The notes under the pieces: model-generated | What the model saw: only the letters and a program-made list of their open reading frames with translations | Databases searched by the model: none | What the model was told of the DNA's origin: nothing | From: an uncultured Chthonomonadaceae bacterium | GTDB taxonomy: Bacteria > Armatimonadota > Chthonomonadetes > Chthonomonadales > Chthonomonadaceae | Assembly (NCBI GenBank): GCA_963835065.1 | Contig: CAWIEK010000016.1 | Coordinates: 32,001 to 96,000, forward strand | Reading direction: 5' to 3' | Length of the DNA stretch: 64,000 nucleotides | Translations under genes and position numbers: made by a program | Shown: positions 1 to 64,000 of the stretch, one piece after another | Numbering within the stretch: position 1 is the first letter of the stretch | Layout of the letters: every line of letters starts with the position of its first letter

Positions 1-243
1 GCCAGAACGGGGAATAACCAGACGCCGCGTGAAGACATTTTCATCATCAGGCTCCTTGTGTGCTGCCACACGGTTCCGATGCTGCCATCCAGGATAAAAC
101 AAAACTGGAACTGTATTCAGGCAAATTGTACCAGATGTACTTTTGTGATGCAAGCGACATCCCGAACCGCTATTTATGTACGTGCCAGAACTCCTGCATG
201 GATTGCAGGTTTTACCGGCATCACCCTTCGGCTAAGGACTGCA

Positions 244-861
244 TTACGCCATGGAGCCGGCTACGATTTCCCTCAGTGTCCACTGCCCCTGCTTCTTTTC
301 CAGCAGGATCAAGTCGCTTTCTCCACTCAAACCACCAGAACTGCGAGAAATGTACACCAGCGCCGTTTGGTGGTCTGCTGAATAACCGGGCAGGGAAACT
401 TCCAGAAAACCATCCGTGTGCGGATATTTCTTGTAGAAGTCTTTCCACCAGTGGTGTTCAAATATCTTGTCTATGTCGCTGCCGGGCACAGGGGTAAGCG
501 GAACCCCCATGCTAAGGGCAGGGACTTTGTGCGGCGAAGCGTTGCGGCGGGCAAAGTCCTCGAAAGCTTCTTGCATTGCCTTTGCGGGATGCCTGCGTTT
601 GTGTCTATCAAAGGAGAAAGCGGCGCGAAGATGTTTCAGCGGTATCGTGTCGCGCTTGATGACAAAGCCCTGATGCCACTCGGTATACTGCTTTGCGAGA
701 ATAAAACTCAATACTCCGCTGTCCTCAGAGGAAACAGGAACAGCGGAAGATTGCGCCGGCCCGGTAGTGATAGCCACAGCAGGGCGGTCAGCGGGTTGGG
801 TTTGCCAACAGGGAAGACAGGCGCAGACGGCGAGAAATAGATCGGCTTTAAACATCTTCAT
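244..861 (-). CDS. hypothetical exported protein
   Basis: ATG at 861 overlaps the stop of the upstream ORF (ATGA); hydrophobic N-terminus; no family recognised. Confidence 0.6.
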   Translation of the reverse strand: MKMFKADLFLAVCACLPCWQTQPADRPAVAITTGPAQSSAVPVSSEDSGVLSFILAKQYTEWHQGFVIKRDTIPLKHLRAAFSFDRHKRRHPAKAMQEAFEDFARRNASPHKVPALSMGVPLTPVPGSDIDKIFEHHWWKDFYKKYPHTDGFLEVSLPGYSADHQTALVYISRSSGGLSGESDLILLEKKQGQWTLREIVAGSMA

Positions 862-1238
862 AGCTTTATCGGCGGTAAAGACAGCAACGCAGAAACATAA
901 CCGAACCACAGCACTGCATAGAACAACGAAACTTCCACGGACGCAGGCGTAGTACACAACAGGCTCCATACGATTGAAAATAACAGCCGCTTCCCCCACG
1001 CCAACGACCCTCTTTGTTCTCGCCAACGTTTCACAAATAACAGAGGAGGAAGGAGAAACCATAGCAGCGAACCGACAGTTATCCACCAAGTCCATCCGCC
1101 GCAACTATGAAAGAATTCTTGTCCTATAGATACATAACGCGGAAGGCAAGAAGGAGCAGGCATGATCCCGACTACAAGAACAACAATCAGGTACATCAAG
1201 ATTTTTGTCGGTATGGATGATTTACCGTGAAATTGCAC
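858..1238 (-). CDS. hypothetical membrane protein
   Basis: Several hydrophobic segments; abuts both neighbours. Confidence 0.6.
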   Translation of the reverse strand: MQFHGKSSIPTKILMYLIVVLVVGIMPAPSCLPRYVSIGQEFFHSCGGWTWWITVGSLLWFLLPPLLFVKRWREQRGSLAWGKRLLFSIVWSLLCTTPASVEVSLFYAVLWFGYVSALLSLPPIKL

Positions 1239-1699
1239 TACTCTTTGGCTCCCGCCTGTTGAAGAAGGTGAACAATATCGGCCTCGTCGGAATTCTGCGC
1301 CTGCTGCAATGGCGTGAGTTGGGACTGATTCCGAACTTTTACCTTCGCGCCCTGCTCAAGAAGCGCAGCCATAATTGGCGCGTAGCCCCGGTGTTTCTGG
1401 ATCGTGATGCAGCGGCCATTTGCGGACATGGCATTGGTGGTAGCTGTGACGGGCGACTCAGCGGCCAAACTTATCACGTACTGCCCGCTTGCATCCTTCG
1501 CGTTTACGTTTGCGCCTTTGCGCAGTGCCGCCTGTACTTCCTCAACATCGCCCCGACGAACGGCTGCCACAAGTTCGGCATCGCGCTGCGCCTGTGACTC
1601 CATCAGTCGCCAAGGCAAGCCACTCCGTACAGCCAACAGCGCGAACAGCAGACCACAAACGGGCAGGGCAAAACGGGAGTAAAGGAGGGATGTTGTCAT
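1238..1699 (-). CDS. ankyrin-repeat protein with N-terminal membrane anchor
   Basis: AAVRRGDVEEVQAALRKGANVNAKD and TPLQQA...IVHLLQQAGA ankyrin motifs. Confidence 0.85.
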   Translation of the reverse strand: MTTSLLYSRFALPVCGLLFALLAVRSGLPWRLMESQAQRDAELVAAVRRGDVEEVQAALRKGANVNAKDASGQYVISLAAESPVTATTNAMSANGRCITIQKHRGYAPIMAALLEQGAKVKVRNQSQLTPLQQAQNSDEADIVHLLQQAGAKE

Positions 1700-2298
1700 G
1701 GCTGCTTCTCCTCAGAAACGAGAAGCGGCTGCCAGCGAATCTCACTCACTCTGTATGAATTGCGCAGCTTCGCGTGACCGTCCATTAAGCCGTAAGTATT
1801 GCCGCCACTATGCCGCGCTGTGGGAGGCAGGTTCGCCTTTCCACCGGTGACATTCCAAATGCTTGCGTCACTCTCGAAAAGATAAATAGTCGCTGCGGGT
1901 TCGTCCATAGCCGTCATTGTCTGCCCGCCGATGGCTTGATTGGAAGCGTAACTGAATGGTGACGCGCTGTCCCGGCAATGCCATACATTAGAACCGTCCG
2001 GTTTCACTACATATCTGTCGGACAATGCGGCCCACTGTGAGGAAGTAGGAAACGTCTCGTCCCAATCTGCGCAGTATTGCAGAGCGCCAAGTCCTATCTG
2101 CTTGACATTGCTGAGACAGATGGATTGATGAGCTTTTTCCCGCGCCGATGCGAAACAGTGAATTAGACCGCCCACAAAGAACCAGACGAAAGGCAATGCC
2201 AACAACGCGCAGCCCATCCTTCGGATTGGACGGGAAACACGCAAACCTCGCAGCGACATAACCGCCTCCGTTCTCAACAAAACACGCGCAAACCTCAT
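1696..2298 (-). CDS. DUF1559-family protein
   Basis: AREKAHQSICLSNVKQIGLGALQY and C-terminal HSGGNTYGLMDGHAK; start uncertain. Confidence 0.8.
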   Translation of the reverse strand: MRFARVLLRTEAVMSLRGLRVSRPIRRMGCALLALPFVWFFVGGLIHCFASAREKAHQSICLSNVKQIGLGALQYCADWDETFPTSSQWAALSDRYVVKPDGSNVWHCRDSASPFSYASNQAIGGQTMTAMDEPAATIYLFESDASIWNVTGGKANLPPTARHSGGNTYGLMDGHAKLRNSYRVSEIRWQPLLVSEEKQP

Positions 2299-2359
2299 TT
2301 CCTCATTCGCCGCATCCTGTAAAGTTCCTGCTTGCCTTTATAGAGGAAAGGTGAAGGAA

Positions 2360-2460
2360 TAGACAGGATTAACAGGATTTTCAGGATTAGACAGGATTAT
2401 GAAGAAAACTTCAAAAGAAATCCTGTTTAATCCTTCTAATCCGTGTTAATCCTGTCTATT
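2360..2460. repeat. inverted array of ~9-bp ACAGGATT units (palindromic element)
   Basis: agacaggattaacaggattttcaggattagacaggatt followed by aatcctgtttaatcc...gttaatcctgtct. Confidence 0.75.
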
Positions 2461-2503
2461 TCTCTTCTTTGGTTCGCTGTACCGGGAAAACGGCTTGAAA
2501 AGC

Positions 2504-2541
2504 AAACCGGCAAAGCGCAATCAACAGCGCCCTGCCGGTTA
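2504..2541 (-). terminator. probable intrinsic terminator of the small-ORF operon
   Basis: aaccggca..gcgc / gcgc..tgccggtt hairpin with T-rich tail on the minus strand. Confidence 0.5.
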
Positions 2542-2566
2542 ATGGAAGGTGTATACGGTATGTGGA

Positions 2567-2791
2567 TTACGCAACCTTTGATTTCAGCTCTTCGTCTTCG
2601 CAATTTTTAACCTTCTGGTCACGATACCATTGCGCCACTTCCTCGTTCATGTCGGTTTCTTCCACGCCTTCGGGACGGCGGCGCAGCATGGCGTCCAGTT
2701 CTTCCGGTGACAGGGCGCGTAAGTCATTCAGAACCGCAGCAACCACCTTTGGATGATCGGGAGGAAAATTCAGTTTGCCGTTTTTCTTCAT
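2567..2791 (-). CDS. small acidic protein, paralog of 2967-3190
   Basis: DHPKVVAAVLNDLRALSPEELDAML...EGVEETDMNEEVAQWYRDQ aligns with the neighbouring ORF; TAATG coupling. Confidence 0.75.
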   Translation of the reverse strand: MKKNGKLNFPPDHPKVVAAVLNDLRALSPEELDAMLRRRPEGVEETDMNEEVAQWYRDQKVKNCEDEELKSKVA

Positions 2792-2970
2792 TATCGCACC
2801 TGTTGCCGCACTGAATGAGTGGCGCGTAGCCCCGCTTCTAACAGCGCAGTCAACTCTTCTTCACTTTCGCCACTTTCAGCAAAACCCTGACGTATGGGCG
2901 CAAGCACGGTATCAAAACTTTGAGCCGTGCTGAATGTGTTCTCGTGTTCTAACTCTGATTGTGAAGTCAC
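2791..2970 (-). CDS. 59-aa small protein, not in ORF track, antitoxin-like
   Basis: GTG overlaps the upstream stop (GTGA) and its TAA overlaps the next ATG; MTSQSELEHENTFSTAQSFDTVLAPIRQGFAESGESEEELTALLEAGLRATHSVRQQVR. Confidence 0.65.
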   Translation of the reverse strand: MTSQSELEHENTFSTAQSFDTVLAPIRQGFAESGESEEELTALLEAGLRATHSVRQQVR

Positions 2971-3190
2971 GCCGCCTTGTCTTCAACCTTGACGCCTTCC
3001 CCGCATTTTGCCCTTTGCTCCCGATACCACTGCGCCAGTTCCTCATTCATATTCGTCACTTCGACACCTTCTTTGCGGTAGGAGAGCATAGCGTCCAACT
3101 CTTCTATGGGCATCGTGCGCAAATCTTCAAGAACAGCAGCTATAACTTCAGGATCGTGAGGGTCACGTTTACGCGCCTGTTTTCTGCTCA
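2967..3190 (-). CDS. small acidic protein, paralog of 2567-2791
   Basis: RBS GGAGGG upstream; HDPEVIAAVLEDLRTMPIEELDAML...EGVEVTNMNEELAQWYREQ. Confidence 0.75.
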
Positions 3191-3226
3191 TTAATCTTCC
3201 CTCCATTTCATCGCCAAGCACATTGA

Positions 3227-3766
3227 TCAATCGAATTGTACCAGATGTAGATGTGATAGACAAGAGGCGTCACGAACGGCGATTTGAGTATGGGCCAGAC
3301 TTAGGATTTTCGAGCCGGGATATACAGGTTCACCCTCCGGGTAAGAACCGCGAACGGTTTGATACTGTATTCCACTGTTTTTCTTTACCCTCTCACAGTA
3401 CGTATTGACTACAGCACAATCCAGCATGTAGCGTCCACTATCTAAATTGCGCGGCAGTCTTCGCCCAGTATAACGCTTTTCCACAACACTGTAAGCGTTG
3501 ATTAACTCTTGAGAGTATTGTGTATCCAGCAGATTTAGGCAGCGACCAAGACGAATGGTGACGCCGACCACGGCCGGTTCCCCACCTTGACGGGCACACA
3601 ATGCCTGTGCCCAATCTAAAGCGCGGTAGGGTGCGTACTCCCAAAAATAGATGCCTTCTCCCAACCAATCATATACGTTCGTCGAAGTCACGAAACGATT
3701 TTCGGAGAGAATTTTCACGGCTACTTCCCGCCTACAGCCATGAAAGCCGACGACATTACGCGGCAT
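3227..3766 (-). CDS. putative ADP-ribosyltransferase-fold protein
   Basis: GFHGC, WLGEGIYFW and TQIAVR motifs in the order of the H-Y-[EQ] ART triad. Confidence 0.6.
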   Translation of the reverse strand: MPRNVVGFHGCRREVAVKILSENRFVTSTNVYDWLGEGIYFWEYAPYRALDWAQALCARQGGEPAVVGVTIRLGRCLNLLDTQYSQELINAYSVVEKRYTGRRLPRNLDSGRYMLDCAVVNTYCERVKKNSGIQYQTVRGSYPEGEPVYPGSKILSLAHTQIAVRDASCLSHLHLVQFD

Positions 3767-3816
3767 GAATGTCGGGCGTTTGGTAAGAAAAGTTTCTGCG
3801 TCCAAGTCAATCCTTG

Positions 3817-3885
3817 TAAGTGAGAGTGAGAGTGGAGAGTGAGAGAAAGACTTGTTTACTCTCACTCTCCACTCTCACTCTCTAC
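3817..3885. repeat. heptamer inverted-repeat element (GAGAGTG / CACTCTC)
   Basis: tgagagtgagagtggagagtgagag...ctctcactctccactctcactctc. Confidence 0.8.
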
Positions 3886-3890
3886 TTCCT

Positions 3891-5474
3891 CTACGCAATC
3901 AAATCAGCAATGACGCGGGCGGGTTCTACGCCGCTTAGACGCTGATCGAGTCCCTGATACTTGAAGGTGAAGCGCTCGTGGTCGAAGCCTAACAGACGCA
4001 TGACTGTTGCGTGGAAGTCGTGGATGTGGACGGGATTTTGCACGATGTTGTAGGAAAAGTCGTCGGTTTCGCCGTACACGGTTCCCGGCTTGCTGCCGCC
4101 GCCCGCCATCCACATCGTAAAGCAGCGCGGATGGTGGTCGCGCCCGTAGTTTTCGTGCGACAGGCCACCCTGCGAGTAAATGGTACGCCCGAACTCGCCG
4201 CCCCAAATGACGAGGGTATCTTCCAGCATCCCCCGCGCTTTCAAGTCCTGTATCAAGCCCCAGCACGGCTGATCCACGTCCTTGCACTGGCTTGGCAATC
4301 TGCCCGCGACATTTGAGTGCGTGTCCCAGTTGTTGTGGTAAATCTGCACGAAGCGGACGCCCCGCTCCACCATGCGCCGCGCCATCAAAACGGAATTGGC
4401 GAACGTGCCGGGCTTGCGGGCTTCCTCGCCGTACAATCCATACGTGCTTTCGGGTTCGCTTTTGATGTCGGTCAATTCGGGAACACTGGCCTGCATCCGA
4501 AACGCGAGTTCGTACTGCTGGATGCGGGTATGCGTTTCCTCGTCGCCCACGATTTTGTAGTTCATTTCGTTGAGCGATCTCAGACCGTCGAGGGTATCGC
4601 GGCGTACCTGCGACGTGACGCCAGGCGGATTGTTGATGTACAATATCGGGTCACCGGCGGAGCGGAACGACACGCCCGCGTGTTGTCCCGGCAGATACCC
4701 GGACGACCAAAGACGGGCGGAAATCGCCTGTACCTGATCCTGATTGGAGGGGCGGGCGACAAGCACCACAAACGTCGGCAGGTTGTGGTTCAGAGAACCC
4801 AGGCCATACGAGACCCACGACCCCAGACACGGACGTCCCGTAACCTGATTGCCTGTTTGCATATAGGTAATGGCGGGTTCGTGATTAATGGCATCTGTGT
4901 GCATGCTGCGAATGAAGCACATATCGTCCACCATGCGAGACGTGTACGGCAGCAGTTCCGACACCATCATGCCCGATTTGCCATGCCGTTCAAACTTGTA
5001 GCGCGAGGGGGCAATCGGAAACCGCGCCTGTCCCGAAGTCATGGTCGTCAGGCGCTGGCCGTTGCGGACGGATTCGGGCAGGTCTTTGTCGTAGTACGCC
5101 TGCATGTTGGGCTTGTAGTCGTACAGGTCCATTTGGGGAGGCCCGCCTACCATGTGCAGGTAGATGACGTGCTTGGCTTTACCGGCGAAATGCTGCACGA
5201 CGGGCGGCAGGTCGGTCGGCGAAACCACATCGCCCAGGCCGGAATGGGGGTCAATTTTAGCCGCCTTGACGCGCCCATTGCCCGCCCCGTTCGGGTTCTG
5301 CGCGGCGAGGGCGCTTCCACCAAGTGAGGCCATTGCCGCCATGCCGAGCGCGTTCATGCCCCGGCTGAGGAACTGCCGTCGTGATTCCAGCCTCACCCAT
5401 TCTTCCACGTCGGGATGAATGATCTCTTTGTCGCCTTTGAAGTGACGCCAGTTGTCGTTACTATTTTTGCTCAT
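3891..5474 (-). CDS. DUF1501 domain sulfatase-like protein
   Basis: Tat-like SRRQFL; GKAKHVIYLHMVGGPPQMDLYDYKP; VIWGGEFGRT; GRDHH. Confidence 0.92.
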   Translation of the reverse strand: MSKNSNDNWRHFKGDKEIIHPDVEEWVRLESRRQFLSRGMNALGMAAMASLGGSALAAQNPNGAGNGRVKAAKIDPHSGLGDVVSPTDLPPVVQHFAGKAKHVIYLHMVGGPPQMDLYDYKPNMQAYYDKDLPESVRNGQRLTTMTSGQARFPIAPSRYKFERHGKSGMMVSELLPYTSRMVDDMCFIRSMHTDAINHEPAITYMQTGNQVTGRPCLGSWVSYGLGSLNHNLPTFVVLVARPSNQDQVQAISARLWSSGYLPGQHAGVSFRSAGDPILYINNPPGVTSQVRRDTLDGLRSLNEMNYKIVGDEETHTRIQQYELAFRMQASVPELTDIKSEPESTYGLYGEEARKPGTFANSVLMARRMVERGVRFVQIYHNNWDTHSNVAGRLPSQCKDVDQPCWGLIQDLKARGMLEDTLVIWGGEFGRTIYSQGGLSHENYGRDHHPRCFTMWMAGGGSKPGTVYGETDDFSYNIVQNPVHIHDFHATVMRLLGFDHERFTFKYQGLDQRLSGVEPARVIADLIA

Positions 5475-5535
5475 GGTTTGTTCTCACGGATCGTTCTCGC
5501 AGGTAGTTCTCACAAAGCATTGTCACGAATGATTT

Positions 5536-8500
5536 TTACTGATTGAGAACTTCGTCCAGGTTCATCAGTTGGTTCGCCAGCATTGTCCACGCGGCCAGAG
5601 TTTCGGGCTTGATTGTGGCATCGGGCTTGGACTCGCCCGTTGCGATCAGTTCCTGCGCTTCTTTGGGATGGCCGGCATAGAACGTCAGCAGAGCCGACAG
5701 CGATTTACGGGCAACGGCCAGTTCTTCGGGCCGGAACGGGCGGGAAAGCAATCGTTTCGCCATGTAGTTGATGCGGGCGTCTACGCTTATGGTATTAGCC
5801 GCAAGCGCCTGAATTGCTTCCCGTCGTTGTGGTTTGCAGACTTACTTGCTTGATGGTGGCGCTGCCGGTGGGTTGGACTGCCTTGCGTGAGGGCGTGTTG
5901 CGCTAAGACGCGGGCGGCTTCCACAAACTGCACGTCGTTCAGTGTTACCAGGGCTTGCAGCGGCGTGTCGGTGCGTTCGCGGCGGACGACGCAGGTTTCG
6001 CGGCTTGGGGCGTTGAAAATGTCCAGCGAGGCCGGGGGCGCGGAGCGTTTCCAGAAGGTGTACAGGCTGCGGCGGTACAGGTTTTCGCCCATGTCGCGCT
6101 TGTAATCGCGCGTGTTGCTGCCGATGATGGCAACGGCTTCCCACACGCCTTCGGGCTGATAAGGCTTCACGCTCGGCCCGCCGATTTTGGGAACCAGCAG
6201 CCCGCTTGCGGACAGGGCGTAATCGCGCACCATTTCGGCATCCATGCGGAAGCGCGGCCCGCGCGACAGCAGCAGGTTCTTCGGGTCTTTGCGGTTCTTT
6301 TCCGGTGTCGTCACCGCCGACTGCCGATACGTCGCCGACATCACCATCAGTTTGAAGAATTTCTTTATATCCCAGTTGCAGGCGAGTGATGAGTGATGAG
6401 TGATGAGTGATGAAAGGGGATTGGCTTCATCCTTCATCCTTCCGCCTTCATCCTTGCTTGCGAACGTGACTGCCAGCCAATCGAGCAGTTCCTGATTGGA
6501 GGGGAGTTCGCCGGTGACGCCGTAGTCGCCGGACGTGCGGACGATGCCGGTTCCGAACAATTCCTGCCAGAAGCGGTTGACGGTGACGCGGGCGGTGAGC
6601 GGGTTCGTCGGGGATACGAGCCAGCGGGCAAGGCCGAGCCGGTTTGCGGGCAGGCCGGTGGGGAGCGGACCGAACACGGCGGGCGGCAGGGCCGTGACTT
6701 TTTCCTTGCGCTTGTCGTACTCGCCCCGGGCCAGAATAAACGCGGCGGCTTCCTCGCTGCGCTCGTTCATGATGTGGGCTTCCGTGCCGCGCTTTTTCAG
6801 CATCTGCGACTCGGTTTCCAGCGCGACGAGTTTGGAGTTCAGGCCGCGATAGGCTTCATCCTTGCCCCCCAGCCACCATTGGAACAGTTCGTCCTTTTCG
6901 CCTGCGGCCAGAGTTGCGCCCTTGCCAAGCAGGTACGCGGCGCGAGTTGAAGTGGCAAGGGAATTCGCGTCTTCAGGGGTCAAGGCTTTGGCGTACAGGC
7001 GCACGTCCTGAATGGAAACGCCATCTACGCCGGATGTGGAATGGCGCTGCCCGATCTTGAACGGAACCGTTGTGCGGATGGTATCTTTGAGGGCGTTGGC
7101 TTCATCGGTAGTGACTTTTGCCACGCCGTCAATGTAAATGCGAACGCCGCTTGTATTGCCGTTGCCGTTGTAGGTGATGCAGACGTGATGCCATTGGTTG
7201 GGCGACAGCGGCTCCATGACAACGGTTTTCAGGGCGTTTTCGGGCCACTTGTTGATGATGTGGGTGGCGACGCGGCTGCCTTGCAGCCACATATCCCAGC
7301 CCCGAAAAGCGTGTAAATCGTCCATGCGGGCCATAATCGCGCCGTTGGCATTGCCATCCGGGACTTTCACCCACGCGGCGTAGGAAAAGGCTTGATTGCG
7401 GTCAAAATCGCCCGCGTTCGGGACTTCGATCACGCTGCCGGCTTTGCGCTGGAACGCTTTGGGCGCGACCTGCCCCTCGGCCCACGCGGGATCGGCAAGC
7501 GCGGTCAGTTTCAGCGCCTTGCCGTCGAGCGTGGCCTGAACATCGCGGCCCTGCCCCTCGTTCAAGGGCGCATGAAACAGCAGATTGTCGGCGGGAATGG
7601 CGGAAGCAACGACCTGCGCGTTGGCTTTGCCCATCCATTGCTCAAAATCGGGTTGAGCCTGCTGCTTGCGCTGCTCGATCTGCTGCCGGGCGGCGGTGAT
7701 TTCCCCACCAATCGCGTCGAAACGGGCGCGGTCTTCCTCGCGGGGAACCATGATGACGGGCGGCGTGTTCTGGATGTTGCCGTCCATGACCGGCTGCGTG
7801 GTATTGTTAAAAAAGGCCGAAAACGCATAAAAGTCTTTTTGCGTGAACGGGTCGAACTTGTGGTCGTGGCACACGGCGCAGCCCAATGTGGAGCCTAACC
7901 AGACCTGCGTGGTGGTTTCCGTGCGGTCACGGGCGTACAGGACGCGGTACTCTTCCTCAATCGCGCCGCCCTCGTTGGTGGTGATGTTGCACCGGTTAAA
8001 GCCCGTTGCAATCTTCTGGTCAAGGGTGGGGTTGGGCAATAAATCGCCGGCAAGCTGCTCTATGGTGAACTGATCGAAGGGCAGGTTGCGGTTGAAGGCG
8101 TTGATGACCCAATCGCGATACGACCAGATTTCGCGGTAGTTGTCGAAGTGGATGCCGTTGGTGTCGGCGTAGCGGGCCGCGTCCAGCCAGTAGCGGGCGC
8201 GATGCTCGCCCCAGTGCGGATCGGCAAGGGTTTTGTCCACCAGTTTTTCATAGGCGTTGGGGGATTTGTCGGCGACAAAGGCGTCCACGTCGGCGGGTTC
8301 GGGCGGCAGGCCGGTCAGGTCGAGGCTCAGGCGGCGGGCAAGGGTTCGCCTGTCGGCTTCGGGCGCGGGGGATAGGCCGGCTTTTTCCATGCGGGCAAGC
8401 ACGAAGCGGTCAATGGGGTTACGCGCCCAGGCCGCGTTCTTGACGGGCGGCAGGGCGGGACGAACGGGCGGAATGTACGCCCAATGCTGCTCATACGCCG

Positions 8501-8888
8501 CGCCCTGCGTAATCCAGCGCTTCAAGGTGGCGATTTGCGCGGCGGTCAGCGCCTTGTGGCCTTCGGCGGGCGGCATGATAGCGCCCTGCCCGGTCACGCG
8601 CCGGATGAGTTCACTGGCGTCGGGCTTGCCTTTCACGATGGCGGCGTGTCCGCTCCGGTCCATTGTGGCGTCGGCAAAGCGGTCCAGGCGCAGGTTGGCC
8701 TTGCGCGCGGCGGAGTCCGGGCCGTGACAGGTGAAACAGTTTTCCGCCAGAATGGGCCGTATGTCGCGGTTGTAGCGCAATACGCCCGGCTGTGGCGCGG
8801 ACTGACTGCGACCCGCGACAAGCAGCAAAGCAAATGCCGCCCATTTCGTCGTTGAATGTGGTAAACGTGTGCTATGTGCAGCCGTCAT
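5536..8888 (-). CDS. PSD1/planctomycete cytochrome c protein (DUF1549 + LamG + DUF1553), frameshifted near 5.8 kb
   Basis: YNRDIRPILAENCFTCHGPD, CAVCHDHKFDP, TARVTVNRFWQ, TPLQALVTLND; C-terminus in ORF 5536-5763. Confidence 0.9.
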
Positions 8889-9124
8889 GCGTTGCCCTGC
8901 CTCCTGTGGCGTGATGCGATGGCGCGTTGGTATCAGCGCGGGGAGTAGTTTCGCGAATATTGTATCATATCGCGCGACGGATGTGCCGAACCGTCGCGCT
9001 TCTCTCTTCTGTCAGAGCGCGAAACCTGCCACCGGTTACAGCATTTTGGGTTAATCTTTCGGAGCGAACATGATATACTAAATGGACAAACCCGTTGATA
9101 TAAAAAATTGAGGAGAATCAAGCC

Positions 9125-9685
9125 ATGTTTCGACCCGAAATTGCGGCGGCAATGGCAGCCTACTTTTTAAGGCAAGCGCCGGAACAGAAACTCACCGATC
9201 TCGCGCTGATGCGGCTGATGGTTCTTTCTGAGCGGGAGTGTATGGCACAAACCACGTCACTTCTCACCGGCAGCGCGTTTGTGAGTACGCCGCATGGCCC
9301 GGTGTTGTCCGAAGTGTTGGATTTAATGACGGGAAGGATCGTTTCTCCCGCGTGGGATCGCTGTATCGGGTATGTCCCTCATGGCGAGTGGGGTACACGC
9401 GCGAATTACTGCTGCCTGCAACAAAACCTTGATGTTGGGGAAACCCTGAGCGAATTCGAGATTGGCCTTCTGGAGTGTGTCTGGAACCGGTTCGGGCAGA
9501 AAAGCAGGTGGGAGATCGCCGATATTCGCCATGAATTTCCAGAATGGGACAGCGCCTGTGCCGAAACACAAACCTCACGTCCGATTTCTATCCAATCCAT
9601 CTTTGAATTAGGGTTGCAGGAAAGCCGGCAAGTAGCCACAGAGCGAACGAGTGAACTAGAATACTTCGAGGCGGTATCCGCGTAA
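9125..9685 (+). CDS. Panacea (DUF4065/SocA-like) antitoxin
   Basis: LMRLMVLSER...LTG..FVSTPHGPVLSEV and HEFPEW motifs. Confidence 0.8.
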   Translation: MFRPEIAAAMAAYFLRQAPEQKLTDLALMRLMVLSERECMAQTTSLLTGSAFVSTPHGPVLSEVLDLMTGRIVSPAWDRCIGYVPHGEWGTRANYCCLQQNLDVGETLSEFEIGLLECVWNRFGQKSRWEIADIRHEFPEWDSACAETQTSRPISIQSIFELGLQESRQVATERTSELEYFEAVSA

Positions 9686-9686
9686 C

Positions 9687-10157
9687 GTGGTGAATACAGG
9701 CGCTAAAAACGGAGTGGCTGAAGGGAATGTCTACAAAATTGACTTGCAAAATGGCAAGCCAGCCCACTACTACATCATCCTGAATGAGCCTCGAATTTTA
9801 GACGGAAAATTTCTGGCGGCTTCCTTTACGGATCGTCACAATTTTCCGTCCAATACCGATGTTTGGCCTCTTGACTATCCTTTATGCCCCACCCTTCTCC
9901 TTGCAAAACCTTCTGTGATTGCTCTGCGTTACGTGGAACTGAGGGATCAGCATTGGCTCAACGCGGATACCGTCGAATTCGTAAGCCGCAGTACGCCTGA
10001 CGCACTTAAGCGAGCAAGGTGTAACATCTTCTGGTTTTCACAGTTTTTGAGAGTAGATGTTCTGAAATTTGCGAGGTTCTACGAAAGCGAATGGAAACCC
10101 ACTTGTGGGGCGGTTCCGCAAGGAACACCGAAACCTATGGAGAACGCTTCTCCCTGA
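9687..10157 (+). CDS. putative toxin partner of the Panacea protein (possibly PemK/MazF-like fold)
   Basis: Starts 1 nt after the Panacea stop; GNVYKI...HYYIILN...FLAASFT beta-strand pattern. Confidence 0.55.
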   Translation: MVNTGAKNGVAEGNVYKIDLQNGKPAHYYIILNEPRILDGKFLAASFTDRHNFPSNTDVWPLDYPLCPTLLLAKPSVIALRYVELRDQHWLNADTVEFVSRSTPDALKRARCNIFWFSQFLRVDVLKFARFYESEWKPTCGAVPQGTPKPMENASP

Positions 10158-10239
10158 GTCCTCTGGCCGAATGGGAGTAGATCACGGACGCGCGGAACCG
10201 GCGCAAGCAAAGGATGAAAAGACAAGGATGAAGGATGAA

Positions 10240-10392
10240 AAAGGAAATATGTAGAGGCAGCGTCGAAATCTTGGCAATACAGCGCTTCCAGCCCGATGTC
10301 TCGTTGTGTCAAGTTGTAGAAGAGAGGCGTCGTGACCTCAACAGCGTCAGGGCGAACGGGAGGGGTGGAGCATGGGCCTGTACCTCCTTTAC
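10240..10392 (-). other. conserved stand-alone element, copy 2 (UGA-containing small ORF or ncRNA)
   Basis: 9 differences in 127 nt from the copy at 35254-35380; AAAGGAGGT then ATG at 10373; in-frame TGA at 10347-10349 and 10338-10340. Confidence 0.75.
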
Positions 10393-10574
10393 TGTATAGT
10401 GGACGCATGTATTCTATAGACAGGGCATGTGGGGCAAAAGGTTCGCTTTTTTCGCGTTGTTTGGCTCTTTTTTCTGTCTTTTGTCTCTGTTTGCGGGATC
10501 GTTGCAAATCGGAGGAGGCTAATACATTCATTCGCCTAAATTATTGGGGTAGATCAGAGTTGACCATCGAAGAG

Positions 10575-10742
10575 CGCAACGAAATGAATTTCTTTGCTGT
10601 AGGGCCTGCGGCCAAGTGTGCTTCGCACACGCTCTTTTATTGAAAGTTGATTGCATGAAGGGGTGTCCGCGCGGGCGGACATTGGGACGTCAGGGGCGCA
10701 GCAAGCAAGCGCCCCTACAGCAAAGGAATTCATTTCGTTGCG
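10575..10742. repeat. MITE/REP-like element with ~29-bp terminal inverted repeats
   Basis: gcaacgaaatgaatttctttgctgtaggg ... ccctacagcaaaggaattcatttcgttgc. Confidence 0.8.
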
Positions 10743-10786
10743 ACCTTCCGCCTGCACAATATCACAGTATTCTGGTTAAGAAGGCA

Positions 10787-11713
10787 TTAATCCGCTGTAG
10801 TTGCTGCCTCATCAATCGCAGCGGCCAACGTGTCGTAAGTGGCGATAGTGTGCTGTACTTTCAGCAGACTGCTGAGACTGACGCCCTTTTGCTCCGCGAA
10901 CTTGGCGTTCAGCGTGGACGCCGCCACAACGTAGAACGTCCATTGCGCGATGTTGAGCGGGTCAATACTCTGCTTGTCCGTATGGTGCAGTAGGCAGAAT
11001 ACGTACACATCGGCCTGACGGCGCTTTTCTTCCTCGTACTTGCCGGTTGTCCTGTCCCAAGAGAGAGAAGGACTGATGCTGAACTGAATAGTAGACAGGC
11101 GGGCATGTGACCATGATTGCAGGTACGCACATGACTTTACTTCTACCTTCACGCCCTGCTCTGTTTTGACATCGTAGGCATCCCACTCGTCTCTCACTCC
11201 CTGCGTTTGTCCCAACGCGGAAGCGACAAGAAACTCCGCAAAAATGCCTCGTGTGGCATTGCTAACCAAGTCCGAAACAGACCACCGCCAGAAATTCAAC
11301 ACCGTCGCGTTAAGTGGCTGCCCGTTATCATGTATAGTCTCACTCCCTTGCAGCGGGCTAACTTGCAGAGCCGGGTAGTCATGCGCTTTCACTTCTTCCA
11401 TGATTTTGCTAACCTCCACAAGTGGCGTAACGTCCCGATTAGTAGTAAGCCCCGGCTTACAACGTTTGCAAACAACTATCGTCACATTATTGTTTTTAGC
11501 CCATACCTCAAGTTCATTACGGTCATCGGAGGCGATCTTAGGATTTTCAGTGCTGCCGTACCCCTCAGCAGGATTCATGCCACTACAGCCAACCTTGTGC
11601 AGCATCCACTCGCCCTTCTTCGGACGCTTGTTCAGATAGAAGCCGTGAAGATGTTGTGCCAGCCAAAGTTGGCACTGCATATCTTGTTCTTTGTTAAAGA
11701 ATTCCTCTACCAT
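10787..11713 (-). CDS. PD-(D/E)xK nuclease-like protein with N-terminal His/Cys domain
   Basis: GIFAEFLV...YDV...VEVKS catalytic pattern; N-terminal LHKVGC...CKRC. Confidence 0.65.
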   Translation of the reverse strand: MVEEFFNKEQDMQCQLWLAQHLHGFYLNKRPKKGEWMLHKVGCSGMNPAEGYGSTENPKIASDDRNELEVWAKNNNVTIVVCKRCKPGLTTNRDVTPLVEVSKIMEEVKAHDYPALQVSPLQGSETIHDNGQPLNATVLNFWRWSVSDLVSNATRGIFAEFLVASALGQTQGVRDEWDAYDVKTEQGVKVEVKSCAYLQSWSHARLSTIQFSISPSLSWDRTTGKYEEEKRRQADVYVFCLLHHTDKQSIDPLNIAQWTFYVVAASTLNAKFAEQKGVSLSSLLKVQHTIATYDTLAAAIDEAATTAD

Positions 11714-11821
11714 GTTGCTGCCTTCCTTGAGGGGTAATTCTTAATTGCCTGCTCACCTTACGTGAGGAAAATTCTCCCTATCGCGCTGGAATGAATTCTT
11801 TAGTAAATTTGATTGATGGTT

Positions 11822-12130
11822 CTATAACAAACAGAAATCTTTGAGAACGGTTGGAATGTGGTCGGCGGCCCAATCGGTTTCCAGATGAACGCGGATGTGG
11901 TCGCCGGGGCTGACTTCGCGGCGTAAACGTTCCTGCAAAATGGCATCCGTTACCCACACCGCTTTGGAGAAGTGCCTGATTGCGCCATTGTCCAGCGTGA
12001 GCGCCAGAACAAAGGTCAGGTGGAGAGGGTTGCCGTACTCTATATGCGAAACCGTCACCGGCAGCCACCGCGTATACAGGCGCGACGGTCCCTCTGTAGC
12101 CGCGTCCGGCGAAAGAATGGTTTCACTCAT
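11822..12130 (-). CDS. hypothetical protein
   Basis: RBS AAGGAG before ATG; 102 aa. Confidence 0.6.
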   Translation of the reverse strand: MSETILSPDAATEGPSRLYTRWLPVTVSHIEYGNPLHLTFVLALTLDNGAIRHFSKAVWVTDAILQERLRREVSPGDHIRVHLETDWAADHIPTVLKDFCLL

Positions 12131-12447
12131 TATCTGCTCCTTAATCCAACGTTATGCGGTCTTCCTGTTCCAATCGCTGCAAGCGCTTGCTGGTAGGCTC
12201 GCCGGTTCCCTAATCAGACAAGAGGGTATCTGTCAGACTGTCGGCGTTGTTCTCGGACATTCACCTTCCTTCACCATAGTAGTTTATAATGTTGCCATGC
12301 AATCAGGCTTCTATTATACCTTTCTGCGTTTACAGGCGGAACGGGCTGGCGCTGAGGCCGATATTGACGCGGGTTTTGCTGTAGACGGTTTCGCCCGCTT
12401 TCTGGTTCTCGTTGTTGTAGAGTTCGATGCGGTGGGACGTGTCGAGG

Positions 12448-13347
12448 CTAGCGGTTTTCCAGCAGGCGAGCTAAATAGCCTTCCTCTTTCCGTATCGGCT
12501 TCCAACCCGAAGAACTCCGAGTGAGCCAGACAACAACATGCTTGGGCAAGTCCTTTTCGGCCTCTAATCCATATACTGCAACGTGTGAGGAGACAACCAT
12601 AGATTTTACCTGGGGAACATTCGTACCTATATGCCGCGACCATTGCAGGAAATCAAAAACCAGAGAGCCAACCTCGCTGTTTTGATAACTTCCATCCGGT
12701 TGCTTCACCGCCAGGTCAAATGTAGAGGAAGTTTTTTGATAATGTTCGGCAAAACTGACGACGGAATAATCAGATGTCCAGGCGATTAACTGATCGTAGT
12801 CCCGGTTGTCAAAGATATCAACCGAGAAATTATCAATTAAGTCGTCTGTTGGACCACCTATATCAACACCAACTTGGATAGCAGGATACCAGTGTTGTTG
12901 TTTCATAATCCGATGGATTTCCGTTTGGACAGCGGGATTCAAGGCTCCTTTGCTGAGAAAACTGTCGTCAGCCTGCTCCTGCGTAATGGGTTCTGAGGAT
13001 TTACTCGGCAGCGACAGCAGAATGACTTTCCTGGTGGTGGGATCTCCCATCGTGCAATAAAGGTGTCCGCGATACACCAGGAGCGTACTCAGCGGCTCCA
13101 GCGTTTGTGGCAGTTTCCAGTCCGCTACCCTGCGACCTTTTGCCGTCCACTCTTTGACGTGATAGCCGTCTGTAAACCGCGCGTAAGTGTACAGGTGTTT
13201 CGATTGTAAACCATAAGCCAGATCGAACACCTTATCAACCTCTATAGAGCGCATGTGGAGAACATTCTGGCCTTTGCTGCCTGCAAAGACTTGCGACGTT
13301 TGAATTTGCGCGGAGAATAGCAGGCAAGTCAGGGCTGGAACAAGCAT
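12448..13347 (-). CDS. hypothetical exported protein
   Basis: RBS GAGG; signal-peptide-like start; 299 aa. Confidence 0.65.
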   Translation of the reverse strand: MLVPALTCLLFSAQIQTSQVFAGSKGQNVLHMRSIEVDKVFDLAYGLQSKHLYTYARFTDGYHVKEWTAKGRRVADWKLPQTLEPLSTLLVYRGHLYCTMGDPTTRKVILLSLPSKSSEPITQEQADDSFLSKGALNPAVQTEIHRIMKQQHWYPAIQVGVDIGGPTDDLIDNFSVDIFDNRDYDQLIAWTSDYSVVSFAEHYQKTSSTFDLAVKQPDGSYQNSEVGSLVFDFLQWSRHIGTNVPQVKSMVVSSHVAVYGLEAEKDLPKHVVVWLTRSSSGWKPIRKEEGYLARLLENR

Positions 13348-13588
13348 TTTGCGCCTCTCAATAATGCGAACAATGAGTTGTTCGTCTTTCTCGCTTTGTG
13401 AAAACAGCTACAGGTATAATGTTGCCGGATGAGGAGAGATGAAAAAAAGAGAGGGTAAGTTTGACGACTTATCCCTCTCTGTTCAACTCTTCGCGTATGC
13501 GCGGTACGGTTCAGGCGCGCATACCGCGCAAGGACATTCGTGTGCAACCACGATGTATCCCTGTGGCAGCGCCATGTAGGAGAAGACA

Positions 13589-13687
13589 ATGGAAACGATC
13601 TTCCATGTCCTGGGCATCGTGTATTACACGATGGCGATTACTCACCTCGTCTCTGAGTACATTCAGAAAAACAAGGCGAAAGAGTAG
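13589..13687 (+). CDS. 32-aa hydrophobic peptide, type I toxin-like
   Basis: AGGAG RBS; METIFHVLGIVYYTMAITHLVSEYIQKNKAKE is one hydrophobic helix plus a charged tail. Confidence 0.6.
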   Translation: METIFHVLGIVYYTMAITHLVSEYIQKNKAKE

Positions 13688-13702
13688 GCCATAGCCCACA
13701 TC

Positions 13703-13736
13703 CCCGTCAGGGTGTAGCGCCCCTGGCGGGGTTTGT
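13703..13736 (+). terminator. strong hairpin downstream of the small peptide
   Basis: ccccgtcaggg-tgtagcgc-ccctggcgggg then tttg. Confidence 0.65.
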
Positions 13737-14007
13737 CTCAACCTGAAATATCCGCATACGCACCGGAACTTTCGCCCCGATAAGTTATTGTATCACAAAA
13801 CCTGCGTTTCTACAGAGTTGAGATGGGCTGGATTTCATAATTTTCTGGAAAAACCTGCGGCGTTTTGAAACCGCCGGCCTGAAGCGGCTGCAACAAGACG
13901 TTTCGGGCCGGGCAAACAAAAGCGCGCCGACTGCGTATCTCCAAAGGATTACGCCATTCCAAGTAGTCGCCGAGTACACAGTGTTGTGCCACAGGAGCGC
14001 GTTCGCC

Positions 14008-15478
14008 ATGACTGCCAACCCCATGCCGCCGTTTGATTTACGCGCCCGCGCGCATCAGGCTATGCTTGATAACGGGTTCACGCCCGACATGACTCCCGAT
14101 GTGGCCGCGCAGGTGCGGCAGTTGGCGCAGCATACCGATACGTCGGCAGCATCCAATGCGCGCGATTTGCGGCATTTGCTGTGGTCGTCCATTGACAACG
14201 ACGATTCGCGGGATTTGGATCAGATCGAAGTGGCGGAAAGTTTGGCGGACGATGCGATTCGCGTTCTGGTGGGCATTGCCGATGTGGACGCTTATGTTCC
14301 CGACGGCTCGCCCATTGACCGCCATGCGCGGGCAAACGGCGTAACGGTGTATACGGGCGTGGAAACGTTTCCCATGCTGCCGGAAGAACTGTCTACCGGC
14401 CTGACTTCGCTTTTGGAAGACCAGCCCCGGCTTGCCATTATCATTGATATGACCGTTGACGCGAAAGGCACTGTTACCGCCAGTGACGTGTACCCCGCCC
14501 TGACGCAGAACCGCGCCCGTCTGACGTATAACGCGGTTGGCGCGTGGCTTGATGGACAAGCCCCTATTCCCCCGCCCGTCGCGCAGGTTGCCGGGTTGGA
14601 AGACCAGATACGGCTTCAGCACCAGGCGGCGCAACGTATCCATGCGTACCGGCAGGAGCAAGGCGCACTCGAATTTGAAACTGTCGAGGCCATGCCCGTC
14701 ACGCAGAACGGGAATGTGGTTGATCTAACCGTGAACCGCAAGAACGCGGCAAGCAGTTTGATCGAAAACTTCATGGTGGCCGCCAATACCACGATGGCGA
14801 CGTTTTTGGAGGCCCGTAAAGTGGCGTCCCTGCAGCGCGTGGTTCGCGCCCCGCAGCGCTGGGACAGGATCGTGGAAATCGCGCGGCAATTCGGCGATAC
14901 GCTTCCCGATACGCCCGATTCCCGCGCCCTTGCCGATTTCCTGACACGGCGCAAAGCCGCCGATCCCGACCATTTTCCCGACCTGTCGCTTTCCATTGTG
15001 AAGCTGCTCGGTCCGGGCGAGTACGCGGTTGTGGACGATCCTTCCGATCCGCAGGGGCATTTCGGATTGGCCGCGTACCGCTATACGCACTCCACCGCGC
15101 CCAACCGCCGCTATCCCGACCTGATTATTCAGCGCCTGCTTAAAGCCGTCGTTCACCAGACTCCCCCACCCTACTCCCTTGACGCCCTGAACGCCATCGC
15201 CGCCCAATGTAACCTGCGCGACGCGGCTTCCCGCAAAGTGGAGCGGCTGATGCGCAAAGTGATCGCCGCCACGCTTGCTCAGTAAGCACATCGGGCAGGA
15301 ATACGATGCCATTGTCACGGGCGCAACTCCCAAAGGCACGTTCGTTCGCCTGCTTTCCCCGCCCGTCGAAGGCCGCATTGTCCGCAACGAAGCCGGCCTT
15401 GACGTGGGCGACAAACTCCGCGTCCGCCTGCTGTCCACCGACGCCGAACGCGGCTTCATAGATTTCGCAAGGGAGTAG
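14008..15478 (+). CDS. RNB-domain ribonuclease (RNase II/R family), frameshifted near 15280
   Basis: SIDNDDSRDLDQ, LIENFMVAAN, HFGLA..YTHSTAPNRRYPDL; S1 domain in ORF 15275-15478. Confidence 0.92.
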
Positions 15479-15564
15479 GGTACACTCTCAAAACCATACA
15501 ACCCTAAAACCATAGAACCCTAACACCCTAACACCCTATTCTTTGAAACGAGGATCGAACGCGC

Positions 15565-25702
<10,138 letters not shown>

Positions 25703-25863
25703 TGTCTTGAACCATGATTTATGTGATTTTTAGGATTATCATGATTCTATGGCACATTCCCTGTCTTCAACGATACAAGGTATGTGATCAGAGGAAAAAC
25801 ATCAGGAACGCGCTTCCTCAATCATGGTAATCACAATAACCACATAAATCATGGTTCCAGACA
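25703..25863. repeat. MITE-like element, copy A (TGAACCATGATTTATGTGATT ends)
   Basis: Terminal inverted repeats and internal AGGAACGCGC shared with 45947-46096 and 53876-54049. Confidence 0.85.
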
Positions 25864-26457
25864 AAAACGGGTGTAATCTTCGGGCGTATCCACATCCAAA
25901 GCGCCCTGTGGAAACGGGATGGTAGCAATATCGTCGGGATGTTTGGTGAAAATCTGTTTTGCGCCCGCCGCGCCCTGTAAAGCCAGCAGTTCAGGATACA
26001 GCGAACTGTCTAATAACGCCGGTACGCCTATGCTGCCGCCGTATTCACAGGCGACAATCGGCTTGCGTGTTTCGCGCCACGTTACTGCCATTTCCGTCAG
26101 CAGTTGGGGCGTGACGAACGGCTGATCGCACAACATGAAGAGTAGGGAGTAGGGAGTAGGGAGTAGGGAGTAGGCCGTTGTTGCGCCGGCTTGCAGGGAA
26201 CTGCTCATGCCTTGCTGCCAGTTGGGATTGAGGGCAATGTAAACCTCTAAGCCGTTCAGTTCGGGGCGGAGCAGGTCGGCGTTTGCGCCTAAAACGACAA
26301 TGACGGGGCGGAAGGGTGTGGCAAGCGCGGTTTGGGCGGCATGGCGCAGCAGGCTTTGCCCGCGAAACAACAGCAGTTGCTTGGGCTGTCCCATGCGCGC
26401 CGACTCGCCCGCCGCCAAAATCACAATCGCCACAGTGTGGCGCACAACTGCTTCCAT
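25849..26457 (-). CDS. nucleotidyltransferase, molybdenum cofactor cytidylyltransferase (MocA)-like
   Basis: ILAAGESARMGQPKQLL, GMSSSL, LCDQP, DVDTPEDY. Confidence 0.9.
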   Translation of the reverse strand: MEAVVRHTVAIVILAAGESARMGQPKQLLLFRGQSLLRHAAQTALATPFRPVIVVLGANADLLRPELNGLEVYIALNPNWQQGMSSSLQAGATTAYSLLPTPYSLLFMLCDQPFVTPQLLTEMAVTWRETRKPIVACEYGGSIGVPALLDSSLYPELLALQGAAGAKQIFTKHPDDIATIPFPQGALDVDTPEDYTRFCLEP

Positions 26458-26493
26458 AACAACTTATGCCATTTCCGCCGTAATCAGCGCCGT

Positions 26494-27997
26494 TTAGAAT
26501 GTACGGACGCCCTTCTTGAGCGTGTTGTCCCAGCGATGGGCGCAAAGGTAGTCCAGAGCGGCGTGGAGGGCGCGGGGCGTGTTTGAGCGCCGCAGGATTT
26601 CCACGCCGAAGCCGCCGACATAGCCGCACTCATCCGGCAGGGTGGCAATAATCAAGTCCAGCCACTCGTCAGACTGCGGTTTCAGGCGCAATAATGCCAT
26701 CATTGCGTTTGTACGCACCTGATTTTGCCCGGTCCAGGCGCGGCGCAGGGGCGTTTGCCAGTCGGGGTTCGTCTGTCAGCAGCAGGCGGCGGAAGTGGGG
26801 CAGCGCGTCGTCCGTGAGAACGCCGATTTGTCCGAGCGCGTCAAGGGCAGTGCGTACTACCGGGTGTGAGGGATGCTGCAATTTGCGCAGAATAGGCGGA
26901 TAAGCGTCTTTGGCCTCTGACCCGATCTCGCCCAATGCGAACAGGGCATTGATCTGCACCCATTCACTCGCATTATCCAGCAGGCCGACAAGCGGGGGAA
27001 CGGCGGACGCGCCCATAGCGGCAAGGGCATACGCGCTGTTCTCCATCACGATTGCGCCCTCGTTCCAGCCGTCCTTTGTACGTCCGGCAAGGTCTGCAAT
27101 CAAAGGCTCAACCGCCGCTTTTCCTATTGCCGCCAGCGCATAGATAGCGTTTTGGCGAATGGGGTCATTGTCCTCCATTGCCGCCTTCAGGCCGGGAATG
27201 GCAGCCGTATCCGCTGATGCTTCCGGCTCCGGCTTGCGCCCACACAGCCAGTCCCACTGCCGACGCCACACGATTTCGGAATCAGCGGGCGCTTCGTGGC
27301 TTTCCGGGGTTCGCCATTCGGGTTCCCGGCAGTCCCATGTCGGCGCGGTTGGTTCTTCGACGCGCGCAAAAACGAACTTTACCATGTGCCGCGTCCGGTC
27401 GGCGGAATTGAAAGAGCCGCCATGCACGGCGTCAAAATGGACAAGTACGCAGGTTCCCCTGCCGCCGCTGCACTGCCTGCCGCGTTCACGGTCAGCAGGC
27501 GTGTGAGTACGATAAAGTTGCGTGGCGGGAATTAGTTGGGTTGGCCCCATTTCGTTCGGGGTGTCCTGCGGATAGTAGAGGAGCATGGCATAGCGCGGAA
27601 AATGGTGGCGCGGGCGCGAGAGCGGGCTGTGGTCGTCCTGATGCCAGCCGACAAAGGTATGGGACCCCTTGCCGACTCTGGTTTCTTTCGCCGTGACCTC
27701 GCCGCCCGGCTCGTTGTTATGTGCAAAACGGTGCGGATGCAACACCGAATTGCGGCCCAACACGCTTGTCAGCGCCCCGCGTATAGTCGGGCTGTCCAGC
27801 ACAATCTGCATTTCCGGCACGGCAGGCAAGACGTTGTTGCCGGGGTTGCTTTCCTGATGCATCAACCATTGCAGCCGGTCATAAATGGTCTGATGAATCT
27901 CCCCGTCCACGTCCGCATTCAGTATCAAATAGCCATCCGTGATGAAACGGCGCATCTGCGCATCCGTCAGCAATACCTCGTCTTGTGTCCTCGCCAT
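26494..27997 (-). CDS. phytanoyl-CoA dioxygenase-family domain fused to HEAT repeats, frameshifted near 26.76 kb
   Basis: FITDGYL, WHQD, VHGG 2OG-Fe motifs; ALFALGEIG and ALDALGQIG repeats; C-terminus in ORF 26494-26718. Confidence 0.8.
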
Positions 27998-28152
27998 ATT
28001 TTTGCCTCTTCCAACACGCTTTACAGTTGCCGTCTTTTCGCCACACGTGAGGTTCATTCCTCCCCCGCATGAAGGAAAAAGGAAAAGGAGCGAGAGTTGC
28101 CAAAGATTATGCAGGAATTAACCGACGGCTTCTACAACATGTTGTTGCGGCT

Positions 28153-30560
28153 ATGCTGTGTCCCGTAAATGTAACAGGAGTATTCTATTTGACAGCGATT
28201 GTCCCCCTCATAGTGTGCGGCGTGGCGTTCCTCGCGGCAGCCTCTTTCCCGGCGGGTGACGCGGTGGATTCGCGCGGCCCTATCGTCACGCCCGGTATGC
28301 AGCCCGTTGTGAGCGCATCCGGCGTACAGGCTCCGGGTTATACCTTTGTCAATGACTGCCGCAAGCCAACGCCGTGGAAGGCGCTTTGGATCGGGCCGGA
28401 TGCCGGGGCGTCTGCGGCTGTGTGCTTGTTCCGCAAGGAAGCGGTGTTTGACGCTGCGCCGACAAAGGTGACAGCATGGCTTTCGGCAGACTGCAAGTAT
28501 CGGCTGTATATCAACGGGCGGCTGGTTTCGCGCGGACCCGTAGATATGGGACGCGATTATGCGGGCGGCTCCACAGGCCGTTGGTTTTATGATTGCCGCG
28601 ACCTGACGCCGTTCTTCCACAAAGGCGTCAACGTGATCGCCGCCGAAGTCTTCCGCGCGTGGCCGATTGGATTTACCGTTTCGCGGGGACAATCCGGTTT
28701 TTTATTCGAGGCGCAAGCCACGCTTCCCGGCAGGAAGCAGCAGACGGTTGCCTCCGATACGAGTTGGCGCTGCCTGCCCGCCCCGCAGTACCCCGATCCT
28801 TCCACCTATGACTCTGCACGGGAGCCGACCGGATGGCGGATGGCAGGCTATAACGATTCCGCCTGGCCGATGTGCCGCGCGGTTAAAGATGTATGGGAGC
28901 CGCTGACTGCCAAGCGAAATACCGTCCCTGATGGAAGCGCGGTATCCGGTTCTGCGCGTGGAGGGATTGCCGGACAGGACAATTAGCGCCGACACCCATT
29001 TTCGCGTTGTTTTTGACCGCGTACTCAGCGCGTATCCCACGCTCAAAATTCGGGGCGGCAAAGGCGCGGTGATTACCATACGGGCGACCCAATCGGCGAC
29101 CTTTCTTTCCGGCGGGGGCGAACAGGAATTTGAATTCCCTTATATGACCGAGATCGCTCCGGCCTACACCGTCGAGATCAAGCATGTCACCACGCCGCTT
29201 GAGATCGTGGATGTTGGGGCGAATTTCACCTCGCAGCCCGTCGCGTATCGGGGCGCGTTTGAATGTAGTGATCCGCAGTTGAACCGTATCTGGGACGTGT
29301 CGCGGTGGGCGGTGCAAATATGCCTGCAAACGCACCATCTGGATTCGCCCAACCATCAGGAGCCTATCAGCGACCCCGGCGATTACCTGATTGAAGCGAT
29401 GGTGAACCATTACGCTTTCGCGCAGCCCTGGCTCACGCGGCAGGATATTCGCAAGTTCGCCTGGCTGCTCAAAGACGAAAAGTACCACAACTTCCACACC
29501 AGCTATTCTATTGGCTGGCTGCAGATGCTGATGGACTACTACGATTACACGGGCGACAAAGCGCTTGTGATCGAAATGGCTCCTTACGTTCATGAACTGC
29601 TCGACACCTACGCCACCTGGCGCGGCAAAAACGGCATTATTTCCGAAGCGCCGAATTATATGTTTATGGATTGGGTGACTATCGGCGGGTTTGAGTGCCA
29701 TCATCCCCCCGCTGTAATCGGGCAGGGCTATCTCACAGCCTACTACTATCATGGGCTGGACATGGCAGCCGCGCGTGGCCGCGTTGATGGACGACACAGC
29801 GCGCGTCCAACACTACGCGCTTTTGCGCTCCGAGATTAAGGCAGCGTTCAATCGGGAACTGTGGGCCGGGGAAAAGGGTCTGTACCGGGATGGCAAGCCG
29901 TTCCAGACTTCGGTAAAGCCGCACCAGTGGCTGCCCGCCGACAAAGACATTGAGACGTTCAGCCCCCATGTCAACCTGCTGGCCGTGCTGTACGATCTTG
30001 CGCCCAAAGAACAGCAGAAGGCGATTGTGGAAAAGGTAATGGCCGAGAAGCCGCTTAACACGCAGCCCTGGTTCATGCACTGGGTTTTTCAGGCGATTGA
30101 CCACGCGCGGCTATTCGATCAGTATGGTACGCCGCAGATGCGCCGCTGGAACATCGTTGCGCCAACGCAGTCTTTCCACGAGATGTGGACGGGAGGCGAT
30201 CTGAGTCATGGCTGGTGTTCCACGCCGCTCGTTCAGATGTCGTCTCGCGTGCTTGGCGTGACACCCGCCTCGCCGGGTTTCAAAACAATCGCTATTCACC
30301 CACAGCTTTGTGATTTGACGTGGGCTAAGGGCCGCGTACCCACGCCGCATGGCGATGTTGCCGTCTCGTGGACGCGGGAAGCCGGTAAATTCACGCTGGA
30401 AATCCACGTGCCGACCGGCAGCGCGGCGGATGTTACCCTGCCTGTTCTGCCGTTTGCGCAGCCAACATTGCGCGTGGACGGCCACGCGGCGACAGGAACG
30501 ATGCGCGTAGGCGCGGGAAACCATCATTTTGAAGTGCGCGACAAGTCAACGAAGATTTAA
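28153..30560 (+). CDS. alpha-L-rhamnosidase-like glycoside hydrolase (GH78), two frameshifts (~28.92 and ~29.77 kb)
   Basis: LSADCKYRLYING, FECSDPQLNRIW, DLSHGWCSTP, GRVPTPHGDV across three consecutive ORFs. Confidence 0.85.
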
Positions 30561-30593
30561 AATCGCTTATCGCGTTAAAGGGGGGATCAGCAG

Positions 30594-32378
30594 ATGCGAG
30601 TCAGTTTCTTCGGAACGCGGGGTTCTATCGCCACGCCGGGCGTCGGCACGCTTCGCTATGGAGGGAACACCTCCTGCGTTGAAATTGTATCGAACGCCGG
30701 CACGCGCGTGGTTCTCGATGCCGGAACCGGGGCCGTCGCGCTTGGCCGCCGTATCTCCGGTGAGGGGAAGCCGGGGCGGGCGCATCTGCTGATCAGCCAC
30801 ACGCATTGGGATCATATCCAGGGCATCCCGTTCTTCTCGCCCCTGTTCGTTCCCGGCAACGAATGGGACATTTATGGCCCGCGCGGGCTGGGCCAGAGCC
30901 TCAGCCAGACGCTCGCCGGCCAGATGGAATACACCTATTTCCCGGTAGCGATGGACCTGATGGGCGCTGTCATCCGCTATCACGATCTCGTGGAGGGTAC
31001 GCTGTGCCTGGGCGACATTCTTGTCACCTCCCACTATCTCAACCACCCGGCGCTCACCCTGGGCTATCGCCTGGAAGTGGACGGAGCCGTCGTGGTCTAT
31101 GCCTGTGACCATGAACCCTATGCGCCTGGCCTGGCCTGCGGACAGGGCGACATCGTGGGCGCGGACCTCCGCCATGCCGAGTTTCTCGCAAACGCCGATC
31201 TGGTAATTCACGACGCGCAGTATCTCGCGTGTGAGTACGAGGGAAAGCACGGATGGGGGCATAGCACGGGGGCGTATGCTTTTGCGGTTTCGCGGTTCGC
31301 CGGCGTCAAGCGGCTTGCCCTGACCCACCACGACCCGACCCGTTTGGACGCGGAGATTGACAGCCTTGTGAGCGCCCTCAAAGCCGAGTTCGCCGGCAAG
31401 GGCGGGCCGGAAATATTTGCCGCAGCCGAGGGGCAGAGCCTCGAATTCAACGGTAAAGCCGGACACACTCCGCTTCCCATCACGTCCTGCGACATAGAGC
31501 CGGTTCTGAATGCCCTTGCCGACCGATCCGTGCTTTTGGCGCTGGCCGACGAGAAGCAGCGGGCGGCGTTGGCGGAAGTGGCGGCAGCCGATAACTTCAC
31601 GGTATTGACGGCAGCGCCATCGGACGCGGTAGCAATCGCGGCGAGTGAACACCCGGACGTAATCGTCATCAGCGAGGATTGCGACGATGCCTTCCCTATC
31701 TGCCGCGCCATTCGCGCCCTCCCCGATTACGGCGACGAGGTTCCGGTAGCCCTGGTAACGCGCAATGCCGCGCCGAATTCCGACCCGGCGCCCTTTACCG
31801 ACAGGCTGATCGCGCCCTATTCGCCCGCGTATGCCCGAACTCGCCTGCGCGCGTGGGCGATGCGCGTTACGTCGTGTTGGGAGCCAGCCCCGGTTCCCCA
31901 CGACGAGGACGAGCGGCTTGCGGCAACCCGGGCGCTCGGCCTGCTGGACACCCTGCCTGAAGAGCGGTTTGACCGTATTACCCGCCTCGCTTCAGCCCTC
32001 TTTGATGTTCCCGTTGCCCTGATTTCACTGATTGACGCCAACAGGCAATGGTTCAAATCCACATGCGGCATTGATACCCTGGAGACATCTCGAGACCTCG
32101 CCTTCTGCGCGCACGTCATCTACAATCGCGCGCCACTCATTGTACCGGACACCCTCGCGGACGCTCGTTTTGCGGACCATCCTCTCGTTCAAGGGCCACC
32201 GCGCATACGTTTCTACGCCGGATACCCTCTTACTCTCGTGAATGGCGCTTGCGTCGGCACCCTCTGTTTAATTGACACGCGCCCCCATGATCTGGATGAT
32301 AAACGCATGTCGCTGCTTGGCGACCTGGCGGTTTTGACCTTGCGCGAGTTCCAACGCGAGACAGACTCCATTGCTTAG
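30594..32378 (+). CDS. MBL-fold metallo-hydrolase fused to receiver-like and GAF domains
   Basis: GTRGSI...YGGNTSCV, HTHWDHIQG, THHDP; C-terminal EERFDRITRLA...FYAGYPL...GTLCLID. Confidence 0.9.
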   Translation: MRVSFFGTRGSIATPGVGTLRYGGNTSCVEIVSNAGTRVVLDAGTGAVALGRRISGEGKPGRAHLLISHTHWDHIQGIPFFSPLFVPGNEWDIYGPRGLGQSLSQTLAGQMEYTYFPVAMDLMGAVIRYHDLVEGTLCLGDILVTSHYLNHPALTLGYRLEVDGAVVVYACDHEPYAPGLACGQGDIVGADLRHAEFLANADLVIHDAQYLACEYEGKHGWGHSTGAYAFAVSRFAGVKRLALTHHDPTRLDAEIDSLVSALKAEFAGKGGPEIFAAAEGQSLEFNGKAGHTPLPITSCDIEPVLNALADRSVLLALADEKQRAALAEVAAADNFTVLTAAPSDAVAIAASEHPDVIVISEDCDDAFPICRAIRALPDYGDEVPVALVTRNAAPNSDPAPFTDRLIAPYSPAYARTRLRAWAMRVTSCWEPAPVPHDEDERLAATRALGLLDTLPEERFDRITRLASALFDVPVALISLIDANRQWFKSTCGIDTLETSRDLAFCAHVIYNRAPLIVPDTLADARFADHPLVQGPPRIRFYAGYPLTLVNGACVGTLCLIDTRPHDLDDKRMSLLGDLAVLTLREFQRETDSIA

Positions 32379-32390
32379 TTGCTTTATAAC

Positions 32391-32535
32391 TCTTCACCAC
32401 CAAGCCTCCAAGAACACCAAGAAGAACGAAAAGAAGAACGTTATAAAATTGCAGAAGAAATTGAAAGAGTACCGCGTTCTGATCCTTTCGTATTGCCTGC
32501 ATTACTTGGTGTTCTTGGCGTCTTGGTGGTGAAGA
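32391..32535. repeat. palindromic element with 9-bp CACCAAGAA-type arms
   Basis: tcttcaccaccaagcctccaagaacaccaag ... cttggtgttcttggcgtcttggtggtgaaga between convergent genes. Confidence 0.8.
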
Positions 32536-32536
32536 G

Positions 32537-33295
32537 CTACGTTGTTTTCTGCAGGATGCGCGCGAGAAATTCTCTTGTGCGGGCGTGGGTGGGAGTTACC
32601 AGCACCTGTTCGGGCGTTCCCTGCTCTACAATGACGCCTCCGTCTAAAAATAGAACGCGGTGCGCCACTTCGCGGCAAAAGCCCATTTCGTGCGTGGCGA
32701 CCAGCATCGTGCGGCCCTGTTTCGCCAGATCGCGCATGACCGTCAGCACTTCGCCCACCAGTTCGGGGTCAAGCGCGGATGTGGGTTCATCGAAAAGCAG
32801 GACGGCGGGCTTAAGCGCAAGGGCGCGGGCAATGGCGACGCGCTGCTGCTGCCCGCCCGACAGTTCGCCCGGAAAATTACGCGCTTTGGCCTGCAAATGT
32901 ACCTGTTCCAGCAGTTCCAGCGCTTCCTTTTCTGCAATGGCCGGGGATTGGTTCAGCACCTTGCACGGCGCGAGCATCACGTTTTGCAGCGCGGTCAGGT
33001 GCGGAAACAGGTTGAAGCGCTGAAACACCATGCCGATCTCGCGCCGTACCTGGTTGAGATTAGCGGGCGAAATGGCCGCGTTCCGCAATTTGACGCTCCC
33101 GGATGTGGGCGTTTCCAGCCAGTTGATGCAGCGCAGCAGGGTTGACTTGCCGCTTCCCGACGCCCCGATCAGCCCGACCACTTCCCCTTCCAGCACGTCC
33201 AGCGAAATGCCTTTCAGCACCTCCAGCCGCCCAAAACTCTTCCGCAAGTCCGTTGTTGTCAGTATAGGTTGTCCATCCTGTTCACGCAAATTCAC
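32537..33295 (-). CDS. polar amino acid ABC transporter ATP-binding protein
   Basis: [35 protein letters not shown]. Confidence 0.95.
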
Positions 33296-33319
33296 TTCTC
33301 CATTTTCTATGTAAGGTTC

Positions 33320-33432
33320 TGTAGGGGGCGCTGCTTGCCGCGCCCCCGTTCGCGCAACGCCCAAAATGGCTGGTAGGGGCGCAATTTATTGCGCCCTCAT
33401 TCGCGCAGGGTTCTGCAAGCAGAACCCCTACA
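33320..33432. repeat. cluster of GTAGGGG REP-like hairpins
   Basis: gtagggggcg..cgccccc; gtaggggcgcaatttattgcgccc; gggttctgc..gcagaacccctac. Confidence 0.7.
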
Positions 33433-33448
33433 ACCTGATGCTTTCGTT

Positions 33449-35035
33449 TTACCTTGAAATTGGCTGCCATTGGCGTTCCAATCGGCGTACCAGAGCGGTT
33501 AGCGGCAGGGTCATCACCAGATAGCAGGCGGCTACGCCCAGATACAGGGTTGTGGCCGAACCCGTGTTGGCCGCGATTTCCTTGCCTGTCCGCATCAGTT
33601 CCACCACGCCGACGACGGATACCAGAGAGGAGTCTTTGAGCAGGGCGACGGCTTCATTGGTCAGGGGCGGCAGGACGCGGCGCAGGGTTTGCGGCAGAAT
33701 GATCCAGCGCATGGCGGCGGGATAATCCATGCCAAGCGCGCGGGCGGCTTCCATTTGTCCCGTATCTATACTTTCAATGCCCGCGCGGAAGATTTCGGAA
33801 ATGTACGCCGCAGCGTTCAAACTGAGCGCGACAACGCCCGACATCAGCGGGTTGAGCGACACATGCAGCGCGGGCAGCACAAAGTACAGAAAGTAAATCT
33901 GCATCAGCAGGGGCGTGCCGCGTACCAGTTCCACATAGGCAATGACCGCCGCGCGCAGGGGAACAAACGGCGACAGGCGCATCAGAGCCACGATCAGCCC
34001 GCCCGTCGCGCCGAACAGCAGCGTCAAAACCGTGATTTCCAGCGTGATTTCCGCCCCGCGCAGCAATTGCGGCCAGGCGTCGCGCAGCAGGTCCCAGCGA
34101 ATGGCTAAGGCAGAAGTTGAGGGTTGAGGGTTGAGGGTTGAGGGGTCTTGATTTTCAATTTTCGATTGCCGATTGCCGATTGCATCGGCCTTTTTTTGAA
34201 TGTCTGCGGGGATCGAGGAACCTTCGTTTTTTACTTTGTTGATGTTGGCGATTAGCGAAGTCGTTACGGGGTCGCCAATCCATTTTTCGTAGAGTTGGGT
34301 GTACGTGCCGTTTACCAGCAGCGTGTCTAAGGCGTGGTTGAGCTGCGCGGCCAGTTCCAGTTCGTTGCGGGCGGCGGCAATACCGAGATTTTCGGGCGGA
34401 AAGTCGGACGCGCCGGTCAATTCCAGGTCGGAGTAGCCGTTGGGCAGAATGTGTTTGAGGGCGGGCACATCGGCGACAGCCGCATCCGATTTGTGGTTCT
34501 TCACGTCCAGCAGGCCGTCTTGCAGCGTGTCGAACTTGCGGATTTGCGCGTCCGGCAGGCCGGCTTTTTGCAGCGCGGTCATGCCCGTCGTTTGATCCTG
34601 CACGGATACGATTTTGTCGCGCAGGTCGGCAAGTCCTTTAATGCGCGTATCATCGTGGCGTTTGGCGATCACCTGCCCGGACAAAAAATACGGGCGGGAA
34701 AACGTGTAGCCCTTCTGCTTGCGCTCTTCCGTTATGGTCATGCCGGACATAATCAGGTCGGCCTTGCGCGATTCCAGCGAACCCTGTACCGCCGTCCATT
34801 CCAGGGGCAGCCAGTTCACTTTCACGCCCAACGCCTTGCCAAGCGCGTCTCCCAATTCGATGTCGAAGCCGACAAGTTTGTCTTTTTCCTTGTACTCGAA
34901 GGGCGGGTACGTGGCGTCGGTGGCAATTGTAAGCGAACCCCGCTGCCGTATCTCCTGCCAGGCGTTCTGCGCCCGTCCCGGCAATGCCCAAATCAGAGTA
35001 AGACAGATTAGAGTCAACAACTGCCAGTGTTTCAC
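33449..35035 (-). CDS. amino acid ABC transporter substrate-binding protein/permease fusion
   Basis: DATYPPFEY...GFDIEL binding domain; RGTPLLMQ, AYISEIFRAGI, GQMEAARALG permease motifs; start approximate. Confidence 0.92.
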   Translation of the reverse strand: MKHWQLLTLICLTLIWALPGRAQNAWQEIRQRGSLTIATDATYPPFEYKEKDKLVGFDIELGDALGKALGVKVNWLPLEWTAVQGSLESRKADLIMSGMTITEERKQKGYTFSRPYFLSGQVIAKRHDDTRIKGLADLRDKIVSVQDQTTGMTALQKAGLPDAQIRKFDTLQDGLLDVKNHKSDAAVADVPALKHILPNGYSDLELTGASDFPPENLGIAAARNELELAAQLNHALDTLLVNGTYTQLYEKWIGDPVTTSLIANINKVKNEGSSIPADIQKKADAIGNRQSKIENQDPSTLNPQPSTSALAIRWDLLRDAWPQLLRGAEITLEITVLTLLFGATGGLIVALMRLSPFVPLRAAVIAYVELVRGTPLLMQIYFLYFVLPALHVSLNPLMSGVVALSLNAAAYISEIFRAGIESIDTGQMEAARALGMDYPAAMRWIILPQTLRRVLPPLTNEAVALLKDSSLVSVVGVVELMRTGKEIAANTGSATTLYLGVAACYLVMTLPLTALVRRLERQWQPISR

Positions 35036-35233
35036 ATACTTCCGATGGTGGATCAATCCTGCCCCCTCTTGAAAATGCCTCTTTTGTCCTGAAATAAAAA
35101 GTGCTGTATCACGCGAAAAAATGAACCCTTTGCTCCCCACAGCCGTCTAAACAGTAGAACAACGTCTGCTATACAAACAAGAAGGCTGAACGTTGCTAGT
35201 TCCTATCAACTATCAACTATCAACTATCAACTG

Positions 35234-35390
35234 AGAAGGGAGGTGCAAAGCCTATGTTTCACCCCTCCCGCTCGCCCTGACGCTGCTGAGGCCACGACGC
35301 CTCTCTCCTACAACTTGACACAACGAGACATCGGGCTGGAAGCGCTGCATTGCCAAGATTTCGACGATGACTCTACATATCCTTTTTTCT
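35234..35390 (+). other. conserved stand-alone element, copy 1 (UGA-containing small ORF or ncRNA)
   Basis: GAAGGGAGGT then ATG at 35254; in-frame TGA at 35278, 35287 and 35368; homologous to 10240-10392. Confidence 0.75.
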
Positions 35391-35428
35391 ACAGACCTTC
35401 ATCCTTCATCCTTTGCTTGCCCACGCGC

Positions 35429-37382
35429 TTACGGTTTTACGGTTCCGAAGAGGATGCGGGAGGGATAAGCGGCGGTGTGGTAGAGCCGGTTGGTCGCCGC
35501 GCGGTAATCGGATTCGCGGGCGGCGTAGATGTCGCAAAACGTCTGCGGGTTGCGGTCTACAAGCGGGAACCAACTGCTTTGCACCTGCACCATCAGGCGG
35601 TGTCCCTTTCTGAACGTATGGCACACGTCCGGCAGATTAAATTTCAGTTTCGTGGGTTTGTCCGGCGTGAACGGCTCCGGCTTTTCAAAACTGTTGCGGA
35701 ACTTGCCGCGCATCACGTCGGCGCGTACCAGCATTTGGTAGCCTCCCATCTTCACGGTTCCCGTTGCGGACTCGGTATCGGGCGCGTCGTCGGGGTACAC
35801 GTCTATGATTTTCACAACCCAATCGGAATCCGTGCCGGATGTGGACACAAACAGGTCGGCGGTAATCGGCCCGGCAACGGTCATGTCCTGCGCCATCGGC
35901 TCGGTTTTGTAGGTGAGAACATCGGCGCGTTCGGCGGCAAAACGCTGGTCGGCAATCATGTAATTGTTGTTGCGGCGGATGCTTTGCGACGCGGTAGCGA
36001 CATACGGCACGGGTTTGGCCGGGTCGCTGACATAGCTGTCGGCGCTTTCCGGCGTTACTGTCGCGGACGCGCCCGTTTGCAGCGCTGATGGTGGATTTGA
36101 TTGTGGATTTGATTGCAGATTTGCCGGCTTGTGAGGGTGAAGACGCAAGACGATGCTCCGCGCCGAAGTAAAGCGATTGCGCTTGCAGGGCGCGGGGCGG
36201 CCAGGCGTCGAAGGACAGCCATTGATTGGAACCGGTAGCGAACACGCGCGCTTTGGATTCCTTCCAGTCACCCTCATCTTTGAGATAATGGTTGAAGAAC
36301 GGAAACTCGATCTCGTTGCGGTAGGTGGCGGCGGTTGCGCTGCCAAATGGAATATCGCCGAACGAACTGCGATCCCCTCCCGCCCAGCCGCCGTGCGGCC
36401 AGGGACCGACAACAAGGTAGTTTGGAGTAGTGGGACTCGCTTTTTCAATGGTCTTGAAGATGTGCAGCGGGCCGTAAAAGTCTTCGGCGTCGAACCAGCC
36501 GCCCACAAGGAGCATGGCGGGCCGAACGTCTTTGAAATGCGGCAGCAGGTTCCGCGCTTTCCAATAAGCGTCATACGTGCCGTGCTGCATCATCTCGTTC
36601 CAAAACGGAACCTGATTGTGAAAATAGCGGGCGTTGGCGTTGGAAAGCGGGCCGAGGTCGAGATAGAATTGGTACGAATCGTTGGAGTCGTAGCGCAGGC
36701 CGGTGGGCAATTGGACGCGGGAAGGGCCGGTACGGGGCCAGTCGAAGCGCGAGTTGAAGTCCCACGCGAAGTTATCCAGCAGATAGAACGCGCCGTTGTG
36801 GTGTTCATCGTCGCCCAAAAACCAGTCGGCGATGGGAGCCTGCGGCGAAACGGCTTTCAGGGCGGGATGGGCATTGATGGCTCCGGCTGCGGCATAAAAG
36901 CCCGGATAGGAGATGCCCCACATCCCCACCCGCCCGTTGTTGTGCGGGACGTTGCGAACCAGCCAGTCTATCGTGTCGTAGGTATCGGTGCTTTCGTCAA
37001 TGTCCGCTTTGCCGTGTTTGCCCGTAAGCTGCGGGCGCACATTGACATAATCGCCTTCCGACATATACCTGCCGCGCACGTCCTGATACGCGACAATATA
37101 GCCGTTTTCCGCGAAATGGGACGAGGGGCCGAGCGAGTTAGGAAACGCATCAGGGCCGTAGGGAACGCTGTAGGGGGTGCGCTCCAGCAGCATGGGATGG
37201 TTCTGCGACGTATCTTTAGGCGCGAAAATGACGGTATACAGCTTCGTGCCGTCCCGCATGGCGATGGCAACATCGGTTTTCGTATAATTAGCGCGAACGT
37301 CAAACCGCCCCTGCGCCCCGGCCAGACATGGCAGCAGGCAAAGCAGCAAAATACAAATCAACTTCCAATGGCGCTTGTTCAA
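35429..37382 (-). CDS. CocE/NonD-family hydrolase, frameshifted near 36.1 kb
   Basis: MRDGTKL, RTPYS, QDVRGRYMSEG, WGISYPG, VGPWPHG; C-terminal QSSWFPLVDRNPQ in the second ORF. Confidence 0.92.
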
Positions 37383-37400
37383 CGCTTCGTCCTTTCAAAA

Positions 37401-38844
37401 TCAAGCGAGACAGGTTTGCAGCAGTTGCCATGCGCGCGCAATGTGGCGCTCCTGCGTGTGCATATTGCCGATGGCGAGGCGCAGGGTATAGCGCCCGTTC
37501 AGTTTGGTATGGGAAATGAAAATCTCTCCCGTTGCGTTGACGGCTTCCATCAGGCGGGCGTTCAGGGTTTCCAATTCGGTTTCGCTATCTATATGTGAGG
37601 GATGGGCGCGAAAGCATACGGCGCTGAGGGGCGCGGGAGCCATGCGCTCGAAATCGGGAGAAGCGTCTACCCAACCGGCGAATACTTGCGCCAGCCGTAT
37701 GTGTTCAGCCGATCATTTCGGCCATGCGCTCGCGCCCGAACGAACGGAAAATCATCCACAGTTTCAGGGCGCGGAACCGCCTGCCAAGCTGTACGCCATA
37801 GTCCATAAAGTTCGTGGCGTCGCTGTCGGTCATCAGGTAATCGGGAACCAGACTGAACGCGCGGCGCAGGGCGTTCATATCGCGGGCAAACAAAACGGAG
37901 CAATCCATCGGCGTAAAAAGCCACTTGTGCGGATTGATCACCAGGCTGTCGGCGCGTTCGCACCCGGCAAGCACATATCGGTATTCGGGTACAAGGGCCG
38001 CCGCGCCGCCATACGCCGCGTCTACGTGCAGCCACAGATTTTGTTCTTCGCACACATCGGCAATAGCGGGAACCGGGTCAATAGCCGTTGTGGACGTGGT
38101 TCCCGCCGTCGCCACCACGCAGAACGGCAGCCAGCCCGCGCTCCGGTCATGGGCAAGGGCGGTACGCAGGGCGCCTATATCCATTTGAAACGCCGCGTCC
38201 GTCGGTATTTTTCTGACGCCATGCTGCCCGATACCGAGTGTCATAGCCGCGCGCTCAATGGACGAATGGGCCTGTTCGGAGCAGTACAGGCGCAGGCGCG
38301 GCACGTTGGGCCTGCCGCTCATGCCTTCCTGCCGGATGTGGAGGTTGGGAATGGCTTCGCGGGCGGCGCAAATGGCAAGCAGGCTGGAAATGGAAGCCGT
38401 GTCGGTAATCAGGCCGCGCAGTCCCGTTGGCAAACCAAGCATTTGCGCCAGCCAGCCAAGTACGACTTCTTCCAGTTCCGTCGCAGCCGGGGACGTGCGC
38501 CACAGCATCGCGTTCTGGTTGAGGGCGGCGCACAGCATTTCAGCGACGACGCCGGGCGCGGGGCTGCTGTTGGCGAAATAGGCCATAAAACCGGGATGGT
38601 TCCAGTGCGTCATACCGGGCAATAGAATACGCTCGAAGTCGTTGAGAATGGCGTCCATGCTTTCGGGCGCATCGGGCGGCGAAACCGGCAATTGCGCTTT
38701 GATATCGCCCGGTTTCACCTGCGCCAGTACAGGGTACGCTTCCGGGTCACGCAGATAGCCGCTTATCCACGCCAACGCCCACCGCCCCGCGCCCTCAAAT
38801 TCGTCCACCTGTTGTTTGACTGCACTTGCTTCGTACTCCGACAT
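37401..38844 (-). CDS. PLP-dependent group II (aromatic amino acid-type) decarboxylase, frameshifted near 37.71 kb
   Basis: THWNHPGFMAYF, TSPAATELE, WLHVDAAYGG, NPHKW, GRRFRALKLW. Confidence 0.92.
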
Positions 38845-39065
38845 GCCGCTTCTTCCCGCCTCTTTTTATAGGTGAATTCTTGTATGTGTCTATTCGTTAT
38901 GGAAGCGGCAAGAATCCTGCTTGAATGTAGGCAGAGGAGGGATTGCCAGGGATCGAAAATCCGTGACTTGAAATTGATAGAGCTTGATCGGATGTCGATT
39001 CTCTCTCCTTCCGCCCGAAGTACACGCAGGGCGAAATGGTGTTCCTGCGCGTCAGTTTTGGCTCC

Positions 39066-39386
39066 TTATTCACTTACTCGCCTCTCATATCCTGCGTGAA
39101 TAGTTGACAAGTCGTCCTCTGGATAATCGTAAGTCCCGGCACCCACATGGTCCACAGCGAAAGTTAGTGAACTGGTGCTATAACCTACTCGATTACACCA
39201 GAAGGTCACACTTCCCCAATAAGAAGTTGAGTTTGTGAGAGTTACGGTGATCTCTTCTGTGATGATCCCGTTAATGTTTTGCATGCTGAGCGTTGCTGTG
39301 GCGGCATGACATCTCGGATTAAGCATTGTCAGCCCAGCCAACAGCAGCAATCCGATGAATGCATTTGCTCTTGACTTCTTTGTCAT
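39066..39386 (-). CDS. hypothetical exported protein, possibly truncated
   Basis: AAGGAGG RBS; signal peptide; lower-GC surroundings. Confidence 0.55.
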   Translation of the reverse strand: MTKKSRANAFIGLLLLAGLTMLNPRCHAATATLSMQNINGIITEEITVTLTNSTSYWGSVTFWCNRVGYSTSSLTFAVDHVGAGTYDYPEDDLSTIHAGYERRVSE

Positions 39387-39529
39387 CGTTTCTGCCTCCT
39401 TACCGTTGAGAATATGCACGTGCATGATTGAATTGAACAGATGTGGAATCAATATAACACAAAAAGGGGGGTAACAGCGAGACATTTGTATCATTTTCAA
39501 AATTATTCCGCTTATCCCCTTTATCATCT

Positions 39530-39604
39530 TTACAGACCTACTTCAGCGGCGGCATTTTCGCGGAACAGAGAGCCTTTGCGAATGTAGCGGCGTACCGTAT
39601 TGAC
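39530..39604 (-). pseudogene. isolated 3' remnant of a tyrosine recombinase gene
   Basis: Translates VNTVRRYIRKGSLFRENAAAEVGL*, against VNMVRRYIREGSLFRENAASEVGL* at the end of 44925-45914. Confidence 0.85.
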
Positions 39605-39748
39605 GTCACATTAAACAAAGCGCCTGTGCATATTCTGCGGCAGTCAAAGAAAAATACCGGTTCTCAAAGCATTTGTACTGCTTTTGAGAACCGGTGTTTT
39701 GAAATAGAGGCTTGTGGTGATGCGCAACGAATGGGATCACGAGGAGCG

Positions 39749-40441
39749 TTACGACAGCGCGAAATCGGCCAGCGCGCGGGCATGGAGCGTTGTGGTGTCC
39801 ACCAGCGGCAGGACGGAATGTTCCTGATCCAGCAGCAGCATCAGTTCTGTGCAGCCTAAAATGATGGCGTCCACGCCGCGCTCCGCCTGCTCCGCAATGA
39901 GGGTTCTCAGCGCCTGCCGCGATGTGGGACAAACGACGCCCTGACACAGTTCTTCAAAAATAATGGCGTGAACGGCTTGCCGCGCCGGTTCGTTGGGAAT
40001 GACGACCTCAATCCCCCACTCCTGCTGCAAGGGGCCGCGAAAAAACGCTTGTTCCATTGTATAGCGCGTACCAAGCAGGCATGCTTTGCGCGCGTTATGC
40101 GCTTGCAGGGCGCTTCCGGTCACGGCGCGAATGTCAATGAGAGGAACATCAAGGCCCGCCTGTATCTCTGCGGCAACCTTGTGCATGGTGTTGGAGCAGA
40201 TCGCCACGCAGTCGGCTCCCGCTCGCTCCAAAGCCTGCGCCGCCTGCGTCAATCGGTCGGCAAGCGCGTCCCAGGCATCCTGCCGCTGCAATTCGGCAAT
40301 GGCGGCAAAATCACACGAATGGAGTATGATTTGAGCCGAGTGCAGGCCGCCCAACCGCTCCCTCACGGCGCGGTTGATCTGCTGGTAGTAGATAATCGAA
40401 CTTTCCCAGCTCATGCCGCCAATCAATCCAAGCGTTCTCAT
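39749..40441 (-). CDS. aspartate/glutamate racemase family protein
   Basis: GLIGGMSWES, CSNTMH, ILGCTE. Confidence 0.95.
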   Translation of the reverse strand: MRTLGLIGGMSWESSIIYYQQINRAVRERLGGLHSAQIILHSCDFAAIAELQRQDAWDALADRLTQAAQALERAGADCVAICSNTMHKVAAEIQAGLDVPLIDIRAVTGSALQAHNARKACLLGTRYTMEQAFFRGPLQQEWGIEVVIPNEPARQAVHAIIFEELCQGVVCPTSRQALRTLIAEQAERGVDAIILGCTELMLLLDQEHSVLPLVDTTTLHARALADFALS

Positions 40442-40459
40442 GCGCGTTTCCTTTTAGAT

Positions 40460-40576
40460 ATTAGGCATTAGGCATGTAGGCATTAGGCATCAGAAAAGAC
40501 ACAAAGCCAGGAAGTTCGTTCTTGCTTGTCCTTGCATCTAATGCCTAATGCCTACATGCCTAATGCCTACATGCCT
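40460..40576. repeat. heptamer inverted-repeat element (AGGCATT / AATGCCT)
   Basis: ttaggcattaggcatgtaggcattaggcat ... taatgcctaatgcctacatgcctaatgcct. Confidence 0.85.
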
Positions 40577-40577
40577 C

Positions 40578-41774
40578 TCAAAAATCCACATGCAGCTTTT
40601 TCAGCGCATCTTCCAGGCTGTGGCTTCCTTCTTCATACCCGACAAAGGCGGCAGCGATCTTGCCGTCTTTGTCAATTACGTACTGCGTGGGGATGCTGTT
40701 GACGAGATAGAGTTTTTTGGCGATGTTGTTGTCGGCGCGGCCTGCCGGGTCGAAGGCGGTGGGAAAGGTATACGCGCTTTTCTTGGCCGCAACCCATTTG
40801 TCATACTCCTTGCGCTCGTCCCAGACGCACAATCCCAACACTGCAACGCCTTTGTCTTTCACTTCAGTATACACTTTTTGCAGGTGCGGCAGGGAGCGCT
40901 GGCAGGGAACGCACCAGGTTGCCCAAAAATCGAGGACAACCACTTTACCCTTGAAGTCGGACAAATGCACGGTTGTTCCGTTGGCTGTCACGGCGGAAAA
41001 GTCCGGCGCAGGCGAACCGATCCGCAGCAGGTCATCGGCGGTGTTCGCGGCTCCGGGCGGAACTTTCCAGGCGAAAGTTTGCCGCGGAATAGGGGCGTCG
41101 AATGTCCAGCCGGTAAAATCCATTTGCAGTTGGGGCGCTGTGACGCCGTTGCGCAGGGAAATGTCGCAGACGCGAACAGGCAATCCCGTCGAGGCATCGC
41201 GCCATGTTTTCACGCCTGCCGCGTAGGAACCGCCGTCCTGCATTTTGCGAGGTGGTTCCAAATCGGTTGTCGCCACCATCTTGCGCCCGTCCAGCGTTTC
41301 TTCGCGGACGGTTCGCGTCATGTTGGGGCGCGGGGGCGCATCCGGCGTTAAAATCAGCGCCACGCCCGCCATCGTGTACAGTTGGCTTTTGGCGCGTTCC
41401 CCGGCTTTTGGCGCGTCGGCAATGCTGTATTTACCGAGCAGGCTGTTGTACTCGTAGGCTTTGCTGCCGTCCGTTAAGTAGAACGAGGGCTGTTTCGCCT
41501 GCCCGGCAAGCGGCGCCGCGTCAATACGGTAGCGCGTCAGGCTTGCCACCGTAACCGTCACGCCGAAAAACGGCTTCGCCTGCCCATTCGGGCTGACGAG
41601 GGAAAACGTTCCGTTCATTTTGATGGTTTTTGCGCTTGTCAGGCGGCTGCCCGGAATGGTCACGGCGGGAGCAGGCACACCGGGAGCCGTCGCGTCCTGC
41701 GCGGTCACAGGCACAGCCATAAGCCCGCCGCATACCATCAGGGCGCTATGCCATCCCCTACTGATTGTTTGCAT
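40578..41774 (-). CDS. exported TlpA-family redoxin with N-terminal beta-rich domain
   Basis: LSDFKGKVVVLDFWATWCVPC; IPTQYVIDKDG. Confidence 0.88.
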   Translation of the reverse strand: MQTISRGWHSALMVCGGLMAVPVTAQDATAPGVPAPAVTIPGSRLTSAKTIKMNGTFSLVSPNGQAKPFFGVTVTVASLTRYRIDAAPLAGQAKQPSFYLTDGSKAYEYNSLLGKYSIADAPKAGERAKSQLYTMAGVALILTPDAPPRPNMTRTVREETLDGRKMVATTDLEPPRKMQDGGSYAAGVKTWRDASTGLPVRVCDISLRNGVTAPQLQMDFTGWTFDAPIPRQTFAWKVPPGAANTADDLLRIGSPAPDFSAVTANGTTVHLSDFKGKVVVLDFWATWCVPCQRSLPHLQKVYTEVKDKGVAVLGLCVWDERKEYDKWVAAKKSAYTFPTAFDPAGRADNNIAKKLYLVNSIPTQYVIDKDGKIAAAFVGYEEGSHSLEDALKKLHVDF

Positions 41775-41887
41775 GGAAGCTTCTCTTTTCATTTACAAAT
41801 CAGACGAATCGCGTTCAGATTATTGCCTCTGAATATCTCGCCTGCTCCCAATGTTGAGAGCAGGGGTCGAGAGATGAGAGCTTTTCA

Positions 41888-42802
41888 TCACAAAGCCGGG
41901 TTGCCGGCGTCTTTGTTGGGCACGAAGTAGTAGTTGGAGCCGGGTACGGTTGCCGAGCCGGCATTGGGGCCGATGAGATGGCCTACATTTGCCGCAATGT
42001 AGCTGGCCTTCAACCCGTTCTGGTTCAGGCGCATGGCTTTGGCATGGGCGTCCAGAAACACCACGTTTGCGGCAAGGCCGGGATGTCGGCCCGCCAGGTA
42101 GGGAGTTGCGATAGCGTTTGTCGCGGGATTACGGGGCGGATTGACGCCGTTGAAGGTGGAACTGGTCCCGCCCGCATCTCCCATCAGCAGGCTTTCCGCC
42201 GTGTTGTCCCAGGCCGCCAGCGTGGTAAAGGGGCCATAGCCGCCATAAGAATAGACGAGAAGAACGTTTTTATCGTAGCCCAGGGGCGCGTCGCCCGGAT
42301 CAATCGTAAAGGGCGCTCCGCCGGTACTGGGCTTGAGATTGGCGGCGGAAAGGCAGGACTGCACCTGCCCGTTTTTAAGATAGGGCTGCAAGATGCCCTG
42401 CGACGCGATCAGTTTGGCCGCGCCACTGTTTTGCAGAATCAGGCCGAAGAACCAATAGTAGGTATTGGAGTACGTAAAGCCGGACGGAGCGGTGTAGGAG
42501 TTGATTGGGTAGGTTTCGTCGTAATCCTGCACGTACATCACGGTCGCCAATCCCATTTGCTTCAAGTTGGACAGACAGGATGTTTGACGGGCTTTTTCCC
42601 GCGCCTGCGCGAAGACCGGAAACAGAATGGCGGCAAGAATGGCGATGATGGCGATCACCACGAGCAGTTCGATCAGGGTAAACGCCCGGTTGAGGATTGA
42701 GGGATTTCCGATTGAGTTTCTTCTGTTCCCTGTGTTGGGCGTTGAATGTTGGGCGTTGACGGCTTTGGAGCGACGCGCAGTTGAAGCAAAAATGGATCGC
42801 AT
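41888..42802 (-). CDS. prepilin-type N-terminal cleavage/methylation DUF1559 protein
   Basis: [57 protein letters not shown]. Confidence 0.92.
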
Positions 42803-43080
42803 TGAGTGTAACCTCCCGGATGGAAAATACCAACGGCAACATCGCGCGTGGTGTCGAAAAACGAAGCAGCAGGAGTGCAGGGGCGCGCTCTTGACTGAAT
42901 TGTATCCATTATATCACTGCCTACAACATAAACAGGGGAAGGTGGGAAGGTTCTGTCGGCGCGTTTGTCAAAACGGGTATAATGTGACAAATGGCGGGGG
43001 CACACTGTCTTCAGAACCGCTTTGAGTCAGCATCCTTGCAGACTGCCGCTGCGCGCCTGCAAACTTGCGGAACAAAAATC

Positions 43081-43794
43081 ATGAACACTCTTGTACCGGA
43101 GGAATTCGATTTTCAGCGTATTGGCCGCCGTATCCGCCACCGGCGACTGCAAATGGGATTGTCGGCGGCGGAAGTGGCGCGGCAGGCGGGCGTGACGCGG
43201 CAAACCCTGGTGCGCCTGGAAAGCGGCAAGCCCTGCAAATTGCATACCTTGAACCGCCTGCGCAGTGTTTTGCGCCTGTTCTTCGATTACCTGCTGCGGG
43301 ACGATCCGCTGTTTGATTTTTGCGCGCAGCACAAGCCGGACGAAGCGCATTGGGTGGCATCCCGCAAGAAATCCGAGTACCAGAAGCACGGGGAGATTAC
43401 CGTTCCCGGCTTTGAGGACGACGCTGCCGAGCGGCTGCGGCTGGGGCGGCTGGGGTTTCAGCCTTTTTTTACCTGCCTGCTCACGTCCGAACTGCCCGAC
43501 GGCATTCTCAATCAGGGCATTATGGAAATCTATCGCGAAACGTGGGTAGACAGCCATCCGGGTGAGGAATTTGTGTACTGCCTCCGGGGGAAGGCGCGGC
43601 TTCGGGTACGAGGCGAAACGTTCCTGCTGGAGGAGGGCGGCGCGCTCACATTCAATGCGGTGGAACCGCATCAATATGCGCCTGCCGAACCCGTCGGACC
43701 GGAGGAGCCGCCCGTGCTATTGCTGATCGTGCTGGCGCTGCCGCCCTTGAGCGCGCGAGGCAAGCCAAAAACAGGCGCGACAAATGAGCCGTAA
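43081..43794 (+). CDS. XRE-family HTH regulator with cupin domain
   Basis: IGRRIRHRR..GLSAAEVARQAGVTRQTLVRLESG; HPGEEFVYCLRG. Confidence 0.9.
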   Translation: MNTLVPEEFDFQRIGRRIRHRRLQMGLSAAEVARQAGVTRQTLVRLESGKPCKLHTLNRLRSVLRLFFDYLLRDDPLFDFCAQHKPDEAHWVASRKKSEYQKHGEITVPGFEDDAAERLRLGRLGFQPFFTCLLTSELPDGILNQGIMEIYRETWVDSHPGEEFVYCLRGKARLRVRGETFLLEEGGALTFNAVEPHQYAPAEPVGPEEPPVLLLIVLALPPLSARGKPKTGATNEP

Positions 43795-43931
43795 CGCAGG
43801 CATCTCCTGACCCGCAAGTGGAAACTCCGGGACACAATGCGATGATACGCATTCGTGTCCCGGAGTTTGTTGGCTGCTTCACGTTGTTTTTGGCTTCACA
43901 CTGGCGGCAGGCGTACCCGCCGAACTTGCCC

Positions 43932-44765
43932 TCAGCTTTTCTTTGTCATTTGATAATAATAATTATCCTGGTCGGCCTTGCCCGTCCAGCCTTCGCGCAG
44001 CAGGTCGCCGAGATTGTTGTCTCGAAACAGAACCGGCGTGACGCCGAAAATTGTCTTCGTGGGAGTCGCCGGACGCGCGGCTTTCACATGTCCATCGAAC
44101 CACAGCACGTTGGAAAAACCATGATGGCGGCCATGTACGCCGGGACGCTTCAAGGACGGCCAGCCGAGCATGGCATCGCGGTACAGACTTCCATCCGAGG
44201 AAATGCCTGCTGCATCCGCGACGAGAATGGTTTCTGTAGGGGCGGTAAACGCCGACAGGGTTGGTATGGTCGGCTGAAATCCGGGCAGATCGTAATACAG
44301 CAGGAAGTTCAGGCCGTAAGCGAACTTTGTAGGCGCGAAATCCCCCAGAGGAATTCCGCCTGCGGAGGGACAGTCCATAACGGCCCCGTTCTTCAGATAG
44401 GGTTCCAGAAAGCCCCGCGCCGGGTCGAACAAGACCGGGAATTGCGAAAAATCGTAGCGGCCGTTCCAGGTAATCACGGCTGTTCCGTCATCGTCGTCAT
44501 ACTCAAAAGGAAAAAGCTCCTCGTCGTAGTCCTGCATATACAGTTGCGCGGACAGGCCGATCTGCTTGAGGTTGGACATGCACGAGGCTTGCCGCGCTTT
44601 TTCGCGCGCTTGGGCAAAAACGGGAAACAAAATGGCGGCAAGAATGGCAATCACGGCAATGACGACAAGCAGTTCAATGAGCGTAAACGCGGCAGGACGC
44701 GCAGAGTCCTGGCATCGCAGCGAGGATGAAATGCGTTGGCGCTGCTTGGTTGCTTTATGTCGCAT
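43932..44765 (-). CDS. prepilin-type N-terminal cleavage/methylation DUF1559 protein
   Basis: [50 protein letters not shown]. Confidence 0.92.
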
Positions 44766-44924
44766 GGTATACCACGAACTTTCTCAAAACACCGTGTCAC
44801 CCCAATGGGCGGAGCGAAGAAAGGAGCCATCAGGTTCTAGAATCAACTTCATATACAAAAACAAGTGTTGAGTTCTTAACTCGTGTTCTCTGACTGCCAA
44901 AATTGCGGGGAAGTTCCCTATTTT

Positions 44925-45914
44925 TCACAAACCTACTTCGGATGCGGCGTTTTCGCGGAACAGCGAGCCTTCGCGGATGTAGCGGCGTACCATGTTGACA
45001 TTCGCGTGTCCTGTCTGCTGCATGATGGCGCGTTCCGAAACGCCCGCCTGCGCCGCGCTGGTTGCCAGTCCCGCCCGCAGACTGTGGCCGGCATATTGCG
45101 CCGCGTCCAAGCCTGCCGCCCGCGCCGTCTTTTGTACAATCAGCGCAACCGAGCGGTCCGACAGGGCGCGGGGCAGGATATGGCCGTGCTTGTTGATGGG
45201 GCGAAACAAGGGCCCGGCCTCGATGTTCGCCACATTCAGCCAGGCTTGCAGGGAACGCACGGGGCAGGTATGCGGCTTGGAGCCATACGGTATCCCGATC
45301 TTGCGCCCCTGCCCCTCCTGATCGGTCTTGCTCCGCCGCAGCGTGACGGTAATGCCTTCGGTTGCAATAATAATATCTGAGCGCGTCAGGCTGACAAGTT
45401 CGGAGCGGCGAAACGCGCCCGCGAAGCCGAGCAGCAGCAGGGCGCGATCCCGGATTCCCGTCGGCGTGGGCGGCAGGGTGTCCACCATGCGGCGAATGTC
45501 GGCGGTGAGCGTGGGCGCTTTGCCTTCATACGCGGTTCCCTTGACGCGCCGGATGCCCGCCCACGTCGCCCGCACAATGGCTTCCTGTGTCGGCGTCGCG
45601 TGTCCCGCTGCCTGATGCGCCTGCGAAATAGAACTTAATCGCCGCTGCAAGGTGCTGCATTTGTGGGTATCGGCCAGCATGGTCAAGTACAGCGCGACGG
45701 TTTCCGGCGCGGCGGGTAAGGGAACAAGATCGTGCTGCGCGCACCAGGCGGTAAAATGGTTCCAATCTGCCCGGTAGCCGCGCAGGGTATTGGCCGCCCG
45801 CGCCTGCTCCACATACGCCCGCGCCTGCTTCCCCGCCTGCTTGAGTTCTTCCGAAATGGCAGGCAGGTGGTTTTCCGCTTCAACAACTTCAACAATGGTA
45901 ATTTCCGTACTCAT
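44925..45914 (-). CDS. tyrosine recombinase (site-specific integrase/resolvase)
   Basis: NTLRGYRADW, RDRALLLLGFAGAFRRSEL, RSKTDQEG, GHSLRAG, TGH...RY. Confidence 0.95.
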   Translation of the reverse strand: MSTEITIVEVVEAENHLPAISEELKQAGKQARAYVEQARAANTLRGYRADWNHFTAWCAQHDLVPLPAAPETVALYLTMLADTHKCSTLQRRLSSISQAHQAAGHATPTQEAIVRATWAGIRRVKGTAYEGKAPTLTADIRRMVDTLPPTPTGIRDRALLLLGFAGAFRRSELVSLTRSDIIIATEGITVTLRRSKTDQEGQGRKIGIPYGSKPHTCPVRSLQAWLNVANIEAGPLFRPINKHGHILPRALSDRSVALIVQKTARAAGLDAAQYAGHSLRAGLATSAAQAGVSERAIMQQTGHANVNMVRRYIREGSLFRENAASEVGL

Positions 45915-45946
45915 AAATCACTTGCTTTCTCAACCCGATGGCGGTT

Positions 45947-46096
45947 TTGTCTGAACCATGATTTATGTGATTTTCAGGATTACCATGATGATGTGCAGCC
46001 TGAACTACGAATCGTTCAATTATAGGCCGACTATGAGGAACGCGCCTCCTTCAATCATGGCAATCATCGTAATCACATAAATCATGGTTCAGACAA
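45947..46096. repeat. MITE-like element, copy B
   Basis: tgtctgaaccatgatttatgtgatt ... aatcacataaatcatggttcagaca. Confidence 0.85.
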
Positions 46097-46209
46097 CCCC
46101 GAAACGTCAATTTTCAGGCTATAATCAAGGAAGATACTGCATATGGCATGGAGCCTGTTGTTCCTTCGCGGCACTGCGCTGTGTACAGGAACGACTTTGG
46201 AGGAATACA

Positions 46210-47097
46210 ATGACAGCAACTGCATCAACTCGATTTGAAATGAACAATGCCGAAGTACTGCCAATTAGCGCCGAACAACAGGCGTTTTATACGACAAATG
46301 GCTACCTGATTGTGCCGCAGGTGTTCGCGCCGGACGAAGTTGCCATGTACCGCGACCACTTCATGCGGCTGCGGGCGGAAGGCGCGCGTCCGGGCGATTT
46401 CGCGGGCGCGGACCTGACCAGCGAAGACCCTTTGAAGCGCTACCCGCGCATGATTCACATGCACCGATGGGATGAGGTAAGCCTGCAATGGCTGCTTGAC
46501 TCGCGCCTGAACGCCTGCCTCTTGTCCCTGCTTGGCGTGGAGCCGTATGCCGTACAAACCATGCTGTACTTCAAGCCGGCGGGCGCGCGTGGGCAGGCAT
46601 TGCATCAGGATCAGTATTATTTGCGCGTCCAGCCCGGAACGTGCATGGCCGCATGGCTGGCGCTGGATCGCTGCGACGAAGAAAACGGCTGTATGCGCGT
46701 CGTGCCGGGCAGCCATACATGGCCCGTCCTCTGCCCCATTACGGCGGACACAACTCAAAGTTTTACCGACATTACGGTTCCCATTCCTTCCGACCAGGAA
46801 GTGCGCCCCGTTTTGATGGAAGCGGGCGACGTGCTGTTTTTCAACGGGCAATTGGTACATGGCAGCTACCCGAATACCTCGCCGGATCGCTTTCGCCGCG
46901 CCCTGATCGGCCACTACATTGTCGGCAACGCGGAAAAAGTGGGCGGCTACTACCATCCCGCGCTGCGCATGGACGGTTCCGTTGTCGAAATCCCCTCCAA
47001 CGACTCCGCCGGGCCGTGTGGCGTGTGGGTAGACCGCGACGGCAGGCGCGAAATTGATGTAGAAAACGTTCTCGCCACGTCGGACGCCCACGAATAA
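46210..47097 (+). CDS. phytanoyl-CoA dioxygenase family protein
   Basis: FYTTNGYL, LHQD, NGCMRVVPGSH, GDVLFF..LVHGS. Confidence 0.92.
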   Translation: MTATASTRFEMNNAEVLPISAEQQAFYTTNGYLIVPQVFAPDEVAMYRDHFMRLRAEGARPGDFAGADLTSEDPLKRYPRMIHMHRWDEVSLQWLLDSRLNACLLSLLGVEPYAVQTMLYFKPAGARGQALHQDQYYLRVQPGTCMAAWLALDRCDEENGCMRVVPGSHTWPVLCPITADTTQSFTDITVPIPSDQEVRPVLMEAGDVLFFNGQLVHGSYPNTSPDRFRRALIGHYIVGNAEKVGGYYHPALRMDGSVVEIPSNDSAGPCGVWVDRDGRREIDVENVLATSDAHE

Positions 47098-47224
47098 GCC
47101 ACCGCGCGAACAGGCAATTGCGCGAACAGGCAACGGAATGGCAGGCACAACCATGAACAAACGACAGCGCTTTTTTCGCTCCGGCATTATCGTCTTGATT
47201 GCGTTGCTGTGCTTATTCCAAATC

Positions 47225-47356
47225 ACCGTTCAAATAAAACGTTTCTCACCTCAAAAAGAACGTTGTAGGGGCACAACATGTTGTGCCCGCCCGCCGCGTT
47301 ATCAGGAAGAGGGCACAACATGTTGTGCCCCTACAAACTTTTATTTGAACGGTATT
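47225..47356. repeat. REP-like element with paired G(A/G)CACAACATGTTGTG(T/C)C palindromes
   Basis: accgttcaaataaaa..gtaggggcacaacatgttgtgccc..gggcacaacatgttgtgcccctac..ttttatttgaacggt. Confidence 0.85.
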
Positions 47357-47394
47357 GGTGCTAGTTCTACTCCCTACTGCCCACTCCCTACTGC

Positions 47395-48402
47395 CTATCT
47401 CCACCTTGCCGTTTGTCCGAAGTCGGCGTTGTAATAGTTGCTGACATGGGTTCCGGGCGGGACGATGGCGTCTATTTGCTGGCTGTCTTCGTCCGTTACT
47501 TTCACGTCTGCCGCTTTCAGGTAGTCTTCCAACTGCTCCAGGGAGCGCGGGCCGATGATGGGACTGGTCACGCCGGGCTGCGCCATGCACCAGGCGAGGG
47601 CGAAATGCGCCAGGGGTATATTGCGTTGCTCGGCGAACGTCAGCAGTTTTTCCACGACGGCAAGCGCGGTATCGTTGTCGCGGTTGGCGAATGCGCCTTT
47701 TTCGTAGCGGGAACCTTCGGGGCGCGGCTGTCCTAATCGGTACTTGCCCGTGAGCAGGCCACCGGCGATGGGCGCCCAGGGAATGACGCCGAAGCCATAC
47801 GCGCGGCAAAACGGCAGCAGTTCCCGCTCAATGCGCCGGTCCAGCAGGTTGTACGGCGGCTGTTCGCAGACGAAGCGATTCAGGTGCAGGGCGTCGGACG
47901 CCCACAGGGATTCGACCAATTGCCAGGCGGCGAAGGTGCTTGTGCCGATGTAGCGCACTTTGCCCTGCCGGATAAGATCGTCCAGGGCGCGCAGGGTTTC
48001 GTCAACGGGTACGGACGGCTGCGGGCGGTGCAGTTGGTACAGGTCAATGTAATCCGTTTGCAGGCGGCGCAGGCTGTCCTCGCAGCCCTGAATGATGTGA
48101 CGGCGGTGGCTGCCCCAGGCGTTTGGGTCGGTATCGTCCATGCGGTTGTACACTTTGGTTGCGAGTACCACTTTGTCGCGCCGATTGTCCATTGCCAGCG
48201 CTTTGCCCGTAATGGTTTCCGACACGCCCCGGCTGTACACGTCAGCGGTATCGAAGAAGTTAATTCCCGCTTCCATTGCCCGGTGCATGATGGCAATGGA
48301 GTCTTCCTCACCGGTTCCGCTCTTGCCATCGCCCCAGTTCATGCACCCCAGACACAGCGTACTGACTTGAACGCCCGTTCTGCCCAATGCTCGGTATTCC
48401 AT
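47395..48402 (-). CDS. aldo/keto reductase
   Basis: MEYRALGRTG, FFDTADVY, VLATK, SLRRLQTDYIDLYQLH. Confidence 0.95.
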   Translation of the reverse strand: MEYRALGRTGVQVSTLCLGCMNWGDGKSGTGEEDSIAIMHRAMEAGINFFDTADVYSRGVSETITGKALAMDNRRDKVVLATKVYNRMDDTDPNAWGSHRRHIIQGCEDSLRRLQTDYIDLYQLHRPQPSVPVDETLRALDDLIRQGKVRYIGTSTFAAWQLVESLWASDALHLNRFVCEQPPYNLLDRRIERELLPFCRAYGFGVIPWAPIAGGLLTGKYRLGQPRPEGSRYEKGAFANRDNDTALAVVEKLLTFAEQRNIPLAHFALAWCMAQPGVTSPIIGPRSLEQLEDYLKAADVKVTDEDSQQIDAIVPPGTHVSNYYNADFGQTARWR

Positions 48403-48465
48403 ACTAAACTTCTCCCGAAATATGTAGCCGTTTGCAAGATGCGATTGCCACCTCAAAAACAACAT

Positions 48466-48538
48466 CGTAGGGACACAACATGTTGTGTCCGCGCTCCTAC
48501 GTTACAAGCGCGGACACAACATGTTGTGTCCCTACGAA
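48466..48538. repeat. REP-like element (same family as 47225 and 59689)
   Basis: cgtagggacacaacatgttgtgtccg...cggacacaacatgttgtgtccctacg. Confidence 0.85.
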
Positions 48539-48577
48539 CGTCTATCCAGGTGGGTGTTGATCTTCTTACTTTCAGAG

Positions 48578-48605
48578 AAAAGTGTCCATTCAAATGGACA
48601 CTTTT
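48578..48605. promoter_or_regulatory. palindrome 1, candidate parS
   Basis: aaaagtgtccatt-ca-aatggacactttt just downstream of parB. Confidence 0.65.
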
Positions 48606-48682
48606 AGCGCTCCACAAGGTATTTTGACCTTAAATCGCGTTCGTCACGCTTACTACCCTGCTTACAAAGCCGGTTACGTTGC

Positions 48683-48714
48683 GCAAAAGTGTCCATTTGA
48701 ATGGACACTTTTGC
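48683..48714. promoter_or_regulatory. palindrome 2, candidate parS
   Basis: gcaaaagtgtccatt-tg-aatggacacttttgc, 6 nt past the parB stop. Confidence 0.65.
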
Positions 48715-48720
48715 TGATTA

Positions 48721-49782
48721 TTACGCTTTCATCTCCACGACTTTCGCTTGTTCTATGGCGTCGGCGAGTACGGATTTTTCCTCTTCCGTCAGCGTGTTGG
48801 ATACCAGAGCCTCTACGATCCAGCGCACTTCCGGGCGAAGCTGCGGGGATTGCGAGAAGGTGACGGAGGTGGATTGACGTGGGCGCGTGGTGCGCAGTCG
48901 CTCGCCTTTTGGCGCGGAAAAGGGATGCGGGCGCTCTTCGGCTACGGACAAATCCGTATTCGCGCCCAACGCCTGCCTTGCCAGCAAATGCTGTCGCACC
49001 TGTGACACGGACAGGCCGTAGCTTCCCGTGCGGCGCTCACTGGGGCGAGCGGCCTGCTCCGCAAGCGTGAGCAGTTCCTCCTTTTGCAGCAGGCCCTGCG
49101 CGCGCTGGAGCATGATGCCGTGACTGCCGGACAAGCGCCCCGCTTCGATCAGATCGGCAATGGACTCCGGCAGTTCGGCCAGATGGAACAGGTCGTGGAT
49201 GCGCGAGCGGCCCAGGCCCACTTCCGAGGCAATGTCTTCCCACGTCGTTTTCGGGTTTTGGGATTTACGCAGTTCGTACAGGCGGCGCAGGGCGCGGCCT
49301 TTTTCGATGTCGGTCAGTTCCGCGCGCAGCACGTTTTCGGCAAGCTGCGCGGCCTGCACTTCATCATCCGTGAGGGCGCGAATACGAGCGGGAATCCGCA
49401 CTTTGCCCGCAAGCCGCGCGGCCCGCCAGCGCCGCTCCCCTGCTACCAGCCGGTACGCTTCGCCGGGCTGAATGGGCGGGCGCACCAGAATGGGCTGCAG
49501 TACGCCGCGCCGGGCAATGTCATCGGCAAGCGCCTGCAAATCGGACGTGTCGAAGTGGCGGCGAGGCTGCGCGGGATCGGGCATGATTTCGTCGAGCAAT
49601 AGGTCGCGGGCATCGGTTGCCACGCCCGCATGCGCAAGGTCGCCCTCGTTGAGCAGATTGGCCGCAGCCGCAACCGTTTGCGACATTCCTTCCCGGCTGC
49701 GGGTTCTCGCCCGCGTCGCAGTGGTGGCCGGGGCGCGCTCCGGCGTGGCGGGCGCGTTAGTTTCCGCAGATTTCGGTAACAC
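48721..49782 (-). CDS. parB: ParB/RepB/Spo0J partition protein
   Basis: QPRRHF, GVLQPILVRP, LVAGERRWRAA, LAENVLRAEL; GTG start after GAGGAGG overlaps the parA end. Confidence 0.93.
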   Translation of the reverse strand: MLPKSAETNAPATPERAPATTATRARTRSREGMSQTVAAAANLLNEGDLAHAGVATDARDLLLDEIMPDPAQPRRHFDTSDLQALADDIARRGVLQPILVRPPIQPGEAYRLVAGERRWRAARLAGKVRIPARIRALTDDEVQAAQLAENVLRAELTDIEKGRALRRLYELRKSQNPKTTWEDIASEVGLGRSRIHDLFHLAELPESIADLIEAGRLSGSHGIMLQRAQGLLQKEELLTLAEQAARPSERRTGSYGLSVSQVRQHLLARQALGANTDLSVAEERPHPFSAPKGERLRTTRPRQSTSVTFSQSPQLRPEVRWIVEALVSNTLTEEEKSVLADAIEQAKVVEMKA

Positions 49783-50740
49783 TGTGTACCACCTCCTCGG
49801 CAAGCGCATAAAAGTGTTCGGCTTCCGGCAGGCCGGAAAACACGACCGGGTGACGCGCAGCGGTAGACCCGTCCACAGCCGTGCGTTCGGGAATAATCGT
49901 CTGGAACATGCGCCGCCCGAAAATCGAAGTGGTCATTTCGATAATCGCGCTGGCGTTGGCGGTTGTTAATCGCTGCCGGTTGAGGACGCCACCCAAAACG
50001 TGGATCGGATGCCGCGACAGTTCCGCGCAGCCCTTGCGGGTGTTGAGCAATTGCCGGACGCCTTCGAGGGAAAACGCGCCGTCTATGGGAATTAGAATCG
50101 CATCCGAAGCCACCATCGCGTTGATGGACAGCAGGCCGAGCGAGGGCGGCGCGTCAATCAGCACAAAGTCAAATTCGCTGCGCATAGATTCGAGCGCCTT
50201 ATCCAGTTTCATTTCCCGGCCAAGCGCGTTGTGCAGCATCATTTCCGCGGCGGCTAAATTCAGGTGGGAGGGCGCAAGGCGCAGGTTGGGATGGTATGTC
50301 ACCGTCCGCACCACCTCGGCAAGCGCGCGGGTCGGGCCTGTCGCTTCGTAGCCGATCACGTCCGCAATGGAACTTTCCACGTCGTTCCACAGCACGTCCA
50401 GCCCGAAGGAGCAGTTGGCCTGCGGGTCGAAGTCCACGATCAACACGCGATATCCGTTCATGGCAAGCGCGCCGGCAAGGTTGATGGTGATGGTGGTTTT
50501 GCCCACGCCCCCCTTCTGGTTTACGAGGGCGATAGTCGTGGTTCCCTTGCGCTTTTTCCCGCCCAGCATTTCGCGGATGCGGTCTATGTCCTCCTGCGTG
50601 TACAGGCGGCGATTTCCGGCGCGACGCGATGCCCCGCCGTCGCCGCGTCGTTCCAGTCGCCGCAGCGTGTCGGGCGTCACGCCCAGAACGTCGGCGGCTT
50701 GCGTGACCGTAAGATTTTCTACCGGACGGCGTAGTGTCAT
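49757..50740 (-). CDS. parA: ParA ATPase with N-terminal MerR-type HTH
   Basis: LTVTQAADVLGVTPDTLRRLE; NQKGGVGKTT; DFDPQAN; IDAPPSLG. Confidence 0.95.
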   Translation of the reverse strand: MTLRRPVENLTVTQAADVLGVTPDTLRRLERRGDGGASRRAGNRRLYTQEDIDRIREMLGGKKRKGTTTIALVNQKGGVGKTTITINLAGALAMNGYRVLIVDFDPQANCSFGLDVLWNDVESSIADVIGYEATGPTRALAEVVRTVTYHPNLRLAPSHLNLAAAEMMLHNALGREMKLDKALESMRSEFDFVLIDAPPSLGLLSINAMVASDAILIPIDGAFSLEGVRQLLNTRKGCAELSRHPIHVLGGVLNRQRLTTANASAIIEMTTSIFGRRMFQTIIPERTAVDGSTAARHPVVFSGLPEAEHFYALAEEVVHSVTEICGN

Positions 50741-51273
50741 GGGCTTCCTTTCTCAAATTCAGGGTTTATAGGGTTTTAGGGTTCCAGTGTTTTAGGTGTT
50801 CGGTGTTCAGGTATTCGGGTGTTCGGGAACAGCATTGGCGCGGTTGGCAGAATTGGTGTTTCGTTCTGCGGGGTATGTTGCTGTGTTCTGGCTACTGTGT
50901 TCGCGGAGCGCAGGGAAATCTCCTGCTATTTTCTTGGAAAAATATCGTGAGATGAACGCAATCGCATTTCCACGCCTTCACGCCAAAGTTTCAGACCGTT
51001 TTTGCCCTTGAGATGCGTTATTTTGCGGCATGTTTACAGCATGGAACTCGCAAAATATGGCGTTTGGTGTCGTGATGCTGTAATGTCCGCTTGCTCCGCC
51101 ATGCAGATTCTTCCTCATTTTTTCGATGCTGGAAAAGCGTTGTCAGGCCAAAGAACGCGAATTAAGGCATTGAGTTAGTGGCTGGTATGGCTGCAGGTAT
51201 TTGCAGGCAAAGTGTAAATGGCTATGTTTTTCAACCAACCACCAACCACCAATCACCAATTACCAGCCACCAA

Positions 51274-53235
51274 CTACTCCTCCCGAAGCGGCGTGGAATT
51301 GTGCGCGGCGTCCCATTGCCAGAAGTCGGGAACGCCGGGCAGTTTGTTGTCGCGCACGAACGCCAGGAACCGCTCCACGCGCTGTTCGGGCAGGTCGAAA
51401 CCGCGAAAAATCTCCGCCGACTGCTCGGATTTGGACGCCCGATCCTGCCAGAATTTGCGCATCTTCTGCTCGTAAACCAAAAATGCGCTGTAAGCCGCTG
51501 GGAAGGCCGTTTCACCCCCCTGAACCAGTAAGTTACCCAAGAACGCGGTATATGCCCCGTAAAACGCCTCCTGATGGCCTTTACGGGCATTGCTGCGCCG
51601 CGCCTTGCCCGACTTTTGCGCTGATTTGGCGTATTCCGCGCCCGCCGCCGCTTCGTACTGCAAAATTCCGCCGAAGGTCTGGATGTCGAAACGGGTCTTT
51701 TGCGCCTGCCGGTGGGCGAACGCGATCAGGTACTGCGCCCCTTCCAGGCCGAGCCGCTCCAGCACATCCTGCGCCTGCGCCAATTCGCGGGGCGTGGGGC
51801 GGGCGGTCGTGCCGGTGTGGTGGAACGTCTCGTAAAACCGCCGCGCCAATTCCAGCGCGGGAGTTTCCGCGGACGGGTCCAGGAGGGAGGAGGGAGGCAC
51901 TGTCTCAGCCATAGGTTCGGCGGCAGTGGTTTCAGCCGCAGGAGTTTCCCCGGCGGTAACTGCATCGGCAACGGTTGCATCCGCTGTGATTGCGTCCGCT
52001 GTGATTGCGTTGGCAGGGGTTGGCGCAATGACCGGCTGCGCGTCGGGGGCCGGTTCCGTCCATGCGTCCATTTCGGCGGGGGGTGACAGGAACACAGGTT
52101 CTTCTACCATCAAGGGCAATGTGATTTGATCGCCCGCTTGTTGTCCCAATGTTTGCTCAGTTGCCTGTCCGTCCGCTGAAGGCGTTGCCGTCAACTGCGC
52201 GGACGCTGCGTTTTGCGCGGATGTGGATTTTGCCGATTGCCGTTCCGTCGTGGCTGTTTCCGCCGCAAGCCGCTGTGACGCTTCCAGCGCGCTGCGCTCG
52301 GCTTCGCGCCGTTTGCGGGCATTGACGCCGGGAAACGCGAACGCAAGCTGCTCGTTGCGGGCTTTGGAGCCGGGAGTGCAAAGCATGATCCAGTCGGGGC
52401 TGCCGTCGCTGTCAGTCGTGGCCTCGTACTCCACGCCCGTGATGTACCCGGAGCGCAAATGGGGACGCAGAACTTTGTACATCTGTTTTTTCATGTGGTC
52501 AAAATCCGTGCAGCGAACCTGCGTGGAGAGGGCGCAGTATTCCGAATATACCAATCTTGCGCGTTGATTATATTTTAACGCGGGCAAAATCTGATAACTG
52601 ATAATTTCATAAAAACGCTGCTCGGAAGGCGCTAGGTCGCGCAGGTAGTCGTAATCCAGCGGACGCAGCAGGGCGTTGTTAAGAACATCTACGTAGATGT
52701 CGTTGAGCAGCAGGTACACGGCGTCGGCTTTATGGCCGTCCGGCAGCAGTTCGCCGGTGAAGATCACGCTGTAGCGGGAAAACGCGGCTTCCAGCGACCG
52801 CTCGGCCTTATCCGTCGTTCGGTAGGTGATGCGGGCGTTGATAAACGCGCTGGCGTTTTGCAGCAGAGCCTTCTTGACCGAGTGCGTATTTTTCTCGCCG
52901 GCCAGAACCTGCGTGGCGACTTCGCGCAGGCTGCCCAGCCGAATCAGTTTGGGCACGGGCTTGCCGGCTTCTTCAATGCGGCGGTTGATGATGATGGTGT
53001 CCAGCTTGTAGGCCAATCGTCCGGGCGGGCCGTAGCGGCTGTTGTACGAAACCTCCCAACTCAGCACCGTCGCGCCATGTTCGTCCTTGCGCTTGATTTC
53101 GATGCGAACGCCGTCTTTGGTGGACAGGTTGTGGATAGGATAGCGCGACAAAGCGGTTTCGCTGCGAATGATTTCCAGCGGAACCAATTCGGCTTCCAAT
53201 TCCGGGGTTTCCGTGCCAAAAAGAGCCAGATCCAT
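51274..53235 (-). CDS. putative plasmid/chromid replication initiator protein
   Basis: ETALSRYPIHNLS..., PLDYDYLRDL...RFYEIISY resemble RepA-type initiators; lies between the iterons and parA in the same orientation; Ala/Pro/Thr linker. Confidence 0.7.
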   Translation of the reverse strand: MDLALFGTETPELEAELVPLEIIRSETALSRYPIHNLSTKDGVRIEIKRKDEHGATVLSWEVSYNSRYGPPGRLAYKLDTIIINRRIEEAGKPVPKLIRLGSLREVATQVLAGEKNTHSVKKALLQNASAFINARITYRTTDKAERSLEAAFSRYSVIFTGELLPDGHKADAVYLLLNDIYVDVLNNALLRPLDYDYLRDLAPSEQRFYEIISYQILPALKYNQRARLVYSEYCALSTQVRCTDFDHMKKQMYKVLRPHLRSGYITGVEYEATTDSDGSPDWIMLCTPGSKARNEQLAFAFPGVNARKRREAERSALEASQRLAAETATTERQSAKSTSAQNAASAQLTATPSADGQATEQTLGQQAGDQITLPLMVEEPVFLSPPAEMDAWTEPAPDAQPVIAPTPANAITADAITADATVADAVTAGETPAAETTAAEPMAETVPPSSLLDPSAETPALELARRFYETFHHTGTTARPTPRELAQAQDVLERLGLEGAQYLIAFAHRQAQKTRFDIQTFGGILQYEAAAGAEYAKSAQKSGKARRSNARKGHQEAFYGAYTAFLGNLLVQGGETAFPAAYSAFLVYEQKMRKFWQDRASKSEQSAEIFRGFDLPEQRVERFLAFVRDNKLPGVPDFWQWDAAHNSTPLREE

Positions 53236-53412
53236 GGGGTTAATCCTCAGCAAAAATTTCAACACACACACTCTGCCCTCGCGCGCGCATACGCGAAGTG
53301 TGTGTGTATTTAGAGTCTAAGAGTCGTATTAAGAGTCTAATAGTTAACGGAATTTTCAAAGGCGATTTTATATGCTTTCCGAGAAGGAAATGGTGATTTT
53401 AGATACAAGTGG

Positions 53413-53603
53413 TCGTCTCCCGAATTAAGGCGATTCGTCTCCCGAATTAAGGCGCCTCGTCTCCCGAATTAAGGCGATTCGTCTCCCGAATTAAGGCACC
53501 CCTCCAAAATGAGGGGCTGCGTCTCCCGAATTAAGGCGCCTTAATTCGAGTTCAAAACCGCCTTAATTCGGGAGACGATTGCCAAATATCCCGAATTAAG
53601 GCA
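53413..53603. repeat. iteron array (CGTCTCCCGAATTAAGGC)
   Basis: Four tandem copies at 22-bp period from 53413, a fifth at 53520, an inverted copy at 53559-53578 and partial copies. Confidence 0.9.
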
Positions 53604-53875
53604 GGTAAATGTGCTTGCAAATTTCCGCGCAACATCAGGCATTACAGATTAATTTTTCATGCCTGATAACACTAATCTAACCATAACTATAGGGCGTTCG
53701 GAATGGCTGTGAACGTACACAATTGTACATCTTTTTGGCTGTTTTTCCGCCACTTGCCGCTACGATTTTTCCGGCATGGTTTTGCAACGCTTAACGGCGA
53801 AGATTACCTGCCTTAACGTTTGCTGAAATGATGTACAAGCGGGCGTTCATTACATCTGCAAGGATGAGTCCGTCA

Positions 53876-54049
53876 TGTCTTGAACCATGATTTATGTGAT
53901 TAGGATGATTATCATGATTCCTGAATGTTGCCTGTGCTTGAATGATAAAGTTGTATGATGAACAAGAGTGTGATTACAGGAAGGCTGTCAGGAACGCGCC
54001 TGCTTCATCATGGTAATCGGCCTAATCCTGTAAATCATGGTTCAAGACA
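53876..54049. repeat. MITE-like element, copy C
   Basis: tgtcttgaaccatgatttatgtgatt ... taaatcatggttcaagaca. Confidence 0.85.
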
Positions 54050-54106
54050 AGCAACGCCCCGTTATTTGAAGCGCAGGATGGTATCTGTTTGCTTATACAG
54101 TTACAT

Positions 54107-54138
54107 GAGAAAGTGTCCATTCAAATGGACACTTTCTC
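54107..54138. promoter_or_regulatory. palindrome 3, candidate parS
   Basis: gagaaagtgtccatt-ca-aatggacactttctc. Confidence 0.65.
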
Positions 54139-54366
54139 TTCATAAACGAATAAAACGGCATCCTGACTGCAAGAGCAGGAAACCTACCTGCTCTAAGGAC
54201 GGATGTTTAATTGGGCGTACCTGATGTATCCTATACCACACTAAGCAACGATTGGGCGGCGAGTGAATGAGGGTACATTCGCCGCTTTCTGCTAAAACAA
54301 CAACCTTTCCGGCAGGTAGCGCGTGTTTGCCTGGGAGGGATTTTGAGAAATCAAGGGGCATCAGCA

Positions 54367-55302
54367 ATGACGGCGGAAACACAACATGAGGGCAGTACCA
54401 ACGGTGCAAACACAAACTTGCAGCAGTTTTCTTCGCAACTCGCGGCTATCGCGGCACAGGCGGCGAACAGCATTGTGCGGGTGGATGACGGCAGTCGCTT
54501 GACGGCGACGGGCTTGATCTGGTCTGCCGACGGCCTGATCGTCACCACGTCGCATGGCGTGGAGCGGGATGAAAACGTCACCATTGAGCAGGCAGATGGA
54601 ACCACGCTGCCGGCCACAATCATCGGGCGCGACAATGAAAGCGACATTGCCCTGTTGCGCGTCACGTCGCAAAACCTGACCGCCATACAGCCCGCTTTTG
54701 AGGAAGAGACGCAGATCGGAAACCTCGTTCTGGCATTGGCGCGGCCCGGACAGGCGGGGTTGCAGGCCACATTGGGCATCATCAGTTCGCGGCAGGACTC
54801 GCAAAGGAACGGCAAAGCAGAGTATATTCTCCATACGGACGCTGTCCTGTATCCGGGTTCTTCGGGCGGGGCGCTTGTCACTATGAGCGGGCGCGTGGCC
54901 GGCATGACGAACCTGCTTTTCGGACGAGGCAAGGGCATTGCGGTGGGAACGTCTGTTGCGGCGAACGTCGTGGAAGCCCTGCTTGCGGGCGGCAAGACAC
55001 AGCGCGGCTATCTCGGCATCAGCACACAGCAGGCTCCCCTCCCGGCCAATCTGCGAACAAGCCTTTCTCTGGCGCAGGAAAACGGCCTGCTGGTCGTGCA
55101 GGTGGAACCGGGAACCGGCGCGGAAAAGGGCGGCTTGTTCTTAGGTGACGTTCTGCTGTCCATCAACGGCCAAACCGTCTCGGACGTAGACACCCTGCGC
55201 CAACACCTGCGCCCCCTGCAAGCCGGGCAAACCATAGACCTTCAAATCCTGCGGGGCGGGGAGTTGCGGGACATGCAGGTGGAACTAGGCATTAGGCATT
55301 AG
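54367..55302 (+). CDS. S1C (HtrA-like) serine protease with PDZ domain
   Basis: IVTTSHGV, DIALL, TDAVLYPGSSGGAL, RGYLGI, GDVLLSING. Confidence 0.9.
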   Translation: MTAETQHEGSTNGANTNLQQFSSQLAAIAAQAANSIVRVDDGSRLTATGLIWSADGLIVTTSHGVERDENVTIEQADGTTLPATIIGRDNESDIALLRVTSQNLTAIQPAFEEETQIGNLVLALARPGQAGLQATLGIISSRQDSQRNGKAEYILHTDAVLYPGSSGGALVTMSGRVAGMTNLLFGRGKGIAVGTSVAANVVEALLAGGKTQRGYLGISTQQAPLPANLRTSLSLAQENGLLVVQVEPGTGAEKGGLFLGDVLLSINGQTVSDVDTLRQHLRPLQAGQTIDLQILRGGELRDMQVELGIRH

Positions 55303-55396
55303 GCATTAGGCATTAGGGAAGAAGACAGAAGACATCTTGTGATGCGGAGTAGCCTCTATTCAAACCTCCTCTCTAATGCCTAATGCCTAATGCCTG
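55286..55396. repeat. heptamer inverted-repeat element (AGGCATT / AATGCCT)
   Basis: (taggcat)x4 ... (taatgcc)x3; supplies the protease stop codon. Confidence 0.85.
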
Positions 55397-55414
55397 AATT
55401 TGAGGAGGCCATCC

Positions 55415-56062
55415 GTGATCCGTGTACTGATTGTCGCGCCGTATGCGTTTCTGCGCGCGGGGCTGGAAGCGCTGCTGGCGGAAGAAGCGGAATGTCAGGT
55501 GGTGGGCGCAGCAAGCGGCAGCGGGGAACTGGAAAGTCTGCTTGCGAACGCGCGCCCGGATGTGGTTTTAGTGGATGGTGAGGAGGAAAAAGACGAGTTT
55601 GCGCGTATTTTGGGGCTTGCGGTCGGGGCGGAAGTGGGATTGGCGCTGCTGGGCGAGGAACCGGAATTCGCTGCCCGTCTGCTTTCCAGTGAACTTACGG
55701 CATGGGCGTATCTGCGCCGGGAAGCGGAAGGCGCGGAAATCGCCACCGCATTGCGGGCAGTCGCTTCAGGATTGGTTGTGCTTGACCGCGCCTTTACGGA
55801 ACACCTGCGCGTTGATTCTGTTCCAGAAACGAACCCCATTGTTCCCGCATCCCTGCTGTCCAGAGAAACGCTGACGAGCCGGGAACGGCAGGTATTGGAA
55901 CTGATGGCCGAAGGGTTGGCGAACAAACAAATCGCCGCGCGTCTGGCAATCAGCCTGCATACGGTAAAGTTCCACGTCGCCTCTATCCTTGCCAAACTGG
56001 GCGCGGCCAGTCGCACGGAAGCGGTCACATTAGGAGCGCGTAACGGCATGGTAACGCTTTAA
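55415..56062 (+). CDS. NarL/LuxR-family response regulator
   Basis: PDVVLVD receiver; [36 protein letters not shown]. Confidence 0.93.
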
Positions 56063-56218
56063 GCGCAAAACATTCGCTTGAACCAGAACAAAGCGCAGGA
56101 AAATAAGGAACGAATGTGGAAAAGGAGGGCGCAGCGACAGAAACCATCTGCTGCTGTGCCCTCCCTTGTCGTTGAAGGATGAGGGAACGCATTTACCACA
56201 GAGCAAAGGAACGAGAAT

Positions 56219-57565
56219 TTGAATGTAACGGATCAGCCGATTGGGGCCGGGGTGGGGGAGCAAGTCATAAATGCGCCGACGATTGTGCCTGCCAGCGCGT
56301 TGGGGCGTGAAGGGCATGTGTCGCCTGCCAATCGCATTACGATGGGCTTCATCGGCACGGGCAATCAGGGTACGGGCGATATGCGCCACTTTTTGCGCGA
56401 CGAGCGCGTTCAGGTCGTAGCCGTGTGCGATGTGAACCGCGAAAGCGGCGGCTACTGGGATGGGCGCGTCGCGGGGCGCGAACCGGCGCGGCGCATGGTA
56501 AATGCGTTTTATGCGGAAAAGATGCCCTCCGGCGGCTACAAGGGCTGCGACGCTTATGTGGATTTTCGGGAACTGCTGGCGCGGGAAGACATTGACGCCG
56601 TTGAAATCGCCACGCCGGATCACTGGCATGCCATTCCGGTTGTGGAAGCCTGTAAGGTGAAAAAAGATATATACTGCCAGAAGCCGCTCGGCCTGACGAT
56701 TGCGGAAGGGCGCATCATGAGCGATGCCGTCCGCGCATCGGGCGTGGTGTTCCAGACGGGAAGCCAGCAGCGCTCCGACCCGCATTTCCGCCGCGCCTGC
56801 GAACTGGTACGCAACGGGCGTATCGGAAGGCTGCATACGGTACGCTGCGGCCTGCCGGGTGGACGCCCCGATCTGGGCAAAAGTGGCGAACATAAGAAAC
56901 CTGAACCCGTGCCGGAAGGGTTTGATTATGCGATGTGGCTTGGTCCCGCGCCGGACGCGCCGTATTCGCCCGCGCGCTGCCACGTCAATTTTCGCTGGAA
57001 TCTGGACTATTCGGGCGGGCAGGTGACGGACTGGGGCGGGCATCATCCCGACTGCGCCCAATGGGGCATGGGAACGGATCATACGGGACCAATTGAAATT
57101 CGCAACGCAAAAGGCGTGTTTCCGCCCGATGAAGTTTGGAATACGGCAACGGAATTCACCTTTGAAGCCGTATATGCCAGTGGAGTGACGCTGATTGTGT
57201 CCAGCAAGGAGCGCAGTGGCGTGACGTGGGAGGGGGAAGACGGCTGGGTATGGGCGGATCGGGACAGGCACGAGGCCAGTTCTCCCGAAATTCTCAACGC
57301 GGTAATCGGCCCGGATGAAATCCATTTGTACCGCAGCGACAACCATTTCCGCAACTTTCTCGACTGCGTTGTGGAACGCCGGGAACCTGTCGCGCCCGCC
57401 GAAACAGCGCACCGCTCGCTGACCATCTGCCATTTGGGAAACATCGCCATGCGGCTCGGACGCGCAAACCTCAAATGGGACCCGAACACGGAACAAATTT
57501 TGGACGACGCGGAAGCCTCTGCCATGCTGCGCCGCTCGTACCATCATGGCTGGCAGCACCCGTGA
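56219..57565 (+). CDS. Gfo/Idh/MocA oxidoreductase
   Basis: GFIGTGNQG, IATPDHWH, YCQKP, QTGSQQRS, WLGPAP. Confidence 0.92.
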   Translation: MNVTDQPIGAGVGEQVINAPTIVPASALGREGHVSPANRITMGFIGTGNQGTGDMRHFLRDERVQVVAVCDVNRESGGYWDGRVAGREPARRMVNAFYAEKMPSGGYKGCDAYVDFRELLAREDIDAVEIATPDHWHAIPVVEACKVKKDIYCQKPLGLTIAEGRIMSDAVRASGVVFQTGSQQRSDPHFRRACELVRNGRIGRLHTVRCGLPGGRPDLGKSGEHKKPEPVPEGFDYAMWLGPAPDAPYSPARCHVNFRWNLDYSGGQVTDWGGHHPDCAQWGMGTDHTGPIEIRNAKGVFPPDEVWNTATEFTFEAVYASGVTLIVSSKERSGVTWEGEDGWVWADRDRHEASSPEILNAVIGPDEIHLYRSDNHFRNFLDCVVERREPVAPAETAHRSLTICHLGNIAMRLGRANLKWDPNTEQILDDAEASAMLRRSYHHGWQHP

Positions 57566-58311
57566 AAGTTGAAAAATTAATGGAAGCGGAACGAACGCGC
57601 GTCAGGCTGCTGATGGAAGCCCTGGCCGATGAGAAGGTGTCGGTACGCTGGAACGCGACGCGGGAATTGGGACGATTGGGCGACGCGGGACGGGACGCGC
57701 TGCCGCTTCTGACCGCGCTGCTTGACAACCGGGACGGCACGACGGCTTTGTGGGCGCGGGTGGCGATTGCGCGGATCACGGGCGACTTTGGCAGTCATTT
57801 GCCGGTTTTAATTGACGTGCTGCAAACCAAGACGCGCGTGTTTCCCGGCATGGCGGCGGCGGCGTTGGGGGAATTGGGCGCGGCAAGCGCTCCGGCTGTG
57901 CCGGCGTTGATACAGGAACTCTCCGCGCCCAATGCGGATGACCGATGGAGCGCGGCGGGCGCGTTGGCGGCCATCGGAAGCGAAGCGCGGCAGGCCGTTC
58001 CAACACTCGCGGATACGCTGGTACGCGATACGGACGAAAAAGTACGCTGGTACGCTGTCTACGCCCTGTCGGAAATCGGCCCGGACAGCGCTCCCGCCAC
58101 GCCTGCCCTGATACAAGCGCTCGACGATGTAGATGAGGATGTAAGGGGCTACGCGGCCCGCGCACTCGGCAACATCGGGCCGTCCCTGCTATCGCAGCAA
58201 ACCGACGTAACCGCGCTCATTGCCCGCTTGCAAGAACTGCTGCCCCGCGAAGAAGGAACCGTCCGCGAAGAGATGGAGCGGACGGTGGAGGCATTAGGCA
58301 TTAGGTATTAG
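57562..58311 (+). CDS. HEAT-repeat protein
   Basis: Repeated VRW.A..ALG.IG / AVPALI units; GTGA overlap with the upstream gene. Confidence 0.88.
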   Translation: MKVEKLMEAERTRVRLLMEALADEKVSVRWNATRELGRLGDAGRDALPLLTALLDNRDGTTALWARVAIARITGDFGSHLPVLIDVLQTKTRVFPGMAAAALGELGAASAPAVPALIQELSAPNADDRWSAAGALAAIGSEARQAVPTLADTLVRDTDEKVRWYAVYALSEIGPDSAPATPALIQALDDVDEDVRGYAARALGNIGPSLLSQQTDVTALIARLQELLPREEGTVREEMERTVEALGIRY

Positions 58312-58410
58312 GCATTAGAGAAGAAGGTAAAAGACAGAAGATAACAAGATGCAGAAAAGCCTGTGCGCTAAATCCCTTTACTAATGCCTAATGCCTAATG
58401 CCTAATGCCT
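58290..58410. repeat. heptamer inverted-repeat element (AGGCATT / AATGCCT)
   Basis: ggcattaggcattaggtattaggcattag ... (ctaatgc)x4. Confidence 0.85.
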
Positions 58411-58425
58411 CCAAAGGAACCTGCC

Positions 58426-59004
58426 ATGACCTGGATAAAAACCATTCGCCCGAGGGACGGCGACGCGAAACTGCGCGAAGCGTTTAGTTGGCAGAAGATG
58501 TATCCGCCGGAGTATGCGGTGGAAGTGCCGTCGCTGAAAGAAGTGGCCGCGCCGGAAACGGGGGGCGGTATCAGCCAGTCGCATACGCTGATACCCGACG
58601 CGCTCAACCATGCCTTTGCCCTTTTGGGAGGCTTGCTGCAGCCGGAACTGCCCCTGTCACGGACGCAGCACGAGATGATCGCGACAACGGTTTCCGTTCT
58701 CAACCACTGCTTCTATTGAACGGAATCTCACGCGGAGTTTCTGCGTGTCGCTTCCGGCAATGACGCCCTGGCCGCCGCAATTAAAATCGATTACACTCGT
58801 GCCGACATTCCGCCCGCAGATCGCGCCATGCTCGATTACGCGGCCAAACTGACGCTCACGCCTGCCGATATGGGACGCGAAGACGTGGAGAGCCTGCGGT
58901 CACACGGTTTCGACGATCAGGCTATTTTGCAGATAAACCTCATCGCGTCTTACTTCAATTATATCAACAGGGTGGCGGATGGGTTGGGGGTTGGCAGACC
59001 GTAG
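58426..59004 (+). CDS. AhpD/carboxymuconolactone decarboxylase-like peroxidase, predicted selenoprotein (CxxU)
   Basis: EMIATTVSVLNHCFY-TGA(58717)-TESHAEFL continues in frame to AMLDYAAKLT...GFDD...FNYINRVADGLG; hairpin right after the TGA. Confidence 0.88.
58729..58747 (+). promoter_or_regulatory. candidate bacterial SECIS hairpin
   Basis: CACGCGGA-GTT-TCTGCGTG; 17 nt lie between the UGA and the G-led loop. Confidence 0.65.
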
Positions 59005-59264
59005 GGTAGGGTTTTAAGGTTTTGGGGTTTTAAGTTGTTAGGGAAAGCAAGGGTTGTAATTTGGTTTTCGGGATGGTGAGGAACAAGGGAGTTTGGCAGG
59101 GGCGTAGTGGATGTGTGGTATAGTGTAGACAGTGGATAGCATTGTTTGAAAACGCTTTATCTCTTGTTTGCTGAGTTATTATCCAATTGATATTGTCGTG
59201 AGAACGTATTCCGCCTGCCGTTTTCGCGCTTATTTTATAACACTTTGTTTGTGGAGGAACGAGA

Positions 59265-59681
59265 ATGGATTGTCATCGCTGCGGAACCACGCTGCCGACA
59301 AACGCCACTAGTTGCCCTCGTTGTGACGGCGCTCCCGCAAGAACCAAAAAGCTGTCTCAGACGGATTTGCACAAAACGCGCGCTCTTGTTCCGGTAGAAC
59401 GGTGCGAGAATTGTGGCTGGCTTGTCTACGCCAATGACAACGAGTGTACGGCCTGTGGCGCGTGGATCAATCGTCCGTGGAAGCAAAATGCTGTTGCCGC
59501 TGCCAAGCCCAAGCGTGGTCAAAAAGTCAAGGTCAGTGAGGTCAAGAACAATGACAATGCTTATTCGAACGAGGGTAGGAGCGGCGGCAATCGCGTACTC
59601 ATTGGCATCGTGGTCAGTCTGGCCGTTTTGATTTTGAGCGGGCTTGCCTACCACTTCCTCTTTGCGTCGCGCTTGCAGTAG
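59265..59681 (+). CDS. zinc-ribbon membrane protein
   Basis: Four CxxC motifs and a C-terminal TM helix; GGAGG RBS. Confidence 0.8.
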   Translation: MDCHRCGTTLPTNATSCPRCDGAPARTKKLSQTDLHKTRALVPVERCENCGWLVYANDNECTACGAWINRPWKQNAVAAAKPKRGQKVKVSEVKNNDNAYSNEGRSGGNRVLIGIVVSLAVLILSGLAYHFLFASRLQ

Positions 59682-59688
59682 AAGCCAT

Positions 59689-59846
59689 ACCGTTCAAATA
59701 AAACTTCGTAGGGACACAACATGTTGTGTCCGCATTGCCAATGTTGTGTCGCGCTCTTCTTATCAGAGGACACGCCGCCGGACACGCCGCCGGAGGACAC
59801 GCCGCCGCCGGAGGACACAACATGTTGTGTCCCTACGAAGTTTTAT
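59689..59846. repeat. REP-like element (GGACACAACATGTTGTGTCC family) with internal GGACACGCCGCC repeats
   Basis: accgttcaaataaaacttcgtagggacacaacatgttgtgtcc ... ggacacaacatgttgtgtccctacgaagttttattt. Confidence 0.85.
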
Positions 59847-59891
59847 TTTGGCGTTGAAAACGTTTTCTTTACAAGAATGTCAAAATAACAG

Positions 59892-59930
59892 AAACGCGCT
59901 GCATGGAACCATTTCCATGCAGCGCGTTTT
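59892..59930. terminator. hairpin terminator between convergent genes
   Basis: aaacgcgctgcatggaa-ccat-ttccatgcagcgcgttt. Confidence 0.75.
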
Positions 59931-59967
59931 CGTGAGTGATATTCGCGTGAAGCGGGATAGGTTTGCG

Positions 59968-60933
59968 TTACTTCGGTACGGTTTTAGGTTTGGAGCGGTC
60001 GCGCAGGATTTCCAGCAGGTTGGCGCTTGGTCCCATGATGGTCAGGGCGAAGTAGGGCGCGTGGGAGGATACGATTTCGCCGAGCGAACCGGGCGCGGGC
60101 GAGGCGTAGGAGCCGTACATGCGCAGCACGTTTTCCATGCTTGCCACCAGGAAGGCTACGAGCATCTGCCCCCGTTTGGAATGTACCGTTGTCTTCGGAT
60201 CGGTAATCATAAAGAAGATAAAGAGCTGGTACATCGGGCCGGTGATAGGCGCGACTTCGGACAGGAAGCGGGCGGAAAACGGCGCGGTATCGTGCGACAA
60301 CGCGCCCCGCAAAGCCGCGTACCCGATGAAGCACAGGGCATACGTCAGACAAATATGGAACCGCTTCAAGCGATAAATGATAAACGAGCCGAGCGCCCAG
60401 ATAGCGGCCATAGCCCAAAGCCGGTTATCCCATTGGATTGTGAGCGTGGAAACGACGTTGGGGGCCAGCAGCAGCATGGCGACAATGCCCAAATTCGATG
60501 GATTCCACAGATGCCGCCCTTTGTAGCGTATCACGTATTTCGACGCGATTGAAATGGCGGCGCAAAGCGCGAACGGCCACGAATCCGTACAGCGCAGCAA
60601 AATGCCGACGCTGATTCCCGACACGTATGCGCTTGCCAGATGCGGCGTTTTCCCCGTAAACAGCCGTCCGAGAACGATTTCGGTAAGTATGCTCGTGGCA
60701 ATCGCAAGCGCCGTCGTCTTGTAAAAGTTGTCAAAATTGTGGGCGGACAATTGCCCGACCAGCAGGACGCATGTGACCAGAAACGGCGCGATATAGCGCG
60801 GGTCAATCTGGAATTTTCGCCGCGCCGCCATGTCTATCGGCTGATCCGTAGCAGGCGTAGCCCCGTTTCCCGCAACGGCTGTGCCTGCCATTGTGGGAGC
60901 CGAAACGGTCATATTGGGTTTGATAACGTTCAT
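59968..60933 (-). CDS. RnfD/NqrB-like (UnbU-like) membrane protein
   Basis: SAYVSGISVGILLR, SKYVIR..GRHLWNPSNLG, FFMITDPKT. Confidence 0.82.
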   Translation of the reverse strand: MNVIKPNMTVSAPTMAGTAVAGNGATPATDQPIDMAARRKFQIDPRYIAPFLVTCVLLVGQLSAHNFDNFYKTTALAIATSILTEIVLGRLFTGKTPHLASAYVSGISVGILLRCTDSWPFALCAAISIASKYVIRYKGRHLWNPSNLGIVAMLLLAPNVVSTLTIQWDNRLWAMAAIWALGSFIIYRLKRFHICLTYALCFIGYAALRGALSHDTAPFSARFLSEVAPITGPMYQLFIFFMITDPKTTVHSKRGQMLVAFLVASMENVLRMYGSYASPAPGSLGEIVSSHAPYFALTIMGPSANLLEILRDRSKPKTVPK

Positions 60934-61028
60934 GAGTGCAGCTCCATAAGGGAGTGACCAGACAGTTCATAGTTGATAGTTGATAGTTGATAGTAATGCA
61001 GGAACTACGAACTTTTAGCGCCTAGCCA

Positions 61029-63055
<2,027 letters not shown>

Positions 63056-63059
<4 letters not shown>

Positions 63060-63346
63060 TGTCTTAAGTTTCTTTGCGTCTGAACTCTGTTCAGGGACGT
63101 CTGCTCTGGACGCCACTCAGCGAAGGCTACTAGACCGCTGGTTATCAGCAACCCTGTTAAGAGCAGGGCCACGTCAACAACAACAGTGCGCAGTCGCATA
63201 TTCTCATAAAGGGAAGAAGATGGCGAGAAAGTGCTAAGATAGGCAACGCTGCCTACAAGTGCTACCACACCGCTCCACACTAACGCCCAAAGAAAAAACC
63301 GGATGGTAACAGGCAATGTCGAGGCTGTCTCAGGCTTATTATTCAT
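63056..63346 (-). CDS. hypothetical membrane protein
   Basis: Two hydrophobic helices; GGAGG RBS; ATGA coupling to the next gene. Confidence 0.65.
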
Positions 63347-63360
63347 TCGTTCAACCCTCC

Positions 63361-64000
63361 TTACTTGTCACTCTTGCCGCTTTCAGACGGTTTCGCTGGA
63401 GCCTTCAAAAGTACCGGAATCAATCCCAACGCACCGCCTACAAAAATATATCCCAACGAATTCGCCAGCCCTAACAAAATCACTCCGGCAATCAGCATTG
63501 TCAAGGTGATAGCGGTGAAGGCTTGTTTGGTAAACAGGTCGTTCTTTCGCTCTGCCAGTTCGATTTCAAGCTGTTTCAGTAACTTCTGGAGTTTCCGCTA
63601 CTGTCTTGGCGTCATTGATTTGCGCCGCGCGTTTCTTTAGCTCGAACTCAAGAGATTCCAGATGCAGTTTTGCTTCCTTGATCTGGATATCCGCGATTTT
63701 GTTCCGGGTTTCAACATCCGTTTCCTGTGCTTTGCGCGTTTGCTCCAGCCTTTGTACATCAAGAGTAAGACGTTGAATTTCGATGGCGAGTTGCTTTGTC
63801 TCAACATCAAGCTGCCTCGATTTATAATCAAGTTCCAGCGCTTTTGCGGGAACCTCCATGTTTTGTACGGATTGCGCCGAATGTGGGTTTTCCAGTGTTC
63901 TTGCAATTTCCGCATCGAAAGTTTCGATGTTTGCTTCATTCTGAGCATTAGCGCTTATATCGGATGTTTTTTGATCTGTAAACGTTTCGGGAACAGCCTC
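63361..64000 (-). CDS. partial coiled-coil protein with two C-terminal TM helices, frameshifted; start probably outside the window
   Basis: Coiled-coil ORF 63566-63859 and a downstream frame ending ...MLIAGVILLGLANSLGYIFVGGALGLIPVLLK...SDK*. Confidence 0.5.

Follow-up and report, generated by a model that had tools for sequence, protein, structure and literature searches.

The element described here is an undescribed, genus-limited, high-copy and evenly spaced unit, read here as a putative minigene RNA. Two copies lie in the window, the 64,000-nucleotide stretch that we analysed (host genome G000, C16:32001-96000; the assembly is 8.0 Mb long with 57% GC). On the minus strand, the ATG frame of the first copy reads MLHPSRSP-stop-RC-stop followed by GHDASLLQLDTTRHRAGSAVLPRFRRCLYI, with both stops being TGA and the ATG lying 8 nt past a Shine-Dalgarno sequence (SD), just as an earlier sequence-only reading of this DNA had reported. 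That reading also gave 9 changes in 127 nt relative to the plus-strand copy at 35254, which we recovered at positions 4, 6, 18, 33, 39, 54, 95, 114 and 117. Its view of a duplicated element was right about the duplication and too narrow about the extent, as these are two copies of 162, and the promoter motif upstream was missed. The 162 copies in G000 were found by blastn at E<1e-5, and nhmmer returned the identical 162; since so many copies pass this threshold, the resemblance between the two in the window is far beyond chance. The parts of both window copies are listed in Table 1.

Table 1. Parts of the two copies in the window (window coordinates), and loci in related genomes with a different upstream motif
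Feature	Position	Strand	Remarks
-35-like box GAACCTTT of ECF-sigma-type motif	10437..10444	-	A-rich tract to ~10482 precedes
-10-like box TGTCTAT	10416..10422	-	0 private substitutions/98 site-copies in MITE subfamily; spacer varies
Second GTCTA-like box, here variant GTCCAC	10399..10405	-	17-20 nt downstream of -10; candidate operator or pause element
Shine-Dalgarno AAAGGAGGT, first window copy	10390-10382	-	GGAGG nearly invariant across 162 copies; complementary to G000 16S 3' end
Mini-ORF MLHPSRSP-stop (TGA then C), first window copy	10347..10373; ATG 10373, TGA 10349-10347	-	8 nt SD-to-ATG
Hairpin P1, 5 bp, 6-nt loop	10324..10339	-	begins 7 nt past stop codon
Long interrupted stem P2/P3	10248..10302	-	invariant 15-nt apical segment 10286-10272, ending in CTACATA
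Pyrimidine/U-rich tail, then TTCATCC heptamer repeats	10212..10247	-	non-canonical as intrinsic terminator
Second window copy, whole	35123..35390	+	core to 35379
Second window copy, promoter boxes	-35 35123-35130; -10 35144-35150; second box 35163-35169	+	
Second window copy, leader	CTATCAA repeats 35203-35230; SD 35235-35244	+	
Second window copy, ORF and hairpin	MFHPSRSP-stop 35254-35280; P1 35288-35303	+	
Copies with alternative upstream motif	G002: L066, L068, L282, L283, L285; G001: L119, L122, L125, L128, L137		

With 50 diverse copies as its basis, a covariance model matched 47 loci in G002 (one of them a 3' fragment) and 13 in G001, both of which belong to the same genus as G000. When the best candidates per genome were scored, the model had no match in 39 other genomes of the family Chthonomonadaceae or in 150 sampled genomes of the phylum, and a DNA search of 58 genomes outside the genus was likewise negative. 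Pattern matches outside the family (9 genome loci, 15 metagenome loci and viral-contig loci, 80 of 120 of which were scored) cover only the 15-20-nt loop at no more than 17 bits and are loop-sized chance matches; the SD-ORF pattern occurred elsewhere as single matches only, in 4 other genomes, and the element was absent from the phage and plasmid collections searched. No Rfam family matches the element: Rfam 15 gave no match in the window at the gathering threshold (best local E 4.9), and nothing relevant at 9 relative loci. The literature we searched gave no account of it; supplementary catalogues of RNA motifs or MITEs (e.g., that of PMC11602168) could include one. Relatives of the element are present at a small share in two soil RNA runs and three runs of unrecorded kind, and the contigs from the two soil RNA runs, which have low depth and reach only from the SD to the core, are unable to show transcription. 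An RNA contig and a contig from a run of unrecorded kind share their start point in the leader, neither having a loose end there, and another run extends upstream; since graph branch points give the same picture, we did not count this shared start as evidence.

The start-to-stop frame of the mini-ORF is kept in 157/162 G000 copies (27 nt in 115, 30 nt in 42) and, with non-ATG starts allowed, in 44/45 G002 and 12/13 G001 copies, with products of 8-16 aa. All five out-of-frame mini-ORFs result from one-base changes, four within C/T runs, and past the stop the frame is broken in 37/162 copies. The N-terminal residues vary, while the last three codons of the 162 G000 copies encode Arg (151), His (6) or Leu (5), then Ser (119), Pro (38) or Ala (5), and finally Pro in all 162. 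Across the genus, each of the four Pro codons and each of the three stops (TAA, TGA and TAG) is in use, a pattern that points to translation of the mini-ORF, and since only the last three residues are constrained, the peptide itself is probably a by-product. In 122/162 copies, the ORF contains a CCUCCC-like stretch able to pair with the SD, and this pairing could be an RNA-level constraint that mimics part of the codon pattern.

The base after the stop is C, a weak-terminator context, in 148/162 G000, 37/45 G002 and 10/13 G001 copies. A C-terminal Pro is known to slow termination, reportedly shown by Hayes 2002 and Sunohara 2002 (both cited in PMC11890864), whose titles concern C-terminal Pro and SsrA tagging. 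The R-[S/A/P]-P end of the mini-ORF corresponds to the initial RxP of the RxPP stallers, where x can be S, A, G or P (PMC7897499). Arrest by ApdA and ApdP requires a Pro codon in the A site together with upstream residues (PMC7897499), whereas in the element R-x-P, present in 151/162 copies, is followed by a stop instead of Pro; a stall at R-x-P-stop is therefore only putative. Small ORFs that arrest at their own stop do exist (PMC11890864).

Beyond the stop, P1 follows after a spacer of exactly 7 nt in 157/162 G000, 42/45 G002 and 13/13 G001 copies, and after P1 come an A/C-rich linker and an interrupted stem topped by 15 invariant nucleotides. For P1, 99.2% of alignment cells are paired, and an A-U to U-A change in 5/50 sequences, falling in the G001 subfamily, is compensatory. 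For P2, four pairs are changed on both sides, with only 83% of cells paired. A 22-pair model, which was derived from the same sequences it was scored on, pairs 88.3% of cells, a level reached by 0/500 shuffles and set against 43-52% in slid controls, and its five pairs that change on both sides are not above shuffles (145/500). RNAalifold predicted P2 from the 161 G000 copies, but only P1 and two loop pairs, without P2, from the diverse set. The folding energy of the core equals that of shuffles (z of about -0.1 over 21 copies and +1.1 for the first window copy). The predicted RNA structure is thus modest, as are the covariations on which its pairings rest. One of the two proposals in the sequence-only reading, an unnamed RNA with an 8-codon ORF, gains support from the Rfam searches, yet this RNA folds no better than shuffles. 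Complementarity to rRNA, tRNA and tmRNA was of chance length (8-9 nt Watson-Crick). A 9-nt match to tRNA D/anticodon stems was likewise at chance level, and we rejected an antisense role towards these RNAs. Since none of them offers a convincing complement, the invariant loop more likely has a protein or a tertiary partner.

Upstream of the SD, two boxes that resemble a promoter, AACC and GTCTA, lie about 17 nt apart around a free spacer. Its loose form precedes 140/162 copies, and the strict form (AACC-N-GTCTA) occurs 104 times in G000, with 101 of these upstream of a copy; matches to a promoter PWM number 145 near a copy and 33 elsewhere, which makes the motif almost specific to the element. 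A double-box pattern, with a second GTCTAC about 19 nt on, was found 101 times in G000, 4 times in G002, 3 times in G001 and not at all in 65 other genomes of the order. The boxes resemble ECF-sigma promoters, a putative assignment. G000 has 57 sigma70-r2 matches, of which 6 lie within 2.5 kb of a copy where 5.8 are expected, showing no enrichment, and no cognate sigma was found. Scans of the element for a sigma-70 promoter and an intrinsic terminator found neither. C. calidirosea has been described as ECF-rich (PMC4959169). Ten copies in G002 and G001 (Table 1) carry an alternative upstream motif class in place of the ECF-like boxes, with CTTCTAAA, about 14 nt and then ATATA; in the G001 copies, a GC-rich hairpin leader comes next, followed by 15-codon ORFs with non-ATG starts. 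Since these subfamilies combine the core with a different upstream motif, promoter and core are modular. Separately, a promoter double box at G000 C54:109077 (+) has no core following it, and in a MITE copy at C19:86604 (+), an inserted repeat parts promoter from core.

One subfamily of about 460 bp, taken as an ISAs1-derived MITE, is bounded by 19-bp terminal inverted repeats (TIRs) and 10-bp target duplications, which match at 9-10 of 10 positions in 7/14 cases. Exactly the same 19-bp sequence ends the ISAs1-family (PF13808) elements of G002, a genome with 4 PF13808 matches; G000 and G001 have none, and a tblastn search of G000 (92% complete) with the G002 ISAs1 protein returned nothing. Both transposon ends are present in 14 of the 162 copies, the left in 23 and the right in 20, with neither window copy having one; copies without these ends are probably older insertions that gene conversion has homogenised. 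Among the 14 MITE copies, private substitutions amount to 71/1776 in the shell, 44/1427 in the leader, 2/993 in the RNA core, 0/98 in the -10 box and 1/140 in the SD. The non-coding 3' core is under stronger constraint than the flanks. At one site shared by G000 and G002, each species carries its own core variant and its own promoter, and the own-species variant suggests gene conversion among copies, which may add to the low private substitution rate. Such conversion among the 162 copies could erase private core changes without selection, but it does not account for the single-base patterns common to three species. Elsewhere in G000, free ISAs1-type terminal repeats occur away from the element in 10 places, being other MITEs or remnants. 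Two MITE copies (C11:1889-2356 and C2:238650-239126) share 9-10 bases between the right flank of one and the left flank of the other, as expected from recombination between copies. G000 also has four Y1 transposases, which were not linked to the element.

Our preferred reading, to which we give about an even chance, is a standalone minigene small RNA with a ribosome likely paused at x-Pro-stop and the 3' module as its probable working part. We infer transcription, translation, stalling, protection from RNase J and binding by the loop in the following sequence. An alternative-sigma promoter would yield an RNA of about 170-260 nt from each copy, on which a ribosome would load at the SD, read 8-9 codons and pause at x-Pro-stop. 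The paused ribosome would shield and position the conserved 100-nt 3' module, the probable working part, guarding it against the host 5'-3' exonuclease RNase J, and the invariant loop would bind a protein or the ribosome. When the stop occupies the A site, the mRNA entrance would be where P1 lies, which fits the fixed 7-nt spacer. G000 has an RNase J-family gene. In B. subtilis, ribosome-bound 5' ends stabilise RNA (PMC7509114).

A selfish or near-neutral repeat, that is, a MITE cargo kept because its RNA or translation aids its own copying, or kept by gene conversion, is a rather unlikely explanation. It would fit the TIRs shared with the G002 ISAs1 elements, the target duplications, the restriction to one genus, and the own-species core variants with differing promoters at the shared site. 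On the other hand, only 14/162 copies retain both ends, no ISAs1 transposase is found in G000, and the kept boxes around a free spacer, the synonymous Pro codons, the three stops and the compensatory pairs across three species are unlike conversion tracts.

We also consider it unlikely that the element is a sink for ribosomes or tRNA-Pro, in which stress-induced minigenes, like lambda bar minigenes or CreT, would collectively sequester ribosomes or let peptidyl-tRNA-Pro accumulate, slowing growth, while the 3' module only stabilises or regulates the message. A strong SD before a short ORF whose last codon is fixed, repeated in very many copies under a single promoter type, would suit such a role, and minigene toxicity depends on the last codon, length and SD strength (PMC8708949, PMC8012679). 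However, 8-16 codons exceed the toxic range, drop-off being described for fewer than 7 residues (PMC8012679) and two-codon ORFs as the most toxic (PMC8708949). In addition, the use of all four Pro codons means that no single tRNA is targeted, conservation is strongest past the stop, and no linked antitoxin gene or RNA accompanies the copies.

The surroundings of the copies bear on whether they act on nearby DNA. A crude ORF caller placed the next downstream ORF on the same strand for 76 copies and on the opposite strand for 85, with none for one, and the neighbouring genes are unrelated among copies, G001 included; in both window copies, the facing gene is convergent with the element. Since downstream genes run either way and neighbours are unrelated, the element is not a cis leader but a standalone unit. 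A cis-regulatory leader, attenuator or REP2 was accordingly rejected, as the copies share no co-oriented, functionally coherent downstream gene.

The copies avoid each other along the chromosome. In G000, 1/105 adjacent gaps is shorter than 8 kb, compared with 17.8 +/- 3.7 expected from 2000 intergenic-site simulations, none of which reached the observed value, whereas 12 other repeat families had close pairs at or above expectation or were too few to tell. The only close pair (G000 C30:36857 and 37949) is a 98% identical, degenerate tandem duplicate in which ATT replaces ATG and the promoter motif is absent, and the 22 neighbour pairs closer than 21 kb include both direct and inverted orientations. 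In G002, 0/36 gaps are shorter than 13.6 kb where 3.5 are expected (p 0.02, with a threshold chosen post hoc), and the spacing at 20 kb is not significant (p 0.22). A G000 copy lies beside the orthologous gene for 7/22 evaluable G002 sites compared with 11/111 control gaps (p 0.013), so some insertion sites are old; in this comparison, 17/40 sites were dropped, 16 because orthologues were lacking across a gap >3 kb and one because it had no scored pair, and we also left out one narrow pair. A rearrangement hot spot was rejected, with 7/22 sites syntenic versus 56/111 control gaps (p 0.16).

The minigene-RNA model alone leaves this even spacing unexplained. A cis-acting chromosome element serving its own 20-50 kb, whether as a DNA site, as an insulator or by anchoring a nucleoid protein through the nascent transcript, would account for the mutual avoidance in G000, for the absence of a similar deficit in the other repeat families that were numerous enough, for the G002 gaps and for the shared old sites. 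We nevertheless regard it as distinctly unlikely. Copy number varies 12-fold in the genus (162, 47 and 13), which argues that no fixed density is needed, the G002 spacing loses significance at 20 kb, and the Pro-stop ORF is left unexplained. Transposase target immunity, which is known for Tn3, Tn7 and Mu but is not known for ISAs1, would moreover yield the same spacing without any function. A broader form of the minigene-RNA reading, possible but tentative, is a chromosome-wide RNA gene class of about 160 evenly spaced stress-sigma units. Each unit would park a ribosome at R-x-P-stop and present its loop beyond the mRNA entrance, so that the units would jointly hold ribosomes or organise the nucleoid, each being selected and all having spread by captured ISAs1 ends.

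The other proposal of the sequence-only reading, a multi-selenocysteine micro-protein (U-R-C-U) that would require read-through at codons 9, 12 and 39, is almost certainly wrong. TAA/TAG at codon 9 and frameshifting indels, which that reading had itself named as refuting the selenopeptide, both occur. Codon 9 is TGA in 156 and TAA in 6 G000 copies, TAA in 26 and TGA in 19 of the 45 G002 copies examined (of 47), and TGA in 7, TAA in 5 and TAG in 1 of the G001 copies; it is thus TAA or TAG in 38/220 copies, never Cys, and a true stop. Codon 12 is mostly CGA or GGA, encoding Arg or Gly in 95/162 copies (CGA 70, TGA 61, GGA 25, other 6). Frameshifts past the stop leave the ATG frame in register at codon 39 in 123/162 copies and out of register in 39/162, the P1-P2 linker is 17, 19 or 20 nt rather than 18 in 28/161 (distinct sequences, many not homopolymer slips), and the stop-to-loop distance ranges over 62-70 nt across species without a three-base step. 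Since two long genes of the window are split by frameshifts, assembly errors may explain part of the one-base indels, but the exchange of stops and the cross-species lengths are independent of these. The terminal stop is not common to the copies either, and the bases of codon 39 belong to the 3' strand of P2.

Several observations that had pointed to the selenopeptide were nonetheless correct, and some further ones speak for it. The five synonymous third-position changes (18, 33, 39, 54 and 114, with four past the first TGA) and the TGC/TGA swap at codon 39 (position 117) are real, and the columns of codon 39 (TGC 65, TGA 64, TCT 16, TGT 12, other 5) resemble Cys/Sec/Ser exchange. Summed variation by codon position in the selenopeptide frame is highest at third positions (1.46, 2.13 and 2.92), and a hairpin lies past the first TGA. 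The host does possess the selenocysteine machinery that had been asked after, with tRNA-Sec and selB, although this does not rescue the selenopeptide; selA is present in 4/4 relatives searched, G001 and G002 included, and two of the four are without the element. Coding in the other two frames was rejected, as one has TGA in most copies and the supposedly stop-free one gains TGA in 14/162. Two crude in-frame-TGA scans of the window did not recover the other selenoprotein that had been suggested there, though such scans could miss it.

Compared with known systems, the element is partly like a MITE-borne sRNA, partly like REP2 and partly like an arrest minigene, and it fails one defining test of each. 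MITEs carrying promoters, ORFs or sRNAs include Correia/CREE and Coxiella QMITE1/2 (PMC10969869). Like prokaryotic MITEs, the element is intergenic with many copies, 14 of which have ISAs1 TIRs and target duplications; unlike them, 148/162 copies are without a complete shell, the copies are over-dispersed, the promoter points inward and the cargo is more conserved than the TIRs. With REP2 of Neisseria and Borrelia IR-A (PMC3184786), it shares dispersal, a lack of TIRs, a promoter, RBS, ATG and two stem-loops. REP2, however, is described as ending at the ATG of the downstream gene (PMC3184786), whereas the ORF of the element stops after 8-9 codons. Its stems also sit past the stop, and its downstream genes run either way.

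TnaC, like the element, has a short ORF ending in Pro-stop. Among termination-arrest peptides, we compared the element with TnaC and PepNL (PMC11890864), and among RxPP/RAPP peptides with ApdA, ApdP and ApcA, which likewise have a C-terminal R/H-x-P at the P site (PMC7897499). Unlike these arrest peptides, the element has a stop as its A-site codon, no regulated downstream gene, 162 dispersed copies and a stall that is putative. Lambda bar and the CreT RNA are toxic minigenes. They resemble the element in having a strong SD, a very short ORF, a downstream hairpin and no consequential protein product, and differ from it in that its ORF is longer, all Pro codons are used and a large conserved 3' module is present; no CRISPR or antitoxin link was seen.

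Bacterial small RNA genes are usually present once or a few times, and decay is usually even in repeats of high copy number. In this family, the boxes, RBS, frame, Pro-stop and invariant loop persist through 162 copies, while spacers and transposon ends drift. If functional, the element would count as a domesticated repeat, one in which ribosome pausing is tied to a non-coding RNA on a genome scale. Its natural variants, about 220 in number, could also serve to ask whether R-x-P causes stalling at a stop codon. Among the genomes searched, it is limited to one uncultured genus; its reach is limited accordingly, and tests would be heterologous.

We made several further observations in G000 and the window. 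Heptamer tandem repeats (TATCAAC, TTCATCC and GGGAACA types) and REP-like palindromes are abundant in intergenic regions genome-wide, and both also invade the leader of the element. At C49:430274-432286, an array of 16 tRNA genes fits into 2 kb and includes several whose anticodons are unusual, and a tRNA at C42:1858-1953 was called 'Stop (tta)'. In the window, a SocA/Panacea-domain antitoxin (9125-9685, +) is followed by a 156-aa ORF without a Pfam match (9687-10157, +), which is probably its toxin partner, and this pair converges on the first window copy. A 1521-aa ORF without a Pfam match overlaps a 1913-aa glucoamylase/GH94 ORF at 19961-20130 (together 15565-25702, +), and a frameshift may have divided what is a single very large gene. 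One alpha-L-rhamnosidase extends across three overlapping frames (28069-30560, +; N, 6-hairpin and C domains), as a pseudogene or through assembly indels. Finally, a tyrosine integrase and a MerR-ParA/ParB pair lie on the minus strand at 44925-45914 and 48721-50740, respectively.

Follow-up and report, generated by a model that had tools for sequence, protein, structure and literature searches.

A candidate multicopy RNA gene with a predicted proline-stop micro-ORF in one genus of Chthonomonadaceae

The window analysed here is a 64,000-nucleotide (nt) stretch of DNA from an uncultured Chthonomonadaceae bacterium (GenBank assembly GCA_963835065.1, contig CAWIEK010000016.1, positions 32,001 to 96,000 of the forward strand), and coordinates refer to it unless a contig is named. 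From position 35,234, it carries a short element with a Shine-Dalgarno (SD) sequence, a very short open reading frame (ORF) and signs of RNA structure. An earlier note described this element as the first copy of a duplicated gene-like element with three in-frame UGA codons. Is it a gene and, if so, of what kind? Comparison of its copies argues that it is a real RNA gene, multicopy, under selection and not classified before, whose translated micro-ORF ends in a proline codon and a stop (hereafter the Pro-stop gene). The letters and coordinates reported for copy 1 are correct, as is its translation, MFHPSRSP*RC*GHDASLLQLDTTRHRAGSAALPRFRR*LYI. A second, 85% identical copy is present at 10203-10390 on the minus strand, but the pair is not a duplication: copy 1 is one of 162 full-length copies in the 8.0 Mb genome of the window (G000), with no fragments found by BLAST and nhmmer. 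With its promoter, copy 2 spans 10238..10444 on the minus strand (promoter 10444-10416, SD 10387-10382, ORF MLHPSRSP from 10373, hairpin P1 10339-10324, loop 10285-10269). All but one of the G000 copies (161 of 162) are distinct, with a mean identity of 85%.

A covariance model built from 79 copies was used for genome searches. The genus has two further genomes, G002 with 47 matching sites (one truncated) and G001 with 13; in 39 other genomes of the family, with 85 candidates scored per genome, the element was not found. In 399 other genomes of the phylum, the loop pattern gave 0-7 scattered matches each, mostly with one mismatch, and no multicopy signal. Viral contigs gave zero matches to this pattern, and metagenome contigs gave four in which the likeness is confined to the loop. 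A scan of genome contigs gave at least 32 matches, and those among the matches listed are all Chthonomonadaceae MAG records. Judged by these searches, the element appears to be restricted to one genus. Cross-genome counts below draw on 220 copies: 162/162 from G000, 46/47 from G002 (one being truncated) and 12/13 from G001. In four public runs (three taken by guess to be DNA, one unlabelled), the core exceeds most flanking bins in summed contig depth by a factor of tens to hundreds, a ratio that is not a copy number; this high depth fits a real multicopy element. The earlier note had not recognised the family, in agreement with our comparison of the window with Rfam 15, which gave no hits at the gathering score and one hit with an E value of 4.3 outside the core. 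No description of the gene family was found in the literature searched, in which subscription papers were thinly covered.

Copy 1 has an amino-acid ABC transporter gene, oriented away from it, on one side and, on the other, the 3' end of a CocE/NonD hydrolase gene that converges on it. A role as a minus-strand leader of the ABC transporter was considered and is ruled out by gene context and by the strand of pairing. The copies are dispersed among unrelated neighbour genes, and only 59/161 copies have a co-oriented gene downstream, so the Pro-stop gene is not a leader. Other features of the window and of these genomes were recorded in passing. The hydrolase is split into two overlapping ORFs (35429-37382, minus strand), and contigs of runs X2 and X3 have one base fewer at 36087, so that the frame break in the window is probably due to a base inserted in assembly and not to a true frameshift. 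At 32387-32539 and 40462-40576, further short-repeat families form long inverted repeats, one of them made of heptamer arrays. Approximately 16 tRNA genes, some of them atypical, are clustered at G000:C49:430516-447719 (possibly an island), and a tRNA with a TTA anticodon is called by ARAGORN elsewhere. Matches to 23S rRNA extend over approximately 3,220 nt in G000 and G001 (L182, L183) versus approximately 2,980 nt in G002 (L181), suggesting an intervening sequence of approximately 240 nt.

Upstream of the region covered by the earlier note, which omitted it, is a predicted ECF-sigma-type promoter (35123..35150, plus strand) consisting of GAACC (35123-35127), a 17-nt spacer and GTCTA (35145-35149). 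The strict pattern (GAA(C/A)C, a spacer of 16-18 nt, GTCTA) is found in 126/162 copies, and matches to the promoter profile lie beside 157/162; one strong orphan, a promoter module without a core, is located elsewhere (G000:C54:109050). We take the conserved GAACC/GTCTA module to be an ECF-sigma promoter on the basis of the consensus of such promoters; no sigma-70 site was found. A-rich columns are conserved immediately upstream in the 126 parsed copies (35092..35122, plus strand in copy 1), a stretch that may be UP-element-like. Downstream, a second GTCTAC-like motif (here GTCTGCTAT, 35164..35172, plus strand) follows the -10 box by 12-15 nt, and the 5' leader of a subset of copies contains an optional insert, an array of CTATCAA heptamers (35203..35232, plus strand), which belongs to a separate genome-wide repeat with 139 clusters. 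Promoter-like motifs are also observed upstream of ordinary genes (G000 C1:219464, C5:7890, C32:15667 and C37:93822), which hints at a host ECF regulon. A G001 subfamily (L022, L026, L030, L036 and L038) has longer ORFs of approximately 15 codons, alternative starts and no ECF-type motif; its different conserved upstream block contains CACAACATATAGT, which resembles an NrdR box.

The SD (GGAGGT, 35239..35244, plus strand) falls in conserved columns and is complementary to the CACCTCC that the 16S rRNA of this genome carries at its 3' end. It is followed after 9 nt, as the earlier note had it, by the ATG at 35254, which opens the micro-ORF MFHPSRSP (35254..35280, plus strand; stop TGA at 35278-35280). 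The micro-ORF is typically 8-9 codons long, with 15-16 codons from alternative starts in some G001 copies. Its last codon encodes Pro in 217/219 copies (CCC 166, CCT 29, CCG 16, CCA 6) and position -3 is Arg in 200/219, using all four CGN codons (otherwise Leu in 12, His in 6 and Gly in 1), although the copies are related and these codon counts are not independent events. Position -2 is Ser in approximately 147/219 and Pro in approximately 59/219. The stop is TGA in 182 copies, TAA in 36 and TAG in 1, and the distance from ATG to stop is a multiple of three in 203/208 ATG-started copies although the length varies. For comparison, 8.3% of G000 genes end in Pro and 0.6% in R-x-P, and the codons of the micro-ORF end are common ones in the genome. 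Synonymous freedom with fixed residues is a mark of translation, and the end of the micro-ORF is under protein-level selection. Past the stop, the reading frame is not kept (the stop-to-loop distance spans all three mod-3 classes). The spacer that follows (35281..35287, plus strand) is variable in sequence and fixed in length, at 7 nt in 210/219 copies. It leads to hairpin P1 (35288..35303, plus strand; 5 base pairs [bp] and a 6-nt loop), which was correctly identified previously as GAGGC-CACGAC-GCCTC and which covaries: among 79 sequences, 99.2% of cells are paired, with AU 72/UA 5 at one pair and UG 65/CG 13 at another.

By analogy with known systems, these features suggest an RNA that is induced under stress and on which ribosomes stall at R-x-P-stop, similar to the CreT toxins, CRISPR-free and with a new 3' domain. 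This is the reading that we prefer, tentatively and with confidence a little under even. Each copy would be transcribed from an ECF-type stress promoter; the RNA would load a ribosome at the SD, and 8-9 codons would be translated before the ribosome stalled at termination on Arg-x-Pro-stop, holding peptidyl-tRNA-Pro. P1 would then sit just beyond the mRNA entry site of the paused ribosome, a position derived from ribosome footprint geometry. Ribosome cover of the ORF may help the 3' domain (described below) to fold, presenting its invariant loop to a putative partner, and many copies together could form a dosage brake that slows translation. The gene likely travelled as the cargo of miniature elements (MITEs) mobilised by two unrelated IS transposases; the shells of these elements would have decayed afterwards while selection and gene conversion preserved the gene. 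The model is drawn from the selected peptide end and stop and the fixed 7-nt spacer, seen against the low genomic background of Pro and R-x-P ends. Also counted in its favour are that promoter and core are kept together in 157/162 copies, with no core fragments, and that no prfC above the cut-off was found in 5/5 genomes. Pro-stop is reported to stall termination, and C-terminal Pro to be more depleted in clades without RF3 (10.1101/751305); another source reports that over-expression of TnaC traps tRNA-Pro, inhibiting growth (PMC11890864). Counted against the model is the SD itself, for which the mean predicted pairing is 0.92; the earlier proposal that the SD can pair holds to this extent, but it has several alternative partners rather than one. 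The stalling analogy is also imperfect, since most copies have Ser at position -2 and the spacing of the CreT hairpin is free.

Beyond P1, an unpaired linker (35304..35324, plus strand), 20-28 nt long across copies and with indels that break frame, connects to a 3' domain that was missed in the earlier note (35325..35373, plus strand). This domain comprises stems P2 (6 bp, 35325-35330 with 35368-35373) and P3 (7 bp, 35335-35341 with 35359-35365) and a 17-nt apical loop (35342-35358), which, as comparison of the copies indicates, carries the near-invariant AGCGCTGYATTGCCA together with the last base of P3. A conserved CATA and U-rich tract follow (35374..35388, plus strand) that do not constitute a canonical intrinsic terminator. 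The two TTCATCC heptamers after these (35398..35411, plus strand) had been noted as a heptamer arm in both copies; they belong to a separate genome-wide family of short repeats and lie outside the gene.

Over P1, P2 and P3 together, 91.4% of cells are paired in 79 sequences and 21 cells have changed on both sides versus 0/500 shuffles, a count in which related sequences can score above shuffles through kinship. Controls with slid stems are 45-49% paired; P2 and P3 were drawn by hand from divergent copies and then counted, so this comparison favours the stems partly by construction. Pair 5 of P3 forms a GU/AU/GC series that is paired in 217/217 copies on the plus strand and in 21 on the minus strand, pair 1 of P2 forms a GC/GU series, and pair 5 of P2 shows CG/AT swaps. 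Two positions are against the model: pair 4 of P2 is paired in only 84/217 copies and broken in 133, and pair 2 of P3 is C-A in 211/217; both are a better fit to the minus strand. A single copy folds no better than its shuffles (z of -0.92 for the minus strand and +0.78 for the plus strand), and the evidence for structure is thus solely that of comparison between copies. No usable pairs came from mutual information when G000 was taken alone, and RNAalifold recovered only P1 and a 2-bp stem in the loop. Of the pairings proposed earlier, the GTGCA/TGCAT pair, considered compensatory, shows no covariation (the TACA variant is combined eight times with loop C and nine times with loop T), and GCCC/GGGC holds in most G000 copies and is mostly broken in the congeners. 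The broader proposal of a folded RNA of approximately 150 nt with a translated ORF is supported by covariation on the plus strand and by codon-level selection; the alternative of a decayed repeat is refuted.

AGCGCTGYATTGCCA is intact in 162/162 G000 copies and has a single-base exception, excluded from the counts, in one G002 copy; as congener copies were chosen by the loop motif, only the G000 count is independent evidence of its invariance. The apical loop is, to judge from the aligned copies, the most conserved part of the gene. It is without a role in the stalling analogy, and weight must therefore be given to a second reading, in which the stall is a sensor or shield: with a ribosome on the micro-ORF, the RNA would be stabilised or refolded, and the loop would bind and titrate a protein in the manner of a multicopy sponge sRNA. 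The fixed length of the spacer is in keeping with such a device, as is the effect of masking the ORF, which increases predicted P2 pairing from 0.25-0.50 to 0.34-0.65 and raises P2/P3 pairing in all three genomes, but this gain in folding is modest. Against a sponge, no significant complement to the loop was found in 16S, 23S, tmRNA, tRNAs, the loop itself or other genomic sequence. We consider this reading unlikely, although it survives better than any of those below. Two resemblances of the element were also examined. In register, the loop agrees at 15/18 positions with tRNA-Gly(GCC) over its D-stem and anticodon arm, a score reached by 3/300 shuffles; this likeness is tied with that of a tRNA-Ala and is a lead only. 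Ancestry from tmRNA was suggested by a colinear look-alike in some copies (1 and 5/60 shuffles, with four others not significant) and is not supported, as the element profile does not match the genome's tmRNA.

How the gene may have been spread is suggested by its flanks: in 65/162 G000 copies, ends of a MITE shell of ISAs1 or ISAzo13 type are still present. The ISAs1-type shell has 22-bp inverted ends that start with CAGGG, mostly lie approximately 420-480 bp apart and are flanked by 10-bp target site duplications (TSDs). Both ends are present in 12/162 copies and one end in 17/162, versus 0.2-0.4% by chance, and they match an ISAs1 element of G002 at 21/22 bases; an ISAs1 transposase was found in G002 and in neither G000 nor G001. 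PMC11946415 lists CAGGG ends and a 10-bp repeat among the traits of the ISAs1 family. The second shell is more decayed and touches 37/162 copies, with 24-bp ends similar to those of two G000 ISAzo13 elements (allowing up to 7 mismatches per 24 bases, both ends in 5, the right only in 29 and the left only in 3 of 162; chance 1-2%) and TTA/TAA flanks at some end pairs. Neither shell is detectable in 97/162 copies, including both copies in the window. Divergence of the 3' core is lowest in these 97 (0.033), and the right ends that were detected diverge from their motif by 0.11 (ISAs1) and 0.22 (ISAzo13) versus 0.03-0.07 for the 3' core: the cargo outlasts its vehicles, the ends decaying while the core does not. 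This is the reverse of a typical MITE, in which the interior decays and the ends are conserved. At G000:C2:238939 and C11:2170, the left TSD of one ISAs1-shell copy matches the right flank of the other, which suggests recombination between copies. HUH/Y1 transposases occur in the genome without a link to the copies.

Carriage in two unrelated shells, confinement to one genus with variable copy number (13/47/162) and a CreT-like layout would also suit a selfish addiction cargo, a toxic RNA that, by making its loss or imbalance costly to the host, helps the MITE to persist instead of taking part in a stress response. We regard this as decidedly unlikely: neither an antitoxin nor any conserved promoter in antisense was seen, loss of one copy should be compensated by the others, which are interchangeable, and the 97 copies without a detectable shell are intact.

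The distribution of the copies along the genome raises another possibility. Neighbouring copies less than 10 kb apart number 4 versus 27.4 expected, and less than 20 kb apart 19 versus 49 expected (0/2000 simulations reach either value). The deficit persists when simulations are conditioned on gap type, and six control repeat patterns show no such deficit. Copies are also enriched at contig ends (8 versus 1.1 within 1 kb), and no contig is shorter than 10.7 kb, so that assembly may have lost close pairs; when nine hidden pairs are added, the result for 10-20 kb holds and that for 5 kb does not. The copies thus appear to be spaced more evenly than chance, and loss of short contigs could explain more of this; the even spacing is not accounted for by dosage. 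A role at the DNA level, in which evenly spaced copies mark chromosome domains through protein binding or local transcription, would account for the deficit of close neighbours. It is nevertheless very unlikely in our estimation, because G-U-type substitutions and codon selection indicate RNA and translation, the possible assembly loss weakens the spacing itself, and congener copies are too few for spacing to be assessed.

At approximately 10/51 congener loci examined, a G000 copy is present at the matching site. Among nine shared sites, the orthologue ranks only 16th-142nd of 162 in eight cases and 2nd in one. The signature letters after the loop differ by genome, and copies at shared sites carry the letters of their species. 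The copies are mosaic in their modules, with Spearman values of 0.06-0.36 between the promoter, leader, ORF and core segments. Together, these orthologue ranks, signature letters and mosaic modules point to homogenisation of the copies by gene conversion, that is, to concerted evolution. RNA-templated copying from the start site was rejected, as some close pairs also share the promoter spacer and upstream DNA. Comparison with empty sites in G002 gave no clean junction, and flanking synteny with G002 often breaks at copies. Given the mosaic modules, the species-specific letters at shared sites, and the inverted ends and TSDs in a subset of copies, one could propose a neutral MITE remnant made uniform by conversion alone. 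This reading is largely refuted and has very little probability left: conversion cannot fix Pro, Arg, the stop and the paired bases while third codon positions and the spacer vary in the same tract, and the ends decay faster than the cargo.

A dispersed retron ncRNA, or a retro-copied element, that uses a type XIII retron reverse transcriptase (RT) is less probable still. An RT_XIII (E 8e-163) with a SWIM partner is present in 3/3 genomes of the genus, and msDNA-like repeats are reported from a myxobacterium; however, no copy adjoins the RT, four other genomes of the family have the RT without the element, the unit includes an upstream promoter and DNA-transposon ends, and no msr/msd layout fits. 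The RT genes with their SWIM/BRCT partner (L180:1288-3541 on G000:C50, L178 and L179) are preceded by a gap with only species-specific heptamer palindromes and no obvious msr-msd. A 394-aa reverse transcriptase is located beside a cas1-like gene with an internal TAG at L177 (G000:C49:680160-683777) and L206. Least credible of all is selenocysteine or read-through recoding, as the earlier note had suggested together with selenium sensing, or a cis leader of a downstream gene: the UGA-C context followed by a hairpin and the tRNA-Sec gene of the genome make recoding possible in principle, but stops swap among TGA, TAA and TAG (TAA or TAG in 37/219 copies), no frame is kept beyond them and no consistent co-oriented gene is present, so that this reading is, on the pattern across copies, refuted at the level of the family. 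The three in-frame UGAs are real in copy 1, but only the first position is a conserved stop in the family: the second is TGA in 61/159 copies read and the third in 65/162, all three are TGA in 31/162, and the third position of copy 2 is TGC.

Returning to the ribosome-trap model, its most extended form would make the Pro-stop gene a new RNA class: a CRISPR-independent, stress-induced ribosome trap combining a Pro-stop stall with a structured domain that has its own partner, picked up by two unrelated transposons, whose approximately 160 evenly spaced and mutually corrected copies would be kept by the host as dosage-tuned dormancy or as chromosome-distributed control of translation. This claim is somewhat unlikely as a whole. 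If it is true, a mobile cargo would have been turned into host-wide translation control, with 162 copies kept intact after the decay of the transposon ends; the mini-ORF RNA toxins and arrest peptides known so far each belong to a single locus, either CRISPR arrays or a downstream operon. The 219 natural variants would map the residues and base pairs that matter for Pro-stop stalling, and with a whole gene of less than 300 bases, stalling, toxicity and the loop partner are open to direct testing.

The closest comparison is with CreT of P. aeruginosa, a 'proline-codon toxin' that is reported to have an SD, a mini-ORF ending in Pro-Pro-stop and a hairpin needed for bacteriostatic translation arrest; activity is lost when either Pro is replaced, and the hairpin only protects the RNA, its spacing being free (10.64898/2026.06.02.729485). 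CreT RNA toxins are also haloarchaeal (PMC8501985). The Pro-stop gene resembles them as a stand-alone small RNA with an SD, a mini-ORF that ends in Pro codon(s) and a stop, and a GC-rich hairpin. CreT needs Pro-Pro or rare codons, whereas the Pro-stop gene mostly has R-S-P-stop in common codons; CreT is located in or beside cas loci, whereas the Pro-stop gene is dispersed among unrelated genes, and no cas1 was found in G001 (97% complete) or G002 (80% complete). The fixed spacer, the added 3' domain, the 13-162 dispersed copies and the predicted ECF-type promoter further distinguish it from CreT.

Among arrest peptides, the RAPP peptides ApdA and ApdP hold R-x-P in the P site, and arrest depends on an A-site Pro (PMC10951233). 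A C-terminal R-x-P in what would be the P-site register is common to RAPP/RxPP peptides and the Pro-stop gene, but the former need an A-site Pro or Gly and a regulated downstream gene, whereas the latter has a stop in 219/219 copies and no consistent downstream gene. With the termination-arrest peptides TnaC and PepNL (PMC11890864), it likely shares a pause at the stop codon; it differs from arrest peptides in its 8-16 residues, its many copies and its lack of a regulated downstream gene. Repeats with gene-like signals are also known, and are likened here by description only: PMC3184786 describes a promoter, RBS and ATG within Neisseria REP2 (often upstream of open reading frames) and Borrelia IR-A, and compensatory RNA structure in the approximately 155-bp bcr1 repeat of Bacillus cereus. 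Unlike REP2, the Pro-stop gene ends in its own selected stop. Its likeness to ISAs1- and ISAzo13-derived MITEs is confined to a subset of copies, in the ends and, for ISAs1, the TSDs. On these comparisons, the Pro-stop gene would work like CreT or an arrest peptide and yet falls outside both groups, and it is a MITE in part of its copies.

What the first reader, a model, noticed from the sequence alone, without database searches (positions are those of the whole stretch)
48578..54138. Complete-looking origin of a secondary replicon (chromid or megaplasmid)
Seen: co-oriented rep-like gene, MerR-HTH parA and parB, with an iteron array and AT-rich tracts upstream of rep and identical palindromes on both flanks. 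No dnaA, conjugation or phage genes occur in the window, and the surrounding genes are ordinary lineage-typical genes carrying the same repeat families. Known: rep + iterons + parABS defines iteron replicons. Inference: an origin of a domesticated second replicon in a probable Armatimonadota genome, driven by an uncharacterised ~650-aa initiator.
Basis: partly seen in the sequence, partly recalled or inferred. Interest (0 to 1): 0.8.

Follow-up and report, generated by a model that had tools for sequence, protein, structure and literature searches.

The report
Chromid origin with a swapped initiator
This is a plasmid-style copying-and-partition module on a DNA molecule that carries the genome's only aspartate kinase gene, so it is likely the origin of an essential second chromosome (chromid) in an Armatimonadota genus, and a sister species carries the same molecule with a different initiator protein and different binding repeats.

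Summary
Confirmed and extended. The locus has rep, MerR-HTH parA, parB, six exact 18-bp iterons (22-bp period) and three 26-bp palindromes, all unique in the 8-Mb MAG. The Rep hits no Pfam or NCBIfam family, but its model matches RepE/pi/RctB (Z 12-13.6). It heads a family of over 600 clusters, and 75 of 78 testable homolog loci have their own upstream 22-23-bp arrays. In congener G001 the same replicon is a separate, probably circular 326-kb contig beside a 6.15-Mb dnaA chromosome, with equal GC and a skew flip near the origin. It holds the only aspartate kinase and glycine decarboxylase P of both genomes. These are xenologs: the ancestral chromosomal copies are missing from their syntenic sites, while asd, dapB and hom remain. 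That meets the three chromid criteria by sequence; essentiality is untested. G001 keeps parA (87%) and an identical parS but has a different Rep (RPA family, about 25% identity) and unrelated iterons, so the initiator module was replaced. Against: no skew switch on our contig, which is not closed; assembly frameshifts in its aspartate kinase and gcvP; a third congener MAG (80% complete) lacks the replicon.

The parts
51274..53235 (-). rep, replication initiator (653 aa), unnamed family remote to RPA/PF10134
52354..53184 (-). Rep N-terminal tandem winged-helix region (residues 18-294), predicted iteron-binding part
   Evidence: VIA-align Z 13.6, rmsd 3.7, 210 aligned to RepE54; Z 13.2 to pi; Z 12.4 to RctB domains 2-3
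51277..51885 (-). Rep C-terminal helical domain (residues 451-653), shared with three Rep N-domain clades; role unknown, helicase recruitment inferred
53290..53412 (-). AT-rich tract between iterons and rep with short TAGACT-type repeats (53306-53345); candidate DNA-unwinding element
   Evidence: 64% AT; rep-proximal tract more AT-rich than a distal control in 34 of 36 homolog loci, motif twice or more in 15 of 36 versus 0 of 36; alignment
53414..53537 (-). five direct 18-bp iterons (four at 22-bp period, fifth 40 bp on)
53560..53602 (.). inverted iteron (53560-53577) and degenerate iteron (53585-53602); candidate autorepression operator
   Evidence: an upstream inverted copy recurs in some homolog origins
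53600..53740 (.). second AT-rich tract upstream of the iterons, possible rep promoter region
   Evidence: 60% AT; promoter-like site 53713-53686, but the count in the region is not above chance
49757..50740 (-). parA, type Ia Walker ATPase with N-terminal MerR-type HTH
   Evidence: 87% identical to the G001:C3 ortholog
48721..49809 (-). parB with ParB_N (GERRWRA motif at residue 124) and HTH
   Evidence: 60% to the G001:C3 ortholog
48578..48605 (.). parS-like palindrome 1
   Evidence: the 26-mer is identical in G001:C3
48685..48712 (.). parS-like palindrome 2
54109..54136 (.). parS-like palindrome 3, upstream of the origin
44925..45914 (-). tyrosine recombinase, candidate dimer resolvase of the replicon
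   Evidence: no paralog elsewhere in G000; 79% ortholog about 2 kb from the G001:C3 origin

Best explanation
The region is the replication and partition module of a second DNA molecule that carries the genome's only aspartate kinase gene and is likely an essential chromid of about 0.2-0.4 Mb shared by a Chthonomonadaceae-like genus. Inferred mechanism: Rep monomers bind the 22-bp-spaced iterons on one helix face, melt the adjacent AT-rich TAGACT tract and load the host helicase, perhaps through the C-terminal domain. Rep dimers on the inverted repeat and iteron pairing would limit copy number. ParB would load at the three parS palindromes and be moved by ParA, and the nearby tyrosine recombinase would resolve dimers. 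Inferred history: an ancestral plasmid brought a foreign aspartate kinase and a fused gcvP, the chromosome then lost its own lysC and gcvPA/PB, and the plasmid became indispensable. Later the rep-plus-iteron module was replaced in one branch of the genus while parABS and cargo stayed.
For: Shown: (1) Fold: RctB 2-3 (Foldseek E 9e-7), RepE, pi; profile homology to RPA-type initiators, probability 99.9%. (2) 22/23-bp arrays upstream in 75 of 78 testable loci (56 of 58 after clustering at 90%), versus 2 of 78 downstream and 0 of 96 inside the gene; homologs on closed plasmids pSINAC03 and PALBO2. (3) In G001 (3 contigs, 97% complete) the origin flanks and 38 of 134 C16 genes (>=55% identity, spread over C16 4-166 kb) map to the 326-kb C3, while dnaA and two parB genes are on the 6.15-Mb C2. 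(4) C3 looks circular: one BTAD/NB-ARC regulator gene is split across its two ends in the order seen in 6 G000 paralogs. The best half-split of strand-corrected skew is at 206 kb; the origin at 222 kb is in the top 8% of positions, 0 of 2000 gene permutations as high. (5) GC 57.2 vs 57.0% (G000) and 60.4 vs 60.2% (G001, 11 sampled 20-kb stretches); dinucleotide distance 14 and 11, against 58-76 for three ordinary plasmid-sized contigs. (6) Aspartate kinase is found in 25 of 25 family genomes at least 90% complete; the only copy is on C16 in G000 and on C3 in G001. It forms a clade apart from 27 family chromosomal-type copies. In G013, G023 and G020 the gene sits directly before the atp operon; that site holds another gene, mid-contig, in G001 and G002. 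asd, dapB and hom are on G001's chromosome. (7) gcvPA/PB are missing from the gcvT-gcvH operon in 3 of 3 congeners, mid-contig, and the only gcvP is on the replicon. (8) Close aspartate kinases and Reps from three further assemblies have identical longest-contig lengths (423,593; 244,369; 131,466 bp). (9) Swap: G001 Rep passes the RPA cut-off, is 24-44% identical over partial N-domain alignments to our clade, has unrelated iterons and lies on the other side of parAB, inverted. Shared cargo has median 70% identity (49 genes), like chromosomal atpB 75% and gcvT 71%. The two Rep types follow two aspartate kinase clades.
Against: C16 shows no skew switch at the origin and is not closed: it ends in a repeat and in a strain-variant overlap with C17. 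As assembled, G000's aspartate kinase has a 1-base frameshift near codon 35 and its gcvP is split. This is probably assembly error, since asd is split too, 18 of 107 orthologs show a second-frame hit, some being true gene boundaries, and a 96.8% identical kinase from another assembly has an intact start; it was not checked on reads. G002, the closest congener (80% complete), lacks the replicon, aspartate kinase and gcvP. In G000 the ancestral kinase site is about 400 bp from a contig end. The core genes are xenologs, not translocated orthologs. No good DnaA box lies at the origin. Co-location in the three further assemblies rests on equal contig lengths only. Binding, replication, copy number and essentiality are untested.
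Confidence: 0.78

Rival explanations
1. The origin is real, but the replicon is a dispensable megaplasmid. Cells without it live as amino-acid and DAP scavengers or have an unassembled chromosomal kinase, and G002 is a natural plasmid-free strain.
For: G002 has neither the replicon nor an aspartate kinase. The replicon is small (326 kb, 5% of the chromosome), has no tRNA, and its cargo is fluid: only 32 of 219 called C3 genes have their best >=55% hit on C16.
Against: All 25 well-assembled family genomes and 14 of 14 control genomes have aspartate kinase. G002 keeps asd, dapB and hom and also lacks pabB, which G000 keeps on C16, as expected if the replicon was left out of an 80%-complete bin. 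G001's chromosome is one 6.15-Mb contig without the gene.
Confidence: 0.11
2. In this particular genome the chromid has fused with the main chromosome, so the cassette is a secondary or silent origin inside the dnaA chromosome.
For: C16 is linear and unclosed, with no skew switch at the origin. Its last 18 kb has no match in G001 at E<=1e-30. Some G001:C3 blocks lie on tRNA- or tmRNA-bearing G000 contigs such as C15 (7 genes). Natural chromid-chromosome fusions are in print (PMC8729776, search listing only).
Against: G001:C3 orthologs are interleaved along nearly all of C16, which has no tRNA or translation genes. Rep, iterons and parABS are intact, and a roughly 95%-identical copy with the same layout occurs in an independent run. 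Same-clade Reps lie on contigs of at most 244 kb.
Confidence: 0.08
3. The contig is a foreign plasmid, prophage or mis-binned piece unrelated to the host chromosome.
For: Close Rep relatives (75% N-domain identity, nearly identical iterons) sit on a low-GC 89-kb plasmid-sized contig of another genus (G013:C5).
Against: C16 has host-level GC and dinucleotide signature and host repeat families, and it co-diverges with the chromosome. It complements genes lost from the chromosome. There is no Rep match in 50,697 phage records and no phage or conjugation genes on C16.
Confidence: 0.03

Closest known systems
Iteron plasmids: mini-F RepE, R6K pi (PDB 1rep, 8aan, 2nra)
   Same: Tandem winged-helix initiator (Z 13-13.6), iterons at 22-bp period beside rep, adjacent AT-rich tract, inverted copy
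   Different: 8% sequence identity; about 350 extra residues with a lineage-specific C-terminal domain; no clear DnaA box
Vibrio chromosome 2 (RctB/ori2), the model iteron chromid (PMC6090056, passages)
   Same: Top Foldseek hit is RctB domains 2-3; iteron origin with its own parABS on a replicon carrying core genes
   Different: No sequence match to RctB; iterons are 18-mers without GATC, so no Dam/SeqA-type control is apparent; the replicon is about a third the size and in another phylum
RPA / replication initiator protein A (PF10134) of Acidobacteria and Planctomycetes plasmids
   Same: Profile-profile probability 99.9%, E 1.6e-34 to the G001-type RPA clade, whose relatives are annotated RepA on 109-476-kb plasmids
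   Different: Our Rep has no Pfam hit; 12 of 108 family members give weak RPA hits, none above the cut-off; the homologs on pSINAC03 and PALBO2 are annotated hypothetical
Pantoea LPP-1/LPP-2 domesticated plasmids (PMC12612815, abstract only)
   Same: Domestication by redundancy with chromosomal genes followed by differential loss, not by translocation
   Different: Here two discrete losses can be placed at syntenic chromosomal sites, one in the first step of the aspartate pathway, and the initiator itself was exchanged
Type Ia ParABS (F SopABC, P1 ParABS, repABC RepA/RepB)
   Same: N-terminal HTH ParA (best NCBIfam model: plasmid-partitioning RepA, below cut-off), ParB with CTP-binding motif, palindromic sites
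   Different: Own 26-bp parS, exact in 2 of 401 phylum genomes (G000, G001) and with 2 mismatches in 2 more

Membership tests
Chromid | Plasmid-type replication and partition system | tested here: met
Chromid | Nucleotide composition close to the chromosome | tested here: met
   GC within 0.2 points in G000 and G001; dinucleotide distance 14 (at the upper end of G000's contigs over 100 kb, range 4-14) and 11, against 58-76 for plasmids
Chromid | Core genes that are chromosomal in other species | tested here: met
   Sole aspartate kinase and sole gcvP; both functions are chromosomal in G005 and G013. They are xenologs
Chromid | Physically separate from the dnaA chromosome | tested here: inconclusive
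   Supported for G001:C3; not shown for C16, which is unclosed
Chromid | Conserved across the genus | tested here: inconclusive
   2 of 3 genus genomes; absent from 80%-complete G002, whose chromosome has the same two gene losses
Chromid | Indispensable for viability | not testable with these tools
   needs an isolate and curing
Chromid | Chromosome-like copy number | not tested
   no depth comparison with the dnaA contig was obtained
Iteron replicon (RepE/pi type) | Tandem winged-helix initiator | tested here: met
   predicted model, pLDDT mostly over 90 in residues 31-290; Z 13.6, rmsd 3.7, 210 aligned
Iteron replicon (RepE/pi type) | Phased direct repeats next to rep, specific to the replicon | tested here: met
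Iteron replicon (RepE/pi type) | AT-rich unwinding element beside the iterons | tested here: met
   (composition only)
Iteron replicon (RepE/pi type) | DnaA box(es) at the origin | tested here: inconclusive
   only two 2-mismatch matches to the recalled E. coli box, both at the rep start; the box of this phylum may differ
Iteron replicon (RepE/pi type) | Rep binds iterons and supports autonomous replication | not testable with these tools
   EMSA and minireplicon needed
RPA (PF10134) | Score above the Pfam gathering cut-off | tested here: not met
   no hit for our Rep; 0 of 108 homologs above the cut-off; remote homology shown
RctB/ori2 | RctB sequence family | tested here: not met
   profile of 116 sequences finds no RctB among PDB sequences at E<=10; the fold is shared
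RctB/ori2 | GATC-containing 11/12-mer iterons (recalled) | tested here: not met
   the 18-mer and its spacers contain no GATC
Type Ia ParABS | HTH-ParA, CTP-motif ParB, palindromic parS nearby | tested here: met
   the palindrome co-varies with ParA orthologs in 4 other genomes
Type Ia ParABS | ParB binds the palindrome | not testable with these tools
   ChIP or EMSA needed

The most novel reading that the evidence does not exclude
A genus of Armatimonadota has a small chromid that became essential through one gene swap (a plasmid-borne aspartate kinase displaced the chromosomal lysC) and then survived outright replacement of its initiator and iterons while keeping its centromere. It would be the first chromid of this phylum and a natural case of re-engining an essential replicon, here with a Rep family that annotation and plasmid-typing pipelines miss.
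Probability: 0.62. Interest if true: 0.76.

Novelty: new variant of a known kind. Interest (0 to 1): 0.66.

Why it matters
A survey of 36,322 complete genomes lists chromids in eight phyla, not Armatimonadota (PMC12456017, passages; supplements not read). This case gives both steps of domestication with map positions: the chromosomal sites that lost lysC and gcvPA/PB, and the replicon that supplies them. That makes the redundancy-then-loss model directly testable. It also shows that an apparently essential replicon is defined by its parABS and cargo rather than its Rep, which matters because plasmids are typed by replicase (PMC5030684, passage). The Rep family (619 clusters at E<=1e-10) has no Pfam or NCBIfam model, so these replicons go untyped and drop out of MAG bins, which would create false auxotrophy calls. 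It also offers a candidate origin for vectors in Armatimonadota and Planctomycetes.

Tried and rejected
GC-skew switch at the origin on C16: not found, raw or strand-corrected. Circularity of C16: no terminal repeat; ends in a repeat and a strain-variant overlap. Exact terminal repeat for G001:C3: none; the split-gene test was used instead. Domain-swap reading of the G000/G001 Rep difference: rejected in favour of whole-module replacement, because C-domain identity (43%) is no higher than to unrelated plasmid Reps (up to 48%), the two C-domains fall on opposite sides of a supported branch, and the module changed position; older N/C-domain shuffling remains likely. Direction of the swap: not resolved, both types have relatives outside the genus. 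Fold of the C-terminal domain: no clear match (Foldseek no E<=0.001; best Z 6.0; DnaD-like domains at Z 4.4-4.7 are within noise). PDB sequence search: nothing significant. Phage collection: no match. Canonical chromosomal parS near the locus: none. Promoter scan: not above chance. Sequencing runs: no RNA holder listed; only contigs, so frameshifts and copy number stay unchecked. Literature: searches listed no paper on an Armatimonadota chromid, on this Rep family, or with chromid + aspartate kinase + essential (0 papers). 'Armatimon' has 0 occurrences in the main text of PMC12456017 and PMC13342612; their supplements were not read and could list such a replicon. Passages of PMC9671151, PMC9025767 and PMC5030684 gave no precedent for or against an initiator swap. 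Earlier scan findings: none for this genome or sequence.
Full report
Observation. The window is G000:C16:32001-96000, from an 8.0-Mb, 71-contig MAG (91.9% complete). The 18-bp iteron occurs six times exactly and the 26-bp palindrome three times, and neither occurs anywhere else in the genome; shuffles give no iteron match. dnaA is on C68 and the other two parB genes on C43 and C37. The lineage is inferred to be Armatimonadota, Chthonomonadaceae-like, from source names on the nearest Rep record and on aspartate kinase homologs.

The initiator. The 653-aa protein has no Pfam or NCBIfam hit but 619 representative clusters at E<=1e-10. An AlphaFold model from 116 sequences matches RctB domains 2-3 best by Foldseek (E 9e-7), and RepE54 and pi over residues 18-294 (Z 13.6, rmsd 3.7, 210 aligned; next unrelated fold Z 6.2). 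It is a remote relative of RPA/PF10134: profile-profile probability 99.9%, yet 0 of 108 scanned members pass the Pfam cut-off. Homologs (52-53%) are hypothetical proteins on the closed plasmids pSINAC03 and PALBO2, for which the passages read in PMC5352709 name no initiator. Of 96 loci examined (the window, 94 homolog loci and the G001 locus), 78 had enough upstream DNA; 75 carry a 22- or 23-bp array, mostly about 200-300 bp before rep, and the other three also peak at period 22 just under the threshold. Controls gave 2 of 78 downstream and 0 of 96 inside the gene; after clustering at 90% it is 56 of 58. The rep-proximal tract is more AT-rich than a distal control in 34 of 36 loci. The C-terminal domain is helical with no clear structural match. 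Helicase recruitment is a guess, helped only by one homolog that ends in a DnaA N-terminal domain.

A separate replicon. In G001 (same genus, 3 contigs, 97% complete) dnaA and two parB genes are on the 6.15-Mb C2. Both flanks of our origin map to the 326-kb C3, as do 38 of 134 C16 genes at >=55% identity; no other G000 contig has more than 7. C3 has the identical palindrome on both sides of parAB. Its ends split one regulator gene in the order found in six G000 paralogs, and its strand-corrected skew divides best at 206 kb, 16 kb from the iterons (the permutation treats genes as independent and so overstates). On C16 itself there is no such switch, and the contig is not closed. An independent run holds the locus at about 95% identity with the same order.

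Why a chromid. The three criteria (PMC6090056 and PMC12456017, passages) were tested. Composition matches the chromosome in both genomes, unlike three 89-115-kb plasmid-sized contigs. Aspartate kinase is present in 25 of 25 family genomes at least 90% complete (39 of 42 in all), but G000 and G001 each have one copy, on C16 and C3; the three other AA_kinase matches in each do not score as aspartate kinases. This copy is only about 23-37% identical, over partial alignments, to 27 family copies and branches apart from them. In G013, G023 and G020 lysC directly precedes the atp operon; in G001 and G002 another gene stands there, mid-contig; in G000 the site is near a contig end and cannot be judged. 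asd, dapB and hom remain on G001's chromosome, so the pathway to DAP, lysine, threonine and methionine needs the replicon's gene (established biochemistry). Likewise gcvPA/PB, which follow gcvT-gcvH in G013 and G023, are absent from that operon in all three congeners, and the only gcvP is a fused type on the replicon. In three more assemblies, close Reps and close aspartate kinases report the same longest-contig length (424, 244, 131 kb), which I read as co-location without having seen the contigs. This fits the redundancy-then-loss route described for Pantoea (PMC12612815, abstract).

The swap. G001:C3 keeps parA (87%), parB (60%), parS, the recombinase (79%) and cargo (median 70%, 49 genes), in line with chromosomal divergence (71-75%). 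Its Rep, however, is a true RPA member, barely alignable to ours in the N-domain and 43% identical in the C-domain, with its own 22-bp-period iterons, placed after parB and inverted. Aspartate kinases fall into two clades, one going with each Rep type, so a single replacement of rep plus iterons in the genus is the simplest reading. Our Rep's nearest relative outside the genus is on an 89-kb contig of G013 (75%, nearly the same iteron). The direction is unresolved. ParA orthologs (75-79%) with a variant parS occur in 3 other family genomes and one more distant genome on short contigs without either Rep, so this partition module also travels with other partners.

Against. G002, the closest congener, lacks the replicon, lysC, gcvP and pabB; at 80% completeness an unbinned replicon is the likelier cause, but a plasmid-free strain is not excluded. 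G000's lysC and gcvP are frameshifted as assembled; so is asd, and a 96.8% identical kinase elsewhere has an intact start. All mechanistic steps (binding, melting, handcuffing, partition, resolution) are inferred from fold and layout. Copy number was not measured.

Verdict. The origin is real (about 0.95), and it most likely drives an essential chromid (0.78). Chromids and iteron origins are known kinds. The phylum, the unmodelled Rep family, the mapped xenologous displacement of lysC and the initiator replacement make it a new variant. The literature searches named under Tried and rejected listed no description; supplements of the two large surveys were not read.

Noticed in passing
G000:C16:162292-165319 (L020) and G001:C3:120258-123146: gcvP carries a short inverted-repeat element in the same loop in both species, with different repeat units; in frame in G001, frameshifted in G000 as assembled.
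   Followed up: partly
G000:C49:430274-432286: Array of 16 tandem tRNA genes, with two more at 447 kb, perhaps part of an integrated element.
   Followed up: no
L228-L231 (G016:C177, G032:C381, G031:C430, G264:C218): Orthologs of the MerR-ParA with a variant parS; in G031 and G264 parB is followed by different unannotated ORFs, one ending in a weak DnaA_N domain with repeats nearby, which may be further initiator types.
   Followed up: partly
P0156-P0158, P0161: A third Rep N-domain clade without a Pfam hit shares the same C-terminal domain.
   Followed up: partly
L149/L151: One 43-kb metagenome contig has the Rep and iterons at both ends, so it is probably a complete circular plasmid.
   Followed up: no
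G001:C1 (114,625 bp; L056): Third replicon of G001 with a distinct dinucleotide signature and a replisome-organizer-like ORF at 22.5 kb.
   Followed up: no
L018:6101-15528 (G000:C16 118-127 kb): Cluster of caspase-like, TPR-NTPase and two SLATT-domain genes, absent from G001:C3; possible defence island on the replicon.
   Followed up: no
window 15565-25699: Very large GH94/glucoamylase locus (cyclic beta-1,2-glucan synthase-like), single-copy in G000 and conserved on G001:C3 as one 3,459-aa frame.
   Followed up: no
L055:12324-13508 (G001:C3): A TnpB-like ORF (judged by eye from the translation) sits directly upstream of G001's iteron array, at the edge of the replaced module.
   Followed up: no
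G000:C15:93785-100423: A block of six genes that is on G001:C3 lies 3 kb from the tmRNA gene on a chromosomal contig in G000, showing gene flow between replicons.
   Followed up: no
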